From NCBI GenBank assembly GCA_029262055.1, contig JAJDAD010000035.1, forward strand, positions 516 through 64,515: a stretch of 64,000 nt of DNA, read 5' to 3'. Below, one piece after another: positions 1 through 64,000 of the stretch. Positions within the stretch are counted from its first letter, which is position 1. Each line of letters starts with the position of its first letter. The notes under the pieces are model-generated. The model did no database searches and had not been told where the DNA came from. It worked only from the letters and a program-made list of their open reading frames with translations. Source of the DNA: Candidatus Zhuqueibacterota bacterium. Its GTDB lineage: Bacteria; Zhuqueibacterota; Zhuqueibacteria; Oceanimicrobiales; Oceanimicrobiaceae. Made by a program: the position numbers and the translations under genes.

Positions 1-591
1 GCACTTCTCGTGGACCTGGTGCGCGCCCTCTCGCAAGGCAAGCCGATGCAGGTACGCAATCCAGGTGCGCTTCGGCCCTGGCAGCACGTCTTACAGGCGC
101 TTAGTGGCTACCTCACGTTGGCGGCCGGATTGCTGAATTCCGACAAGCCGGAATTATGTAGCGGGTGGAACATCGGTCCATTCCCCGGTAACGAGCTGCC
201 GGTCCGCGATGTAGTAGAGATCTTTATCAAGGAATGGGGACAAGGCAGTTGGCAAGATAGAAGTGATCCAAGCGACCCGCATGAAGCCAACATACTGCGC
301 CTGTGCATCGACAAGGCGATTTGGCAACTAGGCTGGCAACCGGGATGGAACGTTCGTGAAGCCCTGCACCATACGGCGCGTTGGTACAGAAACTACTTCG
401 AGGACCCGGATTCAGCGCGCCAACTCAGCCTCGAACAAATCGCCGCCTATGAAAACAGGTTGGCCAAACTGCTTGTTGACCAATCTGAGGCGCTAAACTC
501 AAAACCTACAGCAAATGTGCGAAACGGCAGCAGCAGGCCCGACACCGCAAAGCGGTTTCCACCTGCCGGCAAAGTGACCAAATGCAATTGA
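1..591 (+). CDS. rfbG: CDP-glucose 4,6-dehydratase, 5'-truncated by the window edge
   Basis: Frame open from base 1. RNPGALRPWQHVLQALSGY, WNIGP and PHEANILRL match the RfbG C-terminal half; rfbF is nearby. Confidence 0.85.
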   Translation, partial: ALLVDLVRALSQGKPMQVRNPGALRPWQHVLQALSGYLTLAAGLLNSDKPELCSGWNIGPFPGNELPVRDVVEIFIKEWGQGSWQDRSDPSDPHEANILRLCIDKAIWQLGWQPGWNVREALHHTARWYRNYFEDPDSARQLSLEQIAAYENRLAKLLVDQSEALNSKPTANVRNGSSRPDTAKRFPPAGKVTKCN

Positions 592-619
592 GTTTATGAT
601 ACTTGGAGAGAATACTGCG

Positions 620-1975
620 ATGGATTTCACGAAATCAAGAAAGCTTCAGAAGAAAAGTCACAACCTCATTCCGGCGGGTTGCCACACCTATGCCAAGGGC
701 GACGACCAGTACCCGGTCCTGGCGCCGGGATTTATCGTCAAAGGGCAGGGCTGCCATGTCTGGGATGTTGATGGCAACAAATATATCGAATACGGTATGG
801 GCTGCCGGGCAGTTGCGCTCGGTCATGCCTATCCCGAGGTGGTCAACGCCGCCAGGGCGGAGATGCTAAATGGCAGCAATTTCACTCGCCCTAGTACACT
901 CGAAGTGGACTGCGCCGAAAAAATGCTAAATCTGCTCCCCGCTGCCGACATGGTCAAGTTTACCAAAAACGGCTCCGATGCTACGACTGCTGCCGTCAAA
1001 CTGGCACGTGCCTACACCGGACGAAATCTGGTCGCGCTGTGCGCAGACCATCCTTTCTTCTCCACCGATGACTGGTTTATCGGGACAACGCCGGTCGACG
1101 CAGGTATTCCAACGGCGGTGAAGAAACTGACCCGCACCTTCAAATACAACGATATCGAGAGCGTGCGACTGCTGTTTCAGAACCATCCCAATCAAATTGC
1201 AGCCCTGATCCTGGAACCGGTCAAATACGACGCCCCCAAAGACAGCTTTCTACACCAGGTCCGGGAGCTTTGCCACGCAAACGGTGCTCTCTTCATCCTC
1301 GACGAAATGATCGCCGGTTTTCGAATGCACATCGGTGGCGGCCAGGTTCTTTATGAGGTCGAACCCGACCTCTCCACCTTTGGCAAAGCACTGGGGAATG
1401 GCTTTGCTGTTTCGGCCCTGGCCGGCAAAAAAGAAATCATGCAGCTTGGCGGCCTGTTTCACGCGGAGGAGCGTGTTTTCCTGCTATCGACCACCCACGG
1501 CGCGGAGACGCACGCCCTGGCAGCCGCAATGGCGGTCATAAGGACCTATGAACAGCAACCGGTCATCGAACGCCTCTACTCCATCGGTCAACGTCTCGCT
1601 GACGGCCTCAATCAAGTGATCGAGACACAGGGGTTGCAGGAGTACGTTCAAATCCACGGCTTCCCGTGTAATCTGGTTTTCGCCACCCGTGATCAGGACA
1701 AGAAGCCGTCGCAGAGCTTCCGCAGCCTGTTCATGCAGGAGATGATAAAAAGAGGCGTATTAGGCCCCTCGTTTGTGGTCAGCTATTCGCACACAGCCGA
1801 AGATATCGACCGCACGGTGGAAGCCTTTGATGCCTCACTCAAGGTTTATCGGGATGCTCTGGAACTAGGCGCAGAACAATATCTCGTGGGACGTCCAACC
1901 CAGGTGGTTTATCGCAGGTATAATTCGCCTGCGCAATCCCAGACTACAGTTAGCAATGGTGTGCACGGCCAATGA
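620..1975 (+). CDS. Class III PLP aminotransferase (glutamate-1-semialdehyde aminomutase-like), polysaccharide-associated
   Basis: HTYAKGDDQYP, FTKNGSDATTAA, FILDEMIAGFR and PLP-lysine motif STFGKALGNG. ATG 620 follows GGAG (ORF track starts at 596). Confidence 0.88.
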   Translation: MDFTKSRKLQKKSHNLIPAGCHTYAKGDDQYPVLAPGFIVKGQGCHVWDVDGNKYIEYGMGCRAVALGHAYPEVVNAARAEMLNGSNFTRPSTLEVDCAEKMLNLLPAADMVKFTKNGSDATTAAVKLARAYTGRNLVALCADHPFFSTDDWFIGTTPVDAGIPTAVKKLTRTFKYNDIESVRLLFQNHPNQIAALILEPVKYDAPKDSFLHQVRELCHANGALFILDEMIAGFRMHIGGGQVLYEVEPDLSTFGKALGNGFAVSALAGKKEIMQLGGLFHAEERVFLLSTTHGAETHALAAAMAVIRTYEQQPVIERLYSIGQRLADGLNQVIETQGLQEYVQIHGFPCNLVFATRDQDKKPSQSFRSLFMQEMIKRGVLGPSFVVSYSHTAEDIDRTVEAFDASLKVYRDALELGAEQYLVGRPTQVVYRRYNSPAQSQTTVSNGVHGQ

Positions 1976-3339
1976 CATACAGACACGATGCTGGTGACAA
2001 ATCCGGGAAAGAAATGCACGACTTGGTCGCAGCCCTCTACCCCATTCATCGCAGCATGACCGGCAACGGCGTGCGGCAAACCCTGGACATCCTGAAGAAC
2101 CACATCCCCGTGCAAACGCACGAAGTTCCCAGCGGAACGGTTGCGTTCGACTGGCAGGTCCCGCTGGAGTGGAACGTTGCTGATGCTTATGTAAAAGATG
2201 AGAGCGGCGCAAGAGTCGTCGACTTTACGCAGTCCAACCTGCATCTGGTCAGCTACAGCCAGCCGGTTGATGCCGTCATGTCCTGGAGCGAACTGAAAGA
2301 ACATTTGCACACTTTGCCAAAACATCCGGACTGGATACCCTATCGAACTTCACATTTCAAGGAATCATGGGGGCTTTGTCTCAGTCACCGGCGGTTCCTC
2401 GAACTTGATGCGCTCGGCGACCGGTCCTATCACGTGCGCATCGACGCGACGATGACGGACGGCTCGCTGACCTACGGTGAGTTCAGCCTGCCCGGTACGA
2501 GCCGGGACGAGGTCCTGGTCTCATGCCATACCTGTCACCCATCTTTGGCGAACGACAACTTGTCGGGAATCGCAGTAGCCGTTTTTCTCGCCAAATATTT
2601 GGCCCGCGCGCAAAGACGCCTGACCTACCGCTTTATTTTCATTCCCGCAACCATCGGGGCGATCACGTGGCTGTGCCGCAACGAGCGCAGGGCAGAGAAT
2701 ATCAAGCACGGCCTGGTCTTGAGCCTTCTGGGCGACGCAGGAAGCACCACCTACAAAAAAAGCCGGCAGGGCGACGCCAAAATCGATCGCGTGGTCGAGC
2801 ACGTTCTGCAACACTCGCAGCAAGAGTATGAGATCATGGATTTCGAACCGACCGGTTATGATGAGCGTCAGTTCTGCTCTCCCGGTTTTAACCTACCGGT
2901 TGGATGTTTCATGCGCACACGCAACGGCTATTACCCGGAATACCATACTTCTGCGGACAACCTCGACCTGGTACAACCGGAATCGCTGGCGGACTCTTTG
3001 CAGAAAGCTGTCGCCATCATGGAAACCCTGGAGGGCGATCTTACCTACCGCAATCAAAAGCCGAAATGTGAAGCACGCCTGGACGGCCTCGGCCTGTACA
3101 GCGCCTACGGCGATGCGCAGCGACCTGAAGAGCTGCAGCAAGCCGCCCTCTGGCTGCTCAACATGTCGGACGGGACCATGTCACTGCTCGACATTGCGGA
3201 ACGGTCAGGGCTGCCATTTACTCTTTTGAAAAAAGTAACAGACACCCTGGCCGGAGCCGGACTCCTGGCTGAGGTCCCATCGCAATTGCGAACACCGGCC
3301 GGAGAAAAGTCAGCAGACGTTGAAAAAAAACTCACTTGA
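1972..3339 (+). CDS. DUF4910 family protein (aminopeptidase-like fold with C-terminal winged HTH)
   Basis: RSMTGNGVRQTL, HPSLANDNLSG, GYDERQFCSPGFNL and YPEYHTSADNL are typical of this family. ATGA overlap with the upstream gene. Confidence 0.85.
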   Translation: MTYRHDAGDKSGKEMHDLVAALYPIHRSMTGNGVRQTLDILKNHIPVQTHEVPSGTVAFDWQVPLEWNVADAYVKDESGARVVDFTQSNLHLVSYSQPVDAVMSWSELKEHLHTLPKHPDWIPYRTSHFKESWGLCLSHRRFLELDALGDRSYHVRIDATMTDGSLTYGEFSLPGTSRDEVLVSCHTCHPSLANDNLSGIAVAVFLAKYLARAQRRLTYRFIFIPATIGAITWLCRNERRAENIKHGLVLSLLGDAGSTTYKKSRQGDAKIDRVVEHVLQHSQQEYEIMDFEPTGYDERQFCSPGFNLPVGCFMRTRNGYYPEYHTSADNLDLVQPESLADSLQKAVAIMETLEGDLTYRNQKPKCEARLDGLGLYSAYGDAQRPEELQQAALWLLNMSDGTMSLLDIAERSGLPFTLLKKVTDTLAGAGLLAEVPSQLRTPAGEKSADVEKKLT

Positions 3340-3364
3340 GACAGCATCAGAGAGGAAAACCAAA

Positions 3365-4723
3365 ATGAGCAAACCCCAGACTGTACCCCGCCTCGAGCAC
3401 ACGAACGGGAAAAACCACGAGCACGTGAACGACACAAGGTCCGTCAACAAGACTTTGCAGGAAGTTGATGGCGCCCCTGCGCCAAATCCATCCGGACATC
3501 GCTGCAGATTTTGTAATGCCTCCCTGGAGCAACTGGTGGTCGACCTGGGAATGCAGCCGTTGTGTGAGAGCTTCGTCGCAGCGGACAAGCTCAACGACAT
3601 GGAGCCTTTTTATCCCGTGCAAGCTTACGTGTGCGGCAGCTGCTTCCTGGTACAGGTGCCCGAACTGGTGAGCGGCGAGGCGATTTACGGCCACTACGCC
3701 TACTTCTCGTCATTCTCAGACTCGTGGCTGCAGCATGCCCGACAATACGCCGACATGATCACGGACCGCTTCGGATTAACCCAGGAAAGCCACATCATCG
3801 AAGTGGCGAGCAACGACGGCTACCTGCTGCAATATTTCATGCAAAAAGGCATTCCGGTTCTGGGTATCGAGCCGGCCACCAACATTGTGGAAGTTGCCAG
3901 GCAGAAGGGCATTCCAACGGAGAACAAGTTCTTTGGAGAAAAAACCGCGCGCGAGGTTCTGGCGGCAGGCCACAAAGCTGACCTGCTGGTGGGCAACAAT
4001 GTGCTCGCGCACGTACCCGCCCTGAACGATTTTGTCAAAGGGCTCAAGCTGTTACTAGCCGAAGCCGGCGTCATCACTATGGAAATCTCACATGTAATGC
4101 AACTCATAGAAGGCAATCAGTTCGACCAAATCTATCAGGAGCACTACTGCTACTATTCGCTTCTGGCGCTCCGCCGGATCTTCGCCGCCCATGAGCTGAC
4201 CATTTTCGACGTGGACGAGCTAGCGACGCACGGCGGGTCCATCCGTGTTTATGCGCGCCACACTGCGGATCAAAGCAAGCCCGTTCAACCAGCCGTCGAT
4301 GATCTAGTGGCGCGAGAGCTGGCAGCGGGATATGGAAGCTACGCCCGCTATCAGAAGTTCACGGAGCAGGTAGCGGAGACAAAGCGAAAACTGCTCGACT
4401 TCCTGATAGCGGCGAAACGTGCGGGCAAGTCCGTAGCCGGTTATGGCGCGCCCGGAAAGGCTGCGACATTGCTGAACTATTGCGGCGTGCGCGAGGATTT
4501 CCTCGACTACACGGTCGACCGCAATCCCTTCAAGCACGACAAATATCTGCCGGGCGTTCGCATCCCCATCTTCGCGCCGGAGAGGATCGCGGAAACCAAA
4601 CCGGATTACATCCTCTTGTTGCCCTGGAACTTGAAAGACGAACTCATCCGGCAGCTTTCCTATGCCCGCGCATGGGGCGCCCAATTTGTGGTTCCGATTC
4701 CTGAAGTCACCATCTATTCGTGA
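3365..4723 (+). CDS. NDP-hexose C-methyltransferase (zinc-binding, SAM-dependent)
   Basis: CRFC...CGSC zinc motif, EVASNDGYLL, YQEHYCYYS, GYGAPGKAATLLNY, LLPWN. ATG 3365 follows GAGG. Confidence 0.9.
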   Translation: MSKPQTVPRLEHTNGKNHEHVNDTRSVNKTLQEVDGAPAPNPSGHRCRFCNASLEQLVVDLGMQPLCESFVAADKLNDMEPFYPVQAYVCGSCFLVQVPELVSGEAIYGHYAYFSSFSDSWLQHARQYADMITDRFGLTQESHIIEVASNDGYLLQYFMQKGIPVLGIEPATNIVEVARQKGIPTENKFFGEKTAREVLAAGHKADLLVGNNVLAHVPALNDFVKGLKLLLAEAGVITMEISHVMQLIEGNQFDQIYQEHYCYYSLLALRRIFAAHELTIFDVDELATHGGSIRVYARHTADQSKPVQPAVDDLVARELAAGYGSYARYQKFTEQVAETKRKLLDFLIAAKRAGKSVAGYGAPGKAATLLNYCGVREDFLDYTVDRNPFKHDKYLPGVRIPIFAPERIAETKPDYILLLPWNLKDELIRQLSYARAWGAQFVVPIPEVTIYS

Positions 4724-4772
4724 TGGCTGGAAAAACTGAGAACAGAGATTTAAAATCCAACCAGGAGCACTG

Positions 4773-5636
4773 ATGAAAGTTGTACTTTTTTGTGGCGGAT
4801 TCGGGATGCGGTTGCGGGATGACTCAGAATCAACTCCCAAACCGCTCATGCAAATAGGTTACCGGCCCATTCTGTGGCACGTGATGAAATACTACGCCCA
4901 CTACGGGCATAAAGATTTCATCCTCTGTCTAGGGTGGCGGGCTGATGCATTCAAGGAGTATTTCCTGAATTATAATGAATGTCTGTCAAACGATTTTATT
5001 CTCAACGGGAACGGACGCGTCAATTTGCTCAACAGTGATATCCAGGATTGGAATATCACATTTGTCGACACCGGCACAACCTCAAATGTCGGGCAACGAC
5101 TACTGGCGGTACGAGAGCACCTGCGCGGCGAGGAGCATTTTCTCGCAAATTACACGGACGGGCTCAGTGACTTGTATTTGCCAGGCCTGATCGACTTCCA
5201 CCGGGAGCAGCAGGCCGTGGCCACGCTGCTCTCCATTTTGCCGAAGTACAATAGTTTCCACGCAGTCAAAATCGACGAGCAGAGCCGGGTTTCTGAAATT
5301 GAGCCGGTCGAAAACCTCGATATCTGGATGAACGGAGGTTTCTTCGTATTCACGCAAGACATCTTCAACTACCTGCAGAAGGGGGAAGAGCTGGTCGAGC
5401 AACCCCTGCAACGGCTCATTAAGAAACGCAAACTCGCTACCCTGCGCCACCACGGTTTCTGGGCCTGCATGGATACTTTTAAAGAAAAAGAAATGCTCGA
5501 GAACATGGTCGCACACGGTGATGCCCCGTGGGAGGTTTGGAAAACCCACGACTGTTCCAACTCCGGGAAAATCAACGGGACCAGCACGAATGGTAATACA
5601 GTAAAAGGGACTGATGTTAAGACAAAAACTAAATGA
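4773..5636 (+). CDS. rfbF: Glucose-1-phosphate cytidylyltransferase
   Basis: MKVVLFCGGFGMRL, PKPL, WMNGGFF, HGFWACMDT; SD AGGAG upstream. Confidence 0.88.
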   Translation: MKVVLFCGGFGMRLRDDSESTPKPLMQIGYRPILWHVMKYYAHYGHKDFILCLGWRADAFKEYFLNYNECLSNDFILNGNGRVNLLNSDIQDWNITFVDTGTTSNVGQRLLAVREHLRGEEHFLANYTDGLSDLYLPGLIDFHREQQAVATLLSILPKYNSFHAVKIDEQSRVSEIEPVENLDIWMNGGFFVFTQDIFNYLQKGEELVEQPLQRLIKKRKLATLRHHGFWACMDTFKEKEMLENMVAHGDAPWEVWKTHDCSNSGKINGTSTNGNTVKGTDVKTKTK

Positions 5637-6255
5637 CTGCCGGCGAATCCTCTGCATCGGCGCCCATGCCGACGATATCGAAATCGGTTGTGGTGCCACC
5701 CTGCTTAAGCTGTTAGCGCAAACAGATAAAGCGGTCGTGCATTGGGTGGTTCTCAGCGCGTCTGAGGAGCGCGAGTTGGAGGCAAAGCAAAGCGCAAACA
5801 CGTTTCTGGTGAATTGCGAACAGAAGAAGATCATCGTGAAGCACTTCCGTGATGCGTACTTTCCCTATGAGGCGATCAAGATAAAAGAGTACTTTCAAGA
5901 GTTGCGTGCGGAGTTCTCGCCGGACCTAATCTTCACCCACAGGCTCGAGGATAGACACCAGGATCACCGGCTGGTCGCCGAACTAACCTGGAACACGTTT
6001 CGCAATCATCTGATCTTCGAATACGACGTCCCAAAGTATGAAGGCGACCTTGGCCAGCCCAACGTTTTTGTGGAAGTAAGTGAAGAGGACGGTCGCAAAA
6101 AAATAACGAACCTGCTCAGGCACTTTCCATCGCAGAAAAGTAAGTCGTGGTTTTCACCAGAGACGTTCCAGGCGCTGCTGCATCTGCGCGGAATCGAGTG
6201 CAATGCAACGAGCAGGTCCGCCGAAGGCTTTTACTGCCGCAAGATGGTCTTTTGA
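5614..6255 (+). CDS. PIG-L/LmbE family deacetylase
   Basis: GAHADDIEIGCG and DRHQDH metal-binding motifs. Confidence 0.88.
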   Translation: MLRQKLNDCRRILCIGAHADDIEIGCGATLLKLLAQTDKAVVHWVVLSASEERELEAKQSANTFLVNCEQKKIIVKHFRDAYFPYEAIKIKEYFQELRAEFSPDLIFTHRLEDRHQDHRLVAELTWNTFRNHLIFEYDVPKYEGDLGQPNVFVEVSEEDGRKKITNLLRHFPSQKSKSWFSPETFQALLHLRGIECNATSRSAEGFYCRKMVF

Positions 6256-6322
6256 GACAGTCAAAAAGCACAGCGCAAATACAGGATTTTACAGCAACAC
6301 CAGCATTCTAAAGGAGTCACCA

Positions 6323-7150
6323 ACGCAAAAAACAACTAAATCTCCAGGCTCGCCGCAGCCAGGCAAGCTAAACGCCGCCATTGTTTGGCCGCCGAAATAT
6401 GACTTGCTTGGCATTAAAGTCAGCGCCACCTCCTACGCTGAAGCCGTAGAGTTGGTGCTTGCAGCCGCTCAAAAAAACGAGCCCGCCGTCATTTCATGCC
6501 ATGCCGTCCATGCCGTGGTTACTGCATCCGGAAGAGCGGAATTGCGGGACCAGGTGAACACATTTCAAATAGTTACACCGGACGGACAGCCGGTGCGCTG
6601 GGCGCTCAACAGCCTGTACAAAACGAATCTGGCGGAGCGGGTATACGGCCCGGAGCTAATGCTGAGGATATGCCACAGAGCCGCGCAAGAACTCGCTCCG
6701 GTCTACCTTTACGGAGGATCACCGCAGGTCGTAGCGGCTCTTTCGCGCAACCTAAAAAACCGGTATCATGACCTGGTGATCGCCGGCGCCGAATCCCCGC
6801 CTTTTCGGCCACTGTCGCAGTCGGAGAAAGAGGCAACCGTGCGCCGGATCAACAGCAGTGGCGCAAAAATAGTCTTCATCGGACTGGGCTGTCCCAAGCA
6901 GGACTATTTCGCGTATGAGCAGCGGAAACAGATTCAAGCGGTCAAGGTGTGTGTGGGAGCAGCGTTCGACCTTCACGCAGGGGCGCAGACGATGGCCCCA
7001 CGCTGGATGCAAAAAAGTGGCCTGGAATGGGCGTTTCGCCTGGGGCAGGAACCCGGCCGGCTTTGGCGCAGGTATCTATTTACTAACTCTACATTTGTGG
7101 TGAAATTGCTGTTGCAATCAGGACGTAGATTGGTCTCCGGCAAGTTCTAG
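6323..7150 (+). CDS. WecB/TagA/CpsF family glycosyltransferase; start uncertain (possible ACG at 6323, ORF track starts at 6203)
   Basis: TPDGQPVRW, RVYGPELM, FIGLGCPKQ, VGAAFD, GLEWAFRL...EPGRLWRRY. Confidence 0.9.
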   Translation, partial: TQKTTKSPGSPQPGKLNAAIVWPPKYDLLGIKVSATSYAEAVELVLAAAQKNEPAVISCHAVHAVVTASGRAELRDQVNTFQIVTPDGQPVRWALNSLYKTNLAERVYGPELMLRICHRAAQELAPVYLYGGSPQVVAALSRNLKNRYHDLVIAGAESPPFRPLSQSEKEATVRRINSSGAKIVFIGLGCPKQDYFAYEQRKQIQAVKVCVGAAFDLHAGAQTMAPRWMQKSGLEWAFRLGQEPGRLWRRYLFTNSTFVVKLLLQSGRRLVSGKF

Positions 7151-9873
7151 TGCGCTTCCAGCCAGTTGGGCCCGACTCCTATCTCGGCTTTGATCGGGAC
7201 GTCCATAGGGATGGCGTTTTCCATTTCATGGCGGACGAGCTCGATCATTTCATCCACCTCACTTTCCGGGGTTTCGAAAACCAACTCGTCGTGCACCTGC
7301 ATGATCATCCTGGTTTTGTAATTCCCATCCCTTAGCTTATGCCAAATATTGAGCATGGCGACTTTGATGAGTTCCGCAGCGCTGCCTTGAATCGGTGTAT
7401 TCACTGCTGTCCGTTTGGCAAACTCCTGAATATTGCGATTGCGGCTCCTGATTTCAGGTAAATACCGCCTGCGGTTGAGCATGGTGGTCACGTACCCCTT
7501 GTCCTCTACCTCCGCATGCATTCTGTCAATGAACTCCTTCACCTTGTAGTACAGCGCGAAGTAACTGGTGATGAAGTCCCGCGCCTCTTCGTTTGAAATC
7601 TGCAGGCGCGTGGCCAGGCCGTAAACGCCCATGCCGTACATGATGCCAAAGTTGATTTCTTTTGCGCGGCGCCTGTGCTCAGCCGTCAAGTCGTCCTCAT
7701 GCACCTGAAAAACCAGGCTGGCCGTCTTACTGTGAATGTCTTCTTCATTCTTAAATGCCTCAAGCAGCACAGGGTCTTTCGACAAATGCGCCATGATGCG
7801 CAACTCGACCTGTGAGTAGTCAGCGTCAAGAATGACGTAGCCTTCGCCGGCTGGCACGAATGCTCGCCTGATCTCCCTGCCGATTTCGGTCCGGATCGGG
7901 ATGTTCTGCAAATTGGGATCGCTCGATGACAACCGTCCGGTTGCGGCCACGGCCTGATTGTAGGATGTGTGCAGGCGCCGGGTCTGAGAGTTCACCAAAT
8001 TAGGCAGCGCATCCACGTAAGTTGACTTGAGCTTGGTCAACTCCCGGTATTCGAGCATCAACCCAGGCAGTTCATGGACTTTTGCCAGTTCCTCCAGAAC
8101 CTTTGCGTCGGTGGAATACCCGGTTTTGGTTCTTTTCTTTTTCGGCAGTTTGAGCTTCTCAAAAAGAATTTCACCAAGCTGCTGAGTGGAGTTGATGTTG
8201 AACTCCTCTCCCGCACTGTCATGGATCTGTTTTACCAGCCGGTCGACCTGTGCACCCATTCTGTCGGACATCTTGGAGAGGAAATCCAGGTCAAGCGAAA
8301 CCCCGATCCGCTCCATGTCGGCCAGCACGTACACCAGCGGCGCCTCGACCTCGTTGAACAACCGGTCGAGACCGGCCTGGCTTAGCTGCCTCCTGAAAAG
8401 CTCATGTAGTTGAAACACCAAATCGGCTTCCTCGCAGAGATACTCAGCCAGACCGCCCTGCTCAACCTCCAAAATACTGAGCTGCGCCTTGCCACTTCCT
8501 AACAGATCTTTGCGCGAACGCTTGATGTGGTTTAGATGCTCCAGCGCAGCCGCCGCGAGGCTATGTTGTTTTGCACCGGCGTTGATCAGGTAAGAGGCGA
8601 CCATGGTGTCAAACGCGCAGCCGTCCAGGTTGATACCATGTTGTGCGAAGAGCAACATCTGTGTCTTGGTATCATGTCCGATCTTTTTTATCCCGGAGTT
8701 CTCCAGGAGCGGTTTTAACACATGGTTAATCGCAATAGAGCCGAACAGGTCGGTCTCAGCCCTCAGGCAAATCTCCTTGCCACCGTCCTCTGTCGTGGCG
8801 TGGGTGCACGCCGGCAGATAGTAACCCTCTCCGCTTTTCAGGCAAAAGGCCATTCCGGCGATCTCGGAGTCCATGGGGTCCTTGCCCGTCATTTCAGTGC
8901 GCAGGACAAAGAATTCACTTTTGTGCAGCTTGCTCACCAGTTTCTCCAGCTCCGGCTGGGTGTCGACAACGATACACTTTGTCTCGTGCGGTTTAGAGGC
9001 AACAGAAAACCGGTCGAGAAGGCTAGTGAAATCCAGTTCCTTGAACAGTGGCTTAAGCTCATCCAGGTTGGGCGCGCCGCACTTGAAAGACTCCAGGTCA
9101 AAATCGATAGGGACCTGCGTCTCGATGCGAACCAGCTTCTTGGACATAAGCGCGTCTTCGTGCCCGGACTTGAGGTTTTCACGGACGCTGGTGCGCGTAA
9201 TGTTTTCCGCGTTTTCCAGGGCGCCCTCCAGGCTGCCGTATTCAGTGATCAGGCTGACAGCAGTTTTCGGCCCGACGCCCTTGACCCCGGGCACGTTATC
9301 CGATGTATCGCCGGTCAGCCCAAGGTAATCCACGATTTTGTCCGGCGGCAACCCGATCTTTTCCTCCACAGCCTCCTGATCCATAATCTCAAAATCTTCC
9401 CCAACGCGCCTGCTTGGCCGATAGAGTTTGACATTTTCCCCGACCAGTTGCATAAAATCCTTGTCCGCGCTGACCAGGCAAGCCAGCAAACCCGAGGATG
9501 CAGCACGTTGCGCCAGTGTGCCGATCACGTCGTCGGCTTCATAGCCATCCTGCTGCAGACGTGGAATATTCAGCGCATCGATGACTTTGTGCAGAATAGG
9601 AAATTGCTCGCTCAAATCATCAGGCATCTTTTGCCGGTTGGCTTTATATTCGGAGTAAGCTTCGTGGCGAAAAGTCGGTCCTTTCGGATCGAATACAACC
9701 GCAAGGTAATCTGGCTTCTCATTGTCCAGAATCATAAACAGAAATCGCAGAAAGCCGAATACCGCGCTGGTATTCTGGCCCTTGGAGTTAATCAAAGGAT
9801 TATGGATGAATGCAAAATATGAACGGTAGGCGATCGCCGAACCGTCTATCAGGAAAAGCGTAGGTTGTGACAT
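7147..9873 (-). CDS. polA: DNA polymerase I
   Basis: 5'-3' exonuclease motifs (LIDG, YKANR, EADDVIG, GDTSDNVPGVKGVG) and polymerase motifs (TGRLSSSDPNLQNIP, DYSQVELR, AKEINFGIMYG, QVHDELVFE). Confidence 0.98.
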   Translation of the reverse strand: MSQPTLFLIDGSAIAYRSYFAFIHNPLINSKGQNTSAVFGFLRFLFMILDNEKPDYLAVVFDPKGPTFRHEAYSEYKANRQKMPDDLSEQFPILHKVIDALNIPRLQQDGYEADDVIGTLAQRAASSGLLACLVSADKDFMQLVGENVKLYRPSRRVGEDFEIMDQEAVEEKIGLPPDKIVDYLGLTGDTSDNVPGVKGVGPKTAVSLITEYGSLEGALENAENITRTSVRENLKSGHEDALMSKKLVRIETQVPIDFDLESFKCGAPNLDELKPLFKELDFTSLLDRFSVASKPHETKCIVVDTQPELEKLVSKLHKSEFFVLRTEMTGKDPMDSEIAGMAFCLKSGEGYYLPACTHATTEDGGKEICLRAETDLFGSIAINHVLKPLLENSGIKKIGHDTKTQMLLFAQHGINLDGCAFDTMVASYLINAGAKQHSLAAAALEHLNHIKRSRKDLLGSGKAQLSILEVEQGGLAEYLCEEADLVFQLHELFRRQLSQAGLDRLFNEVEAPLVYVLADMERIGVSLDLDFLSKMSDRMGAQVDRLVKQIHDSAGEEFNINSTQQLGEILFEKLKLPKKKRTKTGYSTDAKVLEELAKVHELPGLMLEYRELTKLKSTYVDALPNLVNSQTRRLHTSYNQAVAATGRLSSSDPNLQNIPIRTEIGREIRRAFVPAGEGYVILDADYSQVELRIMAHLSKDPVLLEAFKNEEDIHSKTASLVFQVHEDDLTAEHRRRAKEINFGIMYGMGVYGLATRLQISNEEARDFITSYFALYYKVKEFIDRMHAEVEDKGYVTTMLNRRRYLPEIRSRNRNIQEFAKRTAVNTPIQGSAAELIKVAMLNIWHKLRDGNYKTRMIMQVHDELVFETPESEVDEMIELVRHEMENAIPMDVPIKAEIGVGPNWLEAH

Positions 9874-10067
9874 TTGGTTGTCCTAAAAAGAGTGCGCAGA
9901 TCGGGCAAGAAAAGAAATCCACGCGAATATATTACACCTGGGTCAAAGAGTCAATTTCTTACTTTTACTTTGATCCTTTGCCTCATATTCATTATAATGA
10001 AAAGCTCTTACGCAGAAAACTTTGCCTACAAACCGGTTAAAAGACGAAAAATACAAGGATCTTGTAA

Positions 10068-10400
10068 ATGAATCAGCAAACCCAGAATCAGCAAATAAAC
10101 GTGGAGCTTGGTGAAAAAGAGGCGGAGGGGATTTACAGCAATCTGGCGCTCATCACCCACTCACCGGCGGAGTTCGTTCTCGACTTCACACGCATGTTGC
10201 CCGGCATCCCGAAAACCAAGGTGTACGCACGCATTATCATGACGCCGCAGCACGCGAAGTCTTTCATGACTGCGCTGCAAGACAATGTCGGCAAATATGA
10301 AAAGCAGTTTGGCGAGATTAAAATCCATGGGAATCAACCGGACATGCAGCAGCAGATGGGGTTTACCCCGCCGCCGGATGGTGAGGGTAGCAAGAAGTAG
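10068..10400 (+). CDS. DUF3467 family protein
   Basis: EGIYSNLALITHSPAEFVLDF...ARIIMTPQHAK pattern. Confidence 0.85.
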   Translation: MNQQTQNQQINVELGEKEAEGIYSNLALITHSPAEFVLDFTRMLPGIPKTKVYARIIMTPQHAKSFMTALQDNVGKYEKQFGEIKIHGNQPDMQQQMGFTPPPDGEGSKK

Positions 10401-10423
10401 CGCAGCCACACCTGGGGAGGCTT

Positions 10424-10458
10424 GGGCAGGTTATCAGACGGATCACAATAACCTGCCC
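10424..10458. terminator. Hairpin between convergent genes, probable bidirectional terminator
   Basis: GGGCAGGTTAT (10424-10434) pairs with ATAACCTGCCC (10448-10458), an 11-bp stem. Confidence 0.65.
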
Positions 10459-10468
10459 CGTTTACTCC

Positions 10469-10885
10469 TCAAAAAAGCGGCTTACCAATCAACTCGAACA
10501 GCATAAATACAATAAAAAACAACGTTCCGCCTCCAAACACAATTAAGGCAGGCAACATCTTCAGATCTTCCTTCAATTCATTGCCATACTCGATGGCGGG
10601 CGCGATGCTAACCTGGACGTCAGCAACCAACCTGGTTTGACAAGCCAAACGCACGCCCCCTTTTTCTTCCAGATGCAACTTCTCTTTCCAGGTCATTGGG
10701 CTTAAACAGTCTTTGGCGTCAGCCTTGATGCGGTCGGTACCGCAAAGACCGAATCCGCGGCAGTTGAGTAATTTACCCGGACCTCCGTACACGTCAACCT
10801 TGTTCTTCTGGGCAATGGTTCGGATGTCCTGTCCTTCGTCGGCAGTCACAGTCAAATTAGCTTCTTTAAACTCAATGATTGGCAT
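10469..10885 (-). CDS. 2Fe-2S ferredoxin-like protein with C-terminal transmembrane helix
   Basis: NCRGFGLCGTD...RLACQ followed by a hydrophobic C-terminus. Confidence 0.8.
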   Translation of the reverse strand: MPIIEFKEANLTVTADEGQDIRTIAQKNKVDVYGGPGKLLNCRGFGLCGTDRIKADAKDCLSPMTWKEKLHLEEKGGVRLACQTRLVADVQVSIAPAIEYGNELKEDLKMLPALIVFGGGTLFFIVFMLFELIGKPLF

Positions 10886-11099
10886 GCGTTCCTCTTCGTT
10901 TTGTTTGTCCTAAACAGTTCATGAATCTGTGTATTGAGCACAAATCTGAAAACCACGGTCCTTCAGGAGGAATCCTTCTTGAATGGGCCCGGTAGCACTC
11001 AACGGACACGGATTCTACCAAAAACAAAAATGCTTCCAGGATGAGAAAAAGGCAGTTTATGAACAATGCAGGTCATAGACCCGGTGTGGCTGAAATTGT

Positions 11100-11810
11100 C
11101 TAATGCTCGCCGCTCTCTTCTTCCATCCGTTTCTTCGCTGTCTGGGCAAACTCAGTACCGGGATGCTGCGTGATTATCTCTTGCCAGTATTTGTCGGCTT
11201 CTTCGTGGTTGTGCAAGGCCGCATGGATCTCAGCCAAATAGTGCAGAGCGAAAGCATAGCCTGGGTCGGCTGCCAGCACCTCCTCGAGTAACGCGATTGC
11301 ACGATCGTTGTCCTGCAAATTGTGATTGGTCAGAGCCAGTGCGATCTTGACATCCTTGTTATCCGGTTCAATTGCCAGGTGCTTGTCGTAATAGGTACGG
11401 GCTTTATCATAGCTGCCGGCGATGGCAAACATAACCGCCAAGCTGTCGATTGCTACCAAGTCCTGCGGGTTGGCCTCAACTCTTTCCTGCAGTCGGGTGA
11501 GGGTGCCGTGCACCTGCTGCATCGCCTCTTCACTCATGCCGGCGCCCGCTTGTGTGGCGTTAGCGGATGCATTGACCGTCTCCGGGTCTTTGTTCACCCA
11601 AAATAGAAGAACCACAATCCCGGCGAAAATAGGGATAAAGAGGAAGGCTCCGAATGAATGGAGCCAGCTTTTAGCGGTAGCCTCCGGTTCGTGGATGTCA
11701 CTTTCTTGCGCTGTTTCAGCACTCAGTTTGGCGCCACATTCGTGGCAAAAACTCGCGTCGGATTTCAGCTTTTGGCCGCATTCAGTACAAAACAAATCTT
11801 GATCCTCCAA
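11100..11810 (-). CDS. Zinc-ribbon, transmembrane helix and TPR protein
   Basis: CTECG...CHECG, one hydrophobic segment, then TPR-like helical repeats. TTG start just after the upstream stop. Confidence 0.75.
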   Translation of the reverse strand: MEDQDLFCTECGQKLKSDASFCHECGAKLSAETAQESDIHEPEATAKSWLHSFGAFLFIPIFAGIVVLLFWVNKDPETVNASANATQAGAGMSEEAMQQVHGTLTRLQERVEANPQDLVAIDSLAVMFAIAGSYDKARTYYDKHLAIEPDNKDVKIALALTNHNLQDNDRAIALLEEVLAADPGYAFALHYLAEIHAALHNHEEADKYWQEIITQHPGTEFAQTAKKRMEEESGEH

Positions 11811-11812
11811 GG

Positions 11813-12649
11813 TTATTTGCGAAAAAACTCGCTAAAGATACGTTCCAGTGCGTCGATTTTTTGCAACTGATTATTTTGAGAATAAATTAGAACCAGATTT
11901 CTGACCATACGCGCCAGAATATCGCGCGGGTTTGCCGGGTCAAAATAAAAGTCGTAGAATGAATAGCCCATTTTGCGCAGAAGCCCCACGCAGTCATCGG
12001 CAGACATGACCGCGCCGTTGTTAAAGGCGTCGATAAAAAAGAAACTGGAATCAAAATCGTACTTGAGGAGAAAATGGCCGGGAAAGGCAACTCCCTGAAC
12101 AGGTAACTGCAGCCGTTCCGCTACAAAAAGGTAAATGGCGGACAGACTGATCGGAATACCGAGTTTCCGGTCCAGGACCCGGTTGATGTAGCTGTTTTGC
12201 GGATCGTAGTAGGCTTCGTCGTTTCCCTGGAAACGTGATCCGAAAAGGAACTTACCCAAAAACTCAACCCGCTTCTTTTCGTTGGTCATCCACTTCATAT
12301 GCAGGAAAGCGTCATTCGCCAAATCATCGAACTTGCGGCTGTAGGCAGAAACGCAGAGTTGGGGGTATTCGATCTGGGCCAGAATGAGAGACGCCGTCTC
12401 CAGGTCGAACTCCTCCTTGCAGCTTATCCGGCTGACTTCCTCGGTAAGTTGATTAAGACGGTTGGCCTCGAGGATTGCCCGCGCCTCGATCCGGATGCGA
12501 CCTTCGGCCTCACTATTCACCACCTTTTCCAGGATGGGTTCAATCGGATCGCCAAAGGACAACAGCTTGTTGTGCGCGACCGCCCGTATCTTGGAATCGG
12601 GATCGCCAAGGAGAAATATCAATGCCTTGATTTCTTCAAGGTTGAGCAT
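11813..12649 (-). CDS. SirB1-like transglutaminase-fold protein
   Basis: YYDPQNSYINRVLDRKLGIPISL and GVAFPGHFLL. Confidence 0.82.
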   Translation of the reverse strand: MLNLEEIKALIFLLGDPDSKIRAVAHNKLLSFGDPIEPILEKVVNSEAEGRIRIEARAILEANRLNQLTEEVSRISCKEEFDLETASLILAQIEYPQLCVSAYSRKFDDLANDAFLHMKWMTNEKKRVEFLGKFLFGSRFQGNDEAYYDPQNSYINRVLDRKLGIPISLSAIYLFVAERLQLPVQGVAFPGHFLLKYDFDSSFFFIDAFNNGAVMSADDCVGLLRKMGYSFYDFYFDPANPRDILARMVRNLVLIYSQNNQLQKIDALERIFSEFFRK

Positions 12650-12663
12650 TGGATTCTATGCGC

Positions 12664-13308
12664 CTAACGTTTCGTCCGTAAAGACTCCTTACTGAAACGA
12701 CTCTCCGTGCCCTTCAGCAAACGTCGTATGTTGTCACGGTGCGTAAAAACAATCAGTCCGCTGATCAAAAAACTTAGTCCCAGCAGTGGATTTGAGATGG
12801 GCTTATCAAAGAATCTACTCAATAGCAGCAACGCAGCCGGGAATGCTGAAGCAGCGGCCATCGAGCCGAGAGAAACGTAGCGGGTCCTCCAAAAGACAGC
12901 TACAAAGACCAATGCACAGATCAAAGCGGCCCAGGGAAAAATGGCGATCATCATGCCGCCGGCCGTGGCAACACCCTTGCCGCCTTTAAACTTGGCCAGA
13001 ACAGTCCAAATATGACCGACAACGGCAAAAGAGCCGGCCAACACCTGCACCATTTCATGCGTAATAGGCACTGCATCCATACGGATGCGGGAAATGAGCG
13101 CTGCCGCTAGTACGCCCTTGCCGACATCGATCAAACTCACACCGACGCCGGCACGCCACCCAAGTACACGAAAGGCATTTGTGCCACCCGGATTCTTGCT
13201 ACCGTAGTCCCGGATATCAATCCTGCGCGTTAGCCTGCCCCAAACAATCGCGGACGGAAACGAGCCTACCAAATAAGACAAAAGTACTATTACAAGGAGT
13301 GAAGACAT
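12664..13308 (-). CDS. plsY: Glycerol-3-phosphate acyltransferase (acyl-phosphate dependent)
   Basis: YLVGSFP, DIRDYGSKNPGGTNAFR, GH...FKGGKGVAT, HRDNIRRL. Confidence 0.95.
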   Translation of the reverse strand: MSSLLVIVLLSYLVGSFPSAIVWGRLTRRIDIRDYGSKNPGGTNAFRVLGWRAGVGVSLIDVGKGVLAAALISRIRMDAVPITHEMVQVLAGSFAVVGHIWTVLAKFKGGKGVATAGGMMIAIFPWAALICALVFVAVFWRTRYVSLGSMAAASAFPAALLLLSRFFDKPISNPLLGLSFLISGLIVFTHRDNIRRLLKGTESRFSKESLRTKR

Positions 13309-13309
13309 A

Positions 13310-15103
13310 TCAATCTCCGAGAAAAGCGACCCCGGCAGCCCCCGGTCCAGCGTGAGCGCCTAGAGCCGGTGAGACATTCACCGTTATAATATCCCTAACT
13401 TCGCATTGTTTTTCGATCTGGTCACGAAGCCATGCCGCTTTTTCGATGGCATTGGCATGGGCGACGGCAAACCGTAAATTCTTCTTGCCTCTGGCCTCTT
13501 TGCGGATAAACTTCATAACCTTCTTCAAAGAAGCCTGAGCACCCAGCACGCGGGCCGCCACTTCCACCTGACCATCCTGGGTGAGACGCAAGATGGGTTT
13601 GAGATTCAAACCACGAGCAACAATACCCCTTGACCTGCTGAGCCTGCCCCCCCGAATCAAGTATTCAACCGTGTCAATGGCAACATAAAACCGAATCTTA
13701 TTTGCGGCCGCCTCAACTTTTGAAACCACTTCATCTAAGTCGCACCCCTGTTCGATGGCGCGGGCAGCTTCCGCGACCAGCAAGCCCAATCCTATGCAGA
13801 CATTGCGACCGTCCAGCACTCGCAGCTTGCCGTCCGGCACGCCTTTGGCTGCGGTCCGTGCCGCCTGCAGCGTGCCGCTGAGCACTCCCGACAGATGAAT
13901 CGATACGGCCTGGTCGTAGTGTCCCCAAAGCTGTTCATAGGTGTTTGCAAAATCACCCGGAGTCGGCTGCGATGTTTTGGGATAGTACCCCGACTCCGTA
14001 AGCATCCGGTAGTACTCCTTCGGTGTAATGGTGATCTTGTCGATGTAATTTTGCTGCCCAAACGACAGTTGTACAGGCACCGTCTGTATGTTGTGCCGGA
14101 TGATGAACTCGGGTTCCAGATCACATGAGCTGTCGGTGACCAGGGCAATCGAGCTTGTTCGCTCAGCCGCATGCGCATCGGTGTGCTGCTTGCGCATATC
14201 GTCAAACTTCCGCCTGCTGACCTGGCCGTAACGTCCCGCTATTTCGAAAACGGTCTCGGGTTCGTTGGTGTGAACGTGCACACGCATTTTCTCGGTTGAG
14301 CCTGCGACGATCAAAGAGTTTCCGATCTGTCGCAACTCGTCTCGTAGTTGCACGCGTGCAATCCGCTCTCCTTCGATGAAACACTCAGTGCAGTATTGAA
14401 ACAAAATATCCTGGGGCATGGCCTCGACTTTAGCGCCGGAATCAGAGGAGGCGCCAATCCCGACCGCTTGTTCGATCTTGCCGGTCAACACGAAATTCAG
14501 AATGCCTTCCAGCATATGGACAAAACCCTGGGCGCCCGCATCCACAACGCCGGCTTTGGCCAGCATCTTAAGCTTCTTGGGGGTATCATTTAAGGAACTC
14601 TGGGCCGCTCTCAGACCCTGGCTGATCAGGTCAATGAAATCATGGGCATGGTGGCAATAGCTGCGCGCATGCTCAGCCCAGTCGTGAATCACGGTCAGGA
14701 TCGTGCCTTCCTGTGGTTCGGTTATAGCTTCGTAGGAGGAGTTTCTGGCCTGCTGTGCCACAGCGCCAAACTGAACGAGTGAAATACGCTGTTCGTTCCT
14801 GAGTTTCTCCGAAAATCCCTGGAAGAATTGTGCCAGAATCGCACCGGAATTGCCACGCGCCCCCATCAAAGCCGAGTCGGCCAGCCTCCGGCTCATTTCA
14901 GAAATGCTGGCGTCGTGGCAACTGATGGCTCCCTCAGCCACACTTTGCAGGGTAAGGGCCATATTGGTGCCGGTATCATTATCAGGCACCGGGAAGACGT
15001 TCATTCGATTCAATCGTTCCTGCATTAGTATTACACGTCTGGCGCCGGCAATCACAGCCTGTTTCAACCGCAAGCCATCAATATATCCAATTTTGCTTGT
15101 CAT
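13310..15103 (-). CDS. DAK2 (FakA-like) and DegV (FakB-like) fusion, putative fatty acid kinase
   Basis: N-terminus NVFPVPDNDTGTNM, GARGNSG, GVVDAGAQG; C-terminus VTDSSCDL, KTSQP, SGVLSGT, YLIRGGR, GAHAGPG. Confidence 0.9.
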   Translation of the reverse strand: MTSKIGYIDGLRLKQAVIAGARRVILMQERLNRMNVFPVPDNDTGTNMALTLQSVAEGAISCHDASISEMSRRLADSALMGARGNSGAILAQFFQGFSEKLRNEQRISLVQFGAVAQQARNSSYEAITEPQEGTILTVIHDWAEHARSYCHHAHDFIDLISQGLRAAQSSLNDTPKKLKMLAKAGVVDAGAQGFVHMLEGILNFVLTGKIEQAVGIGASSDSGAKVEAMPQDILFQYCTECFIEGERIARVQLRDELRQIGNSLIVAGSTEKMRVHVHTNEPETVFEIAGRYGQVSRRKFDDMRKQHTDAHAAERTSSIALVTDSSCDLEPEFIIRHNIQTVPVQLSFGQQNYIDKITITPKEYYRMLTESGYYPKTSQPTPGDFANTYEQLWGHYDQAVSIHLSGVLSGTLQAARTAAKGVPDGKLRVLDGRNVCIGLGLLVAEAARAIEQGCDLDEVVSKVEAAANKIRFYVAIDTVEYLIRGGRLSRSRGIVARGLNLKPILRLTQDGQVEVAARVLGAQASLKKVMKFIRKEARGKKNLRFAVAHANAIEKAAWLRDQIEKQCEVRDIITVNVSPALGAHAGPGAAGVAFLGD

Positions 15104-15493
15104 TTTTCGGCAGGTTTTTTATTATCCACACCTGGTCGCAAGCTTCGATTGTCCTGTCCCGCCGCTCAAATGCCTGTCCTCTTAGCCTCTGCTTCGGAGG
15201 GAAGTCAGTAGGAAACAGGCCGGCAGCAACGACTTTTTATAAGTCCAAATCGTCATCAAGGTACTTGGATAGCGCCTAAAAAGCAAGGACAAATTCAGGC
15301 TGGACCGGGGCAGCAGCACGGCTGCGCAACTGCGCGGAACCGGCAGCCAAACGTAGCAGGCACGTCAACAAATTCGGACATTCTGAAAAATCTCGGGACA
15401 AGGGAACGATGAAGAAAGACATTCGTGTAATAATTTTATGCTAAGCACAGAAACACCCCTTCAGCTCAAACAACTCGATGGAGAAAGGAACCC

Positions 15494-16699
15494 ATGAAAC
15501 AACTTGTTATGACTTTGACTCTGGCTATACTTGGTGCAATGTTGGTGGAAATCGCTCCTGCCCAGACTGCGGACGAACTCAATCGAAAAGCGATGGAACT
15601 AATCAGCAAAGGCAATCTTAATGAAGCTATCGAAGCGTTGCAGTCCGCAACCAAAACCGATTCGAACTACGCAACAACATACATCAACCTGGGATTCCTG
15701 TACTACTCTAACGGTATGCTGGAGCAGGCGATAGCCCTGTACGCCAAAGCGCTGCAACTGGAACCGAAAAACCCCCTGGCTCACAATAATGTCGGCGCTG
15801 CATTGCTGGCCGCCGGAGATTACAAGCGGGCCATCCTGGAGTACAAGCTTGCGCTCAAATATGAGCCGAATTATCCGGAAGCTCACAACAATCTGTCCTA
15901 CGCCCTAAACTCCGTCGGCGCTTATGACCTGGCGATTGAAGAGGCAACCAATGCCATTGACCTCAAACCTGACTATGCGCGGGCCTTCAACAATCTCGGC
16001 ATGGCCTATCACTCCAAAGGTCAGTTTGATGACGCGGTTTTGAAGTATCAGAAGGCGCTGGAACTGGCTCCGGAACTGATTGTCGCTTTAAACAACCTCG
16101 GTACGACTTATCGCTTTCAGGGGAAATTTACGGAGAGCATCGAGCAGCATAAGAAAGCCATCGCACTGGATTCGCTCAACGTGGAGTCCTTCAACAGCAT
16201 GGGGTTGGCGTTCATGAACCAGGGTGAGAGCAAAACCGCAATCGACTGGTTCAAGAAGGCGTTGGAAATCTCGCCCAACTATGCCATTACACACAACAAT
16301 CTCTCTTACACATATTACGATATATTGGATTATGCCATGGCCATGCAGCATGCCTCCGCTGCCGAAAGACACGGCCTCAGAATGAACAGTACCTACATGG
16401 AAGATCTGAAAAAATCTCTGGATCCCGAGTTCTACCGTGCCCGCCACATCCTCGTAAAAACGGAGGCAGAGGCACAGGCTATTCTGGTCGAAATTGGAAA
16501 AGGTGAACAATTCGGCCGTCTGGCGCTTGGCAAGTCGCTCGACAAAAACTCAGCCAAGAAGGGTGGCGACCTCGGCTACTTCAAGAAGGGTGACATGATG
16601 CCCGATTTTGAGGCGGCCATCTTAGCCATAAAAGTAGGACAGGTGAGCAAATCGGTCAAGACCGACCTCGGCTATCATCTTTTTCAGCGCCTGAAATAG
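15494..16699 (+). CDS. Secreted TPR protein with C-terminal PpiC/parvulin peptidyl-prolyl isomerase domain
   Basis: Signal peptide, about 8 TPRs (NNLG repeats), then ARHILVK...GGDLGYF...FE...GYHL. Confidence 0.88.
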   Translation: MKQLVMTLTLAILGAMLVEIAPAQTADELNRKAMELISKGNLNEAIEALQSATKTDSNYATTYINLGFLYYSNGMLEQAIALYAKALQLEPKNPLAHNNVGAALLAAGDYKRAILEYKLALKYEPNYPEAHNNLSYALNSVGAYDLAIEEATNAIDLKPDYARAFNNLGMAYHSKGQFDDAVLKYQKALELAPELIVALNNLGTTYRFQGKFTESIEQHKKAIALDSLNVESFNSMGLAFMNQGESKTAIDWFKKALEISPNYAITHNNLSYTYYDILDYAMAMQHASAAERHGLRMNSTYMEDLKKSLDPEFYRARHILVKTEAEAQAILVEIGKGEQFGRLALGKSLDKNSAKKGGDLGYFKKGDMMPDFEAAILAIKVGQVSKSVKTDLGYHLFQRLK

Positions 16700-16766
16700 C
16701 TGGTCTGCACTATTCACAAACTGCCTTTTGGGTCGCCCGGAAGGTTCTTTCCTGGAGAACACAAAA

Positions 16767-16800
16767 CAACAACCCGCCCCGATCACGAGGCGGGTTGTTG
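16767..16800. terminator. Intrinsic terminator between convergent genes
   Basis: CAACAACCCGCC (16767-16778) pairs with GGCGGGTTGTTG (16789-16800); a T-run follows on the minus strand. Confidence 0.75.
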
Positions 16801-16805
16801 AAGCT

Positions 16806-17378
16806 CTATCCGGCTAGTTTACAAGACGCCAGAAACCCCTGAAAAGCAGCCTCCCATTTCGCAACTGTATCCTTTGGGCCGACAAATTTGACAAACCAGG
16901 GACCGCCTGCACCCTCGATCACGGCCGCGAGCATCCTGAATCCGGGCTTTTCCGTAGCGGTTGGCGCCATCGGGCGCGTTTTGAACAGGTACGTTCCCGT
17001 AATGTCAACATGGGTTTGCGCCAGACCGTTTACCTCTGTTCGCTTAGGCTCACTGGCGGCAACATCCGCCTCACTAAACTGAGAAATCCAGCGTTGGATA
17101 TTGGCGTCCGTTCCACCACCTTCGCCACCGAAATAGAAAATGACCAAAGAAGCATCCTCAGCATCAGATCCGGAACGCGGCAAACTGAACTGAGCGATTC
17201 GCATTGACGAGGTCGGCTGCTCTGCTGTCCAGTCGTTCGGCACCTGCCAGGACAGGCCACTGCCGGAGCCGCTCTTAGTCGTTGTCACGGCTTCTGTCTT
17301 GCTCGCCATATCGTCGTTGGATGGTTCACCACATGCGATGAACAAAAATAGTCCTAAGAAGAGAAGAGATGTCATCAT
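16806..17378 (-). CDS. Hypothetical lipoprotein
   Basis: Lipobox FIAC, SD AGGAG, conserved-looking core VPNDW...SMRIAQF...GG...ANIQRWISQF. Confidence 0.75.
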   Translation of the reverse strand: MMTSLLFLGLFLFIACGEPSNDDMASKTEAVTTTKSGSGSGLSWQVPNDWTAEQPTSSMRIAQFSLPRSGSDAEDASLVIFYFGGEGGGTDANIQRWISQFSEADVAASEPKRTEVNGLAQTHVDITGTYLFKTRPMAPTATEKPGFRMLAAVIEGAGGPWFVKFVGPKDTVAKWEAAFQGFLASCKLAG

Positions 17379-17521
17379 TACTCCTGTTATTTAGGTTTGG
17401 TTGGGATGCAATTTGTGTATTGAGTTGACTTTCCTTTCTCGCTCCATCTCCCTGCTATCGTGCGGCGAGTGCTCACCTGGGTAATTCAGCCGGAGCTTCT
17501 TGCACGCCCGTGATGACTGAC

Positions 17522-19966
17522 TCACGAGCGCTCGCTATCGGCCGCTTCAATTAACTTGATCAAGTCATACAAATGCGCCCTGGTCATCAGGTCATTTGTC
17601 TCGCCTTCTGCCCGTTTCAGCTTCTCCAGCAGGCGATTCGCCGAGTAGCGTGCGAGAGCACGCAGGTCGTTATTAACGGCGCTGTCATCGTTGTATTGCG
17701 CCACCAGTTTTGCCACATACGCCCGCTGCAGGTTACGCCGGAAAATCCCGATCTCCCCGGTATCGCTATCCAATTCCGAAAAAATGCCGGCGGTCAACTG
17801 CGTCACCATGTCGCTGAGCGTGTATGTTTCGTACCCGGATGCCTCCACGTCCGCCATGCGCTTGGCTCGCTCGCCGCTGAACAACATATCCAGCAGCCTC
17901 TGCTGGTACTGCAAAATACGATTCTGGGTGTCGAGAACGCCGATGCGCGACACGACCTCCTGCTTGACGAGCCATGACGGCACCTCAAAAGCGTTTGACA
18001 AAAGAAAAGCCAGGGCCTTCTGTTGGTCATCGGCAGGCAACGGTTCGTACAAATCCGCGCCCTGACCATAGAGGAGCCGATTCACCCGCACACCGCCAAT
18101 CTGGTTTGCAACATGAGCGAGTTCCGTCCTGACCTGTGAGACGACAAAGCCGTAGATCTCTCTCAGGAGCCGGTAATCCTTGCTTTCCACGGAAGTTCCG
18201 GGAACGATGTAGCCCATGACGCGCTCGAGATTGAGAAAACCGAGCCGGGTTGCTTCGAGCACATCGTTGGTCAAGTCCTCGGTTTGGCTGGTGGGATCAC
18301 CGCGTCCGACAACTCCGTCTTCCCGGCCACCGCTGAAGCGCACCAGGGGATCGGTTAGCTGGCGTTCCGCGATTTTGTCCAGATGTTTCTTGTCCTCTTC
18401 GTAAGTGCGTGTTTTCGGAAACTCCCGGTAGCCCCATTCGATGGCAAACCGGTCGTAAGGTCCGATTTTTGAAATGAAGTCCGCATTGTCCCCGGGTTGT
18501 GCCACATAGTTGGCCCGCGCATACTCCATGATCGAAGCCACGATTCCGTTCTTTCTGGTCCAGTCCTTGTCCCGTAGCTGCTCTACGCTGTACGCATAAG
18601 ATGCGCGATAGTTGTGCCGCAACCCGATGGTGTGTCCGACCTCGTGGGCCACCACGCGACGCACAAAACGGCCCATGAGTTCGTCGGGATAAGGCAGTTT
18701 TTGATACTTAGTCCCCGCATGTGCTGACGCCTGTACAAAGAACCAGTTGCGGTAGGTGCTGACGTGATTGTGGAAGAAGCGTATATCCGATTCCAGGATT
18801 TCGCCTGTGCGCGGGTCAGCCACGTGCGGGCCAAAGGCGTTACGCGTCTTCACCGGCAGCCAGCGTACGGTGGAGAAGCGGGCGTCTTCCGCGTCCCAGT
18901 CAGGATCCTCTGCCTGACTCGGCGCATACTTGCCGACAATGGCGTTCTTGAAACCGGCAGCCTCGAATGCCAGCTGCCACATTTCAATCCCTTCCTTTAC
19001 GTACTTCTTCCATTTTTCCGGCACTTCGCGGCCGACGTAGTAGACGATAGGTTTGACCGGCTCGCTAAGCCTGGCCCCGGGTTTCTTTTTGACCAGGCGC
19101 CAACGTTTGATGAAACGAACATCCTCAACCTGAACATTCTCGTCCGTGTAGTTTTCAAAAGTGCCGGTGAAGTAGCCGACACGATTGTCGAATTCGCGCG
19201 GGCGCATGGGGCTTTCCGGCAACTGGATCATGCTGTTGTGTACTTCGACAGTCACGCTGCCAAGCGACGGGTCGCTACGGCGCGGCTGCGGTGGTCCCTC
19301 GGTCCTGGGCGCGAAAAAATTCACCGGCTCCACCTTGAACGTGGCGGTCACCCGGATCTCGAGATTGATCGGAAATGCTTTTACCGATGAAATGAAGGTG
19401 CGGTCTTTGTCGATAGATTTGGCGCGCAGTGCGTTCTTCGGACTGAACTCCGGCGTGTCGTCCGTGAAGAGTGCGGAGACGTCGATCACCGGAATACTGT
19501 CCGGAGCAAAAGTAACAATCTTGAACGTTTTGATGATAGCCTCGATACTGGCATCGGCCACGCCAAGTGCCTCAGGCGTACCCACTCGTGCGCGTTTTTC
19601 ATATTCGACATTACGCAGGAGGATTCGGTCGTTGACCCGTTGCCAGCGCACCACCCGGTTGCCGAGAGGATAGCCGCCGTACTGATAACCGGTCTGTGTT
19701 TTGGAAATCTGGTAAACCCAGAGAAACTCCTGGTCCAATTGCCCCGGCGGGATCTGATAATAGAGTTTGCCCTCTACCTGGTGCGTGGTGAAGAGCCCCT
19801 GCCTGGTCAGCGCTTCCCCGGTAATTACTTCGGAGTAGGGCTTGAATTTGGGTGTTTCCTTCTTTTCTTCTTCTGTTTCTACAACGGACTGAGCAGCAGC
19901 CGCAACAGAAATGAATACAAAAGGCAGCACGAAAAGTGCGATGAGCGCACGCTTAAATTGACACAT
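17522..19966 (-). CDS. Secreted metzincin zinc metalloprotease (DUF5117/DUF4953-like)
   Basis: Signal peptide, HEVGHTIGLRHN, Met-turn SIMEY, DPRTGEILESD. Confidence 0.9.
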   Translation of the reverse strand: MCQFKRALIALFVLPFVFISVAAAAQSVVETEEEKKETPKFKPYSEVITGEALTRQGLFTTHQVEGKLYYQIPPGQLDQEFLWVYQISKTQTGYQYGGYPLGNRVVRWQRVNDRILLRNVEYEKRARVGTPEALGVADASIEAIIKTFKIVTFAPDSIPVIDVSALFTDDTPEFSPKNALRAKSIDKDRTFISSVKAFPINLEIRVTATFKVEPVNFFAPRTEGPPQPRRSDPSLGSVTVEVHNSMIQLPESPMRPREFDNRVGYFTGTFENYTDENVQVEDVRFIKRWRLVKKKPGARLSEPVKPIVYYVGREVPEKWKKYVKEGIEMWQLAFEAAGFKNAIVGKYAPSQAEDPDWDAEDARFSTVRWLPVKTRNAFGPHVADPRTGEILESDIRFFHNHVSTYRNWFFVQASAHAGTKYQKLPYPDELMGRFVRRVVAHEVGHTIGLRHNYRASYAYSVEQLRDKDWTRKNGIVASIMEYARANYVAQPGDNADFISKIGPYDRFAIEWGYREFPKTRTYEEDKKHLDKIAERQLTDPLVRFSGGREDGVVGRGDPTSQTEDLTNDVLEATRLGFLNLERVMGYIVPGTSVESKDYRLLREIYGFVVSQVRTELAHVANQIGGVRVNRLLYGQGADLYEPLPADDQQKALAFLLSNAFEVPSWLVKQEVVSRIGVLDTQNRILQYQQRLLDMLFSGERAKRMADVEASGYETYTLSDMVTQLTAGIFSELDSDTGEIGIFRRNLQRAYVAKLVAQYNDDSAVNNDLRALARYSANRLLEKLKRAEGETNDLMTRAHLYDLIKLIEAADSERS

Positions 19967-20069
19967 TCTTTACCTCCGAGACACATAACCTGGGAATTAA
20001 TCTCAATGTGCGAAAGTGCCGTATAGTTTGCAAGGGAAAGCTGAGCGGAAAATGCGGGGATGAGCAAAC

Positions 20070-20138
20070 TGCATCCAGTCGCACAATCCAGCACGGCAGG
20101 TACACGTCCACACGCGCGGATTGTGCGACTTGAATGCA
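20070..20138. repeat. Long intergenic inverted repeat
   Basis: AGTCGCACAATCC (20077-20089) pairs with GGATTGTGCGACT (20118-20130); extended by TGCAT/ATGCA. Confidence 0.7.
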
Positions 20139-20155
20139 ATTAGGTTTAAAACGAT

Positions 20156-20665
20156 CTACTCGACATACATGCCGCTGCCCACTGCCACGACCTTATCGCC
20201 GAGTTTTGCTTTCATGACGTAGGAAGACTTCTTCGATGGTTCAGTCATACCCGGTTTGGGCCACATGTATGAGATCCAGCCAGAGTCGCTGGTTTCCAAC
20301 AATGTCAACATTTGCCCGGTCGGTGAAACACCCTCGCTGTCAACGACGTCAGACACATTTGTGCCCTCCAAGTCAGGACTGGCGGGGTTGCACAGGGCAT
20401 TGCCCTCCAAATCGATGACAAAGACATACTTGTCCCCCGTAAACCATTCATCATCCGTCTGGCGAAAATCGGCAAAAGCGTCTTCACCCCTTTCTTCTAC
20501 GGCTGCTGCGGCGCCGGCCACAAACTCAACCAGCTCCTGTTTTGGATCAGGCGCAGACATTTCCTCAGCAGACTTTTCCGCCTCGGACTGTGTCTGGCAA
20601 CCGGCGAAAGCCCAAACTGTTAGTGCAAGACCAAGCAGGACACGGGCCAAATAGTTCCTTCGCAT
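20156..20665 (-). CDS. Stand-alone Cache-domain lipoprotein
   Basis: Lipobox FAGC; YVFVID...NP...G...D..G...GWISYMWPKPG...K.SYV...VGSGMY. Confidence 0.85.
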   Translation of the reverse strand: MRRNYLARVLLGLALTVWAFAGCQTQSEAEKSAEEMSAPDPKQELVEFVAGAAAAVEERGEDAFADFRQTDDEWFTGDKYVFVIDLEGNALCNPASPDLEGTNVSDVVDSEGVSPTGQMLTLLETSDSGWISYMWPKPGMTEPSKKSSYVMKAKLGDKVVAVGSGMYVE

Positions 20666-20731
20666 AACATGCTCCTTTTAGAAAAAGATTCCTGGAATTC
20701 CCCCGGTTTGTGGACGAAATAAAACCGCCTC

Positions 20732-21130
20732 TTACGCTTGTTTGTGGATCAGCCCGGCAACAGCGCCGTACAGCATCCAACCGATGACCGCAATGCCGCC
20801 CCAGCACCATGCCAGATAGTAGGGAAATGCACTGATAACAAGGGGATAAGTGAACATGGCAAAGAATGCTACCAGCCCCATGAAAGAGCCAAACATGATA
20901 CCGCCCTTAGGGCCGTCCGCCCAGGCAGCACGAGTTTTGACAAAGAGCAGCGCTCCGCCAAAAGCCATGCCGGCCTCGACTGCCAGAAACCAGGCCGGAT
21001 TGCCATCTTGCCTGAACACCGCGTTCCCCATGTAAGTCTCGGCCATGACCATACCGTGCATTACAAAATTGTAAAGCCAAAGCACGATGCCGCCCGCAAC
21101 GCCGATGATCAACGCTTTGTTCCAGTTCAT
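20732..21130 (-). CDS. Small four-helix membrane protein of unknown function
   Basis: Four hydrophobic segments; SD GGAGG upstream. Confidence 0.75.
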   Translation of the reverse strand: MNWNKALIIGVAGGIVLWLYNFVMHGMVMAETYMGNAVFRQDGNPAWFLAVEAGMAFGGALLFVKTRAAWADGPKGGIMFGSFMGLVAFFAMFTYPLVISAFPYYLAWCWGGIAVIGWMLYGAVAGLIHKQA

Positions 21131-21803
21131 ATTCTCTCCCTCCGGTTAAAGAATAATGATTTGTGCTTGACTGCGACGCGCAAAGATTACTCTGGGAAAA
21201 CAGAACACGACAAAAGTCCCGGAATAACTCAATACGCCGCGATCGAAGATTAATTGTTAACATACTGTAGCAAAAAGCGAAACGCAACCATAAATGTGTG
21301 ACCTGAGCCGGGTGGCGAGCGCCGGCCCCTTTCCGAAGCTGCTCCGTCCGACCAAAGCCGCGACTCGGTTGACTCGCTAGGTCGTGGTAGGTTTCACAAC
21401 AATCGTCACACGGCACGACAAGCAGATCTGCAGGCAATTGCAAAAACGCATTCATCGCCAAGGCGCACATATCGTAAGACGAAATTGTAAACGGCCCTTC
21501 CCGGAATTCAATTCTGAGCACACAGCGAAGACACACTGTCCCCGGGTTCCGCGCGGGATATTCTGAGTAATTGTTTGAACAGACCAGCCAGGTCCGATCT
21601 CAGACAATTCTCAACTATCACAAAATCAATACTTTGCCAGCCTACCCAGTTCACCCGTCTGGTTTCCCAATTCTTGCAAAAAAAGCACCCTGGGCCTGCC
21701 AAGCCTGCCAGCGAGACCCTTGAACGCAATTGGTATCACTTTTGCAAATCATCCTCATGCCGGAGTGCAGTTCACGATCAGTTCAAAGAAAAGAGAGTGA
21801 GAT

Positions 21804-22700
21804 ATGTTAGCCAAAATCACGTGCAAGAGCGGAATGCTGGCAAAGACGGAGTTTCTCGTTCGCGGCTCTCTTACCATTGGTGCAGCCGCCAGAAATGATG
21901 TGATCATAAAAAAGAAAACCGTGTCGAACAGGCATGCCCGCATATTCTATGACAAAACTGAGAAGCGCTACTTTCTGGAAGATCTGCAGAGCCACAACGG
22001 CACCCAGTTGGATGGTGTGCCGATCAAAGCACCACAGCGGCTCGGAGTCGTGCACGTCCTGACCATTGCTGACAAGTTCGATTTTATCTTCCAGCCGGTT
22101 CTTGCGGACGGGCCCTCGGTCGCGCCGGCGCCGGCAAAAACTCCTGTGCCTGTTACACCTGCGACCGCCAGTCCGGTCACTATCATCGAGCACCTGCCAT
22201 TCGACTCCAACGAGAGCCACACACGCCAGAGGCTCACTGCGCCTGCAACCATTATGGAAGAAGTCCGCCAGACCGGAGGAGGAAACGAACGTTACTTATC
22301 TGCCGAAAATCTGCACGGAGACGGCCAACTATGCCAGACAGAGAATGAGTACACTGCCTCGCAAGAATATGCCGTACCGGAACCCACCTGGCCGCAACCT
22401 GCTGAACAGCAGGCGCTGTCATTACTCATCCCGGCGATGCAGGAAAAATTTGTCCTTGGTCCCGGCGAGCACCTGATCGGGCGAGCCGTGGCCTGCGCGA
22501 TTACGATCAATCACCACAGCGTATCGCGCCAGCATGCCCTGATTCGTGTCAGGGAGCACTCGATGGTAATCGAAGATCTGGGCAGTAAGAATCACACGCT
22601 GCTGGCAGACCGCCGCTTGCAGGGACAAACCGAAATCGGCGCCGGCCACGCGCTGAAATTCGGCCAGGTCGAAGCAATTGTAACGCAGGAAGATGCGTGA
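21804..22700 (+). CDS. Protein with two FHA domains
   Basis: VSNRHARI...LEDLQSHNGT and IGR...VSRQHALI...EDLGSKNHT, joined by a Pro/Thr-rich linker. Confidence 0.88.
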   Translation: MLAKITCKSGMLAKTEFLVRGSLTIGAAARNDVIIKKKTVSNRHARIFYDKTEKRYFLEDLQSHNGTQLDGVPIKAPQRLGVVHVLTIADKFDFIFQPVLADGPSVAPAPAKTPVPVTPATASPVTIIEHLPFDSNESHTRQRLTAPATIMEEVRQTGGGNERYLSAENLHGDGQLCQTENEYTASQEYAVPEPTWPQPAEQQALSLLIPAMQEKFVLGPGEHLIGRAVACAITINHHSVSRQHALIRVREHSMVIEDLGSKNHTLLADRRLQGQTEIGAGHALKFGQVEAIVTQEDA

Positions 22701-22734
22701 CCGGTGGCTTTGTTAGTACCAGGGAAGAGTAGTC

Positions 22735-25044
22735 ATGCTTGAATTACAATATAGCCAGGATGGTTTTTTGCAGCTTTCAGACCCGGTCGACTTGCCCGAG
22801 CTGCTCGATATCCTGATTGTGGGTGGCGGGCCCGGCGGAACTGCCGCTGCGTTCCGTGCCAAAGAGTTGGGTCTGGCCGCTCTGGTCATCGACTTTGACG
22901 ATTTGATGAAGCGCATCCGGGACTACGCCAAGGATAAACTGATCATCCCCGCGTTCGGCGGAGGCGATCATCTGGAATTTCCGGAGGGCGGCAAGCTCAT
23001 CGCCCGACTGTCCTTTACTGACATCGACAAAGACGATATGTGTGCGCAGTGGAAGCAGCTTTATTATGAATTTTCGGTCCCGGCTCAAATCGGCGCAGAG
23101 CTCACCGGCCTCGAACCGGGGCCCGGGCAAGTGTGGCAAGTCACGATCTGGAACCATAACCTGAGTCAGGAGCAGACCCACCTGGCGCGGCACGTCATTC
23201 TGGCGGTCGGCAAGGGCGTGCCGCGCAGGTTCGACATTCCGGGTAACAGCGACGGAATTGTCTACCGCCTCAGCGAGCCTGACCACTATCTCGGCGCCCC
23301 GGCCTGTGTTGTCGGTGGTGGCACTTCCGCAGCCGAAGCGGTGATCGCGATCTCCAACGCCAAGGCTGCCTCAGAAGACTCGACACCTGTGTTCTGGTCC
23401 TATCGTGGACATAGGATGCCACGCGTGTCCAAGGCACTCGCGGACGATTTTTTCGGAGCCTACCTGGGCAATGGCAATGTTAGATACTTTCCAAAAAGCG
23501 AGCCAGTGGCCATTGTCACCAGTGCGGCAGGCAGCGAATATCTGGCCATTCGCACCGAATCGGATCCGGAGCAGACGGCGCGCACGGAATGTCGCTATCT
23601 CGAATTTCCCAAAAAGCGCTGCGTCGCTTGCATCGGCGAAGATATGCCGGAAAAATTCCTGGCATCCATGGCGATTCATCTGCGCAACGGCGGAACGTCC
23701 AGAAAGAAACGCATGACGGTCAATGCCCACCTGGAAACGCAACAACCGGGCGTTTTCGTAATCGGCGATCTGCTCAGTCCCTCCTATCTCGAAATAGCGG
23801 ACTGGGCTCCGGAAAACGCACCGGCCCAGGAGGTAAAACACCGGGGCAACATAAAAGCCGCCCTGTGCGATGGTGTGGCTGTTGTTGAGCACATCCATCG
23901 CAAGCAATCTACCGGCTCTATGTCTGTGCCCACTGTTTCAGCCTCCACAAAAGCAAAGCATGACCAGCCTGTCCCGCCGGAACCAAAGCCGGAGACACAC
24001 CCAACGACACCGGCTGGCGAAGCGCTAACCCAGGCCTGTATCAAACGCCTGCTACCCGGGGAGGTCGAGGAAGCAGAATACCCGATCAAACCAAATGGCA
24101 TCACCACCATCGGGCGCGTGGATTGTGATATCTGCCTGCCCGGGGACACCACGCTTTCAGATTTTCATGCGTCGCTGGCCAGTAACAGCCAGGGATTTTT
24201 TCTGCGCGACGAAGGCAGCAAAACCGGCATCTTCATTAAATCCGCCGCAGGAGTTGCGCGGGAATTGCCACCGGATACAACGATTAAGGCCGGCGCACAA
24301 TTCCTCACATTCGTCCTGGTCAACGGTAGCGGTTTTTTGCAGCAGGGTCAAACCGGCAGCCGGCATAGCCTGTCGGACAGATTTACCGTATTCGGCCGGG
24401 AAGCGGAAGTCGTACTCGACGTCTCCGACCTGTCGCTCTCACGCCGGCACTTCGCGGCAGCAGAGCGAGACGGCTTCCTGGTGCTAAAAGATCTGGGTAG
24501 CGCTAATGGTATTTTCATTAAGATTCGGGATTCCCTGGCAATTGCAGCAGGCGACCGTTTCAGGATTGGCCAGCAACTGTTCTACTTGTCACATCCCGGT
24601 TACGGAACGCCGGCAGGCGTCGGCACAATGCTGCCACCCGACGACCATCAAAACGGCGAAGCAGGCACGGTCTCACCAACAGTCGAGCCAGATGCCCTGC
24701 TGAACGGCCCGGGCGACCAGCTCCCGGAATCGACGGCACAGACAAGCGCTACGCAAGTCAACGTGTATGTCGAAAATCTGGGCAAAACCGTAGAAGTCCC
24801 GCCCGGCGCAACGCTCTGCCAGGTCGCGGAAAAGTGCGGCTACAAGGTAAAGGTCGAATGTGGCATCGGCGTCTGCGGCAGCGATCCGGTTAAAGTGCTG
24901 GCGGGCAGCGAGAACCTCAGTTCTCCGAGTGATGAGGAACTGGAAACACTCCCGGATATTTGTGATCTCGAACCCGGGCCATACCGCCTGGCCTGCAAGG
25001 CTGAAGTAACCGGAGATGTCAGAATTGAATTTATGGCAGACTAA
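22735..25044 (+). CDS. Fusion of TrxB/FNR-fold FAD-NAD(P)H oxidoreductase, two FHA domains and a C-terminal 2Fe-2S domain
   Basis: IVGGGPGG, VVGGGTSAAE, VFVIGD; IGR..SDFHA..DEGSKTG and FGR..SRRH..DLGSANG; CGIGVCGSD...RLACK. Confidence 0.85.
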   Translation: MLELQYSQDGFLQLSDPVDLPELLDILIVGGGPGGTAAAFRAKELGLAALVIDFDDLMKRIRDYAKDKLIIPAFGGGDHLEFPEGGKLIARLSFTDIDKDDMCAQWKQLYYEFSVPAQIGAELTGLEPGPGQVWQVTIWNHNLSQEQTHLARHVILAVGKGVPRRFDIPGNSDGIVYRLSEPDHYLGAPACVVGGGTSAAEAVIAISNAKAASEDSTPVFWSYRGHRMPRVSKALADDFFGAYLGNGNVRYFPKSEPVAIVTSAAGSEYLAIRTESDPEQTARTECRYLEFPKKRCVACIGEDMPEKFLASMAIHLRNGGTSRKKRMTVNAHLETQQPGVFVIGDLLSPSYLEIADWAPENAPAQEVKHRGNIKAALCDGVAVVEHIHRKQSTGSMSVPTVSASTKAKHDQPVPPEPKPETHPTTPAGEALTQACIKRLLPGEVEEAEYPIKPNGITTIGRVDCDICLPGDTTLSDFHASLASNSQGFFLRDEGSKTGIFIKSAAGVARELPPDTTIKAGAQFLTFVLVNGSGFLQQGQTGSRHSLSDRFTVFGREAEVVLDVSDLSLSRRHFAAAERDGFLVLKDLGSANGIFIKIRDSLAIAAGDRFRIGQQLFYLSHPGYGTPAGVGTMLPPDDHQNGEAGTVSPTVEPDALLNGPGDQLPESTAQTSATQVNVYVENLGKTVEVPPGATLCQVAEKCGYKVKVECGIGVCGSDPVKVLAGSENLSSPSDEELETLPDICDLEPGPYRLACKAEVTGDVRIEFMAD

Positions 25045-25081
25045 GTCCTCCGCCGACACTGCAGGGGTCAAAACAATATCC

Positions 25082-26488
25082 ATGCTTGCCACCCCCCTAT
25101 TGCATGAAATATCTGACAGTAGCGATGCACAGCTCATGAAAATTTCGCGATACAATATCGTCCGTGAACTAGGTGAGGGTGGCATGGGCAAGGTCTACCT
25201 TGCCGAAGACACCCAACTGAATCGCAAGATTGTCCTGAAAGTGCTGCCACGCTCGGTCGCGGTCCGCAAGACCATCATGGAGCGCTTCCAACGCGAGGCA
25301 CGGGCGGCAGCAGCTTTGAAGCATCCCAACATCGTGACTGTCTACGACTTCAATCAATACACCGATGGCCACTACATCGCCATGGAATATATCGACGGCG
25401 TATCTCTGCAGGATCTCCTGGACAAAAAGAAGGTCTTGTCACAGACCAAGGTACTCGACATCGTTCTTCAAGCCGGGCGCGGACTACGCAGCGCGCACCA
25501 GGCAGGCATCGTTCACCGGGATATTAAACCGGGCAACATTATGATCGATCGCGAGGGCTGGGTCAAAGTGCTCGATTTCGGGCTGGCAAAGCTGACCGAC
25601 TTTCAAAGACTCACCAAATACGGCACGCGGATGGGCACCATCCCTTACATGTCTCCGGAACAGGTACGCGGGGAGGAAGTCGACGAACGCAGCGATATTT
25701 TTTCCATGGGAGTCGTCCTGTATCAGCTCCTGACGCAGCGCCTGCCGTTTAACGGTGAAACCGAGGCCGCCCTCATGTACGCCATCGCACATAACAGCCC
25801 GGAACCCATCGACCGCCAGAAAAGCGGCATCAATGCGGACCTGCAGAGAGTTGTGGGGAAAGCCCTGTACAAGAATCCCGAGCGTCGCTACCAACACCTC
25901 GACCGCTTCTTATCCGACTTAAAGCAGGAAAGAAAACGGGGGCGGCCGCCAAAGACCACAAGCAGCAAGACCCGGTCCCTCAGTCCATCCGATACCATCC
26001 GCATCAGGGCGTTTGACACGGAAACTGCGCGCCCGCGCCTGAGACTGATCGCCAAGGCGGCAACAGCGTTCCTGCTCATCTTCTTCGCGTGGCTCTCTTT
26101 GGCGGACAGCGGACAATTGGCCTGGACGCGGGTATCTTCCGCGGTCGTGACATTTGTCTCGACAAAAATATCGAAAAGCGCCGGACAACCAACCTCGGAG
26201 CACCTCAGGCAACTGATGCAGATCACCGACACGGAGCTGCTGCTGCGCACGCTCGAACTCTACGAAGAGAAAGCCCTGATTGCGGTCGACAGAGCAAAAA
26301 TGAATGCTGAAAAACTGAACGCCAGCTATGTCTTTATCACCAGCTCCGAATCGGTGATAGACGTCTTCCGTGTAAAGAACCGGCAGTTCCACTCGCTGCG
26401 ATCGGACATGGCCGTCTCGACCCTGTCAGGAAAATTTCCGGGCAAAGAGATGATCTGGGTGCAGGATTTGGCTGTGGCAGGCAAGTAA
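25082..26488 (+). CDS. Hanks-type Ser/Thr protein kinase with a transmembrane helix; start uncertain (25016, 25082 or 25136)
   Basis: LGEGGMGKVY, VLK, HRDIKPGN, DFG, GTIPYMSPEQ, SDIFSMG. Confidence 0.93.
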   Translation: MLATPLLHEISDSSDAQLMKISRYNIVRELGEGGMGKVYLAEDTQLNRKIVLKVLPRSVAVRKTIMERFQREARAAAALKHPNIVTVYDFNQYTDGHYIAMEYIDGVSLQDLLDKKKVLSQTKVLDIVLQAGRGLRSAHQAGIVHRDIKPGNIMIDREGWVKVLDFGLAKLTDFQRLTKYGTRMGTIPYMSPEQVRGEEVDERSDIFSMGVVLYQLLTQRLPFNGETEAALMYAIAHNSPEPIDRQKSGINADLQRVVGKALYKNPERRYQHLDRFLSDLKQERKRGRPPKTTSSKTRSLSPSDTIRIRAFDTETARPRLRLIAKAATAFLLIFFAWLSLADSGQLAWTRVSSAVVTFVSTKISKSAGQPTSEHLRQLMQITDTELLLRTLELYEEKALIAVDRAKMNAEKLNASYVFITSSESVIDVFRVKNRQFHSLRSDMAVSTLSGKFPGKEMIWVQDLAVAGK

Positions 26489-26530
26489 CCGCCGGACCAC
26501 GGACAAGGTGACTGCCCATGCCGTGTTACT

Positions 26531-26556
26531 TTTTCTCCGGACTGAGTCCGTGAAAA
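26531..26556. terminator. Short hairpin between convergent genes
   Basis: TTTTC..CGGAC-TGA-GTCCG.GAAAA. Confidence 0.4.
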
Positions 26557-26569
26557 CGCAGGCCCGCTC

Positions 26570-27376
26570 CTAGCGCGCGAGTGAAACGGAGAAGCCGCCA
26601 GCCGCGATGATGTTCTCCAGCGAGCCGTGATATAATCTGTCCTGGAAATCCTCAGATTCCACCAGATGTTGCGTGATTTCCTGACTGTCGCGTGCGATCA
26701 GGTGCTTCAATTCCGCCAGGTTCGTCGACCAGCAGAATCCATTGAAAAACTGAAACCCGGCAAACTGCGTCTTGTACAGAGCATTCGTGGAGTAGCAAGT
26801 GCCCAGGTAGAGGTGTTCATGCTTCTCAGCGGCAAACCTATCCACACACGAAGTCATCATGAACATGCCCAGGTTGCGATTGTAGTAGCCGAGATCATAA
26901 AAGGCATAATAGTAGTAGACCAGAACACTGCCTTCAATAAAGAGCGTAGCCAGCCCAACCTCTTGCCCGGTTTCAGTATCCTCGAAGACCAGGACGTGTG
27001 AGATTAGCTGCGAGTTCATAAGCCCGTCGAGACGCGCGTAGGTCATGACGTCTTTGCCGAACTTGATGTCTGCGTAAGTCTTGCAGAAATCGCGGCGCCG
27101 CGGGCTGAAGTCGAATTCATCGCGCGGGACCAAACGATGCCTGATCCCTTTGCATTTGCGTAAAATCCGGCGGTTCTCCGAAGACCGGGTGAAAGCCGAA
27201 AGCTGGACGCGGATCTGGCGGCACATGTAGTATCTGTCCAGCTCACGGGAAGCGGGCAGAAACCCCTGCGCGAAGATCTGGGACGGTCTCTCCCCCGCTT
27301 CCGGGATGGCCCAGATGGCGTAGGGAAAAATATAGTGCCCGTAGTCAGAGCGGGCTTCGGAGAATAGCACCTTCAT
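26570..27376 (-). CDS. ATE/Bpt-like GNAT-fold aminoacyl-tRNA transferase homolog
   Basis: RV.LSAF...S.NRRILRK, YYYYAFYD...NLGMFMM, HLYLG...YK resemble ATE domain motifs. Confidence 0.6.
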   Translation of the reverse strand: MKVLFSEARSDYGHYIFPYAIWAIPEAGERPSQIFAQGFLPASRELDRYYMCRQIRVQLSAFTRSSENRRILRKCKGIRHRLVPRDEFDFSPRRRDFCKTYADIKFGKDVMTYARLDGLMNSQLISHVLVFEDTETGQEVGLATLFIEGSVLVYYYYAFYDLGYYNRNLGMFMMTSCVDRFAAEKHEHLYLGTCYSTNALYKTQFAGFQFFNGFCWSTNLAELKHLIARDSQEITQHLVESEDFQDRLYHGSLENIIAAGGFSVSLAR

Positions 27377-27487
27377 GAAATATTTCCTCGTTTGCAGGTT
27401 CTCGCGGCCTGATGCCTACGCCGGCACCTGTCACCGGGCCGGTTTGCGTTGCTGCGGAGTGGAGGCGAAGCGGGCATTGACCGCGGT

Positions 27488-28735
27488 TCACTCCGATCCT
27501 GGCGGCCACAGGCTCTTGCCGATGTCGGTTCGGTAGTAGCTGCTCAGGCACCTGATTTTGGCAATGTTATCGTACGCGTTCTCAATAGCCTCTTCCAGAG
27601 TCGGCTGAATGGACACCACGTCTGCAATTCTGTGACCGTCGAGCGCAAGCGTGCCTGCTGGCGTTTCTGCCACCTGGTTCCACCACACGTAGCAATCAAA
27701 CTCGCCGAGAGCCTCAACGGGGAATTTCGGAGCGGCTATCTGAGTGAAAGGATAGCCATACCCGGCCAGGGTAAGCGAACAAGCATACCTGACGTCGTCA
27801 TTGAACCTGGGCTCGATGGCGCGATTGGTACTCACATCAGCCAGCACCTCCAGCGGATTCTTCAGCATTTTCCAGATGACCGGGCCGCACGTGACCCCGA
27901 TACGCACGTTGTATTCCAGTACGTGCCAGCGGTCACGATGACGCATGGCCGTCACTTGCACGGGTCCGTGAAAATTGACTTCGCGAAACCACGGTAGCAG
28001 CGGGTGGAGCAGCTCCCTGGCCAGGCCATACTTGTCGTCATTATCCATTTCCACGATGCCTCCGAGTGGAACACCTGCGAGCACTCCCATGTTGCCGTCG
28101 AAGGCACGTTTGTATTCCAGGTTAGAAACCATCGAGTAGATTTCACCGCCGCTGACAAAAGCGATATGCCCGGCTTCATAACTGTCGAGATATTCCTGCA
28201 AAAAAACTCCTTCGGCATAATCGACTTGCCGCAACCAACTTCGGGTATCCTCCATGGATTCGCACAGGATCGTGTGCACGGGGCTGGTGGGCGAACACAG
28301 CGTGTTCTTAATGACGAACGGCATCGGGTTTTCATCCAGGATCTTCTCGGCTTCCAGGCGATTTTTCGCGACAAAGGCCTTCGGATAGGGGATACTGTAG
28401 CGAGCACACAAGTCCTTGCCGAAGTGACGGTCGCGCTCCAGCCGTATGCCTTCTTCCGCCGGTGATATAATTGGGATGCCGAGTTCAAGGAATTCTTCCA
28501 CCCAATCCGCACGGTTCCAATCGATGGACATGGGGATGACACAGTCGATGGCCAGCTCCCGCAGCAGTTTGCATAGATTAGGGTGTGCGTCGCTAGCGTA
28601 CGTCGGGCCGACAATTCCAGGGCCATACCGCCCGCCGTCTCTCGTAAAATAGGTGTGGACTTCTGCGCCTTGCTCGGTCAGAACTTCCCCAACGCCATGA
28701 GCAAACGAACCGACTCCCAAGATCATGATTCGCAA
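27488..28735 (-). CDS. Divergent PurD-like ATP-grasp ligase
   Basis: KDLCARYSIP, PFVIK, FLQEYL, EYKRAFDG, VLEYNVRIG, YYRTDIG. Canonical GGREHA and GLAAGKGV are absent. Confidence 0.75.
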   Translation of the reverse strand: MRIMILGVGSFAHGVGEVLTEQGAEVHTYFTRDGGRYGPGIVGPTYASDAHPNLCKLLRELAIDCVIPMSIDWNRADWVEEFLELGIPIISPAEEGIRLERDRHFGKDLCARYSIPYPKAFVAKNRLEAEKILDENPMPFVIKNTLCSPTSPVHTILCESMEDTRSWLRQVDYAEGVFLQEYLDSYEAGHIAFVSGGEIYSMVSNLEYKRAFDGNMGVLAGVPLGGIVEMDNDDKYGLARELLHPLLPWFREVNFHGPVQVTAMRHRDRWHVLEYNVRIGVTCGPVIWKMLKNPLEVLADVSTNRAIEPRFNDDVRYACSLTLAGYGYPFTQIAAPKFPVEALGEFDCYVWWNQVAETPAGTLALDGHRIADVVSIQPTLEEAIENAYDNIAKIRCLSSYYRTDIGKSLWPPGSE

Positions 28736-28871
28736 TGGTTGATTTTCCGTTGTTTATTCATCTTACATGAGTGACAATATAGTGGAAATCTGGTGGATTT
28801 CATAGCAGGAAAAATCAAACGTATCGAAATCAACAAGACAACCGGCGTGTCTCATTTTGGGCCTGAGTGGC

Positions 28872-28916
28872 CTGAGCGGATAAAAGCCGACTACTCCTTC
28901 GGCTTTCAATTCTCAG
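28872..28916. terminator. Hairpin downstream of the secreted-protein array
   Basis: AAAGCCGA (28883-28890) pairs with TCGGCTTT (28899-28906), flanked by CTGAG/CTCAG. Confidence 0.45.
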
Positions 28917-29139
28917 CCCGACAAAGCACCTTATGAACTTGGTACGACAGCTTAGCTTTGCAGTGCTGCGAGACCATGCTTGTTATCTTTTGTTTTGCGC
29001 CGGTTTTCAGGTTTCACACCCTTGGGAAGCGAGCTCGCAATGATCAGCGAAAACCGAAGTGACCAATGGTGAAAAGCCCGAATTCATAGATCGGCACGGG
29101 TTTGGCTCCGGATCATTTACTAATTCAGTCTGGTCAGGA

Positions 29140-32100
29140 CTATTTCAGTAGGAGCATTTTGCGAGCCCCTTCAAGACGACCCGCTGCAGTGACACGGTAT
29201 ATGTAAATGCCACTGCTTACAGATTTACCGCGATCGTCAGTACCATTCCAAACTACCGTCTGACCTCCCGAACTTTGAACAGCATCAACCAGGGTGCGTA
29301 CCTCCCGGCCTAGCAGGTCGTAGATACGTAAAACGACCCGGGATGCGGTCGGCAACGCATATCTTATTGTCGTGGCTGGATTGAACGGATTCGGGTAGTT
29401 CTGCTGCAAGGTAAAGCCGGACGGAACGCCTGATGGGAGATCGTCCTGTACCGCTGTGACTGTCGAGTTCAGACCTACGCCCTCAACTGCGCGATAGAAT
29501 CCGGTGCTGTGGACTCCGGTGTAAAGATCCACCTGACCTGAAGGCCACTCCAGCCTAATCGAATCCGCCACCGCCGCTGCTCCCACCCCAAAGTGAACAC
29601 GTTGGCTATTATGGGAACGATCTCCAGTAGGGCTGCCTGAGACGTGCCGTAATTGCCAGTAGGACTGACCGAAGATATTGGCCTTGAGCCACACTTTTGT
29701 GCCGATTGCGGATTTGTTCGACTGAACGCCCTCGCAAGCAATAGTCAGCCAGCGGTTGTCATTACCGATCTCGTTGCGGTAAAGAAAGTTGGCATCCGGG
29801 GTAGCGTTGTCGGAGGAAGTGTTGGCAATGTACAGGTCGAGGTCGCCGTCATTGTCATAGTCGGCCCAGGCGCAACCACTGGAACTCCCGGCATTGGTGG
29901 CCAGATTTCCTATCTTGGAATGTGTCAAACGAGTGAAATTTCCTGCCCCATCATTTTCATACATGGAACTGGTTCCGGGTGAAGCAGAGGCAACGAAAAG
30001 GTCGAGATCGCCGTCGTTGTCATAGTCTGCCCAGCCACTACCGATGGAAGGCCCGCCATCGTTGACAATAATTCCGTCCGTAATTTTCGCAAACAGTCCG
30101 GTCTCGTTCACATCATTGCGATAAAGAGCATTATTGGCATTGAAAACACTGAGGTAGACATCCGGATCGCCATCGTTGTCATAGTCACCCCAGCTTGCTG
30201 AAAAACCAAAATCAAATTCCGCCACAATTGGACCACTCGTTAATCGGAGAAAACCGAGATGGCCCCTTTCAGTCAGCAGATTTTGGAACAAGGCGTTGAC
30301 TTCCCCACCAATATCAGAACCACTTTTGGGGATAAAGAGGTCCTGATCGCCATCGTTGTCGTAGTCTATCCAACTGCCAACGCCGCTATTTGCCTGGTTA
30401 TTTGAACTGAGAAACGCAGCATTATCTCTTGTAAAAACACCGGCGCCATCGTTTACATAAAACAGCTCGGGATTGCCGCGCACGGCAGGCGGGGAATAGA
30501 TGTCCAGATCGCCGTCATTGTCGTAGTCCACGAAACTGCTGCTCCAGGTTCCAGTGCTATCCCTGGCAATGTCGCCTGTTGTTATTCTCGTAAAAGTGTA
30601 ATTTGGCGGCCCGTCATTCTGGAATAACAAATTCATCCAAAAGGTTGGCTGCAGTCCGGTGTTGCCGCCCACGCTAACATAGACGTCCAGGTACCCGTCA
30701 TTGTTGAAATCTCCCCACGCACTGGCGAATGGACGACTCACCAATTGGTCGATTTCAGGGGAGGTGAACTTGGAAAACGTGCCGTCGCCATTATTGGTGT
30801 ACAAAGAAAGGCTCTTCGCGATTGAAAAATTCGATACCATCAAATCGAGATATCCATCGTTATTGTAATCTCCCCAACTGCAGCCGGTACTGAATTCGCG
30901 ATCTTCGACCGGAGCTCCGATCGTAATTTGCGTGAAGTGAAACGGAGAATAGGCCATGGTATCATTCAAGCGCAAAACCTCGCGGCTTTCTCGTTTCAAT
31001 CCTTCTGCATCGGTGGCGGTGACTTTCCAAAAATATTTGACTCCCGTACCCAACAGGGAGCGATCAATGGAAAACCCGGTGTCCGCGGATGTGAAAGTCA
31101 CCGCGTTGGTAAAACTCTCATCTACACCCAGAGCCACTTCATAAGAAACAGGGCTGGAAGAATTCGGATCCGTGGAGCTGCGCCAGGAGAGTTCGATACT
31201 GTTCGGCATGAAGTCCGATTCATTGGGCAAGATCAAGCTAAATGGCAAAGGGTGTTTGATTTCTTCAACTTCCGTCGCCGCTGCAAACGCATCGATCAGT
31301 CCCCAGCCGCGGTCGTTGTCAGGATTCTCGGCATTTCCGGCAGTTTGCTTCAGGGCATCAATAACCTGCATCGGGGTCCAATCTGGATGAGCTTCAATCA
31401 AGAGTGCGGCCGCACCGCTAACCAGTGGCGTTGAAAGCGACGTGCCGTTGGCGAAACGGTACTCGTTGGTTACTCGTCCTCTGGCCCACAATGTTCTCGC
31501 ACCGCGCGCGACGACATCAGGTTTAATTCTGCCATCCGCGGTAGGGCCTCGCCCACTGAAACTGGCGACCACGTTGTTCGAGTCCACTGCCCCCACAACC
31601 AGCATGCTGTCCGCATCAGCCGGCGTCCAGAGGCTGGAAACGCTCGGTCCAAAGTTACCAGAAGCGTTACAGAGCACGATTCCACGACTCGCGGCCAGAG
31701 AGGCAGCTTGTGATGTCACAGCGGTCCGGCCGTCCAAGTCGGCAATCGTGTAGCCACTACCGTCATCAAAAGTAAGATAAGCCAATGAGCTGTTGACCAC
31801 GTCCGCACCCAGGCTATCCGCCCACTCCAAACCAGCGACCCAATTGTCTTCTTCAAGGCGGGTTTCCAGGAGGAAATCCTCCGTCTTGGCCAGCAAAATC
31901 CGGGCGCCATATGCAGGACCAATCAGGACTCCGGGCTTGAACCCGGCAGCAACGGAAAATGTGCCCGTACCGTGATCATGCTGTTGCAGTACATCCCCCG
32001 GCTCGTTTTTGGTTTCGCCGTCACCAAAGACAAAATCTCGTTCGGCAAAGATGTCCCGGTCGCGCACAGCCTCATGGTCCTTGTTGTAGCCGGTATCCAG

Positions 32101-32781
32101 CATGCACAGAATTACTCCCTTTCCCGAAAAGCCCAGTTCATGCAGCGCCGGCACATTGATTTGATTTACCTGCTTAAAGGAAAAGCCGTAATCCAGTTGC
32201 GCTGGTAAACTGCTCGTCTTGGGAAAAGCATCCTTCGCGAAATCAAAGCTTGCGATTTCTTCAAATGAAGGCTCATCCTTCCGGGAGTAGCTTCTGACTT
32301 CCTGAATCTTCCGCACGAAGGGAAACTCCGCAATCTCCATCAAACCGGTCTGATCGGTTTCGACACTTACCGCATTGAGCCACCTTGAAATCCGTCTAAT
32401 TTTGAACACCTTGGCACCAATCTCTTCGAGATATGTCGCTGAAACTTCAAGGTCATAAAAATCCAGCAACTGACTGCCAAACACCTTTTGCCGCCGTTTT
32501 TGTGCCTGCGGTAAAATGTCGGTTTTTTGTCGAGCAAGAGCAGTTCGATATTCACCCGGATTGTGAATTCCTTTGTCTGTAAAGAAAACCCAGGCCTTGA
32601 CTGTTGTCTCCTTCTTTTGCAGGGACAGCGCTCTTTCTAAAGAAGCCACGATGACAGGGTCTGATTTAGACTTGCTCAGTTGGGGAGCATTTGAACTGCG
32701 GCTTTGAGAAAAAAGCAACGTTGATGAAAGAAGCACGACCAATGTAGAAATAGATATTCGAGAATACTTGGCTCTTCGCAT
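29140..32781 (-). CDS. S8 subtilisin-like peptidase with FG-GAP repeats, ASPIC/UnbV domain and C-terminal sorting (T9SS type A/FlgD-Ig-like) domain
   Basis: Catalytic triad LDTG, HGTG, GTSLSTP; repeated DYDNDGDLD; HFGVG...WPSG; QNYPNPFNP...KMLLLK. Confidence 0.92.
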   Translation of the reverse strand: MRRAKYSRISISTLVVLLSSTLLFSQSRSSNAPQLSKSKSDPVIVASLERALSLQKKETTVKAWVFFTDKGIHNPGEYRTALARQKTDILPQAQKRRQKVFGSQLLDFYDLEVSATYLEEIGAKVFKIRRISRWLNAVSVETDQTGLMEIAEFPFVRKIQEVRSYSRKDEPSFEEIASFDFAKDAFPKTSSLPAQLDYGFSFKQVNQINVPALHELGFSGKGVILCMLDTGYNKDHEAVRDRDIFAERDFVFGDGETKNEPGDVLQQHDHGTGTFSVAAGFKPGVLIGPAYGARILLAKTEDFLLETRLEEDNWVAGLEWADSLGADVVNSSLAYLTFDDGSGYTIADLDGRTAVTSQAASLAASRGIVLCNASGNFGPSVSSLWTPADADSMLVVGAVDSNNVVASFSGRGPTADGRIKPDVVARGARTLWARGRVTNEYRFANGTSLSTPLVSGAAALLIEAHPDWTPMQVIDALKQTAGNAENPDNDRGWGLIDAFAAATEVEEIKHPLPFSLILPNESDFMPNSIELSWRSSTDPNSSSPVSYEVALGVDESFTNAVTFTSADTGFSIDRSLLGTGVKYFWKVTATDAEGLKRESREVLRLNDTMAYSPFHFTQITIGAPVEDREFSTGCSWGDYNNDGYLDLMVSNFSIAKSLSLYTNNGDGTFSKFTSPEIDQLVSRPFASAWGDFNNDGYLDVYVSVGGNTGLQPTFWMNLLFQNDGPPNYTFTRITTGDIARDSTGTWSSSFVDYDNDGDLDIYSPPAVRGNPELFYVNDGAGVFTRDNAAFLSSNNQANSGVGSWIDYDNDGDQDLFIPKSGSDIGGEVNALFQNLLTERGHLGFLRLTSGPIVAEFDFGFSASWGDYDNDGDPDVYLSVFNANNALYRNDVNETGLFAKITDGIIVNDGGPSIGSGWADYDNDGDLDLFVASASPGTSSMYENDGAGNFTRLTHSKIGNLATNAGSSSGCAWADYDNDGDLDLYIANTSSDNATPDANFLYRNEIGNDNRWLTIACEGVQSNKSAIGTKVWLKANIFGQSYWQLRHVSGSPTGDRSHNSQRVHFGVGAAAVADSIRLEWPSGQVDLYTGVHSTGFYRAVEGVGLNSTVTAVQDDLPSGVPSGFTLQQNYPNPFNPATTIRYALPTASRVVLRIYDLLGREVRTLVDAVQSSGGQTVVWNGTDDRGKSVSSGIYIYRVTAAGRLEGARKMLLLK

Positions 32782-32823
32782 TGTGCCTTCCTAAAGTAAG
32801 AGTAAGGGATAAACTCAACAAAA

Positions 32824-35145
32824 TTATCGCAGCAAAAGCATTTTCTTTCTCGTTACACTTTCCCCGGATTCCAGTTCGTAGATAAAAATGCCACTAGCCA
32901 GCTCGATTCCGTCTTCGCTCAGACCAGTCCATTTAACTTGGTAGGTTTGCGCCGACTGTACTTCATCCACCAAGGTCAGCACCTTCTGGCCAAGCAAATT
33001 GTAGATCGTCAGAGTTACCTGGCCACCGTGTTCTATTTCGTATTCTATAGTCGTCTCGGGATTGAACGGATTTGGGTAGTTTTGGAAAAGCTGAATCTTA
33101 TTCGGAATCACTGGCCCTCTTCGTCCGCCATTCAGGACAGCCGGGTCGAGTTTAAGGGCAACCAGTTCTGCGATTTGGGAAGCGCCGCCCACCGGAACGG
33201 CGATGTGCTGAATTCCGTCGGCCATGTAAGTCATTGGTGAGCCGGCTGCGTTGCTGGGCAGTGCAATCTTGGCAATCTGCTCGCCGGTTTCCAGATTAAA
33301 TGCAAGCAACGCCGGATCGCTGTTAAAAGTAGATATTTCCGAAGCATTTCCACGCGGTGTGCTGCCACGATGACTGTTGATCCCTTCCTGCACCGCAAAG
33401 AGAAGCGAGTCAGTCAAAAGTACGAAAACGCGACGAGCCCAACCGAGGCGTGGCAGGTTAAGGCCACTCAATGCGGAATGGTTTCGTGGGCCTTCACCTA
33501 CGGCGGTGTACCAAAGATGGTCGCCCGTATTTAAATCCATCGCCGTGATTCGCCCGTACGGTGGTTTCATTATTGGCAGTCCCTGCGGGCCAACCGGCCC
33601 GTAACTTGGCGCCCCTTTGTAAGCATAATTCTGAGGATCTCTCGTGTTTTCCCAAACTCGCAAAGTCCAAACACCTTTGATGGAGGGTACGAAAATTCGT
33701 CCGGTTGTCGGGTGAACCGCTGCGCCTGCCCAACTTCCGCCTCCACTCACGCCAGGCACCGTAACCGTACCTTGAAAAGTTGGCGGCGTAAATATGGGGC
33801 CGTGTCTTAGTCGAGTCAAAATTGCAGTCGCTTGCTGACGTAACGCCGGCGTAAAGTCGATTAAATCATCAATTTCTGCGCCTTGCTGTTCGAAGGGAGC
33901 AGGTTTCGTTGGATGAGGTTGAGTGGGAGACGCAACCTCACCAGGTACATTCGATAACGGCACGGATTTCTCCTCAATCGGCCAGACTGGCTCACCGGTC
34001 ACACGATCAAACACAAAGAGCGAGCCATGTTTCGTCACCTGCGCAACTGCCTTAATTCGAGTACCGCCAACTGTGATTTCCAGAAGGTTTGGCGCCGCGG
34101 GCAAATCATAATCCCACAATCCGTGGTGCACGATTTGGTAGTGCCAAACACGTTCACCGGTTTCCGCATTCAGACAAACCAGGCTTTCTGCAAACAAATT
34201 ATCACCGGCCCGTTCCCCGCCGTAGTAGTCGTTTGTAGGCGTCCCAAACGGCAGATAAACATACCCAAGCTCTTCATCAGAACTCATTGGCGCCCAAACA
34301 TTGGTGTTGCCAAAACGCTGCCAGGAATTGTCGCCCCACGTCTCCACGCCAAAATCGCCGCCCTGGGGAATCGATTCAAAAATCCACAGCAGTTCACCGG
34401 TCCTGGGATCGAAAGCACGCACATCGCCGGGAGCCATATTTCTTGAAACCGGGTAATCCCAAATTGAAGATCCGACAACCACCGCATCGCGACAAATGAT
34501 AGGTGGAGAACTGACGCCGTACTGCAAATTACTAAAACTGCGGCGCAATCCTGTCGTGAGATCGATTCTACCGTTCGCACCGAAGTTGGTGATCGGGTTA
34601 CCGGTATCTGCATTGAGCGCAATCAGGTAAGCATCGCCTGTGCCGATAAAAATTCGACGCTCTCCTCCTCCCTCCCAATAAGCGACGCCGCGATGTAGAA
34701 AACCGTTATTCGGGGGAGAGCCGCTTTGGTAAGACTCCGGATTAAATGTCCACAAAGTTTGGCCGGTCACCGCATCGATGGCTGCAACCTGGCTGAGTGA
34801 GGTGCTTGTGTACAGCACGCCATCGACCATCAATGGCGTTGCCTCATATTTCCAGGTCCACAGATTTGAATTGCTATTTAGAATCGGTTGGTCAATCGAT
34901 TGCCAGCGCCAGGCAATTTGTAATTGATTGACATTCTCAGTGGTGATTTGATTGAGAGGCGCATATTTCGTGCTGGCCTGATCGGCCCCATACGATCGCC
35001 AGTTGCCGCCGGCGGTCTGTGTTGATACGAATCGTGCGTCAACCAGGCTGAAAAATAGCAGCAAAAATAAAACACGAACTCTTTGTCTGTAGAAGTGTTT
35101 TATGGGCCGGGAGTTTCTTTTAGCTAATTGTTCAAATCGTTTCAC
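32824..35145 (-). CDS. PQQ-dependent dehydrogenase (glucose/quinate/shikimate family) with C-terminal sorting domain
   Basis: KYAPLNQIT, EATPLMVDG, HHGLWDYDLP, GSPMTY; QNYPNPFNP...KKMLLLR. Confidence 0.9.
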   Translation of the reverse strand: MKRFEQLAKRNSRPIKHFYRQRVRVLFLLLFFSLVDARFVSTQTAGGNWRSYGADQASTKYAPLNQITTENVNQLQIAWRWQSIDQPILNSNSNLWTWKYEATPLMVDGVLYTSTSLSQVAAIDAVTGQTLWTFNPESYQSGSPPNNGFLHRGVAYWEGGGERRIFIGTGDAYLIALNADTGNPITNFGANGRIDLTTGLRRSFSNLQYGVSSPPIICRDAVVVGSSIWDYPVSRNMAPGDVRAFDPRTGELLWIFESIPQGGDFGVETWGDNSWQRFGNTNVWAPMSSDEELGYVYLPFGTPTNDYYGGERAGDNLFAESLVCLNAETGERVWHYQIVHHGLWDYDLPAAPNLLEITVGGTRIKAVAQVTKHGSLFVFDRVTGEPVWPIEEKSVPLSNVPGEVASPTQPHPTKPAPFEQQGAEIDDLIDFTPALRQQATAILTRLRHGPIFTPPTFQGTVTVPGVSGGGSWAGAAVHPTTGRIFVPSIKGVWTLRVWENTRDPQNYAYKGAPSYGPVGPQGLPIMKPPYGRITAMDLNTGDHLWYTAVGEGPRNHSALSGLNLPRLGWARRVFVLLTDSLLFAVQEGINSHRGSTPRGNASEISTFNSDPALLAFNLETGEQIAKIALPSNAAGSPMTYMADGIQHIAVPVGGASQIAELVALKLDPAVLNGGRRGPVIPNKIQLFQNYPNPFNPETTIEYEIEHGGQVTLTIYNLLGQKVLTLVDEVQSAQTYQVKWTGLSEDGIELASGIFIYELESGESVTRKKMLLLR

Positions 35146-35281
35146 GAAGCCAATCCTTATCTTTGCTTTTGTCGCTATTGCCAGGCAACCACAGCAGTGC
35201 CTTTTGGCCCAAAAGGTATCATTGACATTCTTAATTCAGAATTAGACTGTTATGACTCCTTGTTCAGTTTTTGAGCAAAGA

Positions 35282-37249
35282 CTACTTTAACAGGAGCATC
35301 TTTTTACTTTCCCTGAGATTGTCAGATTGAATTTCATAGATGTAAAGTCCTGAACTCAATTTGATGCCCGAGTCGTCTCGGCCGTCCCAAACGACTGTCT
35401 TGGCGCCGGCTGTCTGCGTCTCATTTACCAACACTCTGACTTGTTCACCGATTAGATTGTAAACAGACAATTGAACACGAGAACTTGCCCGCAATTCATA
35501 GCGAATGCTGGTGGTCGGGTTGAAGGGATTAGGGTAATTCTGATCTAAAACGAAATCTCCGGGTACGACGCCCGGTTCCTGGACACTGGTCAAAGTCACA
35601 CCTTCTTCAATGGTGACTATTTGGTTTACTACGGCATTTTTCAATATGTCAATCGTACCGGCCGGCCATTGTACTGTAACGGAATCGACCCTGTCGCTCT
35701 GACCAAGACCAAAGCTTAGCCACTGACTGCCCATTGAAAGGTGGCTGGCACCCGCGTACACCTCTCGCAGCTGCACCACTCCGTTAGAGGCAACCCTGAC
35801 CTTGGCTCCGACGCCATCCCGGTTGCTGCGAGTGCCAACTAGTCGAACTTTGAGCCAATTGTTGCCGTTCCCTGCATTTCTCAGCAGAAAGGGCCGGCCC
35901 GGTTGCCCAACTCTGCCAGCTTGCGCCGGGATGGCTTCTGCTGCGACAATAATATCAGGAAAGCCGTTGTTGTCAAAATCTGCCTGGGCAACTCCTGATG
36001 TATAGAAATTTGACAAATTCACCGGCATTTGTGCGGTGAGTTCTGTAAAACCGCCATCGCCGTTGCTGAAGAGCATCGTGCCCGGATTACCAACACCCGG
36101 CCCAATGATGTTCAACGCCAGGCACCGTTGCGCCCCTGCTGTGGTTGCGGCACGCGGAGGGCAGGTTCCTACGATTGAGCCAGTGAAAAAGAGATCGTCA
36201 TTGCCATCGTTGTCAAAATCGGTAAAACTGCATCCCCACGCGAACTCATGATTTGACACGCCCGCGGCCGGCGCTTGATCTGTAAAGGTTCCGTTACCAT
36301 TGTTGCGCCACAGCGCATGCGGCAGGCCACTTGTGCCGGTATTGGTGACAAAAATATCGATATCGCCGTCGTGGTCGTAATCGCTGCCGGCAAGGCCCAT
36401 CCAGAGACCTGGCCGCGAAACACCGGCTTGCGCCGCAACCTCAGTAAAGGTCAAATCCCCGTTATTCCGGAACAGCTCGAGAGGCGTCGACGCGATATTG
36501 CGGTCGTTGCAGGTGGCGACAAAAAGATCCATGAGCCCATCATTGTTGTAGTCGGAGAACATAGTAGCGCAAGCGCCAACTCTGGTGTCAACACGCGCAG
36601 AAGCACTGATGTCCGTGAAGGTCAGGTCGCCATCATTCAAGTACATCTTGTTCCGGTCGTTGCGTAAGTGTGCCAGACTGCCGGGAGCCGAAACAAAAAT
36701 ATCCAGATAGCCATCGTTATTTATGTCAGCCACTGATGCAGCTAGGTGCGTAACAGGAGACGAGAGCTCTGCGTCGCTGGTAATATCACTGAACGTTCCA
36801 TCTCCATTATTGTGGTAGAGTTTCATCGGAGCCTGCGCGGTTCCTTGCAGGCTGCCGCCATCGCCCGTCAGGAAAAGATCTTTCCAGCCGTCGTTGTCAA
36901 AGTCAGCCGCGACAACGCCTGAGTTGCCGGTTCTACTCTCAGCACCTGCTGCTACGGCAACGTTAATGAATGTACCATCGCCGTTGTTTCGAAATAAGGC
37001 GTTTGGCTGCGTCTTGCCGTTAGTCAGGAAGAGATCTACCAGGTCGTCGTTATTGTAGTCGAACCAGGCCGCGCCGGCTAGGCCATCGCCGCCAAAATGG
37101 GAGCTGCGGTGCTCGAAATCGAGCAGGCGTGAAGCATTCTCGAATGTTACGGATGGAGTTTGTGTGAAGGCCACTAGCTGTGTTGATATCAGAAAAAAGA
37201 TGACAAGCAGCTGATGAACCCACGAATTCGGCGTAAGTCTCATGATCAT
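35282..37249 (-). CDS. CRTAC1-like FG-GAP and ASPIC/UnbV protein with C-terminal sorting domain
   Basis: Many DxDNDGxxD repeats, SNRDGVGAKV, FGLG...WP, then the CTD. Confidence 0.9.
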   Translation of the reverse strand: MIMRLTPNSWVHQLLVIFFLISTQLVAFTQTPSVTFENASRLLDFEHRSSHFGGDGLAGAAWFDYNNDDLVDLFLTNGKTQPNALFRNNGDGTFINVAVAAGAESRTGNSGVVAADFDNDGWKDLFLTGDGGSLQGTAQAPMKLYHNNGDGTFSDITSDAELSSPVTHLAASVADINNDGYLDIFVSAPGSLAHLRNDRNKMYLNDGDLTFTDISASARVDTRVGACATMFSDYNNDGLMDLFVATCNDRNIASTPLELFRNNGDLTFTEVAAQAGVSRPGLWMGLAGSDYDHDGDIDIFVTNTGTSGLPHALWRNNGNGTFTDQAPAAGVSNHEFAWGCSFTDFDNDGNDDLFFTGSIVGTCPPRAATTAGAQRCLALNIIGPGVGNPGTMLFSNGDGGFTELTAQMPVNLSNFYTSGVAQADFDNNGFPDIIVAAEAIPAQAGRVGQPGRPFLLRNAGNGNNWLKVRLVGTRSNRDGVGAKVRVASNGVVQLREVYAGASHLSMGSQWLSFGLGQSDRVDSVTVQWPAGTIDILKNAVVNQIVTIEEGVTLTSVQEPGVVPGDFVLDQNYPNPFNPTTSIRYELRASSRVQLSVYNLIGEQVRVLVNETQTAGAKTVVWDGRDDSGIKLSSGLYIYEIQSDNLRESKKMLLLK

Positions 37250-37333
37250 TTATCCCTCCAAGTTTCTGAAAACTTATGTAGTCTGTCGCGATTATCAGCG
37301 GCATAGCTGTCGAGAAACATGCAACGACAGGTT

Positions 37334-38752
37334 TCAAAGAATTCCTTTTCCACGCAGCCAGATGAAATAGTCGGACCAGAGATCGACAAATCGCCCGGTC
37401 CGGGTGTCACGAAGATCGTGCCGTGCAAACGGGTACATGATGAATTCATAAGGCTTGCCGAGGTCCTGCAAGTGCCGCATATTCAATGTATCCAATCGAG
37501 TTGGAATGCTGCGGTCCATGGCGCCATAGAGCCAAAGGCTTGGTATGTCAAGAGCCTCGAGAACTGGCAGCGGCGTGTAGCCGTTCAGACCGCTAAAGTT
37601 GGCCAATTGAGGGTACACATTATCCAATGGCGTTTGGGTTCTATCTGCCAAAGTACTGTAGAAAATCTCGAGCCCCACACTAACCGTCGGTCCGGACCAC
37701 ATCAGCAAGAAAGAAACTTCATCCGCTTCTGCGGCAGCTAGGGGGCCAATCCATCCGCCCTGACTGTTGCCCAAAATGCCAATGCGGTCTTGATCGATTT
37801 CAGGAAAATTCTTTAGAAAACGCACACCGGCCACAAGGTCACTAGCCAAAACTCCTAATCCGGAAACGCTGTTGCCGAGTCCGATATTGAAGAATGTACC
37901 CGTTGACTCGCCAACTCCGCGTTTGTCGTAGCGCAGAACTGCCATCCCCTCCGGGACAAAAGGATTGGTGCCGTGCGCGATCATGTTTCTGTTCAGCCTG
38001 CCGGAGCCGTGAACGAAGACGATGGCAGGAAAAGGCCCACCACTATCGTCAGGCAAGTCAAGATCATAACGAAACCGCACGTTTCCATTCAGAAAAAACT
38101 TGTCACCAATCACCTCAAAGAGTAAGCTCTTGCTAGCCGCACCCGCCGTCGCGGCAATGGTTGCATTCCCGAATCCTGTGGCTGTAATCAAACCCGCAGA
38201 ATCCACTGTCGCGACCGAAGGATTCGTTGAGGCCCAGGTTAATGAAACATTTGACATTGGGTGTCTTCGAGCGTCCATAGAAACCGCACTGACTCGCACA
38301 GTGTCTCCTGGAAATTCTACAGGCGACGTAGATGAGAGTGAAATAATGGCAACCTTTTGCTCGACGGTAACAGTGGCATTTCCACTAACATCCAATGTTT
38401 TTGCAGTGATTGTAGCGGTACCGTTAGCAATGGCAGTCGCGTTCGCAATGTCCGGTAGTTCGCTGCTGGTCACTACGGAAACAATCGACGAATCTGAGCT
38501 GGACCACTCAAAATCCACTCCCGTAACTTCTCTCCCACCGGCGTCGATAGCGCGCGCCGTCAAGATTTGGACTTCGCGGAAAGTGGATATTGTAGCGACT
38601 GAAGGCGATATCCCGACCGAGGTGATAGGAACGGTTCCAGGCTCTTCGTTATCAGAACTGCTTGTCGGAGAATCACTGCTGCAGGCCAAACATCCAATGA
38701 GCAGCACAGGTGCAAATCGGGCCGGCAGAGGTGTTTTTCTTAAGATATGAAT
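37334..38752 (-). CDS. Lipoprotein with two Ig-like (Big_2) domains and an alpha/beta hydrolase; probable ATT start at 38752
   Basis: Lipobox CLAC; WSSSDSSIVSV and WASTNPSVATV Ig motifs; HGSG, YDKRGVGES, nucleophile elbow GNSQGG. Confidence 0.85.
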   Translation of the reverse strand: MHILRKTPLPARFAPVLLIGCLACSSDSPTSSSDNEEPGTVPITSVGISPSVATISTFREVQILTARAIDAGGREVTGVDFEWSSSDSSIVSVVTSSELPDIANATAIANGTATITAKTLDVSGNATVTVEQKVAIISLSSTSPVEFPGDTVRVSAVSMDARRHPMSNVSLTWASTNPSVATVDSAGLITATGFGNATIAATAGAASKSLLFEVIGDKFFLNGNVRFRYDLDLPDDSGGPFPAIVFVHGSGRLNRNMIAHGTNPFVPEGMAVLRYDKRGVGESTGTFFNIGLGNSVSGLGVLASDLVAGVRFLKNFPEIDQDRIGILGNSQGGWIGPLAAAEADEVSFLLMWSGPTVSVGLEIFYSTLADRTQTPLDNVYPQLANFSGLNGYTPLPVLEALDIPSLWLYGAMDRSIPTRLDTLNMRHLQDLGKPYEFIMYPFARHDLRDTRTGRFVDLWSDYFIWLRGKGIL

Positions 38753-38764
38753 GGTTCTCTTCTC

Positions 38765-40057
38765 CTACTTGAGCAGCAGCATTTTCTTGCTGTCTCTGAG
38801 TCCGTCGGATTGAATCTCATAAACGTAAAGTCCTGAGCTCAATATGTTGCCCGCGTCATCCCGGCCATCCCAAACAACGGTTTTGGCGCCTACTGTCTGG
38901 GGCTCATCGACCAACACTCTCACCCGCTCACCGACTATATTGTAGACAGACAACAGGACACGCGAGTTTGCCTGCAGTTCGTACCGGATGCTGGTGGTTG
39001 GGTTAAAAGGGTTGGGATAGTTTTGGCTTAGAGCGAATTCCGTCGGGAGGGCTCCGGCCGCATCACCAACGGAAGTAACAAACAACTCGTTTTTGAACAC
39101 GCCGCTAAGGGTTCCGGCGTAAAGAATATCTGTTGAAGAAATTGCAAGGGTAAAGATAGTGCTATCGGAAAGGCCAAGGCTAAACTCGTTCCAACTACTG
39201 CTCCCTTTAGGGAGTAGAAAAACGCCACTGCCAAATGATCCTGCAAACAAATCGCCATTGGAGTTTAGAGACAGTGCTCGCAGATCCAGGTTGCTCAAAC
39301 CATTATTTCCCGACTCCAGGGTTGTGCCGCCATCGGTAGAGCGAAATAGACCATCTGAACGTGTACTGACAAAAAGTTCGTTGTCAGCATCGATAACCAT
39401 AGCAGTCACCGTCAATGAATCTAAACCTTGGAACTGCCAGTTGTCGCCGTTATCTACTGAACGATATAAGCCGAATCTTCCGCCTGCATATAATACATCA
39501 TCTTCACTAATAGCCAGAGTAAGAATATCAAGGGTATTTGGTAGCAGGCCATTCACAAGTCGTTGCCAGGTTTGGCCATTATTAAGTGAGCGCTGTATGC
39601 CACCGCCGAAGCCAAGAGAAACTAAGCCGTGCACGCCGGCAAACACATGCCCCTGGTCATTGAACTCAAAGTCCCAAGCGACACCTTCAGATAGTTGCAG
39701 AGTCCACGTATCGCCATTGTTTCCGGATTTGAAAATGCCAGAACCATTAATAACACCAGCCCATAAGTTACCACTTCCATCCAGCGAAAGCGCCTCAACA
39801 CCTCCGTTCAGTTCGTTTGTAATTTCCTGCCAGGTTTCACCCAGATCGGAAGAGCGATAAACCTCTTTGACTCCGCTGTCTGAGAAGAAGGTGTCGTTGC
39901 TGCCAGCAAACACCAGTCCGTCTGAATTAACCGTGAGTGCGAAAATGTTCACTTCAGGACTATTCGTTTTTACCCAACTATTTGTTTGCCCAAAAGTCCT
40001 GTGACAAAAAATAACCTGCAGTGAAAAGATCAACAAAATGTACTTATTCATATTCAT
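38765..40057 (-). CDS. Secreted BNR/Asp-box beta-propeller protein with C-terminal sorting domain
   Basis: Repeated SxDxGxTW. ATG 40057 follows GAGGT. Confidence 0.88.
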   Translation of the reverse strand: MNMNKYILLIFSLQVIFCHRTFGQTNSWVKTNSPEVNIFALTVNSDGLVFAGSNDTFFSDSGVKEVYRSSDLGETWQEITNELNGGVEALSLDGSGNLWAGVINGSGIFKSGNNGDTWTLQLSEGVAWDFEFNDQGHVFAGVHGLVSLGFGGGIQRSLNNGQTWQRLVNGLLPNTLDILTLAISEDDVLYAGGRFGLYRSVDNGDNWQFQGLDSLTVTAMVIDADNELFVSTRSDGLFRSTDGGTTLESGNNGLSNLDLRALSLNSNGDLFAGSFGSGVFLLPKGSSSWNEFSLGLSDSTIFTLAISSTDILYAGTLSGVFKNELFVTSVGDAAGALPTEFALSQNYPNPFNPTTSIRYELQANSRVLLSVYNIVGERVRVLVDEPQTVGAKTVVWDGRDDAGNILSSGLYVYEIQSDGLRDSKKMLLLK

Positions 40058-40400
40058 AGGTATTACCTCTATCTTGAGAATACCATTGAATTCGATACCG
40101 GTCAATTAGCGAATTGATAGTATCACACTCATTGACAGCCCTATTTCAACAGCAGCATTTTCTTGCTGTCTCTGAGTCCCTCGGACCGAATCTCATAAAC
40201 GTAGAGTCCGGAGCTCAGTATATTGCCTGCGTCGTCACGGCCGCTCCAGACAACTGTTTTTGCGCCGGCTGTCTGGAGCTCGTCGACCAGCACTCTCACC
40301 CGCTCACCGATGGTATTGTAAACAGACAACAGGACACGTGAGTTTGTCCGTAGTTCATACCGGATGTTGGTGGTTGGGTTAAAAGGGTTGGGATAGTTTT
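40038..40400. repeat. Direct repeat copy 1: start of signal peptide, intergenic spacer and CTD-coding DNA
   Basis: Colinear with 41396-41745 at a 1344-bp offset over most of its length; identical TGAATTCGATACCGGTCAATTA at 40087 and 41431. Confidence 0.9.
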
Positions 40401-41409
40401 GCTGAAGTAAAAACCGTTCCGGTTGCGTACTCTCAGGGCTGAGGACTGAGGTGACGGTCGATTCCCGGCTGCGGTAGACACCCGTTTCAGTACCTGCATA
40501 GACAAAGCCATCCGGCCCTTCTGCGAGAGTCCACACATGTAAATCAGATAGCCCATTTATAACGGGTTGCCATGTGAGGCCGTCATCATCGGAACGTAAG
40601 ATACCGTCGTCAGAGGTTGCCAGAAAAAGACTGCCCTCGGAGTTTTGCAAAAGGTCACGCACAAAAACTGTGTCTATACCAACCGAAACGGGTTGAAAAG
40701 TTCCGCCACCGTCCATCGAGTTGAAAAGAGTGGTTCGCGTGCCAGCCCAAATACCTCCTGTAGTTGAGACAAGGACTGCAGGCACCCTACCGTCAAGGTC
40801 TGTCGGCAACCAGCTATTGCCCCCGTTATTCGATGTAAACAAACCGAGGTTGGTGCCTGCGTAAAGGTTGTCCTCTACATCCAGAGAAATTGAAAAGGCA
40901 TCGACCAGATCGTCCCCAAAGTCGAGGTCTATCCGTTGCCAACTTGCGCCGAAATCTGTGGACCGCAGCAGGTTGGGACTCCCATGACCTCCAAGGAAAA
41001 TATGTCCCTGACTGTTAAACACAATATCCCAAACCGCCGCCGGTATGTCACTTCGCGGAATACCTGCCGAGGTCCAGGTGTCGCCATTATTCTCAGAAAG
41101 AAACAATCCCCTTGCCACCGTGCCTGTCCAAATTGTTCCGCGTGTGTCAAATGCAATACTTCTTATGCCGATTCCCCCAATACCTGTGGTTTTCTCCTGC
41201 CAGGTATTGCCGCCATCCACGGAACGCAGCAAAATATCCCTCTCGCCTGGATTATTGTTGGAACTGCCTGCAAATATGGTCATGTCTGGTTTGACACATA
41301 AAGCGAAGATAGCGTCCTCCGGGCTGTTGGTTCTAACCCAGAAATCAGTTTGTGCTTGCAGAGGTGTAAATACAGAAAGGATTGAGAGCATCAAGATGTA
41401 CTTATTCAT
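40141..41409 (-). CDS. Secreted BNR/Asp-box beta-propeller protein with C-terminal sorting domain; paralog of 38765-40057
   Basis: Repeated SxDxGxTW; N-terminus MNKYIL...QT..WV.TNSPE..IFAL is shared with the neighbour. ATG 41409 follows GGAGGT. Confidence 0.88.
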   Translation of the reverse strand: MNKYILMLSILSVFTPLQAQTDFWVRTNSPEDAIFALCVKPDMTIFAGSSNNNPGERDILLRSVDGGNTWQEKTTGIGGIGIRSIAFDTRGTIWTGTVARGLFLSENNGDTWTSAGIPRSDIPAAVWDIVFNSQGHIFLGGHGSPNLLRSTDFGASWQRIDLDFGDDLVDAFSISLDVEDNLYAGTNLGLFTSNNGGNSWLPTDLDGRVPAVLVSTTGGIWAGTRTTLFNSMDGGGTFQPVSVGIDTVFVRDLLQNSEGSLFLATSDDGILRSDDDGLTWQPVINGLSDLHVWTLAEGPDGFVYAGTETGVYRSRESTVTSVLSPESTQPERFLLQQNYPNPFNPTTNIRYELRTNSRVLLSVYNTIGERVRVLVDELQTAGAKTVVWSGRDDAGNILSSGLYVYEIRSEGLRDSKKMLLLK

Positions 41410-41745
41410 AGGTATTACCTCCATTTCTAATGAATTCGATACCGGTCAATTAACGAATTCATAGTTTGAACCTCATTGCCAGTCCTATTTCAAAAACAGC
41501 ATCTTCTTGCTTGCACTGCGCCCTTCGATTTGAACCCGATATACATAAATCCCCGAGCTTTGCATTTTTTCCGCGTCGTCACGGCCGTTCCACACAACCA
41601 TTTTTGCGCCAGCTGTCTGGAGTTCGTCGACCAGCACTCTCACCCGCTCACCGACGGTATTGTAAACAGACAACAGGACACGTGAGTTTGCCCGTAGTTC
41701 GTACCGGATGTTTGTGGTTGGATTAAAGGGGTTGGGATAGTTCTG
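41396..41745. repeat. Direct repeat copy 2
   Basis: See copy 1. More diverged CTD-coding copies lie at 38765-39030 and 35282-35545. Confidence 0.9.
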
Positions 41746-42684
41746 TTCCAGCACGAAGTCGATTGGAATTTCACCTGAGCTTTCATCCACGCTGGTCGGG
41801 TTGCCGAGGGTGATTTCACGGAGTACGCTCGGGTGAAACGTGTTGCTGGTGGCGACAACATCGTTGACGTAAAGTTTAGTCCCATCCGGACTAACACCGA
41901 TACTGTTGGGAAACGAAAATGTCGCCTGCAGGGCCGGCCCGTCATCATTGCCGCGTACATTCGGCTGTCCCGCAAAAAGTTCAGGCTGATTGTTACCGTC
42001 CACAGGGATGCGATAGATCGCATGTGCGGCTCTCACCGTCACATAAATGAAGCCATCATTAAATGCGAGATTGACGCTATTGTTGCCCGGCACAGTGGCA
42101 AAAGCAGTAAACACGCCTTCGGACGAAACACGATTAACCCGGCCATCATTGAAATTTGAGACGTAGAGATTACCTTGATCATCGAAAGTCAACCCATTGG
42201 CGCAGTTTATAAGACTGCTGGTTGGAAATGCGGAGCTCTCGCCTTCCGGCGTGATTCGGATGATGGTGTTGCGACTGCAGCTCGCGACAAAGAGGTTATC
42301 ATCGTTATCAACCGCGATGGCAACAGGACTATTCAAGTCCACAAAAAAAGTCGCGTTGCCATTCTCGTCGATTCTGTCAACACGGTTAGCGCCGAAGCTC
42401 GACCAAAACAGGTTGCCGCGTGAATCAAAACCGCCCCCGGTGCCGCCCAGCAATCCGGTTGAAAAGGTGCTTACATTTCCGTCTGGTGTGATCTTGAACA
42501 GGTTGGTACCAGGTGTTGAGAAGTTTGGCCCAAAATCAGCGACAAAGATATTTCCCTCCGCATCGACTTTGATCCCGCCGCTGGCGGAGAAGCCGCCCGT
42601 CAGCGTGGCTACTGTCTGAGCCTCCACTGGCCTGGCACTGCAGACCCAAAACACCAACATGATGACCGCTGTTTGCCTAACCAT
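41485..42684 (-). CDS. Secreted NHL/SMP-30-like beta-propeller protein with C-terminal sorting domain
   Basis: Repeated D..GNLYVS motifs, DGPALQATFSFPNSI, then the CTD. Confidence 0.85.
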   Translation of the reverse strand: MVRQTAVIMLVFWVCSARPVEAQTVATLTGGFSASGGIKVDAEGNIFVADFGPNFSTPGTNLFKITPDGNVSTFSTGLLGGTGGGFDSRGNLFWSSFGANRVDRIDENGNATFFVDLNSPVAIAVDNDDNLFVASCSRNTIIRITPEGESSAFPTSSLINCANGLTFDDQGNLYVSNFNDGRVNRVSSEGVFTAFATVPGNNSVNLAFNDGFIYVTVRAAHAIYRIPVDGNNQPELFAGQPNVRGNDDGPALQATFSFPNSIGVSPDGTKLYVNDVVATSNTFHPSVLREITLGNPTSVDESSGEIPIDFVLEQNYPNPFNPTTNIRYELRANSRVLLSVYNTVGERVRVLVDELQTAGAKMVVWNGRDDAEKMQSSGIYVYRVQIEGRSASKKMLFLK

Positions 42685-42755
42685 ATTCCTTTGCCTCCGT
42701 GAGCTTTTGCGATATTAGAAGTTTCTCAATATTTCCTATGTAATACTGTGGTAGA

Positions 42756-42820
42756 AATATAGCAGTCTGAGGCCATAATTGTCTAAGACGGAAGCGACAA
42801 CCTTTAGCACAAACGCGACA
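42756..42820 (-). promoter_or_regulatory. Candidate promoter with an adjacent direct-repeat activator site
   Basis: Minus strand TGTCGC-N15-TGTCGC (42820-42794), then TAGACA-N18-TATATT (42785-42756). Confidence 0.5.
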
Positions 42821-42918
42821 TTTACAATCTGCGAAAACCGCGCACTGGAGAGTAGAATTACTGATGGAAGAAAAACAGATAACTGACGAGAAGACTCTAT
42901 TAGTGATAAGGAAGGGGA

Positions 42919-45900
42919 CTAGGTGTTGTTCAGCTCCGAAGGCAGGAAGCCGAACTCTTCTCTGAAGCATCTGGAAAAATATGACAGACTGCTAAATCCA
43001 ACCTGAAATGCTACCTCTGAAACTGAGCCTGTTCCATTCTGCAGGAACTGTCGTGCATATTGTAGCCGCAGGGAGCGGATAAACTGGTTGGGTGATTGCC
43101 CGGTCAGGGCACGAATCTTTCGCTGTAGCTGCCGCAAACTCAAACCGGTGTCTGCTGCAAGTGCGTTTGCGGTGAACTCTTCTTTCTGATGTTTTTCATG
43201 CACGACTGCTCGTAATCTTTGTAAAAATATTTCCTCACTCGACAGAGATGAATTTGCATTCGGTTCAAGCAGCAGTTGCTTTCGATAATGTTTCTGCAGC
43301 CTTTGGCGCTGAGTCAGCAGGTTTTGCAGACGTGCGTCCAACTCAACCATTTTGAACGGTTTTGTCAGGTAATCATCTGCACCCAGGTTGTAGCCGGACA
43401 CTCTATCCCGGCTTTCAGCTCTGGCGGTCAGCAGGATAAGAGGAATGTGTGAAGTCGTACATTTGCTCTTCAGCACCTGGCAAAGCTCGAAGCCGTCCAT
43501 TTGTGGCATCGCGACATCGCTGATGATGATGTCGGGAATCCGTTCCTGCGCCAGCTTGAGTCCTTGTGCTCCATCAGCGGCGGCTATGATCGCATAGCGA
43601 ACCTGCAGGCTGTCCCGGATGAAATCACGAACTTCGCTGGCATCTTCAATAACGAGCAAAAGGGGTTGGTCTGAAGTGTTTCTTGCCTTCCCGGCGCCGT
43701 TCTTGATCGCCGATTCCGCAGCTTTTACTACAACGCCTAGACCGTCCCTGTTTGATTCCACTATCTTTTTCGGTTCGTGATTTGTCGGGAAAAGGGGCAG
43801 GACGACACGGAAGACCGATCCTGTGCCAACCTTGGTTCGTATCGAGATGCTGCCGTTATGCAGTTCTACAAGTTCCTTGACAAGGGACAGGCCAATTCCG
43901 GCGCCACTCCTATTCGATTCGGTCGGGTCCACGCGATAAAATCGCTCGAAGATCTCGGTTTTACCGGTGTCCGGAATCCCCTTGCCTGTATCGGCCACTG
44001 TTATCGCAATTCTATCTAATCTGCTACCTTTTTCGCCACTCGCAGACGCTACTCGGAGGACAATTCTGTCACCAGGTTTGGTAAATTTGAATGCGTTGGA
44101 AAGCAAATTAGAAACAACTTTTTCCAGCTTGTCACGGTCAACCATGTAATTCAAAAAATGGCAACGCGGTTCGAATACGAGGCGCACGCCTTTCGTTTCG
44201 GTCAATGGGCTAAATGACAAGCAGATATCCTTGAGAAAGGAAACCAACTCCGTCGGTTCAAGCCCCAATTCCATATTGCCAGATTCCAGTTTCGCAAGGT
44301 CGAGGAGTTGCGTAATCAGACTCAAGAGCCGGTGGGCATTACGCTGCACACCGGCAAATACTTGTTTGGTTTCAGGATTGTGACCGTTGTTGAGCAGGCG
44401 CTCCATGGGCCCCAGGATAAGCGTCAGCGGCGTGCGAAATTCGTGCGAAATGTTTACAAAAAAACGAGACTTAAGGCGATTGATTTCAGATAGTTTTCGT
44501 GCCTGTTTTTCAACCGTTTTCCTGGCATTTTCAGCCAAGTGCTTTTGCTTTTCAAGCTGAACTGTCTTTTCCCGCAGAGCGGCTGTACGCTGGGCGACCA
44601 GTTGTTCGAGCTCTGCGCTTCGCTGGCCCAGGCGTGAAACACGTCGGCGGTCCGCAGCTATTGTAGCACACAATAGCAGAAGCAGCGCTGACCCAATGAA
44701 AAGTTTCGTTTGCCACCAGGGCGGGTGGATTTTGATGTTCATGGCAGCGCCGATTTCGTTCCAGACACCGTCGCTATTCGCCCCTTTCACCCTCAGCACA
44801 TAATCGCCGGCTGGCAAATGGACATAACTTGCAAATCGTCTCTGGCCGCAAAAAATCCAATCGTTGTCTAAACCTTCGAGCTTGTAACTGAACTCATTTC
44901 TTCCTGGATTGGTGTAATCCAGAGCAGCGAATTCAAAGGATATCAGGTTTTCGTCATGGTTCATTTCAATCGCTTTCGGTTCACCAGAATACGGGAGCGC
45001 AACTGGTTCATTGAGTTTTCTAAAAGCGGTGATCACTACCTTCGGCGCGTGGGGGTTGACGCGAATCGCCTCCGGATGAAAAACGTTGAAGCCGTTGACC
45101 CCGCCAAAATACATTGTTCCTGATCTCGATTTCAAAAAGGCGCCCGTGTTGAATTCGTTGCTTTGCAAACCGTCATCCATATCGTAATTCTTGAATGTCC
45201 GTTGTTGCGGATCAAAACAAGATAATCCCCTATTTGTGCTCAACCACAGGTTGCCTACGCCGTCGGGCACAATGGCATACACAACGTTGTTAGGCAAACC
45301 GTCCGTGTCGGTGAATCTGATAAAGTCGTTTTCTTCAGGGACAAACTTGTTCAAGCCGCCGCCATAGGTGGCCACCCAGAGATTCTTCGAGTCGTCCTCA
45401 TAAAGAGCGGAAACGCAATTGTGACTCAAGCTATTGGGGTTGCGAGGCTCGTTTTGAAAAACGCTGAATCGCCCGCTTTTTGGATCAAAACAGTTTAGTC
45501 CTGCGTTCTCTGTCCCAAGCCAAAACTTGCCGGCACTGTCTTCCAAAATGGTACGCACGAGATTGCTGCTGATGCTATAGCTGTCCCCGGGGTCATGTGT
45601 ATACCTGGTGAAGGAATCACTTTCCTCATCATACCTGTTCAAACCCCCGCCGAATGTTGCCAACCACAACGTGCCCGCGCGATCCCGGTAGGTTGCCCGA
45701 AACCTGTTGGCCCCAACCGAACCCGGATTGTCTGGTTCGAAGAAGTAATTTCTATAACTCAACTTCCCTTTGCGTGCACCTGACTCATGCTCCTGAGGAA
45801 CGTTCACTCTAAACAGGCCATTGCGCTCAGTACCAATCCAAATATCCCCCTGGAGATCCTGCCCGATCGCCAGGATAAGGCGTTTGCCGATCGCCGCGAA

Positions 45901-47106
45901 CAACTCGGCATATCTGTGGTCAGACAGAATCTGGCCAAGCATGGGATCAAAAAGGACTAAGCCCCTCCAAGTCCCGACCCAAATAAGGCCATCGCGGTCC
46001 TCATGAAATGCATAAACCAGGTTGGCTTTGGTGCTGGAACTTTGCGGGATAGTGTAATGTGAGAAGTTTCGTTGCGTTAACTTATTCATTCCGCCCAAAA
46101 TAGTGCCGGCCCAAATCACGTCGGAACGGTCCACATACAAGGAGAAGACCGAGTTCGCGCTCAAGCTGCTCGGGTTGGCCTGGTCGTTGTAAAAAGTCTC
46201 GAGCCGATCTCGTTCTATATCATAGTTGCTGAGGCCGCCATCTGTGCCTATCCAGAGCTTCCCAAGCCCATCCAACGCCAAGGCGTTGATAGTGTTGGCG
46301 GGCAGGTCTGTTTCACCTGCGGCGGAGTTAGCAAAAAAGTGGCGCCTAAATTGCTTTCCGTCCCGATCGAGTTTGTACAGTCCGTGGCCAACCGTGGCGA
46401 GCCACAGGTCGTCGTTGTCATCCTCGATGATATCTGTAACTGTCCTGTTCGGCAATCCGTGCTTCGAACGATTGACGGCTGGATCCAGGAACTTTCTAAC
46501 CTTCTGCCTGTCAGGAGTGATTTTGAATAGGCCGTGGGCAAGCGTACCAACCCACAAATTGTCCTGCCCATCCTCGAACAGCGCCGTTATAGATGCCTCC
46601 GATGGGAAAGTCGGGTGCGCTGCGAAATGCGTGAACGAATCGCTGTTTGCGGATAGAAAAGAAAGACCGTCACCTGTTCCAACCCAAATAGTTCCAGCGC
46701 GGTCCTGGTGTATGGCTGTGACGTTGTTGACAAGACGCGACCCTGGCCCCAAGACTGAGCCATAACGCACAAAGGTTTCTGTCTCCCGGACAAATTTATT
46801 AAGGCCAAAGCGGGTGCCTACCCACAAATTATACTGGTTATCCTCAAAGAGTGCGCCTATGTAGTCGTTTGACAGAGTGGCCGGGTTATTGGGATTATGA
46901 GTGAAAACTTGAAACTCATAGCCGTCATAACGGTTCAGTCCATTGGCGGTTCCGAACCAGAGGTAGCCCGCGTTATCCTGTAAGGTTACAAAGACAGAGC
47001 TTTGCGACAAACCGTCAGCCAATGAGATCTTATCAATTTGATATTCCTGTCCAAAGGCTGGGCAGCTCAGTGCAAGGAGCACGCAGGCTGATAACAAACG
47101 TTTCAC
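42919..47106 (-). CDS. Hybrid two-component system: beta-propeller sensor, Y_Y_Y, HisKA, HATPase, receiver and AraC HTH
   Basis: Reg_prop-type repeats, ISHEFRTPL, NLLSNAFKFT, GIGLSLV, ISDVAMP, VGFSSLSYFSRCF. Confidence 0.95.
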   Translation of the reverse strand: MKRLLSACVLLALSCPAFGQEYQIDKISLADGLSQSSVFVTLQDNAGYLWFGTANGLNRYDGYEFQVFTHNPNNPATLSNDYIGALFEDNQYNLWVGTRFGLNKFVRETETFVRYGSVLGPGSRLVNNVTAIHQDRAGTIWVGTGDGLSFLSANSDSFTHFAAHPTFPSEASITALFEDGQDNLWVGTLAHGLFKITPDRQKVRKFLDPAVNRSKHGLPNRTVTDIIEDDNDDLWLATVGHGLYKLDRDGKQFRRHFFANSAAGETDLPANTINALALDGLGKLWIGTDGGLSNYDIERDRLETFYNDQANPSSLSANSVFSLYVDRSDVIWAGTILGGMNKLTQRNFSHYTIPQSSSTKANLVYAFHEDRDGLIWVGTWRGLVLFDPMLGQILSDHRYAELFAAIGKRLILAIGQDLQGDIWIGTERNGLFRVNVPQEHESGARKGKLSYRNYFFEPDNPGSVGANRFRATYRDRAGTLWLATFGGGLNRYDEESDSFTRYTHDPGDSYSISSNLVRTILEDSAGKFWLGTENAGLNCFDPKSGRFSVFQNEPRNPNSLSHNCVSALYEDDSKNLWVATYGGGLNKFVPEENDFIRFTDTDGLPNNVVYAIVPDGVGNLWLSTNRGLSCFDPQQRTFKNYDMDDGLQSNEFNTGAFLKSRSGTMYFGGVNGFNVFHPEAIRVNPHAPKVVITAFRKLNEPVALPYSGEPKAIEMNHDENLISFEFAALDYTNPGRNEFSYKLEGLDNDWIFCGQRRFASYVHLPAGDYVLRVKGANSDGVWNEIGAAMNIKIHPPWWQTKLFIGSALLLLLCATIAADRRRVSRLGQRSAELEQLVAQRTAALREKTVQLEKQKHLAENARKTVEKQARKLSEINRLKSRFFVNISHEFRTPLTLILGPMERLLNNGHNPETKQVFAGVQRNAHRLLSLITQLLDLAKLESGNMELGLEPTELVSFLKDICLSFSPLTETKGVRLVFEPRCHFLNYMVDRDKLEKVVSNLLSNAFKFTKPGDRIVLRVASASGEKGSRLDRIAITVADTGKGIPDTGKTEIFERFYRVDPTESNRSGAGIGLSLVKELVELHNGSISIRTKVGTGSVFRVVLPLFPTNHEPKKIVESNRDGLGVVVKAAESAIKNGAGKARNTSDQPLLLVIEDASEVRDFIRDSLQVRYAIIAAADGAQGLKLAQERIPDIIISDVAMPQMDGFELCQVLKSKCTTSHIPLILLTARAESRDRVSGYNLGADDYLTKPFKMVELDARLQNLLTQRQRLQKHYRKQLLLEPNANSSLSSEEIFLQRLRAVVHEKHQKEEFTANALAADTGLSLRQLQRKIRALTGQSPNQFIRSLRLQYARQFLQNGTGSVSEVAFQVGFSSLSYFSRCFREEFGFLPSELNNT

Positions 47107-47239
47107 GGCTTGACTTCCAAATTGAGAAGAGATTCATAGTACAAACAACTAACCAGCCTGTCTTATTCCAAAATAAGTGTAGATTAGGCCTGTAAGTCAA
47201 TGTAAATCAAGCTTCCTTCTCCCGGCTAGATACTGAACA

Positions 47240-47434
47240 GTACCATCAGCTCTGTCGGGAAAGAGCATGGATGCCCGGACGACTAACATCGACGGTGATG
47301 GAGATTTGGAGCTGGTAATTGCTTACGAGTTCTGCTGTGATCATCCAATCACGCCCTACGCTCTATCCTCTAGTTCACTCCATGACCCAAATCGTAGAAG
47401 TACTTCTTTAACAATGTCACTTCCTTCATCCTGA
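47240..47434 (+). pseudogene. Remnant of an FG-GAP/VCBS repeat gene
   Basis: Translates to SALSGKSMDARTTNIDGDGDLELVIAYEF, then loses similarity; TGA at 47432-47434. Confidence 0.6.
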
Positions 47435-47720
47435 CCAACGAGCATCAGACGTGGTTCGGCGCACTTTCTACGACACCAGCCGCATACGCGTAATAATTCT
47501 CCAGGCTCCCACTATTTATAGAATAGCTAGTCATACCCCGGGCCTGAGCAGGAGTTTCTGCACGACCTTAATCAGGGTTGCATTTTTTATTTCTGTTTTG
47601 TAATCTGAAGAGGCCAAATCGGACCAACCGGCCCGTACTACCCTCAAACGAATGCCACTTTGCCAGGGAGTCTGCCATTCCGGGAATCGATTCTGATCAT
47701 AACGAGCACAGGAATAGAAC

Positions 47721-48566
47721 ATGAATCGTAGAGATTTTCTCAAGATTTCAGGGCCAGCCACTCTCTTTGGCCTGCCTGCCTTGACGCCGAAAAAACTTTC
47801 TGCGGCAAATGTACCTGCAAAGAAATCTCTTGAAAGAATCGGCTTACAGTTGTACACTGTCCGCGATTTCATGAAAGAGGATTTTGCCGGCACTCTGGAA
47901 AAGGTCGCTGCAATTGGATACAAAGAAGTTGAGTTTGCCGGATATTTCGAGAACCGGCCCAAAGCGGTGCGAACCCTGCTTGACGGGCTTGGGCTCACCG
48001 CTCCTGCCACACATGTGCCCATCAGCGAGCTTCGTGAACAACTCGATGCCACCATCGAGTCCTGCAACATCATCGGACATCGTTACCTCATCTGCCCCTG
48101 GATAGCGCCCGAAGAACGTAATCCGGATAATTACAAAAAGCTGGCAGATTTTTTCAACCGGGTCGGTGAGAAATGCCGTGACGCCGGGCTGCAATTCGGC
48201 TATCATAATCATGATTTCGAATTCCAGGCAAATGACGGCCCGCTACCCTATGATATTCTTTTGGCGAGCACCGAACCCGGGCTGGTTCAAATGGAGCTGG
48301 ATCTTTTCTGGATAAAGAAGGCGGGCAATGATCCCCTCGCCTATTTTGAGAAACACAAAGGCCGCTTCCCCCTTTGCCACGTAAAAGACATGACCGCTTC
48401 CGAAGAAATGGTCGCGGTGGGAGAAGGAAGTATCGATTTTGCCGGAATCTTTGCCCGAGCGGAAGAAGCCGGCTTGCGGCATTTTTTTGTTGAGCACGAC
48501 AAGCCCACAGACCCATTGAAAAGCATCGAAGCAAGCTTCAAATACCTCAAGCAATTGCAGTTTTGA
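47721..48566 (+). CDS. Tat-exported sugar phosphate isomerase/epimerase family (AP_endonuc_2 TIM barrel) protein
   Basis: MNRRDFLK, GLQLYTVR, YHNHDFEF, ELDLFW, HVKD, FVEHD. Confidence 0.92.
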   Translation: MNRRDFLKISGPATLFGLPALTPKKLSAANVPAKKSLERIGLQLYTVRDFMKEDFAGTLEKVAAIGYKEVEFAGYFENRPKAVRTLLDGLGLTAPATHVPISELREQLDATIESCNIIGHRYLICPWIAPEERNPDNYKKLADFFNRVGEKCRDAGLQFGYHNHDFEFQANDGPLPYDILLASTEPGLVQMELDLFWIKKAGNDPLAYFEKHKGRFPLCHVKDMTASEEMVAVGEGSIDFAGIFARAEEAGLRHFFVEHDKPTDPLKSIEASFKYLKQLQF

Positions 48567-48626
48567 AATCCTCTAAGGGTTTCCTGCTAATGTAGATAGT
48601 CGCGATTCAAATTCAGGAGAGAGGAA

Positions 48627-49844
48627 ATGACTAAAGTTCGATTATCTGCGATGATGTTCTTGCAGTTTTTCGTGTGGGGTGCCTGGTATACGTCGGTCGC
48701 GGTATTCATGAGTGAGCATGGCATGGGCGATCTCACACACTGGCCCTACACCGTGAACCCCATTGCTGCCATCATCGCACCATTCTTCCTCGGGTTCGTC
48801 GCCGACCGTTACTTTTCGACGGAAAAAGTGCTGGGCGTACTCCATTTACTTGGCGGTGTGGTGATGTTGGTGGTGCCCCAGACGGCCGCCTCACCTACTT
48901 TATTCATATCTTTACTCCTGGTCTACAATCTGTGCTACATGCCCACTCTGGGCCTGGCAAACTCAATTTGCTTCCACAACATCGAAACCCAGGAAAAGCA
49001 ATTCCCGCTGATCCGGGTGTTTGGCACCATCGGCTGGATCGTGGCGGGTCTGGTGGTCAGCTTCGGGCTCTCCCGCTTCACCACGGAGCTGCCGGAGAAA
49101 ACAGCTCTGCCCATGCTCATGACCGGCGTGGTCGGCATCGTACTGGGCCTGTTGAGTTTAACCCTACCACATACGCCGCCACCGGCCAAGGGTCAAAAAG
49201 TGTCCCTACGCAGCATTATCGGCCTGGACGCTTTGAAGCAGTTAGGCAGCCGGCCCTTCTACGTTTTTCTTGTCAGCTCCTTCCTGATCTGCATTCCGCT
49301 GGCAGCCTACTACAACTTTACGCAGGTCTTTCTTAAGGCAGCCGGTTTTTCGAAAATTGCGGGCACGCAGACTCTCGGGCAAATGTCTGAGATCGTTTTC
49401 ATGGTCCTGATGCCGTTTTTCTTTGCCCGTCTGGGTGTAAAACGAATGCTTCTGGTCGGGATGTTTGCCTGGGTGCTGCGCTATGCTCTGTTTGCGGCCG
49501 GCGCACCGGGTGCAGTCGTTTGGATGGTCATGGCCGGCATCGTTTTGCACGGCATCTGTTACGACTTCTTCTTCGTTACCGGGCAGATTTATGTCGACAA
49601 GAAGGCCACCCCCGAGATTCGTGGCCAGGCGCAGGGATTTCTGGTTTTGATCACTTACGGCGTCGGTATGTTGATCGGCGCACAAATTGCCGGTGGCTTA
49701 TTCAACCGGTTGGTGACCGGGACCGGCCTGGAGGCGCTGGCGCAATACCAGACGTTCTGGATTTTCCCGGCGGTCTTCGCGGCGGCGGTCATGGTCGTAT
49801 TCGGTTTTCTGTTTAACGAGAAAGAAGAAGCAAAGGAGAGTTAG
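48627..49844 (+). CDS. MFS transporter, nucleoside:H+ symporter (NupG/XapB-like) family
   Basis: MMFLQFFVWGAW, IRVFGTIGWI, GQMSEI, LHGICYDFFFVTGQIY. Confidence 0.92.
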   Translation: MTKVRLSAMMFLQFFVWGAWYTSVAVFMSEHGMGDLTHWPYTVNPIAAIIAPFFLGFVADRYFSTEKVLGVLHLLGGVVMLVVPQTAASPTLFISLLLVYNLCYMPTLGLANSICFHNIETQEKQFPLIRVFGTIGWIVAGLVVSFGLSRFTTELPEKTALPMLMTGVVGIVLGLLSLTLPHTPPPAKGQKVSLRSIIGLDALKQLGSRPFYVFLVSSFLICIPLAAYYNFTQVFLKAAGFSKIAGTQTLGQMSEIVFMVLMPFFFARLGVKRMLLVGMFAWVLRYALFAAGAPGAVVWMVMAGIVLHGICYDFFFVTGQIYVDKKATPEIRGQAQGFLVLITYGVGMLIGAQIAGGLFNRLVTGTGLEALAQYQTFWIFPAVFAAAVMVVFGFLFNEKEEAKES

Positions 49845-49845
49845 C

Positions 49846-51099
49846 GTGCAACCTTTAAGATTAGGAATGGTCGGCGCCGGTTTTATCTCAACTTTTCACG
49901 CGCGCGCCCTCAAGCAAGTCCGGAATGTCGAAATCGCCGGTGTGACCAACCGCACCCGGTCGCGGGCTGACGCCCTCGCCAAGATGGTGGCGGACAACGG
50001 CCTGGGTGCCGGTACCGTCTACCCCAACATCACAGAGATGGCGAATCATGTGGATGTCATCGCTCTCTACGCGCCCAATTTTGTCCGTGTTGAGATGACG
50101 GAAGAGATTGTGGATGCTGTCAAAAAGGGGGCAAACCTTAAGGGCGTGATTTGCGAAAAACCCCTGGCCCGGAACCTCAAAGAAGCGCGCCGGTTGATTG
50201 CTCTGGTGGCTGAAGTCGGGCTCAAGACCGCCTATTTTGAAAATCAAATTTTCATGAAACCGATTCAAACGCAATTGCAGCAACTCGCGCCGCAGCAAAA
50301 GACTATGGGGCCGCTGGTGCTCACCCGCTCTGCCGAAGAGCACGGCGGGCCGCATGAACCGTGGTTTTGGGATCCGACAAGACAGGGCGGCGGCGTTCTC
50401 AGCGACATGGGCTGCCACAGCATTGCCGTCGGTTGGTATCTGCTCAACCCGATCGGTAAGCCTGTCACCTTCATGCAGCCGACTTCAGTGTCGGCGGAGT
50501 GTGCACTACTCAAATGGGGATTGCCCGAATGGCGTCAAAAGCTGCTGGACGAACACGGCGTAGACTACGCGAAAACACCTGCCGAAGATTTTGCCACCGG
50601 TATCGTAACTTACAAAAACCCTGAAACCGGCCAGATCGCAAAATCACAATTCACGGACTCATGGATGTTCGAAAAACAAGGGTTGCGACTCTTCATGGAT
50701 GGCATGGGTCCCGGTTATGCTTTTGAAGTAAACACACTGAATTCATCGCTCGATGTTTTCATTGGCGACATTGCTGCCGAAGCTGTTGCGGATGCCGAAA
50801 GCGCTCTAGAAAAGGCCACCGCCTCGCGCGGCCTGTTGGCCGTACAGTACAATGAACCCGACCTGTACGGCTACACCGATGAAAATGAGGATGCCATCAC
50901 CGCTTTTCTTGCAGGCAAAGACGCATCCCTGTCATGGCAGTACGGCCTCGAAATTACCAGATTGGTGATGGCGGCATACATGTCGTCCGAGCGAAAAAAA
51001 ACCATCGACCTGACCGACCCTGATACTCTGAAGGAGCTTGAAACATTCGTGCCCTTGATTCAGCAAGGCAAGGGTGCCGATGTGCTTTATTCTGGTTAA
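49846..51099 (+). CDS. Gfo/Idh/MocA oxidoreductase with no export signal
   Basis: GMVGAGFI, CEKPLA, GGGVLSDMGCH. Confidence 0.9.
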   Translation: MQPLRLGMVGAGFISTFHARALKQVRNVEIAGVTNRTRSRADALAKMVADNGLGAGTVYPNITEMANHVDVIALYAPNFVRVEMTEEIVDAVKKGANLKGVICEKPLARNLKEARRLIALVAEVGLKTAYFENQIFMKPIQTQLQQLAPQQKTMGPLVLTRSAEEHGGPHEPWFWDPTRQGGGVLSDMGCHSIAVGWYLLNPIGKPVTFMQPTSVSAECALLKWGLPEWRQKLLDEHGVDYAKTPAEDFATGIVTYKNPETGQIAKSQFTDSWMFEKQGLRLFMDGMGPGYAFEVNTLNSSLDVFIGDIAAEAVADAESALEKATASRGLLAVQYNEPDLYGYTDENEDAITAFLAGKDASLSWQYGLEITRLVMAAYMSSERKKTIDLTDPDTLKELETFVPLIQQGKGADVLYSG

Positions 51100-51176
51100 T
51101 TTTCTTTTCCGTTTAATGAAACCTGAAATCCGGTAATTGACTCCAGGAGATGACTCGAAAAAGGAGGAAGATAATA

Positions 51177-51866
51177 ATGAAGAGCATGCTGTTTGGCATC
51201 GGGTGTTCTCTTTTGTTTGCAAGTTGCCAGAGCGGGAAGTTGCGCTTATCAGACACTGAAAAGCGGGAGGGTTGGCGATTTCTGTTTGACGGAACAACGC
51301 TCGATGGCTGGCGCGGCTTTAGAAAGGAAACCGTGCCGGATGGCTGGCAAATAACCGCTGAAGGAGAAATGCACTTCACCGGTGAAGGCGATGGCGACAT
51401 CATGACGGTCGAGGAGTTCGGTAATTTTGAACTCCGGCTCGCATGGAAAATCTCTCCAGGAGGCAATAGCGGCATCTTCTTCCGGGTTTCCGAGAAGCGG
51501 GAGCACGCATGGCACACCGGCCCGGAGATGCAGGTCCTGGACAACAAACTCCATAAGGATGGCAAGAATCCCCTGACATCCGCAGGTGCAAATTATGCAC
51601 TGCACGCCGCCAAAATCGATGCGACGCGGGAGGCTGGACTTTACAATGAAGTCAAAATCGTGGTACTGAAAAACCATGTGGAACATTGGCTGAACGGAAT
51701 CAAAGTCGTTGAATATGAGATCGGCGACTCCGAGTGGCAGGCGTTGGTCGCGGGCAGCAAGTTCGGAGAGTTGCCGGACTATGGCCGTTATCGCAGTGGT
51801 CACATTGTTCTGCAGGATCATGGTGACGCGGTCTGGTACCGGGATATTCGGATTCGACGCTTATGA
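51177..51866 (+). CDS. DUF1080 (3-keto-disaccharide hydrolase family) lipoprotein
   Basis: Lipobox FASC, LFDGTTLDGW, NSGIFFR, EMQVLD, LQDHG, YRDIRI. ATG 51177 follows AAGGAGG. Confidence 0.9.
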   Translation: MKSMLFGIGCSLLFASCQSGKLRLSDTEKREGWRFLFDGTTLDGWRGFRKETVPDGWQITAEGEMHFTGEGDGDIMTVEEFGNFELRLAWKISPGGNSGIFFRVSEKREHAWHTGPEMQVLDNKLHKDGKNPLTSAGANYALHAAKIDATREAGLYNEVKIVVLKNHVEHWLNGIKVVEYEIGDSEWQALVAGSKFGELPDYGRYRSGHIVLQDHGDAVWYRDIRIRRL

Positions 51867-51901
51867 AAAACACAAAGGTCTCAGCATACGAGGAGTTAAA
51901 C

Positions 51902-53335
51902 ATGAAGTCAGGAAAGCCGGTCGATCGCCCGTCCAAAGTTGTTTCGAGAAGAGATTTTTTAAAAACTGCGGGTGCCGCTGTCGCAGGGTTTACCATTGTG
52001 CCCCGGCATGTCCTGGGCGGACCGGCCTACATTGCCCCAAGCGCCAAAATCAACCTGGCGGTGATCGGCGTCGGCGGCCAGGGCACTTTTGACATGACCG
52101 AATTCTTGAAAGTTCCCGATGTACAAGTGACTGCTGTTTGTGATGTCTTTGATGAGTTTTTGAATTGGAGAAAAACCAAAATCGGGCGCAAAGCCGCCAA
52201 AGCTGTGGTGGATAAACATTACGCGGAGCAATCGACTGGTGGCGCCCACAACGGCTGTGCCGCATACATCGACTTCCGCGACATGCTGGATCGGGAGGAA
52301 GACATCGACGCCGTGGCTATCGGCACGACGGATAATGTGCATGCCGTCGCTGCCATGGCCGCCATGAAACTCGGTAAACATGTCTACTGTCAGAAGCCAC
52401 TCAGCCACAATATCTACGAAGCTCGCACGTTGACCAAAGCGGCCAGGGAATTTGGCGTTGTTACGCAAATGGGCAACCAGGGGCATGCCGGCGAAGGAAA
52501 TCGATTAATCGTCGAGTGGGTCGCGGATGGCGCCATCGGCGATGTGCGGGAAGCGCATGTCTGGACCAACCGGCCATCAGGCTGGTGGCCGCAGGGCATT
52601 GGCAGACCCGACGACATGCCGCCGGTACCATCCGGACTCGATTGGAACCTGTGGCTTGGTCCAGCCCGCTACCGTCCTTACCACCCGGCCTATGTCCCGT
52701 TCAAATGGCGCGGATGGTGGGATTTCGGGACCGGTGCATTGGGCGATATGGGGTGCCATCTGATCGATACGCCTGTCTGGGCCCTCAACCTGGGCCATCC
52801 CACCAGCGTGGAAGCCAGTTCCACTCCGGTCAACGATGAAACCGCGCCGCTGGCTTCGATTGTGCATTATGAGTTTCCGGCGCGCGGCAGTATGCCGCCG
52901 GTAAGAATGACCTGGTACGACGGCGGCCTGATGCCGCCGCGGCCGACAGATCTGGAAGAAGGCCGGCGCATGGGCGACAGCGGCGGCGGCGTCTTGCTGG
53001 TCGGCGACAAAGGCACCATCATGTGCAGCACCTATGGCAACAACGCAAGAATAATACCCGAGACCAAAATGCGGGCCTACAAACGACCGCCCAAATCCAT
53101 ACCGCGTGTAAAGGGAATCTATCAGGACTTCATTAGCGGTTGCCAGGGCGGGCCGCAGCCGTGTTCCGCTTTTGATGTCTCGGGACCGTTGACCGAAATC
53201 GTGCTGCTCGGAAACCTGGCTGTTCGCGCCCCGGGGCAGCGCCTGGTCTGGGATGGTCCCAAAATGGAAGTTACGAACGTACCGGAAGTAAACAGTTTTG
53301 TCAGCCGCGAGTATTACGGTGATTGGAACCTGTAA
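51902..53335 (+). CDS. Tat-exported Gfo/Idh/MocA oxidoreductase
   Basis: SRRDFLK, IGVGGQG, HVYCQKPL, WDFGTGALGDMGCH. ATG 51902 follows GAGGAG. Confidence 0.92.
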   Translation: MKSGKPVDRPSKVVSRRDFLKTAGAAVAGFTIVPRHVLGGPAYIAPSAKINLAVIGVGGQGTFDMTEFLKVPDVQVTAVCDVFDEFLNWRKTKIGRKAAKAVVDKHYAEQSTGGAHNGCAAYIDFRDMLDREEDIDAVAIGTTDNVHAVAAMAAMKLGKHVYCQKPLSHNIYEARTLTKAAREFGVVTQMGNQGHAGEGNRLIVEWVADGAIGDVREAHVWTNRPSGWWPQGIGRPDDMPPVPSGLDWNLWLGPARYRPYHPAYVPFKWRGWWDFGTGALGDMGCHLIDTPVWALNLGHPTSVEASSTPVNDETAPLASIVHYEFPARGSMPPVRMTWYDGGLMPPRPTDLEEGRRMGDSGGGVLLVGDKGTIMCSTYGNNARIIPETKMRAYKRPPKSIPRVKGIYQDFISGCQGGPQPCSAFDVSGPLTEIVLLGNLAVRAPGQRLVWDGPKMEVTNVPEVNSFVSREYYGDWNL

Positions 53336-53370
53336 GGAAGCGCGGATTATTTCAGAAATGAGATCAAACC

Positions 53371-54711
53371 ATGGATAGCAAGAAGTCAAAAACAGACATG
53401 GACCGGCGGACTTTTTTGCGCACCAGCGCGGTGGCCGGAGCCGGAATGTTCGTTGCGCCAGCGGTGCTGGGGCAGCAACGCAGCAGCTCCAATGATTTGA
53501 ACATCGGGATGATCGGCGTTGGGGCGCAGGGACAGGTCCTGTTGAATGCCGGATTGAAGATCCCTAACATCCGCTTTAAGGCAGTGTGCGATATTTGGCA
53601 GGAGTATAATCTCAAGCGCGCCACCGGCTTGCTCGGGAAATATGGCCACGCACCCACCGCCTACCAGGATTATGCGGAAATGCTGACCACTGAAAAAGAT
53701 CTCGATGGCGTTATCATTGCCACGCCGGATTTCTGGCATGCGCAGCAGACAGTCGCTTGCCTGCGCGCCGGTTTGCATGTTTACTGTGAGAAGGAGATGT
53801 CCAACACCCTGCAGGGAGCGCAAAGAATGGTGCGCGCCGCCAGACAGACGGGCAAGCTCCTGCAAATCGGCCATCAGCGCCGCAGCAATCCGCGTTACCT
53901 GCACTGCTACCACAAGCTTCTGCGCGAAGCGAACATTCTTGGCCGAATCACCACCATCAACGGCCAGTGGAATCGTGCGGTGCAACCCGACCTGGGCTGG
54001 CCCAAGAAATACGCAATCGCCCCGGCGACCCTGCGAAAATATGGCTTTGACTCCATGCATCAATATCGCAACTGGCGCTGGTACCGCGACCTTGGCGGCG
54101 GCCCGATTGTCGACCTGGGATCACATCAGATTGACATCTTCAATTGGTTCCTCGACGCGCAGCCGAAATCCGTTATGGCCAGCGGCGGGACCGATTACTA
54201 CGACAAGAAAACACACGAATGGTATGACACCGTTCTCGCGGTCTACGAATATGAAACCGAAGCCGGCAAAGTGCGCGCTTTTTATCAAACCATCACCACC
54301 AACAGCAGCGAAGGGTATTATGAGAACTTTCTCGGAGATCAGGCTACGCTGCACATCTCCGAATCTGCCAGTAGAGGCGGGATCTACCGCGAGCCCTCCG
54401 CACCGCAATGGCACAAGTGGGTCGAGATGGGATACCTGAAGGCTCCCAAAGAAGACAAACCCACCGAAACCGCCGCCGTCCTGGACGTCCGCGAGACCGT
54501 GGCGCCGCCACAACACCGGTTGCCGGTTGAGTTCAACGACCCCTACCACAAACCGCACCTGGAGAATTTCTTCAATGCGATTCGTGGCCGGGAAGAGCTC
54601 AACTGCCCGGAAGACATTGGCTATGAAACGGCCGTCACCGTTCTGAAAGTAAACGAGGCGGTGCGGGCTGACAGAAAGCTATCCTTCAAACCTGGGGAAT
54701 TCACAGTTTGA
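53371..54711 (+). CDS. Tat-exported Gfo/Idh/MocA oxidoreductase
   Basis: DRRTFLR, IGVGAQG, ATPDFWH, HVYCEKEM, NWRWY...GGG..VDLGSHQID. Confidence 0.92.
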   Translation: MDSKKSKTDMDRRTFLRTSAVAGAGMFVAPAVLGQQRSSSNDLNIGMIGVGAQGQVLLNAGLKIPNIRFKAVCDIWQEYNLKRATGLLGKYGHAPTAYQDYAEMLTTEKDLDGVIIATPDFWHAQQTVACLRAGLHVYCEKEMSNTLQGAQRMVRAARQTGKLLQIGHQRRSNPRYLHCYHKLLREANILGRITTINGQWNRAVQPDLGWPKKYAIAPATLRKYGFDSMHQYRNWRWYRDLGGGPIVDLGSHQIDIFNWFLDAQPKSVMASGGTDYYDKKTHEWYDTVLAVYEYETEAGKVRAFYQTITTNSSEGYYENFLGDQATLHISESASRGGIYREPSAPQWHKWVEMGYLKAPKEDKPTETAAVLDVRETVAPPQHRLPVEFNDPYHKPHLENFFNAIRGREELNCPEDIGYETAVTVLKVNEAVRADRKLSFKPGEFTV

Positions 54712-56576
54712 TGAGCCCATCCAAACAGGCTTTGTTGCTGGCGCTGGCAGTGGTCATTTGTACGGCGCAGAGTTTTTCCCAGGATGCGAAGATCGGCGAT
54801 GTCAGCGACGGCAATCGCTCCAGCCCGGTTCACCTCCTCAATCTGTACGACGAAGAGGGTTCTATTATCACTCCCCAGATTGAACCCATGCTACCCTTTT
54901 CACCAAAACAGACTTGCAGCCCGTGTCACGATTACACAAGAATCAGCGACGGCTGGCATTTCAATGCGGCAACCGGCGTCCTTGCGGGTCGGCGCGGACA
55001 GCCCTGGATCTTTGTGGACCGGACCACGGCCACCCAAGTGCCTTTGTCCTATCGCGCCTGGTACGGCACCTACCGACCTGAGGAGTTGGGCATCACACCG
55101 ATGCGCTTTGTACAACTGTTCGGCCGGCACATGCCCGGCGGCGGGGTCGGCGACAACGAACAAATGCAGACTCCGGAAAACGTCATGCGCTGGTGGGTTT
55201 CGGGCAAACTTGAAGTCAACTGTCTGAGCTGCCACGATGCCGAACCGGGTCACGATCAAGCCGAGTTTGACACTCAAACCAGAAAAGGAAACTTCCGCTG
55301 GGCTGCCGGCGCAACCAGCGGGTTTGCTGCGGTTCAAGGTTCGGCGCGGGACATGCCGGACAACTTCAGCATCTACGGGTCCCTGCTGGATGACGGCAAG
55401 AAGATCCCACCGGCCATCAGATATGACCGGAATCGATTCGATTCGCACGCAAAAGTCCTGTTCAACCTCGAACGGCAAGTGGCCAATGACCGCTGTTACT
55501 TTTGCCACTCGACCAAAGTCATCGGCGCGCAGTCCAAACGATGGCAGTCTGATGAAGATATTCACATCAGCGCCGGTATGCAGTGCGTGGATTGCCACCG
55601 CAACGGCCTCGACCACCGGATGGTGCGCGGCTACGAAGGCGAAGCACAGGAATATGACAACCCGGGTGCAGCAACCTTGACCTGCAAAGGGTGTCATTTG
55701 GGGGAAGACTCCGAAGAGGGTGTCCGTGCCGCCGGTCGCCTGGGCGCCCCGGTTCCGGACCATGTCGGCATTCCGCCGGTTCATTTTCAAAAACTGACCT
55801 GCACGACTTGCCATTCCGGTCCCTGGCCTGCAGAAAGGGCCTACCCGGTCAAAACTTCGAGAGCGCATGCGCTCGGCACTCACCGCGTAAACCGGGGCGA
55901 TGCCGCATTGCCGCACATCGTGGCCCCGGTATTTGTCGAACAGGGCGACGGTGTAATCGCACCGCACAAGATGTTCTGGCCTTCTTTTTGGGCAAAAATC
56001 GAACGGGGCCAGGTCAAGCCCATTGACCCATTGCTGGTGCAGCCGCTGGCTGCTGAGCTGGTGCCGGCTGACACCCTCGGTACCGGCGACTGGCCCGGCT
56101 TGACGCAAGGACAGATCGCAACTATCCTGCAAGGCCTGGTGCAAGGCGATTCTACTTTGACAGCGGCGTATGTCGGCGGCGGCAACTTATATCGCCTGTC
56201 GGCCACGGGCCGCATGATCGCGGAGGAACACGCGGCTGCTACCCCCTACTCCTGGGCCTTCGCGCACGACGTCCGCCCGACTGCACAATCGCTCGGTGTG
56301 CGCGGTTGCGACGATTGCCATGCCGGCGATTCGCCCTTTTATTTTGCACAAATTCCAGTCGACACTCCGGTTGCCGCCGAAAGTGGTGCCGTGCGCAGAA
56401 TGGTTGACTTTCAGGACATTAGCTCATTCTATGCGCGCCTTTTCGGCTGGTCGTTCATGTTGCGCCCACTGCTGAAGATCATTATTCTGGCTGCGGGCGG
56501 CGTGCTCGCGCTGATCTTTGTTTCCTATTTGTTCAATGCTTTTTCCGCATTTATTCGCGGGGCGGACGGCTCTTAA
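54711..56576 (+). CDS. Multiheme c-type cytochrome (7 CxxCH) with C-terminal membrane anchor
   Basis: Signal peptide; CSPCH, CLSCH, CYFCH, CVDCH, CKGCH, CTTCH, CDDCH; hydrophobic C-terminus. Confidence 0.9.
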   Translation: MSPSKQALLLALAVVICTAQSFSQDAKIGDVSDGNRSSPVHLLNLYDEEGSIITPQIEPMLPFSPKQTCSPCHDYTRISDGWHFNAATGVLAGRRGQPWIFVDRTTATQVPLSYRAWYGTYRPEELGITPMRFVQLFGRHMPGGGVGDNEQMQTPENVMRWWVSGKLEVNCLSCHDAEPGHDQAEFDTQTRKGNFRWAAGATSGFAAVQGSARDMPDNFSIYGSLLDDGKKIPPAIRYDRNRFDSHAKVLFNLERQVANDRCYFCHSTKVIGAQSKRWQSDEDIHISAGMQCVDCHRNGLDHRMVRGYEGEAQEYDNPGAATLTCKGCHLGEDSEEGVRAAGRLGAPVPDHVGIPPVHFQKLTCTTCHSGPWPAERAYPVKTSRAHALGTHRVNRGDAALPHIVAPVFVEQGDGVIAPHKMFWPSFWAKIERGQVKPIDPLLVQPLAAELVPADTLGTGDWPGLTQGQIATILQGLVQGDSTLTAAYVGGGNLYRLSATGRMIAEEHAAATPYSWAFAHDVRPTAQSLGVRGCDDCHAGDSPFYFAQIPVDTPVAAESGAVRRMVDFQDISSFYARLFGWSFMLRPLLKIIILAAGGVLALIFVSYLFNAFSAFIRGADGS

Positions 56577-56604
56577 GAAATACTATCTAACCGGCACCTA
56601 AAGA

Positions 56605-57204
56605 ATGTTTCGAGTGATTTCCATCATCGGCTTTTTGGGCATTGTCATTGCCATTGCTTTTCTGAGCAGGAAAGAAACCAATGCTCTTTCCACGCTGACA
56701 AGTCTGCTCCGATCCGGAAAACGCCAGGATCTGCTCTACGTTCTTGCGGTCGCAAGTTTCGTGCTGCTGACCTTGAGTGGGTTCCTTCCCGTTCTGTTAG
56801 CGGGCAACTCTGTAAGTGGCGCCCTGCTCTTTATCCACGTCATCGCGGCGCCGGTGTTTGCGGTCTGCATTGCAGCCGTAGCCGTCCTGTGGGTCCGGCA
56901 CCATCGTCTCGACAAAGCCAATTGGCAAAGCCTGTTACGTTTGACCCTGCTACAACCAGCTCCGGTTGAACGGCATGCACAAACAGCGGAACTCGGACAA
57001 AAATTGCGATTCTGGGCGATTCTGCTTTCTTCCGCCTCGGCCATCTTGTCGATTGTGCTGAGCATGTATCCGCTTTTTGGCACATACGGCCAGACCGTCC
57101 TCTTGCATTTGCATGGCTATAGTGCCTTATTTCTGGTGTTAGCCGTGGTTGCAGGTTCATACCTGCCTATGACCAGCCGGCAGGTTGATGCCGGCAAGCG
57201 GTAA
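56605..57204 (+). CDS. Cytochrome b-like integral membrane protein
   Basis: About 5 transmembrane helices, with His in LLFIHVIAA and LLHLHGYSA; adjacent to the multiheme cytochrome. Confidence 0.65.
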   Translation: MFRVISIIGFLGIVIAIAFLSRKETNALSTLTSLLRSGKRQDLLYVLAVASFVLLTLSGFLPVLLAGNSVSGALLFIHVIAAPVFAVCIAAVAVLWVRHHRLDKANWQSLLRLTLLQPAPVERHAQTAELGQKLRFWAILLSSASAILSIVLSMYPLFGTYGQTVLLHLHGYSALFLVLAVVAGSYLPMTSRQVDAGKR

Positions 57205-57296
57205 GCAGGCCGCGCAGACGCAAACAGGAGTGCAATGTCAATCAACCGGAACCGATGACAAAGTGAAACTCGCCTTATGGTAAAAGCCCACACACT

Positions 57297-58076
57297 TTGA
57301 AAAGAGGCACCGGTTTGAACGCGCAGAAAAAATGTGCAGGTCTGCAACTGGTCGTTGCCGAAAACCATGAGGCAATGAGTCGCCTGGCGGCCAATTTGAT
57401 TAGTCAGGAAATCATGCGCGACCCAGGGCTTCTTTTCTGTGCCGCAACCGGGAGTACGCCCACAGGCACGTATCAAAGGCTGGCCGCAGAGTACGCCAAA
57501 GATCCGGCGCCCTTCAAGCAGGTTCGCGTTCTGAAGCTGGATGAATGGGGCGGACTGGACATGAACCATCCGGCTACCTGTGAAGCCTATCTCCAGAAGC
57601 ACCTTTTGGCGCCTCTCGCGATAGCGCGGGAACGCTATTTCGGTTGCACCAGCCGGCCCGCAGATCCTGAGGCAGAATGTCGAACAATGGACCGCGTTAT
57701 GGAAATAGAGGGGCCCATCGATTTGTGCCTCCTGGGTCTGGGCCTTAACGGCCACCTCGGTCTGAACGAGCCTGAGGATTATGTTTCGCCCGGCTGGCAT
57801 GTCAGCGAATTGTCCCGGGAGTCGCTGGATCATGCCATGCTACGGGACACGGGAGCCATTCCGCGCTTTGGCATAACACTGGGCATGAGCGGCCTCCTGC
57901 AAAGCAAGCAGATTCTATTGTTGGTGAGTGGCTCGCAAAAAAAGGGCGTCCTGAAGCGACTGTTCGAGGAGAACATCACAACCCATTTCCCGGCGTCTTT
58001 TCTTAGGCTCCATCCGAGGGTGACGGTCCTCAGTGATGCGGATGCCGCCGACTCTTTAACTGAAACAGCGTCGTGA
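57297..58076 (+). CDS. Glucosamine/galactosamine-6-phosphate deaminase-isomerase family protein
   Basis: ATGSTP, LDEW, GLGLNGHLGLNEP, PASFL. Confidence 0.88.
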   Translation: MKRGTGLNAQKKCAGLQLVVAENHEAMSRLAANLISQEIMRDPGLLFCAATGSTPTGTYQRLAAEYAKDPAPFKQVRVLKLDEWGGLDMNHPATCEAYLQKHLLAPLAIARERYFGCTSRPADPEAECRTMDRVMEIEGPIDLCLLGLGLNGHLGLNEPEDYVSPGWHVSELSRESLDHAMLRDTGAIPRFGITLGMSGLLQSKQILLLVSGSQKKGVLKRLFEENITTHFPASFLRLHPRVTVLSDADAADSLTETAS

Positions 58077-58128
58077 TGCAGTTTGCCCTATACCGCATCC
58101 ACCTGGCACACAAAAAGGAAACAGACCA

Positions 58129-59085
58129 ATGCGAATGAGAATGTTGCTCCTTTGTCTCACATCGTCCCTGCTCAGTTGCAGCCCCGAAACACTGGAAATG
58201 CAATCGAACCCCGGTCCGGTAGATCGCACGGCTATTCTGGGACGCTGGGACGCGACCGTCTACGATATTCAGGGTGTCTATCCTTCCTGGTTTGAAATCG
58301 AGGAGAAAGACGACGAGTTGGGCGGTAGCTTTGTCGGGCGCTACGGCAACGCGCGTCCCATCCGCTACCTGCATTTTGACGGCGATCAGCTCTATCTGTC
58401 CCTGCCCCGGCAATATGAAAGGCCGGTTGAGGACCTGCTCTTCGTCGGCAAGGTCGAGGATGGCAGGATTGACGGCCAGACCAAAAGTGAATCCGGAAAG
58501 GTCATTCGGTTCCAGGCCGAGCGCGCCCCGGCGCTGGAATTCTCCGGTGCGCCTGAGTGGGGCGAGCCCATCGAACTCATTCGTCAAGACCTGTCGAACT
58601 GGATGCCGCGCAACCCAAATCATGAGAACAAGTGGCGGGTCGAGGATGACCTGCTAATCAACGGTGACCGGGGTACGGACCTGATCACGCGTGAGAAGTT
58701 CACCGACTTCAAGCTGCACCTCGAATTCAAATATCCTGAAGGCAGCAACAGCGGTGTCTATTTGCGCGGCCGTTATGAAGTGCAAATCGAAGATAACTAC
58801 GGCAAGGAACCGACCAATCGGAGGGCGGGAGGTGTGTACGGCTTCCTGACCCCGGCCAGGATGGCGATCAAACCGGCAGGTGAGTGGAACACTTACGACA
58901 TCACGCTGCTCGGACGAAAGATCTCTGTGCGGCTGAATGATGAGCTGATTATCGATAACGGCGAGATTCCCGGTGTGACGGGTGGCGCCCTCGAGAGCCG
59001 TGAGGGGGACCCCGGTCCCATCATGCTGCAGGGCGACCACGGCCGGATCAGTTTCAGGAACATTGTCCTCACGCCGGCAAAATGA
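58129..59085 (+). CDS. DUF1080 family lipoprotein with an additional N-terminal domain
   Basis: Lipobox LLSC, NSGVYLRGRYEVQI, GEWNTYDI, LQGDHG, FRNI. Confidence 0.9.
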   Translation: MRMRMLLLCLTSSLLSCSPETLEMQSNPGPVDRTAILGRWDATVYDIQGVYPSWFEIEEKDDELGGSFVGRYGNARPIRYLHFDGDQLYLSLPRQYERPVEDLLFVGKVEDGRIDGQTKSESGKVIRFQAERAPALEFSGAPEWGEPIELIRQDLSNWMPRNPNHENKWRVEDDLLINGDRGTDLITREKFTDFKLHLEFKYPEGSNSGVYLRGRYEVQIEDNYGKEPTNRRAGGVYGFLTPARMAIKPAGEWNTYDITLLGRKISVRLNDELIIDNGEIPGVTGGALESREGDPGPIMLQGDHGRISFRNIVLTPAK

Positions 59086-59126
59086 GGTTCTGTATTGTTT
59101 GGTGTGGGTAATTTGGAAAAAAATAC

Positions 59127-59340
59127 GCCACGGATGAAAGCATTGTCGTCAAAAACCAGTCACAATGTTCGCTGGTTTGAACACCTGGTTTTCGGCACGT
59201 TCCAATTCCATAATTTATAGCACCAGATTTCAAGAAAGCAGTCCTGAAAAAAAACTGTACACCTCAAGAATCCGTGTTTCATCAGTGAGAATCCGTGGCC
59301 AAGAAGATCCTTAATTCTGACAGAACAGTCAATCCGTGGC
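59127..59340 (-). repeat. Degenerate inverted-repeat element resembling the flanks of GxxExxY genes
   Basis: GCCACGGAT (59127-59135) is the reverse complement of ATCCGTGGC at 59291-59299 and 59332-59340; AATCCGTG also at 59269. Confidence 0.65.
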
Positions 59341-59437
59341 GAAAGACCGGAATAAGAGGACTACTTCAACCGCACTAAACACCATAGACCCAAAATGATT
59401 TTTTCTTAGATAACGTTTTTTAGAGGGAGAACAAGAA

Positions 59438-60319
59438 ATGAACAAGGCGAATCACCTACTCAGCAGCAAATCGTGTTTCACAGCGCTCTTGCTCCTGCTT
59501 GTGCTTGCTTTTGCTTGTGCGGAAGAGCCTGCGAAAAAAGCAGAAGAGCAGCCTGAAATGCATGTCGAAGACAAGGTAATGCCGGAAACAGAAGAAAGCG
59601 ATGAACCGGAGCAACCCGAAGAGCCGGAGAAAACCACACCGGTCGAAATGAGCGAGCCCAAGACGGCTGAACCGGTCAAAAAGGCGCCGCAGAAAAAAGT
59701 GGTCGCAGAACCGGCCTCAGGCGGGATGCTGCCGTTGGATCTGAAACTGCCAAAACCCATGTTTATCGGTACGCCGCAGAACTTCAGAGTCGACAAACTG
59801 GAGAAACCGCTGGGCAAACCGCGTCCTCCCTTTTTAGTGCCTGCGGGCACAAAGAATGTAGCATCCGGGCGACCCGTTGCCAGCACTGACGATGCGCCCA
59901 TCATCGGTGAAATCAGCATGATCACGGACGGCGACAAAGAGGCGGCGGACGGCAGTTACGTCGAACTCGGCCCTTTCTTGCAGCACATCACCATCGATCT
60001 CGGAGCCCGGCACGACATTTACGCGATTCTGCTCTGGCATTTTCACAAGCAGGCCAGGGTCTATTATGATGTGGTCCTCCAGGCAGCGGACAATCCTGAT
60101 TTCAGCGAAAACGTCCAGACGCTGTTCAACAACGACCATGACGAGTCCGCCGGGATTGGCGCGGGCAAGGACTTGCACTATGTCGAAACATCCGAAGGCA
60201 GGCTGATAGATGCCAAGGGTGTGCAGGCGCGCTACGTCCGGCTCTACAGCAACGGCAATACCAACAACGACTTGAATCACTACATCGAAGTTGAAGTTTA
60301 CGGCAAGCCTGCAATGTGA
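59438..60319 (+). CDS. Lipoprotein with Glu/Pro-rich linker and discoidin (F5/8 type C)-like domain
   Basis: Lipobox AFAC, acidic linker, NVASGRPV, ITIDLG, ARYVRLY, EVEVYG. Confidence 0.8.
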   Translation: MNKANHLLSSKSCFTALLLLLVLAFACAEEPAKKAEEQPEMHVEDKVMPETEESDEPEQPEEPEKTTPVEMSEPKTAEPVKKAPQKKVVAEPASGGMLPLDLKLPKPMFIGTPQNFRVDKLEKPLGKPRPPFLVPAGTKNVASGRPVASTDDAPIIGEISMITDGDKEAADGSYVELGPFLQHITIDLGARHDIYAILLWHFHKQARVYYDVVLQAADNPDFSENVQTLFNNDHDESAGIGAGKDLHYVETSEGRLIDAKGVQARYVRLYSNGNTNNDLNHYIEVEVYGKPAM

Positions 60320-61905
60320 AATGGTCTCGTGAGAACCTCCTGATTCTGCTCGCAATCGCGGCCGCCGCCACAGCGCTGCGCGTACCGCGTCTGCAAGAGC
60401 GTCCCATGCACACCGATGAGGCTGTGCATGCTATCAAATTCGGCGCGCTGCTGGAAGACGGGTTCTATCGCTACGACAGTCACGAGTTTCACGGCCCGAC
60501 ACTCAATTATCTGACCCTGATTCCGGCCTGGCTCAGCTCAGCCGGGAAACTCACGGAAATCGACGAAACTACCTTACGTATCGTCCCGGTTTGTTTCGGG
60601 GTTTTGGTAGTTTTGATGGTTTTCGTGCTCACCGGTGCACTCGGGCGTCCTGCTGTTCTGGTGGCAGCACTTCTCACCGCCCTCTCACCTGCGATGGTCT
60701 TCTACAGCCGCTACTACATTCAGGAAATGCTGATGGTCTGCTTTACATTTGCGGCCGTTCTATCCGGTTACCGCTACACGCTGACCAGAAAGGCGATCTG
60801 GGCGGGCGCAACCGGGGTGTTCCTGGGGCTGATGCACGCCACCAAGGAAACCTGCATCATCGCCTATGCCGCCATGTTATTGGCGATCTTGTTGACCTAC
60901 TTGCCGGACCGTGACCTGCGGCACAAGCTTCGTGACTGGAAGGACCAAATCAGGCCAGGGCATCTCGTCATCGCAGGCGCCGTCATGTTCGTGGCCTCGG
61001 CTTTGTTCTACTCTTCCTTTCTTAGCAATGCCGCCGGGATAGTGGATTCCGTGACGGCATACAAGACCTACCTCAGCCGGGCCGGACACGACAACCTGCA
61101 CATTCACCCCTGGTACTATTACCTGAAAATGCTGTTGTTCTCCAGGTACGGCAGCGGCCCGATCTGGAGTGAGGCACTGATTCTTTTTCTGGCCCTGGCC
61201 GGAATGCTGGCCGCCTTCAAATGGAGTGACCGGTTCGAATGCGAGCGGGCATTGATTCGGTTCGTGTCCTTCTATTCAATCCTGATGACGGTGGCCTATT
61301 CCGTCATTCCGTACAAGACACCCTGGAACCTGATCGAGTTTTTACATCCGCTGATCTTGATGGCCGGTGTGGGTGCAGCGGCAATCATAAAGTACACGGA
61401 GCGCAAACCACGTCTTTTCAGAATCCTACTCGGTTGCGTCCTGACACTCGGGTTAGGTCATCTTGCCGGGCAAGCATATCTCGCAAACTACGAGTATTTT
61501 GAAGACCCGGTTAACCCGTACGTTTATGCGCACCCGCTTTCGGACACGTACCAGGTGGTTTCGAGAGTTGAAGAACTCGCGACAGTTCACCCTGACGCGC
61601 ACAACATGCAGGTCGAGGTAATTTTTCCAGACAGTGATTATTGGCCGCTGCCATGGTATTTGCGCGCGTTTCCCAACGTAGGCTGGTGGCAAGAGGTCGA
61701 CGCAAAGACGCTGGCGGCTCCCGTCATAATTGCTTCCCCCGCCGTGGAAAGCGACCTGATGCGAAAGCTGTATGAGATTCCGCCGCCGGGGGCGAGACAT
61801 CTGTATGTGCCGCTCTTTGATTCACATATCGCATTGCGTCCAAATATTGAAATCACGGGCTATGTGAGAAATGATTTGTGGAATGCATATCTACAGACTA
61901 AATGA
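60316..61905 (+). CDS. GT-C fold membrane protein, TIGR03663/Agl23-like
   Basis: RPMHTDEAVH, YRYD...HGPTL, YSRYYIQE, ATKET, YKTPW, YWPLPWYLR. Confidence 0.82.
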   Translation: MKWSRENLLILLAIAAAATALRVPRLQERPMHTDEAVHAIKFGALLEDGFYRYDSHEFHGPTLNYLTLIPAWLSSAGKLTEIDETTLRIVPVCFGVLVVLMVFVLTGALGRPAVLVAALLTALSPAMVFYSRYYIQEMLMVCFTFAAVLSGYRYTLTRKAIWAGATGVFLGLMHATKETCIIAYAAMLLAILLTYLPDRDLRHKLRDWKDQIRPGHLVIAGAVMFVASALFYSSFLSNAAGIVDSVTAYKTYLSRAGHDNLHIHPWYYYLKMLLFSRYGSGPIWSEALILFLALAGMLAAFKWSDRFECERALIRFVSFYSILMTVAYSVIPYKTPWNLIEFLHPLILMAGVGAAAIIKYTERKPRLFRILLGCVLTLGLGHLAGQAYLANYEYFEDPVNPYVYAHPLSDTYQVVSRVEELATVHPDAHNMQVEVIFPDSDYWPLPWYLRAFPNVGWWQEVDAKTLAAPVIIASPAVESDLMRKLYEIPPPGARHLYVPLFDSHIALRPNIEITGYVRNDLWNAYLQTK

Positions 61906-61921
61906 AAAAAAGATGTGAAAC

Positions 61922-62884
61922 ATGATTCAGTCCAACAGGGATTTCACAGTTGGAGGCGGAATAGAGGCGCTGCATCGATTCAGTCACCCGGCAATGGCGA
62001 CGGTGTACGAGATCATAGTCGTGCATGAGGATGGTAACTACGCCCGGCAGGCGGCGAACGAAGCCTTTCATGAGCTTGACCGGCTTGAGCAGGAACTCAG
62101 CCGGTTCATTGAAAACAGCGACATCGCGCGAATCAATAGTCAGTCCGCAAACCAGCCCACACGGATCGGGCTGGCCACATTCGAATGTCTGCAGCAGAGT
62201 CTCCAAATATTTCAGGAAACCGGTGGCGCTTTTGACATCACGGTGGGTCCGCTTCTGAAATGCTGGCTAAATGAAGATAAAACCGTACGCACCCCATCTG
62301 ACCAGGAGCTTGAGCTTGCGAGCGGACACGTTGGTCTGCACCACCTGCAATTGAATGAGGACCGGCACACTGTCACGGTCGATGTAGGCCCCATGCTTAT
62401 CGATCTCGGCGGTATCGGAAAAGGCTACGCACTAACACAATTGGCACAACTGCTGCAGGAGTGGGAGCTTGCTACGGTTTTTCTTCAAGGTGGAGATAGT
62501 TCGGCGCTTGCGCTTGGGGCTCCGCCCGGGATGCCGGGTTGGCCGATCACTTTGAGCAGTCCGAGCAATCGCGCACAGGTCTTGTCACGTTTCTATCTGC
62601 GTGATCGGGCTTTGAGTGGTTCCGGGCTACAAAAGGGACAGCACATCATTGACCCACGTTCGGGACGGCCGGTCAGCAGCGCCACTGCGGCCTGGGCTTG
62701 TAGCGCGGACGCAGCCGGAAGCGACGCTCTGTCTACGGCGTTTATGATAATGAACCACGATGAAATCGCGGCATATTGCGCCGGCAACCCGGATGTCCTG
62801 GCGCTGGTCGTCAGTCAAGGCGACCGGAGCGGGTCGGGGCAGGAGGTTGTATCACGCTTCGGACCGTGGGACAAAGTGGGGTAG
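61922..62884 (+). CDS. apbE: FAD:protein FMN transferase
   Basis: AMAT, GAFDITVGPL, DLGGIGKGYA, HIIDPRSG, DALSTA. Confidence 0.92.
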   Translation: MIQSNRDFTVGGGIEALHRFSHPAMATVYEIIVVHEDGNYARQAANEAFHELDRLEQELSRFIENSDIARINSQSANQPTRIGLATFECLQQSLQIFQETGGAFDITVGPLLKCWLNEDKTVRTPSDQELELASGHVGLHHLQLNEDRHTVTVDVGPMLIDLGGIGKGYALTQLAQLLQEWELATVFLQGGDSSALALGAPPGMPGWPITLSSPSNRAQVLSRFYLRDRALSGSGLQKGQHIIDPRSGRPVSSATAAWACSADAAGSDALSTAFMIMNHDEIAAYCAGNPDVLALVVSQGDRSGSGQEVVSRFGPWDKVG

Positions 62885-62913
62885 CTCGACCTGGTGGGAC
62901 AGCGGAGTGGCGG

Positions 62914-63740
62914 TCAGTCAATTTGGATGTTAAGAGCGGACTTTCCCGTTGCGGTTTCGACTATCTCAAACTTCACCCTGGTCTGGGCTGAGATGGTGCG
63001 ATAGCCTTCCCCCGGTATGGTGGTAAAGTTGAAGAACAGCTTCTGGTCGTCTTGTTCATCGACGATCATGCCATTGCCGCTTTGTTTATCAAAGTGGAGC
63101 ACGAAGCCCTCGGAAACCGGGTTTCCGCTTGCACCCAGTGGCCTCCCGGTGGCCCAAAAGTGTTGCGGAACTCTTAACTGTTTTCTTCCCTCCGTGTTCC
63201 AGGCTTCGTACGGATAGTAGTCCTGTTCACTCATGATTCTTCGCAAATCCTGTCGCAACTCTTCAGCAGTTGGCCTGCCTACAAAGAACCAGCCGTCATA
63301 GATTTTCCGAATTCTCAGATCGGGATTGCAGATAAAAGTATACGGCTGCGCGGTATAGGCGTACTCTCCTTCGGTTTCATCCAAAATGCCCAACGAGGTG
63401 ATGAGTTCTCGATTCTCATCGGAGAAGAATGGCCAGGTTGCCCCCAAGCCCGCCCTGAATGCGGATAAGACCCTGGGACTATCGACGCTGATGGAAACCA
63501 GTCTCCCGAAGTTCACCTGCAATTCCTTTTGGAAGTCAACCAACATCCGGAACTGCTGCTGGTCTCTGGGGCAGAAAAGCCTCTGTAGAAGACAATTATC
63601 AGGGGGTAGCCACCAGTGAAGCCCAGTCGTCTGTCGTATTCCGAAGGCTGTGTATACCGGGAAAGTCTGGCTGGTCGGTTTTCATGATGTGTCAGCTCAA
63701 CGTCCGGAAAGTGGTCTGCGATTTTTACTTTGATTGCCAT
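62914..63740 (-). pseudogene. AhpC/TSA redoxin and cold-shock-domain fusion split by a 1-nt frameshift (possibly a sequencing error)
   Basis: Frame A ends ...IIVFYRGF; frame B continues (F)CPRDQQQFRMLVDF...SISVD and ends in a CSD-like domain. One extra T at 63575-63578 joins them into 275 aa. Confidence 0.75.
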
Positions 63741-63874
63741 TGATGCTGCTCCAAATGCAAACGGTGTGTGGACTTATTCGCCGCTGGCGGTTCGCGACGA
63801 TCTCGTGGGCTCGGCGGGACGCTGTCGCGCAATGTATCTTCCTCTGTTAATACGTCCCTTAATCTGGACGGCCA

Positions 63875-64000
63875 CTAGCGTTTGCGATTTATCGGACCGC
63901 CATACCACTGATTGTCTGGCAACTTGCTGTCCCAGGCGTCAAAGATCCCCTGCAGTTACCGGACCAGTTCTGGATGTCGCCTGGACAGATCGACTTACTC
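63875..64000 (-). pseudogene. 3' end of a sulfatase-like gene with two in-frame stops, truncated by the window edge
   Basis: E*VDLSRRHPELVR*LQGIFDAWDSKLPDNQWYGGPINRKR* resembles the sulfatase C-terminal pattern E..DL...HPE.V..L...W. Confidence 0.5.

Follow-up and report, generated by a model that had tools for sequence, protein, structure and literature searches.

A flavoprotein-FHA-ferredoxin fusion, an FHA adaptor and a Hanks kinase as a possible input-and-control unit of a multihaem cytochrome conduit in a Zhuqueibacterota bacterium

Three adjacent genes from Candidatus Zhuqueibacterota bacterium GCA_029262055.1 (the source genome, G000) may encode a cytoplasmic unit that supplies electrons to, and controls, a Ptd-like multihaem cytochrome conduit spanning the envelope, the structural genes of which lie on a separate contig (C106); we place the probability of this reading at about one half. 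The genes, designated P0001, P0002 and P0003, encode an FHA-FHA protein, a Pyr_redox-FHA-FHA-Fer2 fusion and a Hanks kinase and are found at positions 21804-26488 (forward strand) of the window, which is the whole 64,000-nucleotide stretch of contig JAJDAD010000035.1 that was analysed. The reading is built on domain content, on the residues that bind cofactors and phospho-Thr, on conservation and synteny, on phyletic co-occurrence and on the orthology of the kinase; what happens biochemically at each step, which way the electrons run, where phosphorylation falls and which proteins are partners we infer from these.

Results

Organisation of the operon

An initial annotation, made from the sequence alone, had described a three-gene operon with four FHA domains, and this was borne out by the three same-strand ORFs (Table 1) and by Pfam, which placed two FHA domains in each of P0001 and P0002. 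The 29-nt overlap of the fusion and kinase genes holds for the longest ORF but depends on the choice of start, because the kinase orthologues begin near Met41 (nt 25136), a start which would leave a 91-nt gap instead. The whole operon was bridged, with 0-1 differing letters, by contigs from each of three DNA runs of one biofilm-metagenome study; these runs may be the source of the window DNA itself and are therefore not independent confirmation. Scans for sigma-70 promoters and terminators performed no better than on shuffles, and no ptdD, ptdE, ptdF or ptdG gene was found beside the operon within the window.

Table 1. Features of the three-gene operon; positions are nucleotides of the window.
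Feature	Position	Strand	Basis
P0001, FHA-linker-FHA adaptor, 298 aa	21804..22700	+	Pfam FHA x2
P0001 FHA1	about 21858-22067	+	
P0001 disordered linker	22101-22424	+	
P0001 linker, candidate phospho-Thr motif T126-I-I-E	22179..22190	+	Motif enrichment in adaptor homologues
P0001 linker, second candidate phospho-Thr motif T149-I-M-E	22248..22259	+	Motif enrichment in adaptor homologues
P0001 FHA2	22473-22664	+	
P0002, fusion, 769 aa	22735..25044	+	Pfam, AF2 model, Foldseek, residue conservation
P0002 TrxR-fold flavoprotein domain	22807-23910	+	
P0002 linker 1	23917-24027	+	
P0002 FHA1	24037-24324	+	
P0002 FHA2	24349-24594	+	
P0002 linker 2	24604-24747	+	
P0002 Fer2-like domain, predicted Cys3Asp ligands	24757-25032	+	Alignment to solved ferredoxins
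P0003, Hanks Ser/Thr kinase, 490 aa by longest ORF	25016..26488	+	Pfam Pkinase, E 9.2e-56
P0003 possible alternative starts	25082 or 25136	+	
P0003 kinase domain	25151-25894	+	
P0003 Ser/Thr-rich juxtamembrane stretch	25928-26044	+	
P0003 TM helix	26045-26101	+	Hydropathy scan
P0003 predicted periplasmic domain, no Pfam family	26168-26485	+	

The fusion protein P0002

Pfam searches of P0002 identified Pyr_redox_2/3 at residues 25-347 (E 6.5e-16 and 3.8e-15), two stretches of FHA (PF00498; 63.2 bits against a cut-off of 20.7, E 3.1e-17) and Fer2 (PF00111) at residues 679-758 (27.7 bits against a cut-off of 21), the last of which also matched ferredoxin-4 (9i2a, E 4.9e-9). The AF2 model had a pLDDT of 84.4, with residues 395-431 and 624-671 disordered (pLDDT < 50). 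The nearest solved structures found with Foldseek were YpdA/Bdr and TrxR-type ferredoxin-NADP+ reductases (E 5e-21 to 1e-17), the best match being 7a76 (YpdA/Bdr; E 5e-21, 17% identity), with 3ab1, 6gar, 3lzw and 2zbw at E 7e-20 to 6e-18.

The FAD and NAD(P)H motifs recognised in the initial annotation (GGGPGG, GGGTSA and YRGHRMPR) are present and are conserved in 154 full-length homologues (G30/G35 in 153/154, G194 in 154/154 and R224 in 145/154). The annotation was also right that the TrxB CxxC is lacking: none lies upstream of GGGTSA, at the TrxB position in this fold, but a C296-V-A-C299 exists elsewhere in the protein; these two residues, on one predicted beta-strand, are Cys in 130 and 145 of the 154 homologues, and otherwise V, L or A. 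With its TrxR fold, the motifs for FAD and NAD(P)H and the lack of an active-site disulfide, the domain is a predicted TrxR-type ferredoxin-NADP+ reductase. Assignment as TrxB (TIGR01292; 27 bits against a cut-off of 343.45, in addition to the missing CxxC) and as the YpdA/Bdr bacillithiol disulfide reductase (TIGR04018; 51 bits against 339.9) was rejected.

The 2Fe-2S ferredoxin domain of the annotation scored above the Fer2 cut-off but departs from the four-Cys pattern Cx4Cx2C...C: three Cys (C709, C714 and C754) are invariant across the 154 homologues, and the third ligand position, which in the alignment falls on the third Cys of 2Fe-2S ferredoxins of solved structure, is Asp717 (D in 138, C in 15 and S in 1). 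A Cys3Asp 2Fe-2S site is predicted on this alignment. The second FHA domain carries the canonical residues (R555 in 150, S569 in 151, H572 in 152 and N591 in 151 of 154) and matched GarA/OdhI structures (E 2e-5 to 8e-5), while the first is degenerate at one canonical position, N497, which is T in 72, N in 41 and S in 24 of the 154 (T or S in 96/154). P0002 forms a long branch, being 44-48% identical to all relatives compared with 56-69% among the other members of its own family, and could, judging from this divergence, have changed role.

Distribution and gene neighbourhood of the fusion family

A total of 712 database matches to the fusion were obtained, the best 120 of which were full-length with the same Pfam set, and the full architecture was present in about 50 representative clusters at 50% identity. 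The fusion is a conserved, uncharacterised family, annotated only as 'FHA domain-containing protein', and is widespread in uncultured Bacteroidota-group lineages, with two further genomes recorded as Acidobacteriota and Gemmatimonadetes. Literature searches agreed with the earlier statement that no system like this is known to have been characterised.

In a preprint, the ptdABCDEFG operon is described as encoding, among others, a flavohaemoprotein-like FAD/NAD(P)-binding flavoprotein (PtdC), a tetrahaem-like protein (PtdD), a protein with two cNMP-binding domains and a 4Fe-4S domain (PtdE), a ferric-reductase-like membrane protein (PtdF) and a decahaem cytochrome (PtdG) (Elbon, Stewart & Glass, bioRxiv 10.1101/2023.11.21.568154). 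Genes flanking the fusion in relatives, and those of the C106 cluster, match PtdD-PtdG in domain content and order, by description only; PtdC, however, is not described as a Pyr_redox-FHA-FHA-Fer2 fusion, and the text of the preprint mentions neither FHA domains nor a kinase. Pfam gave only sub-threshold hints (E 0.007-0.015) of a ferric reductase or cytochrome b in PtdF.

Among relatives, the FHA-FHA and fusion genes close a ptdDEFG-like operon for multihaem cytochromes, with a PP2C phosphatase gene often next and a kinase gene rarely so. PtdG(-PtdF-PtdE-PtdD) lay upstream of the pair in 15 of 22 relatives' loci, the remainder being detached (five) or cut by contig ends (two), and all eight fusion loci in a second sample (the phylum of L009, recorded as Acidobacteriota) were in a cytochrome cluster. 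In a survey of the phylum to which the source genome belongs, the fusion was found in 27/167 genomes and the iron-sulfur and membrane pair PtdE/PtdF in 33/167 (25/165 and 31/165 with the unpublished G158 and G162 removed); the pair was present in 27/27 fusion genomes and the fusion in 0/134 genomes lacking it. This strict co-occurrence, usually within a multihaem cytochrome operon, supports the electron-transfer role first proposed for the fusion. Two cluster types were distinguished: type A, with a fused PtdE-F, and type B, the usual partner of the fusion, with unfused PtdE and PtdF followed by PtdG-FHA-FHA-fusion.

The sole ptd-like cluster of the source genome, on C106, comprises an HbpS-like protein, a 556-aa protein, an LVIVD/decahaem protein, PtdD, a fused PtdE-PtdF, the decahaem PtdG and a DUF5777 barrel, and no type-B cluster was found in this genome, which is 97% complete. 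The initial annotation had missed this larger cytochrome system on another contig, of which the operon would be one part.

Type-A clusters keep an FHA-FHA protein (3/4 examined) and a kinase (5/5), and four genomes (G057, G058, G059 and G147) have such a cluster without any fusion gene, so the fusion is dispensable for type A, the type that the source genome retains, which counts against the main reading. This pattern, the detachment of the fusion from cytochrome genes in the source genome and in five genomes of genus g68, and the strong divergence of P0002 would all suit a fusion that acts as a redox sensor or scaffold and not as an electron supplier, its FAD and 2Fe-2S centres reading out NAD(P)H or oxygen status and its FHA domains relaying this to a network of kinases and phosphatases in control of the conduit or of other targets. 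We consider this unlikely: the fusion has no output domain, FHA-less paralogues that join a flavoprotein to Fer4 beside a PtdF-like protein and cytochromes point to electron delivery, and the conserved nucleotide-binding motifs, R224 and cluster ligands fit an oxidoreductase equally well.

The adaptor P0001 and its linker

P0001 contains two FHA stretches (PF00498; 106.8 bits against a cut-off of 20.7, E 7.7e-31), and a homologue is encoded directly upstream of the fusion in 16/22 relatives' loci; in BLAST comparisons it scored up to 207 bits against type-B adaptors and 134-135 bits against type-A FHA-FHA proteins. The residues of FHA domains that bind phospho-Thr are Arg, Ser, His and Asn; in FHA2, G226, R227, S241, H244 and N263 are kept in 15/15 aligned sequences, and FHA1 is degenerate at one canonical position, having no invariant Arg.

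The motif T-x-[ILVMF]-[DE] was observed 43 times in the linkers of 27 adaptor homologues, compared with 6.5 expected, a count to be read in the light of the motif having been defined after 14 sequences had been viewed and of the homologues not being independent. In the 13 sequences added after its definition there were 18 occurrences against about 3 expected, and removal of the unpublished L026 left 40 against 6.4 overall and 15 against 2.8 in the added set. The same motif was not enriched in the fusion linkers (16 against 15.2 expected and 9 against 7.7) and is absent from those of P0002. By this measure the conserved candidate phospho-sites (T-x-hydrophobic-D/E) are in the linker of the adaptor and not in those of the fusion.

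The initial annotation had proposed that phosphorylation of linker Thr by the kinase controls intramolecular electron flow; in such a model the internal FHA domains would bind the phosphorylated Thr of the fusion linkers in cis and move the 2Fe-2S domain to or from the FAD. Both P0002 linkers are indeed disordered and rich in Thr (6/37 and 6/48 residues), at least one Thr occurs in linker 1 of 145/154 and linker 2 of 144/154 homologues, and the kinase gene directly follows the fusion; across the family, however, the linkers are Pro/Ala/Glu-rich and not Thr/Pro-rich, with Thr at 5.6-6.4% against 3.8-5.4% in folded domains, and are conserved in neither length (15-111 residues) nor sequence. As most relatives also have no kinase nearby, we judge gating by the fusion linkers to be quite improbable, more so than a sensor role.

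The kinase P0003

P0003 contains a Pkinase domain (PF00069) at residues 46-293 (189.6 bits, E 9.2e-56), in which the catalytic residues K75, H167-R-D169, D187-F-G189 and S213-P-E215 were invariant among six orthologues, followed by one TM segment at residues 344-362. Residues 395-488 fold into a small alpha/beta domain in the AF2 model of P0003 (pLDDT 64.6). This domain matched no Pfam family, its look-alikes (LpoB/CsgG/DUF3280-like) scored 0.83 or less, below counting level, and a word-index search across 5.8 billion proteins found nothing but the domain itself, a blank which reflects the sensitivity limit of the search because orthologues of P0003 exist.

In the type-A cluster of all five informative relatives a kinase is encoded between PtdG and DUF5777; in the C106 cluster these two genes are 19 nt apart with no kinase between them. 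P0003 aligned over its full length with the cluster kinases (40-43% identity, E 1e-113 to 1e-128) and was their best match in the source genome (313-357 bits compared with at most 250 for any other). In a kinase-domain tree, P0003 and the five cluster kinases formed a clade (98/96) which excluded the 14 other kinases of the source genome and had as its sister the kinase adjoining a fusion-PP2C pair in G166 (96/89). By alignment and phylogeny, P0003 is the orthologue of the in-cluster kinase, absent from the cluster of the source genome and detached to the FHA genes.

Ser/Thr phospho-signalling, as first proposed, was favoured by this clade membership and by the presence of a kinase or PP2C within 8 kb of the fusion in 13/30 relatives' loci, a PP2C gene lying directly downstream in 9/22. 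The initial annotation had named a fusion that usually occurs without a kinase as grounds for refutation, and as far as adjacency goes this was literally the outcome, a kinase lying within 8 kb in 6/30 loci. The 5.7-Mb source genome has about 16 loci for Hanks kinases, which makes a chance adjacency unlikely; given so few loci and the position of P0003 in the tree, this explanation of the kinase's location was dropped. Other FHA/PP2C/kinase clusters were observed on contigs C68 and C86.

The remaining alternative, a neutral rearrangement in which the kinase came to lie beside the FHA genes by chance and has other substrates, with the fusion having no link to cytochromes and acting as a soluble reductase, of thiol-disulfides or otherwise, could draw on an arrangement seen once, on the clusters of C68 and C86, on YpdA as the best structural match and on the conserved C296xxC299, but is the least probable of the three alternatives, and improbable, in view of the YpdA and TrxB scores, the placement of C296 and C299 on one strand and their replacement by V, L or A in 9-24 of 154 homologues, the 27/27 against 0/134 distribution with PtdE/F, the kinase clade and the scarcity of kinase loci.

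Discussion

If the three genes are the input-and-control unit of the conduit, NAD(P)H would be oxidised by the TrxR-fold FAD domain of P0002, which would hand the electrons on to the Cys3Asp 2Fe-2S domain of the same protein; PtdE, with its 4Fe-4S domain, would receive them next, followed by PtdF, a putative haem-b protein of the membrane, and then by the multihaem cytochromes of the periplasm. The C-terminal domain of P0003 would sense something outside the cytoplasm, and the kinase would phosphorylate Thr in the T-x-hydrophobic-[DE] motifs of the adaptor linker; its own juxtamembrane stretch may be a further substrate. These phospho-sites may then be bound by the second FHA domains of the adaptor and of the fusion, the two that are canonical, with the reductase being assembled at, or released from, the membrane complex; in other genomes the PP2C encoded downstream of the fusion could reset the switch. 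A more specific version, which we offer tentatively and with more doubt than the general reading, is that phospho-Thr marks set on the adaptor by a periplasm-sensing kinase recruit the fusion, via its own FHA domains, to the membrane entry of the wire, providing post-translational switching of extracellular or periplasmic respiration, and that the kinase gene of the cluster has moved beside its FHA targets.

The flavoprotein domain shares with TrxR-type ferredoxin-NADP+ reductases (3ab1, 6gar/6gas, 3lzw and 2zbw) and YpdA/Bdr (7a76) the two-Rossmann TrxR fold, GxGxxG and GGGxSA motifs and the lack of CxxC at the TrxB position, but is only 15-19% identical to them, is fused to two FHA domains and its own ferredoxin-like domain and scores far below the NCBIfam cut-offs. 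Actinobacterial FHA/Hanks-kinase modules include GarA/OdhI and Rv1747; in Rv1747 two FHA domains are joined by a phospho-accepting disordered linker. The adaptor resembles these in its succession of FHA domain, disordered linker with Thr motifs and FHA domain, whereas the proposed targets, which are redox proteins serving a cytochrome conduit, include neither a transporter nor a TCA-cycle enzyme. In NADPH oxidases/ferric reductases and MsrQ-Fre, electrons pass from cytoplasmic NAD(P)H via flavin and transmembrane haem b to an acceptor outside. The proposed path would follow the same working logic, but with a separate TrxR-fold flavoprotein bearing a 2Fe-2S domain, an intervening 4Fe-4S/cNMP protein and multihaem c cytochromes that extend the path, and PtdF matches ferric reductases only below threshold.

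What is known of how bacteria control electron export through multihaem cytochrome conduits concerns mainly transcription. If real, a kinase/FHA switch that works on the enzyme feeding in electrons from the cytoplasm would add a fast, post-translational layer of control, and the fusion would be the first family of redox enzymes to carry phospho-Thr readers of their own. The source genome would then be a natural experiment in which the kinase gene of the cluster now sits beside its FHA targets. The window ties genes together in three independent pairs: the kinase and the cluster, the FHA pair and the cluster, and the kinase and the FHA pair. As T126 and T149 of the adaptor are concrete candidate phospho-sites, the hypothesis is directly testable with three recombinant proteins. 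The source genome also carries, on contig C45, a paralogous module in which a Fer4-Pyr_redox_3 flavoprotein is encoded with a PtdF-like membrane protein and a 20-haem cytochrome.

The three-gene operon

Translation and Pfam searches confirmed the initial annotation of a three-gene operon encoding an FHA-FHA adaptor (P0001), a reductase-FHA-FHA-ferredoxin protein (P0002, hereafter the fusion) and a membrane Ser/Thr kinase (P0003); all three ORFs were free of internal stops. The longest ORF of P0003 shares 29 nt with the end of the fusion gene and its start is uncertain (window 25016-25136), with orthologues starting near Met41 (nt 25136); a hydropathy scan identified a single hydrophobic segment (residues 344-362). 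The whole operon was bridged, with 0-1 letters different, by contigs from three DNA runs, which may themselves be the source of the same DNA. The flanking genes are unrelated to the operon: a Met-zincin and a Cache fragment lie upstream on the opposite strand, and a 268-aa protein without a family and a GARS-like gene lie downstream. The Cache fragment, at the operon's left border, may be the remnant of a sensor gene.

Features of the window and of other contigs of the same genome (G000)
Feature	Location	Strand	Content
P0001	window 21804-22700	+	two FHA domains (Pfam)
P0002	window 22735-25044	+	Pyr_redox_2/3 (residues 25-347), two FHA, C-terminal Fer2 (Pfam)
P0003	window 25016-26488	+	protein kinase domain, residues 46-293 (Pfam)
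169-aa ORF	window 20156-20665	-	partial Cache domain (profile positions 90-180 of 298)
597-aa ORF	window 13310-15103	-	Dak2, FakA middle domain, full DegV domain
PQQ-dependent dehydrogenase	window 32824-35145	-	propeller (E 1e-186), T9SS C-terminal sorting domain
Fused PtdE-PtdF, 827 aa	C106:163534-166017 (L059:7534-10017)		PtdE part: 2x cNMP-binding + 4Fe-4S
Flavoprotein module	C45:34617-38589 (L060:4617-8589)		Fer4 + Pyr_redox_3 flavoprotein (462 aa), PtdF-like membrane protein, 20-CxxCH cytochrome
Pyr_redox_3 protein, 745 aa	C74 (L003:1243-3480)		C-terminal 4Fe-4S dicluster, no FHA
Pyr_redox_3 protein, 779 aa	C13 (L004:1267-3606)		C-terminal 4Fe-4S dicluster, no FHA
FHA/PP2C cluster	C68:30298-33853		909-aa frame with two FHA domains beside PP2C
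FHA/PP2C/kinase cluster	C86:33977-42908		kinase, PP2C, two FHA proteins

The fusion is a conserved family

The fusion belongs to a conserved family. A word-index protein search gave 712 matches, the best 120 of which were full-length with an identical Pfam set (mostly 45-52% identity) and were named only 'FHA domain-containing protein' or 'thioredoxin reductase/FHA/ferredoxin'. Searching the 50% representatives exhaustively with an E-value limit of 1e-30 yielded 105 proteins; about 50 of them have the full-length architecture, and shorter FHA-FHA-Fer2 forms also occur among them. Across 154 full-length homologues the FAD motif, the NAD(P)H motif, R224 and the canonical residues of FHA2 were retained, while the loop Asn of FHA1 was often replaced by T or S. 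The Fer2 domain has three invariant cysteines plus Asp717, which takes the place of the third Cys ligand in alignments to solved ferredoxins and is replaced by Cys in 15 of the 154; a Cys3Asp 2Fe-2S site has a precedent in E. coli SdhB.

The AF2 model (pLDDT 84.4) was confident outside the two linkers; the structures that its reductase part resembles, YpdA/Bdr and TrxR-type ferredoxin-NADP reductases, share 15-19% identity with it. A C296xxC299 motif overlooked in the initial annotation (Cys in 130/154 and 145/154 homologues, respectively) lies on a single predicted strand. Assignment to YpdA (51 bits against an NCBIfam cut-off of 339.9) or TrxB (27 bits against 343) was rejected.

Association with multihaem cytochrome clusters

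Gene context was compared up to 8 kb each side of the fusion at 20 loci of the window's phylum and two of other phyla; ORFs were clustered and representatives annotated. The recurrent order was an LVIVD/multihaem protein, a cytochrome c554-like protein, a protein combining a 4Fe-4S dicluster and two cNMP-binding domains, a membrane protein of ~288 aa with 4-5 helices and no family, a decahaem-type cytochrome, FHA-FHA and the fusion; after the fusion came either a PP2C phosphatase or HbpS-like proteins plus another LVIVD protein. In 15/22 loci the gene for the decahaem cytochrome was upstream of the fusion, and in five (all genus g68) the fusion was detached; the other two, one from an unpublished genome (L056 of G158), were cut off by contig ends. 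A P0001 homologue preceded the fusion in 16/22 loci and PP2C followed it in 9/22. Sampling of another phylum, that of locus L009 (labelled Acidobacteriota), showed the fusion in 9 of 251 genomes, and all eight loci added from it sit within the cytochrome cluster.

By description only, these genes correspond to ptdD, E, F and G as described in a 2024 preprint (bioRxiv 10.1101/2023.11.21.568154), the sole literature match for the ptd names; its authors give the function of the operon as 'completely unknown', and FHA domains and kinases are nowhere mentioned in it. Within the window's phylum the fusion was present in 27/167 genomes, spread over five families (f1, f3, f14, f15 and f18), and PtdE/F in 33/167 (25/165 and 31/165 without the unpublished G158 and G162). 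PtdE/F was present in every fusion genome and the fusion in none of the 134 genomes lacking PtdE/F; no statistic is given, since related genomes are not independent.

Among the papers listed by literature searches that linked FHA domains with ferredoxin, thioredoxin reductase and multihaem proteins, or with both extracellular electron transfer and multihaem cytochromes, none dealt with the fusion family; neighbours of ptdG might be listed in the preprints' supplementary tables. A 2026 Ferrigenium preprint reports a nonahaem cytochrome that bears an FHA domain and states that FHA had not previously been described together with multihaem cytochromes, and a Gallionellaceae pangenome table includes a 'forkhead-associated protein' that has 10 CxxCH. 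The points new to this analysis are the move of the cluster kinase, the division of the clusters into two types, the count showing strict co-occurrence, the Cys3Asp ligand set and the motif in the adaptor linker.

Two cluster types and the origin of the kinase

In a tblastn search of G000, the relatives' cluster proteins matched a single place (C106:156009-169128), which encodes, in order, an HbpS-like protein, a 556-aa protein, an LVIVD/10-CxxCH protein, a c554-like protein, an in-frame PtdE-PtdF fusion, a 10-haem PtdG and a DUF5777 barrel. Closer counterparts of this type A (53-56% identity) occur in G147, G054, G055, G057, G058, G059 and G053; PtdE and PtdF are separate genes in type B, which carries the FHA-FHA protein and the fusion. 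G055 has both: type A is on its contig C2, and C1 holds type B, where PP2C accompanies FHA-FHA and the fusion. In G000 (genome 97% complete) tblastn detected no type-B cluster, and no FHA domain was found on C106. Of four relatives' type-A loci examined, three have a divergently transcribed FHA-FHA protein beside the cluster; in G147 the corresponding gene is a single-FHA ORF of 111 aa, which may be an adaptor that has been truncated or replaced, and a hydrophobic ORF of 207 aa comes after it (L082:10961-12243).

Comparison with relatives identifies the window kinase as the one belonging to the cytochrome cluster, relocated next to the FHA pair. All five informative type-A loci (G055, G058, G147, G059 and G057; two further loci stop short of this interval) have a kinase gene in the interval from PtdG to DUF5777. 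On C106 only 19 nt separate the two genes, and the kinase is absent. The relatives' cluster kinases align to P0003 residues 41-486, periplasmic domain included, at 40-43% identity, and P0003 is their best G000 match by ~100 bits. In a kinase-domain tree (28 rows, 26 distinct; the two duplicates, from L070, are an artefact of ORF extraction), P0003 and the five cluster kinases grouped at 98/96, apart from the 14 other G000 kinases; the sister of this clade (96/89) was the kinase after fusion-PP2C in G166.

Electron transfer and candidate phosphorylation sites

The proposal of phosphorylation-gated electron transfer was partly supported: a role in electron transfer and a tie to Ser/Thr signalling are suggested by independent comparative lines. 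The motif enrichment found in the adaptor was absent from the fusion's linkers. That the fusion is instead a sensor or scaffold is a live rival. Against an obligatory electron-input role, type-A clusters occur without the fusion gene (absent from G057, G058, G059 and G147); P0002 is unusually divergent (44-48% identity to every relative vs 56-69% within its family); and a kinase lies within 8 kb of the fusion in only 6/30 relatives' loci. Kinases are encoded elsewhere in these genomes (95 matches in G167, 14 in G168 and ~16 loci in G000).

The initial annotation had placed the phospho-Thr in the fusion's own linkers. In homologues these linkers range in length between 15 and 111 residues and are rich in Pro, Ala and Glu with 5.6-6.4% Thr; the motif T-x-[ILVMF]-[DE] is not enriched in them. 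In the adaptor linker of 27 homologues this motif was observed 43 times vs 6.5 expected from shuffles, with at least one copy in 22/27 and Lys or Arg often preceding it; 13 adaptor sequences added after its definition gave 18 vs ~3 expected. P0001 carries two copies (T126-I-I-E and T149-I-M-E). At position +3 from the phospho-Thr, FHA domains usually prefer an aliphatic or acidic side chain. Judged from these sequences, the phospho-sites probably lie in the adaptor linker.

Related modules and other window genes

On C45, the PtdF-like protein (290 aa) is 23% identical to PtdF and the cytochrome includes an MtrC-like domain; this paralogous module looks like an FHA-less form of the same flavoprotein/membrane protein/cytochrome logic. 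The C86 kinase is 32% identical over ~570 residues to a PEGA-domain kinase of locus L051. Within the window, the 597-aa ORF fuses both fatty-acid kinase subunits. Several window proteins bear T9SS sorting tails, a sign of the Bacteroidota group; among them is the PQQ-dependent dehydrogenase, which is presumably exported to the cell surface.
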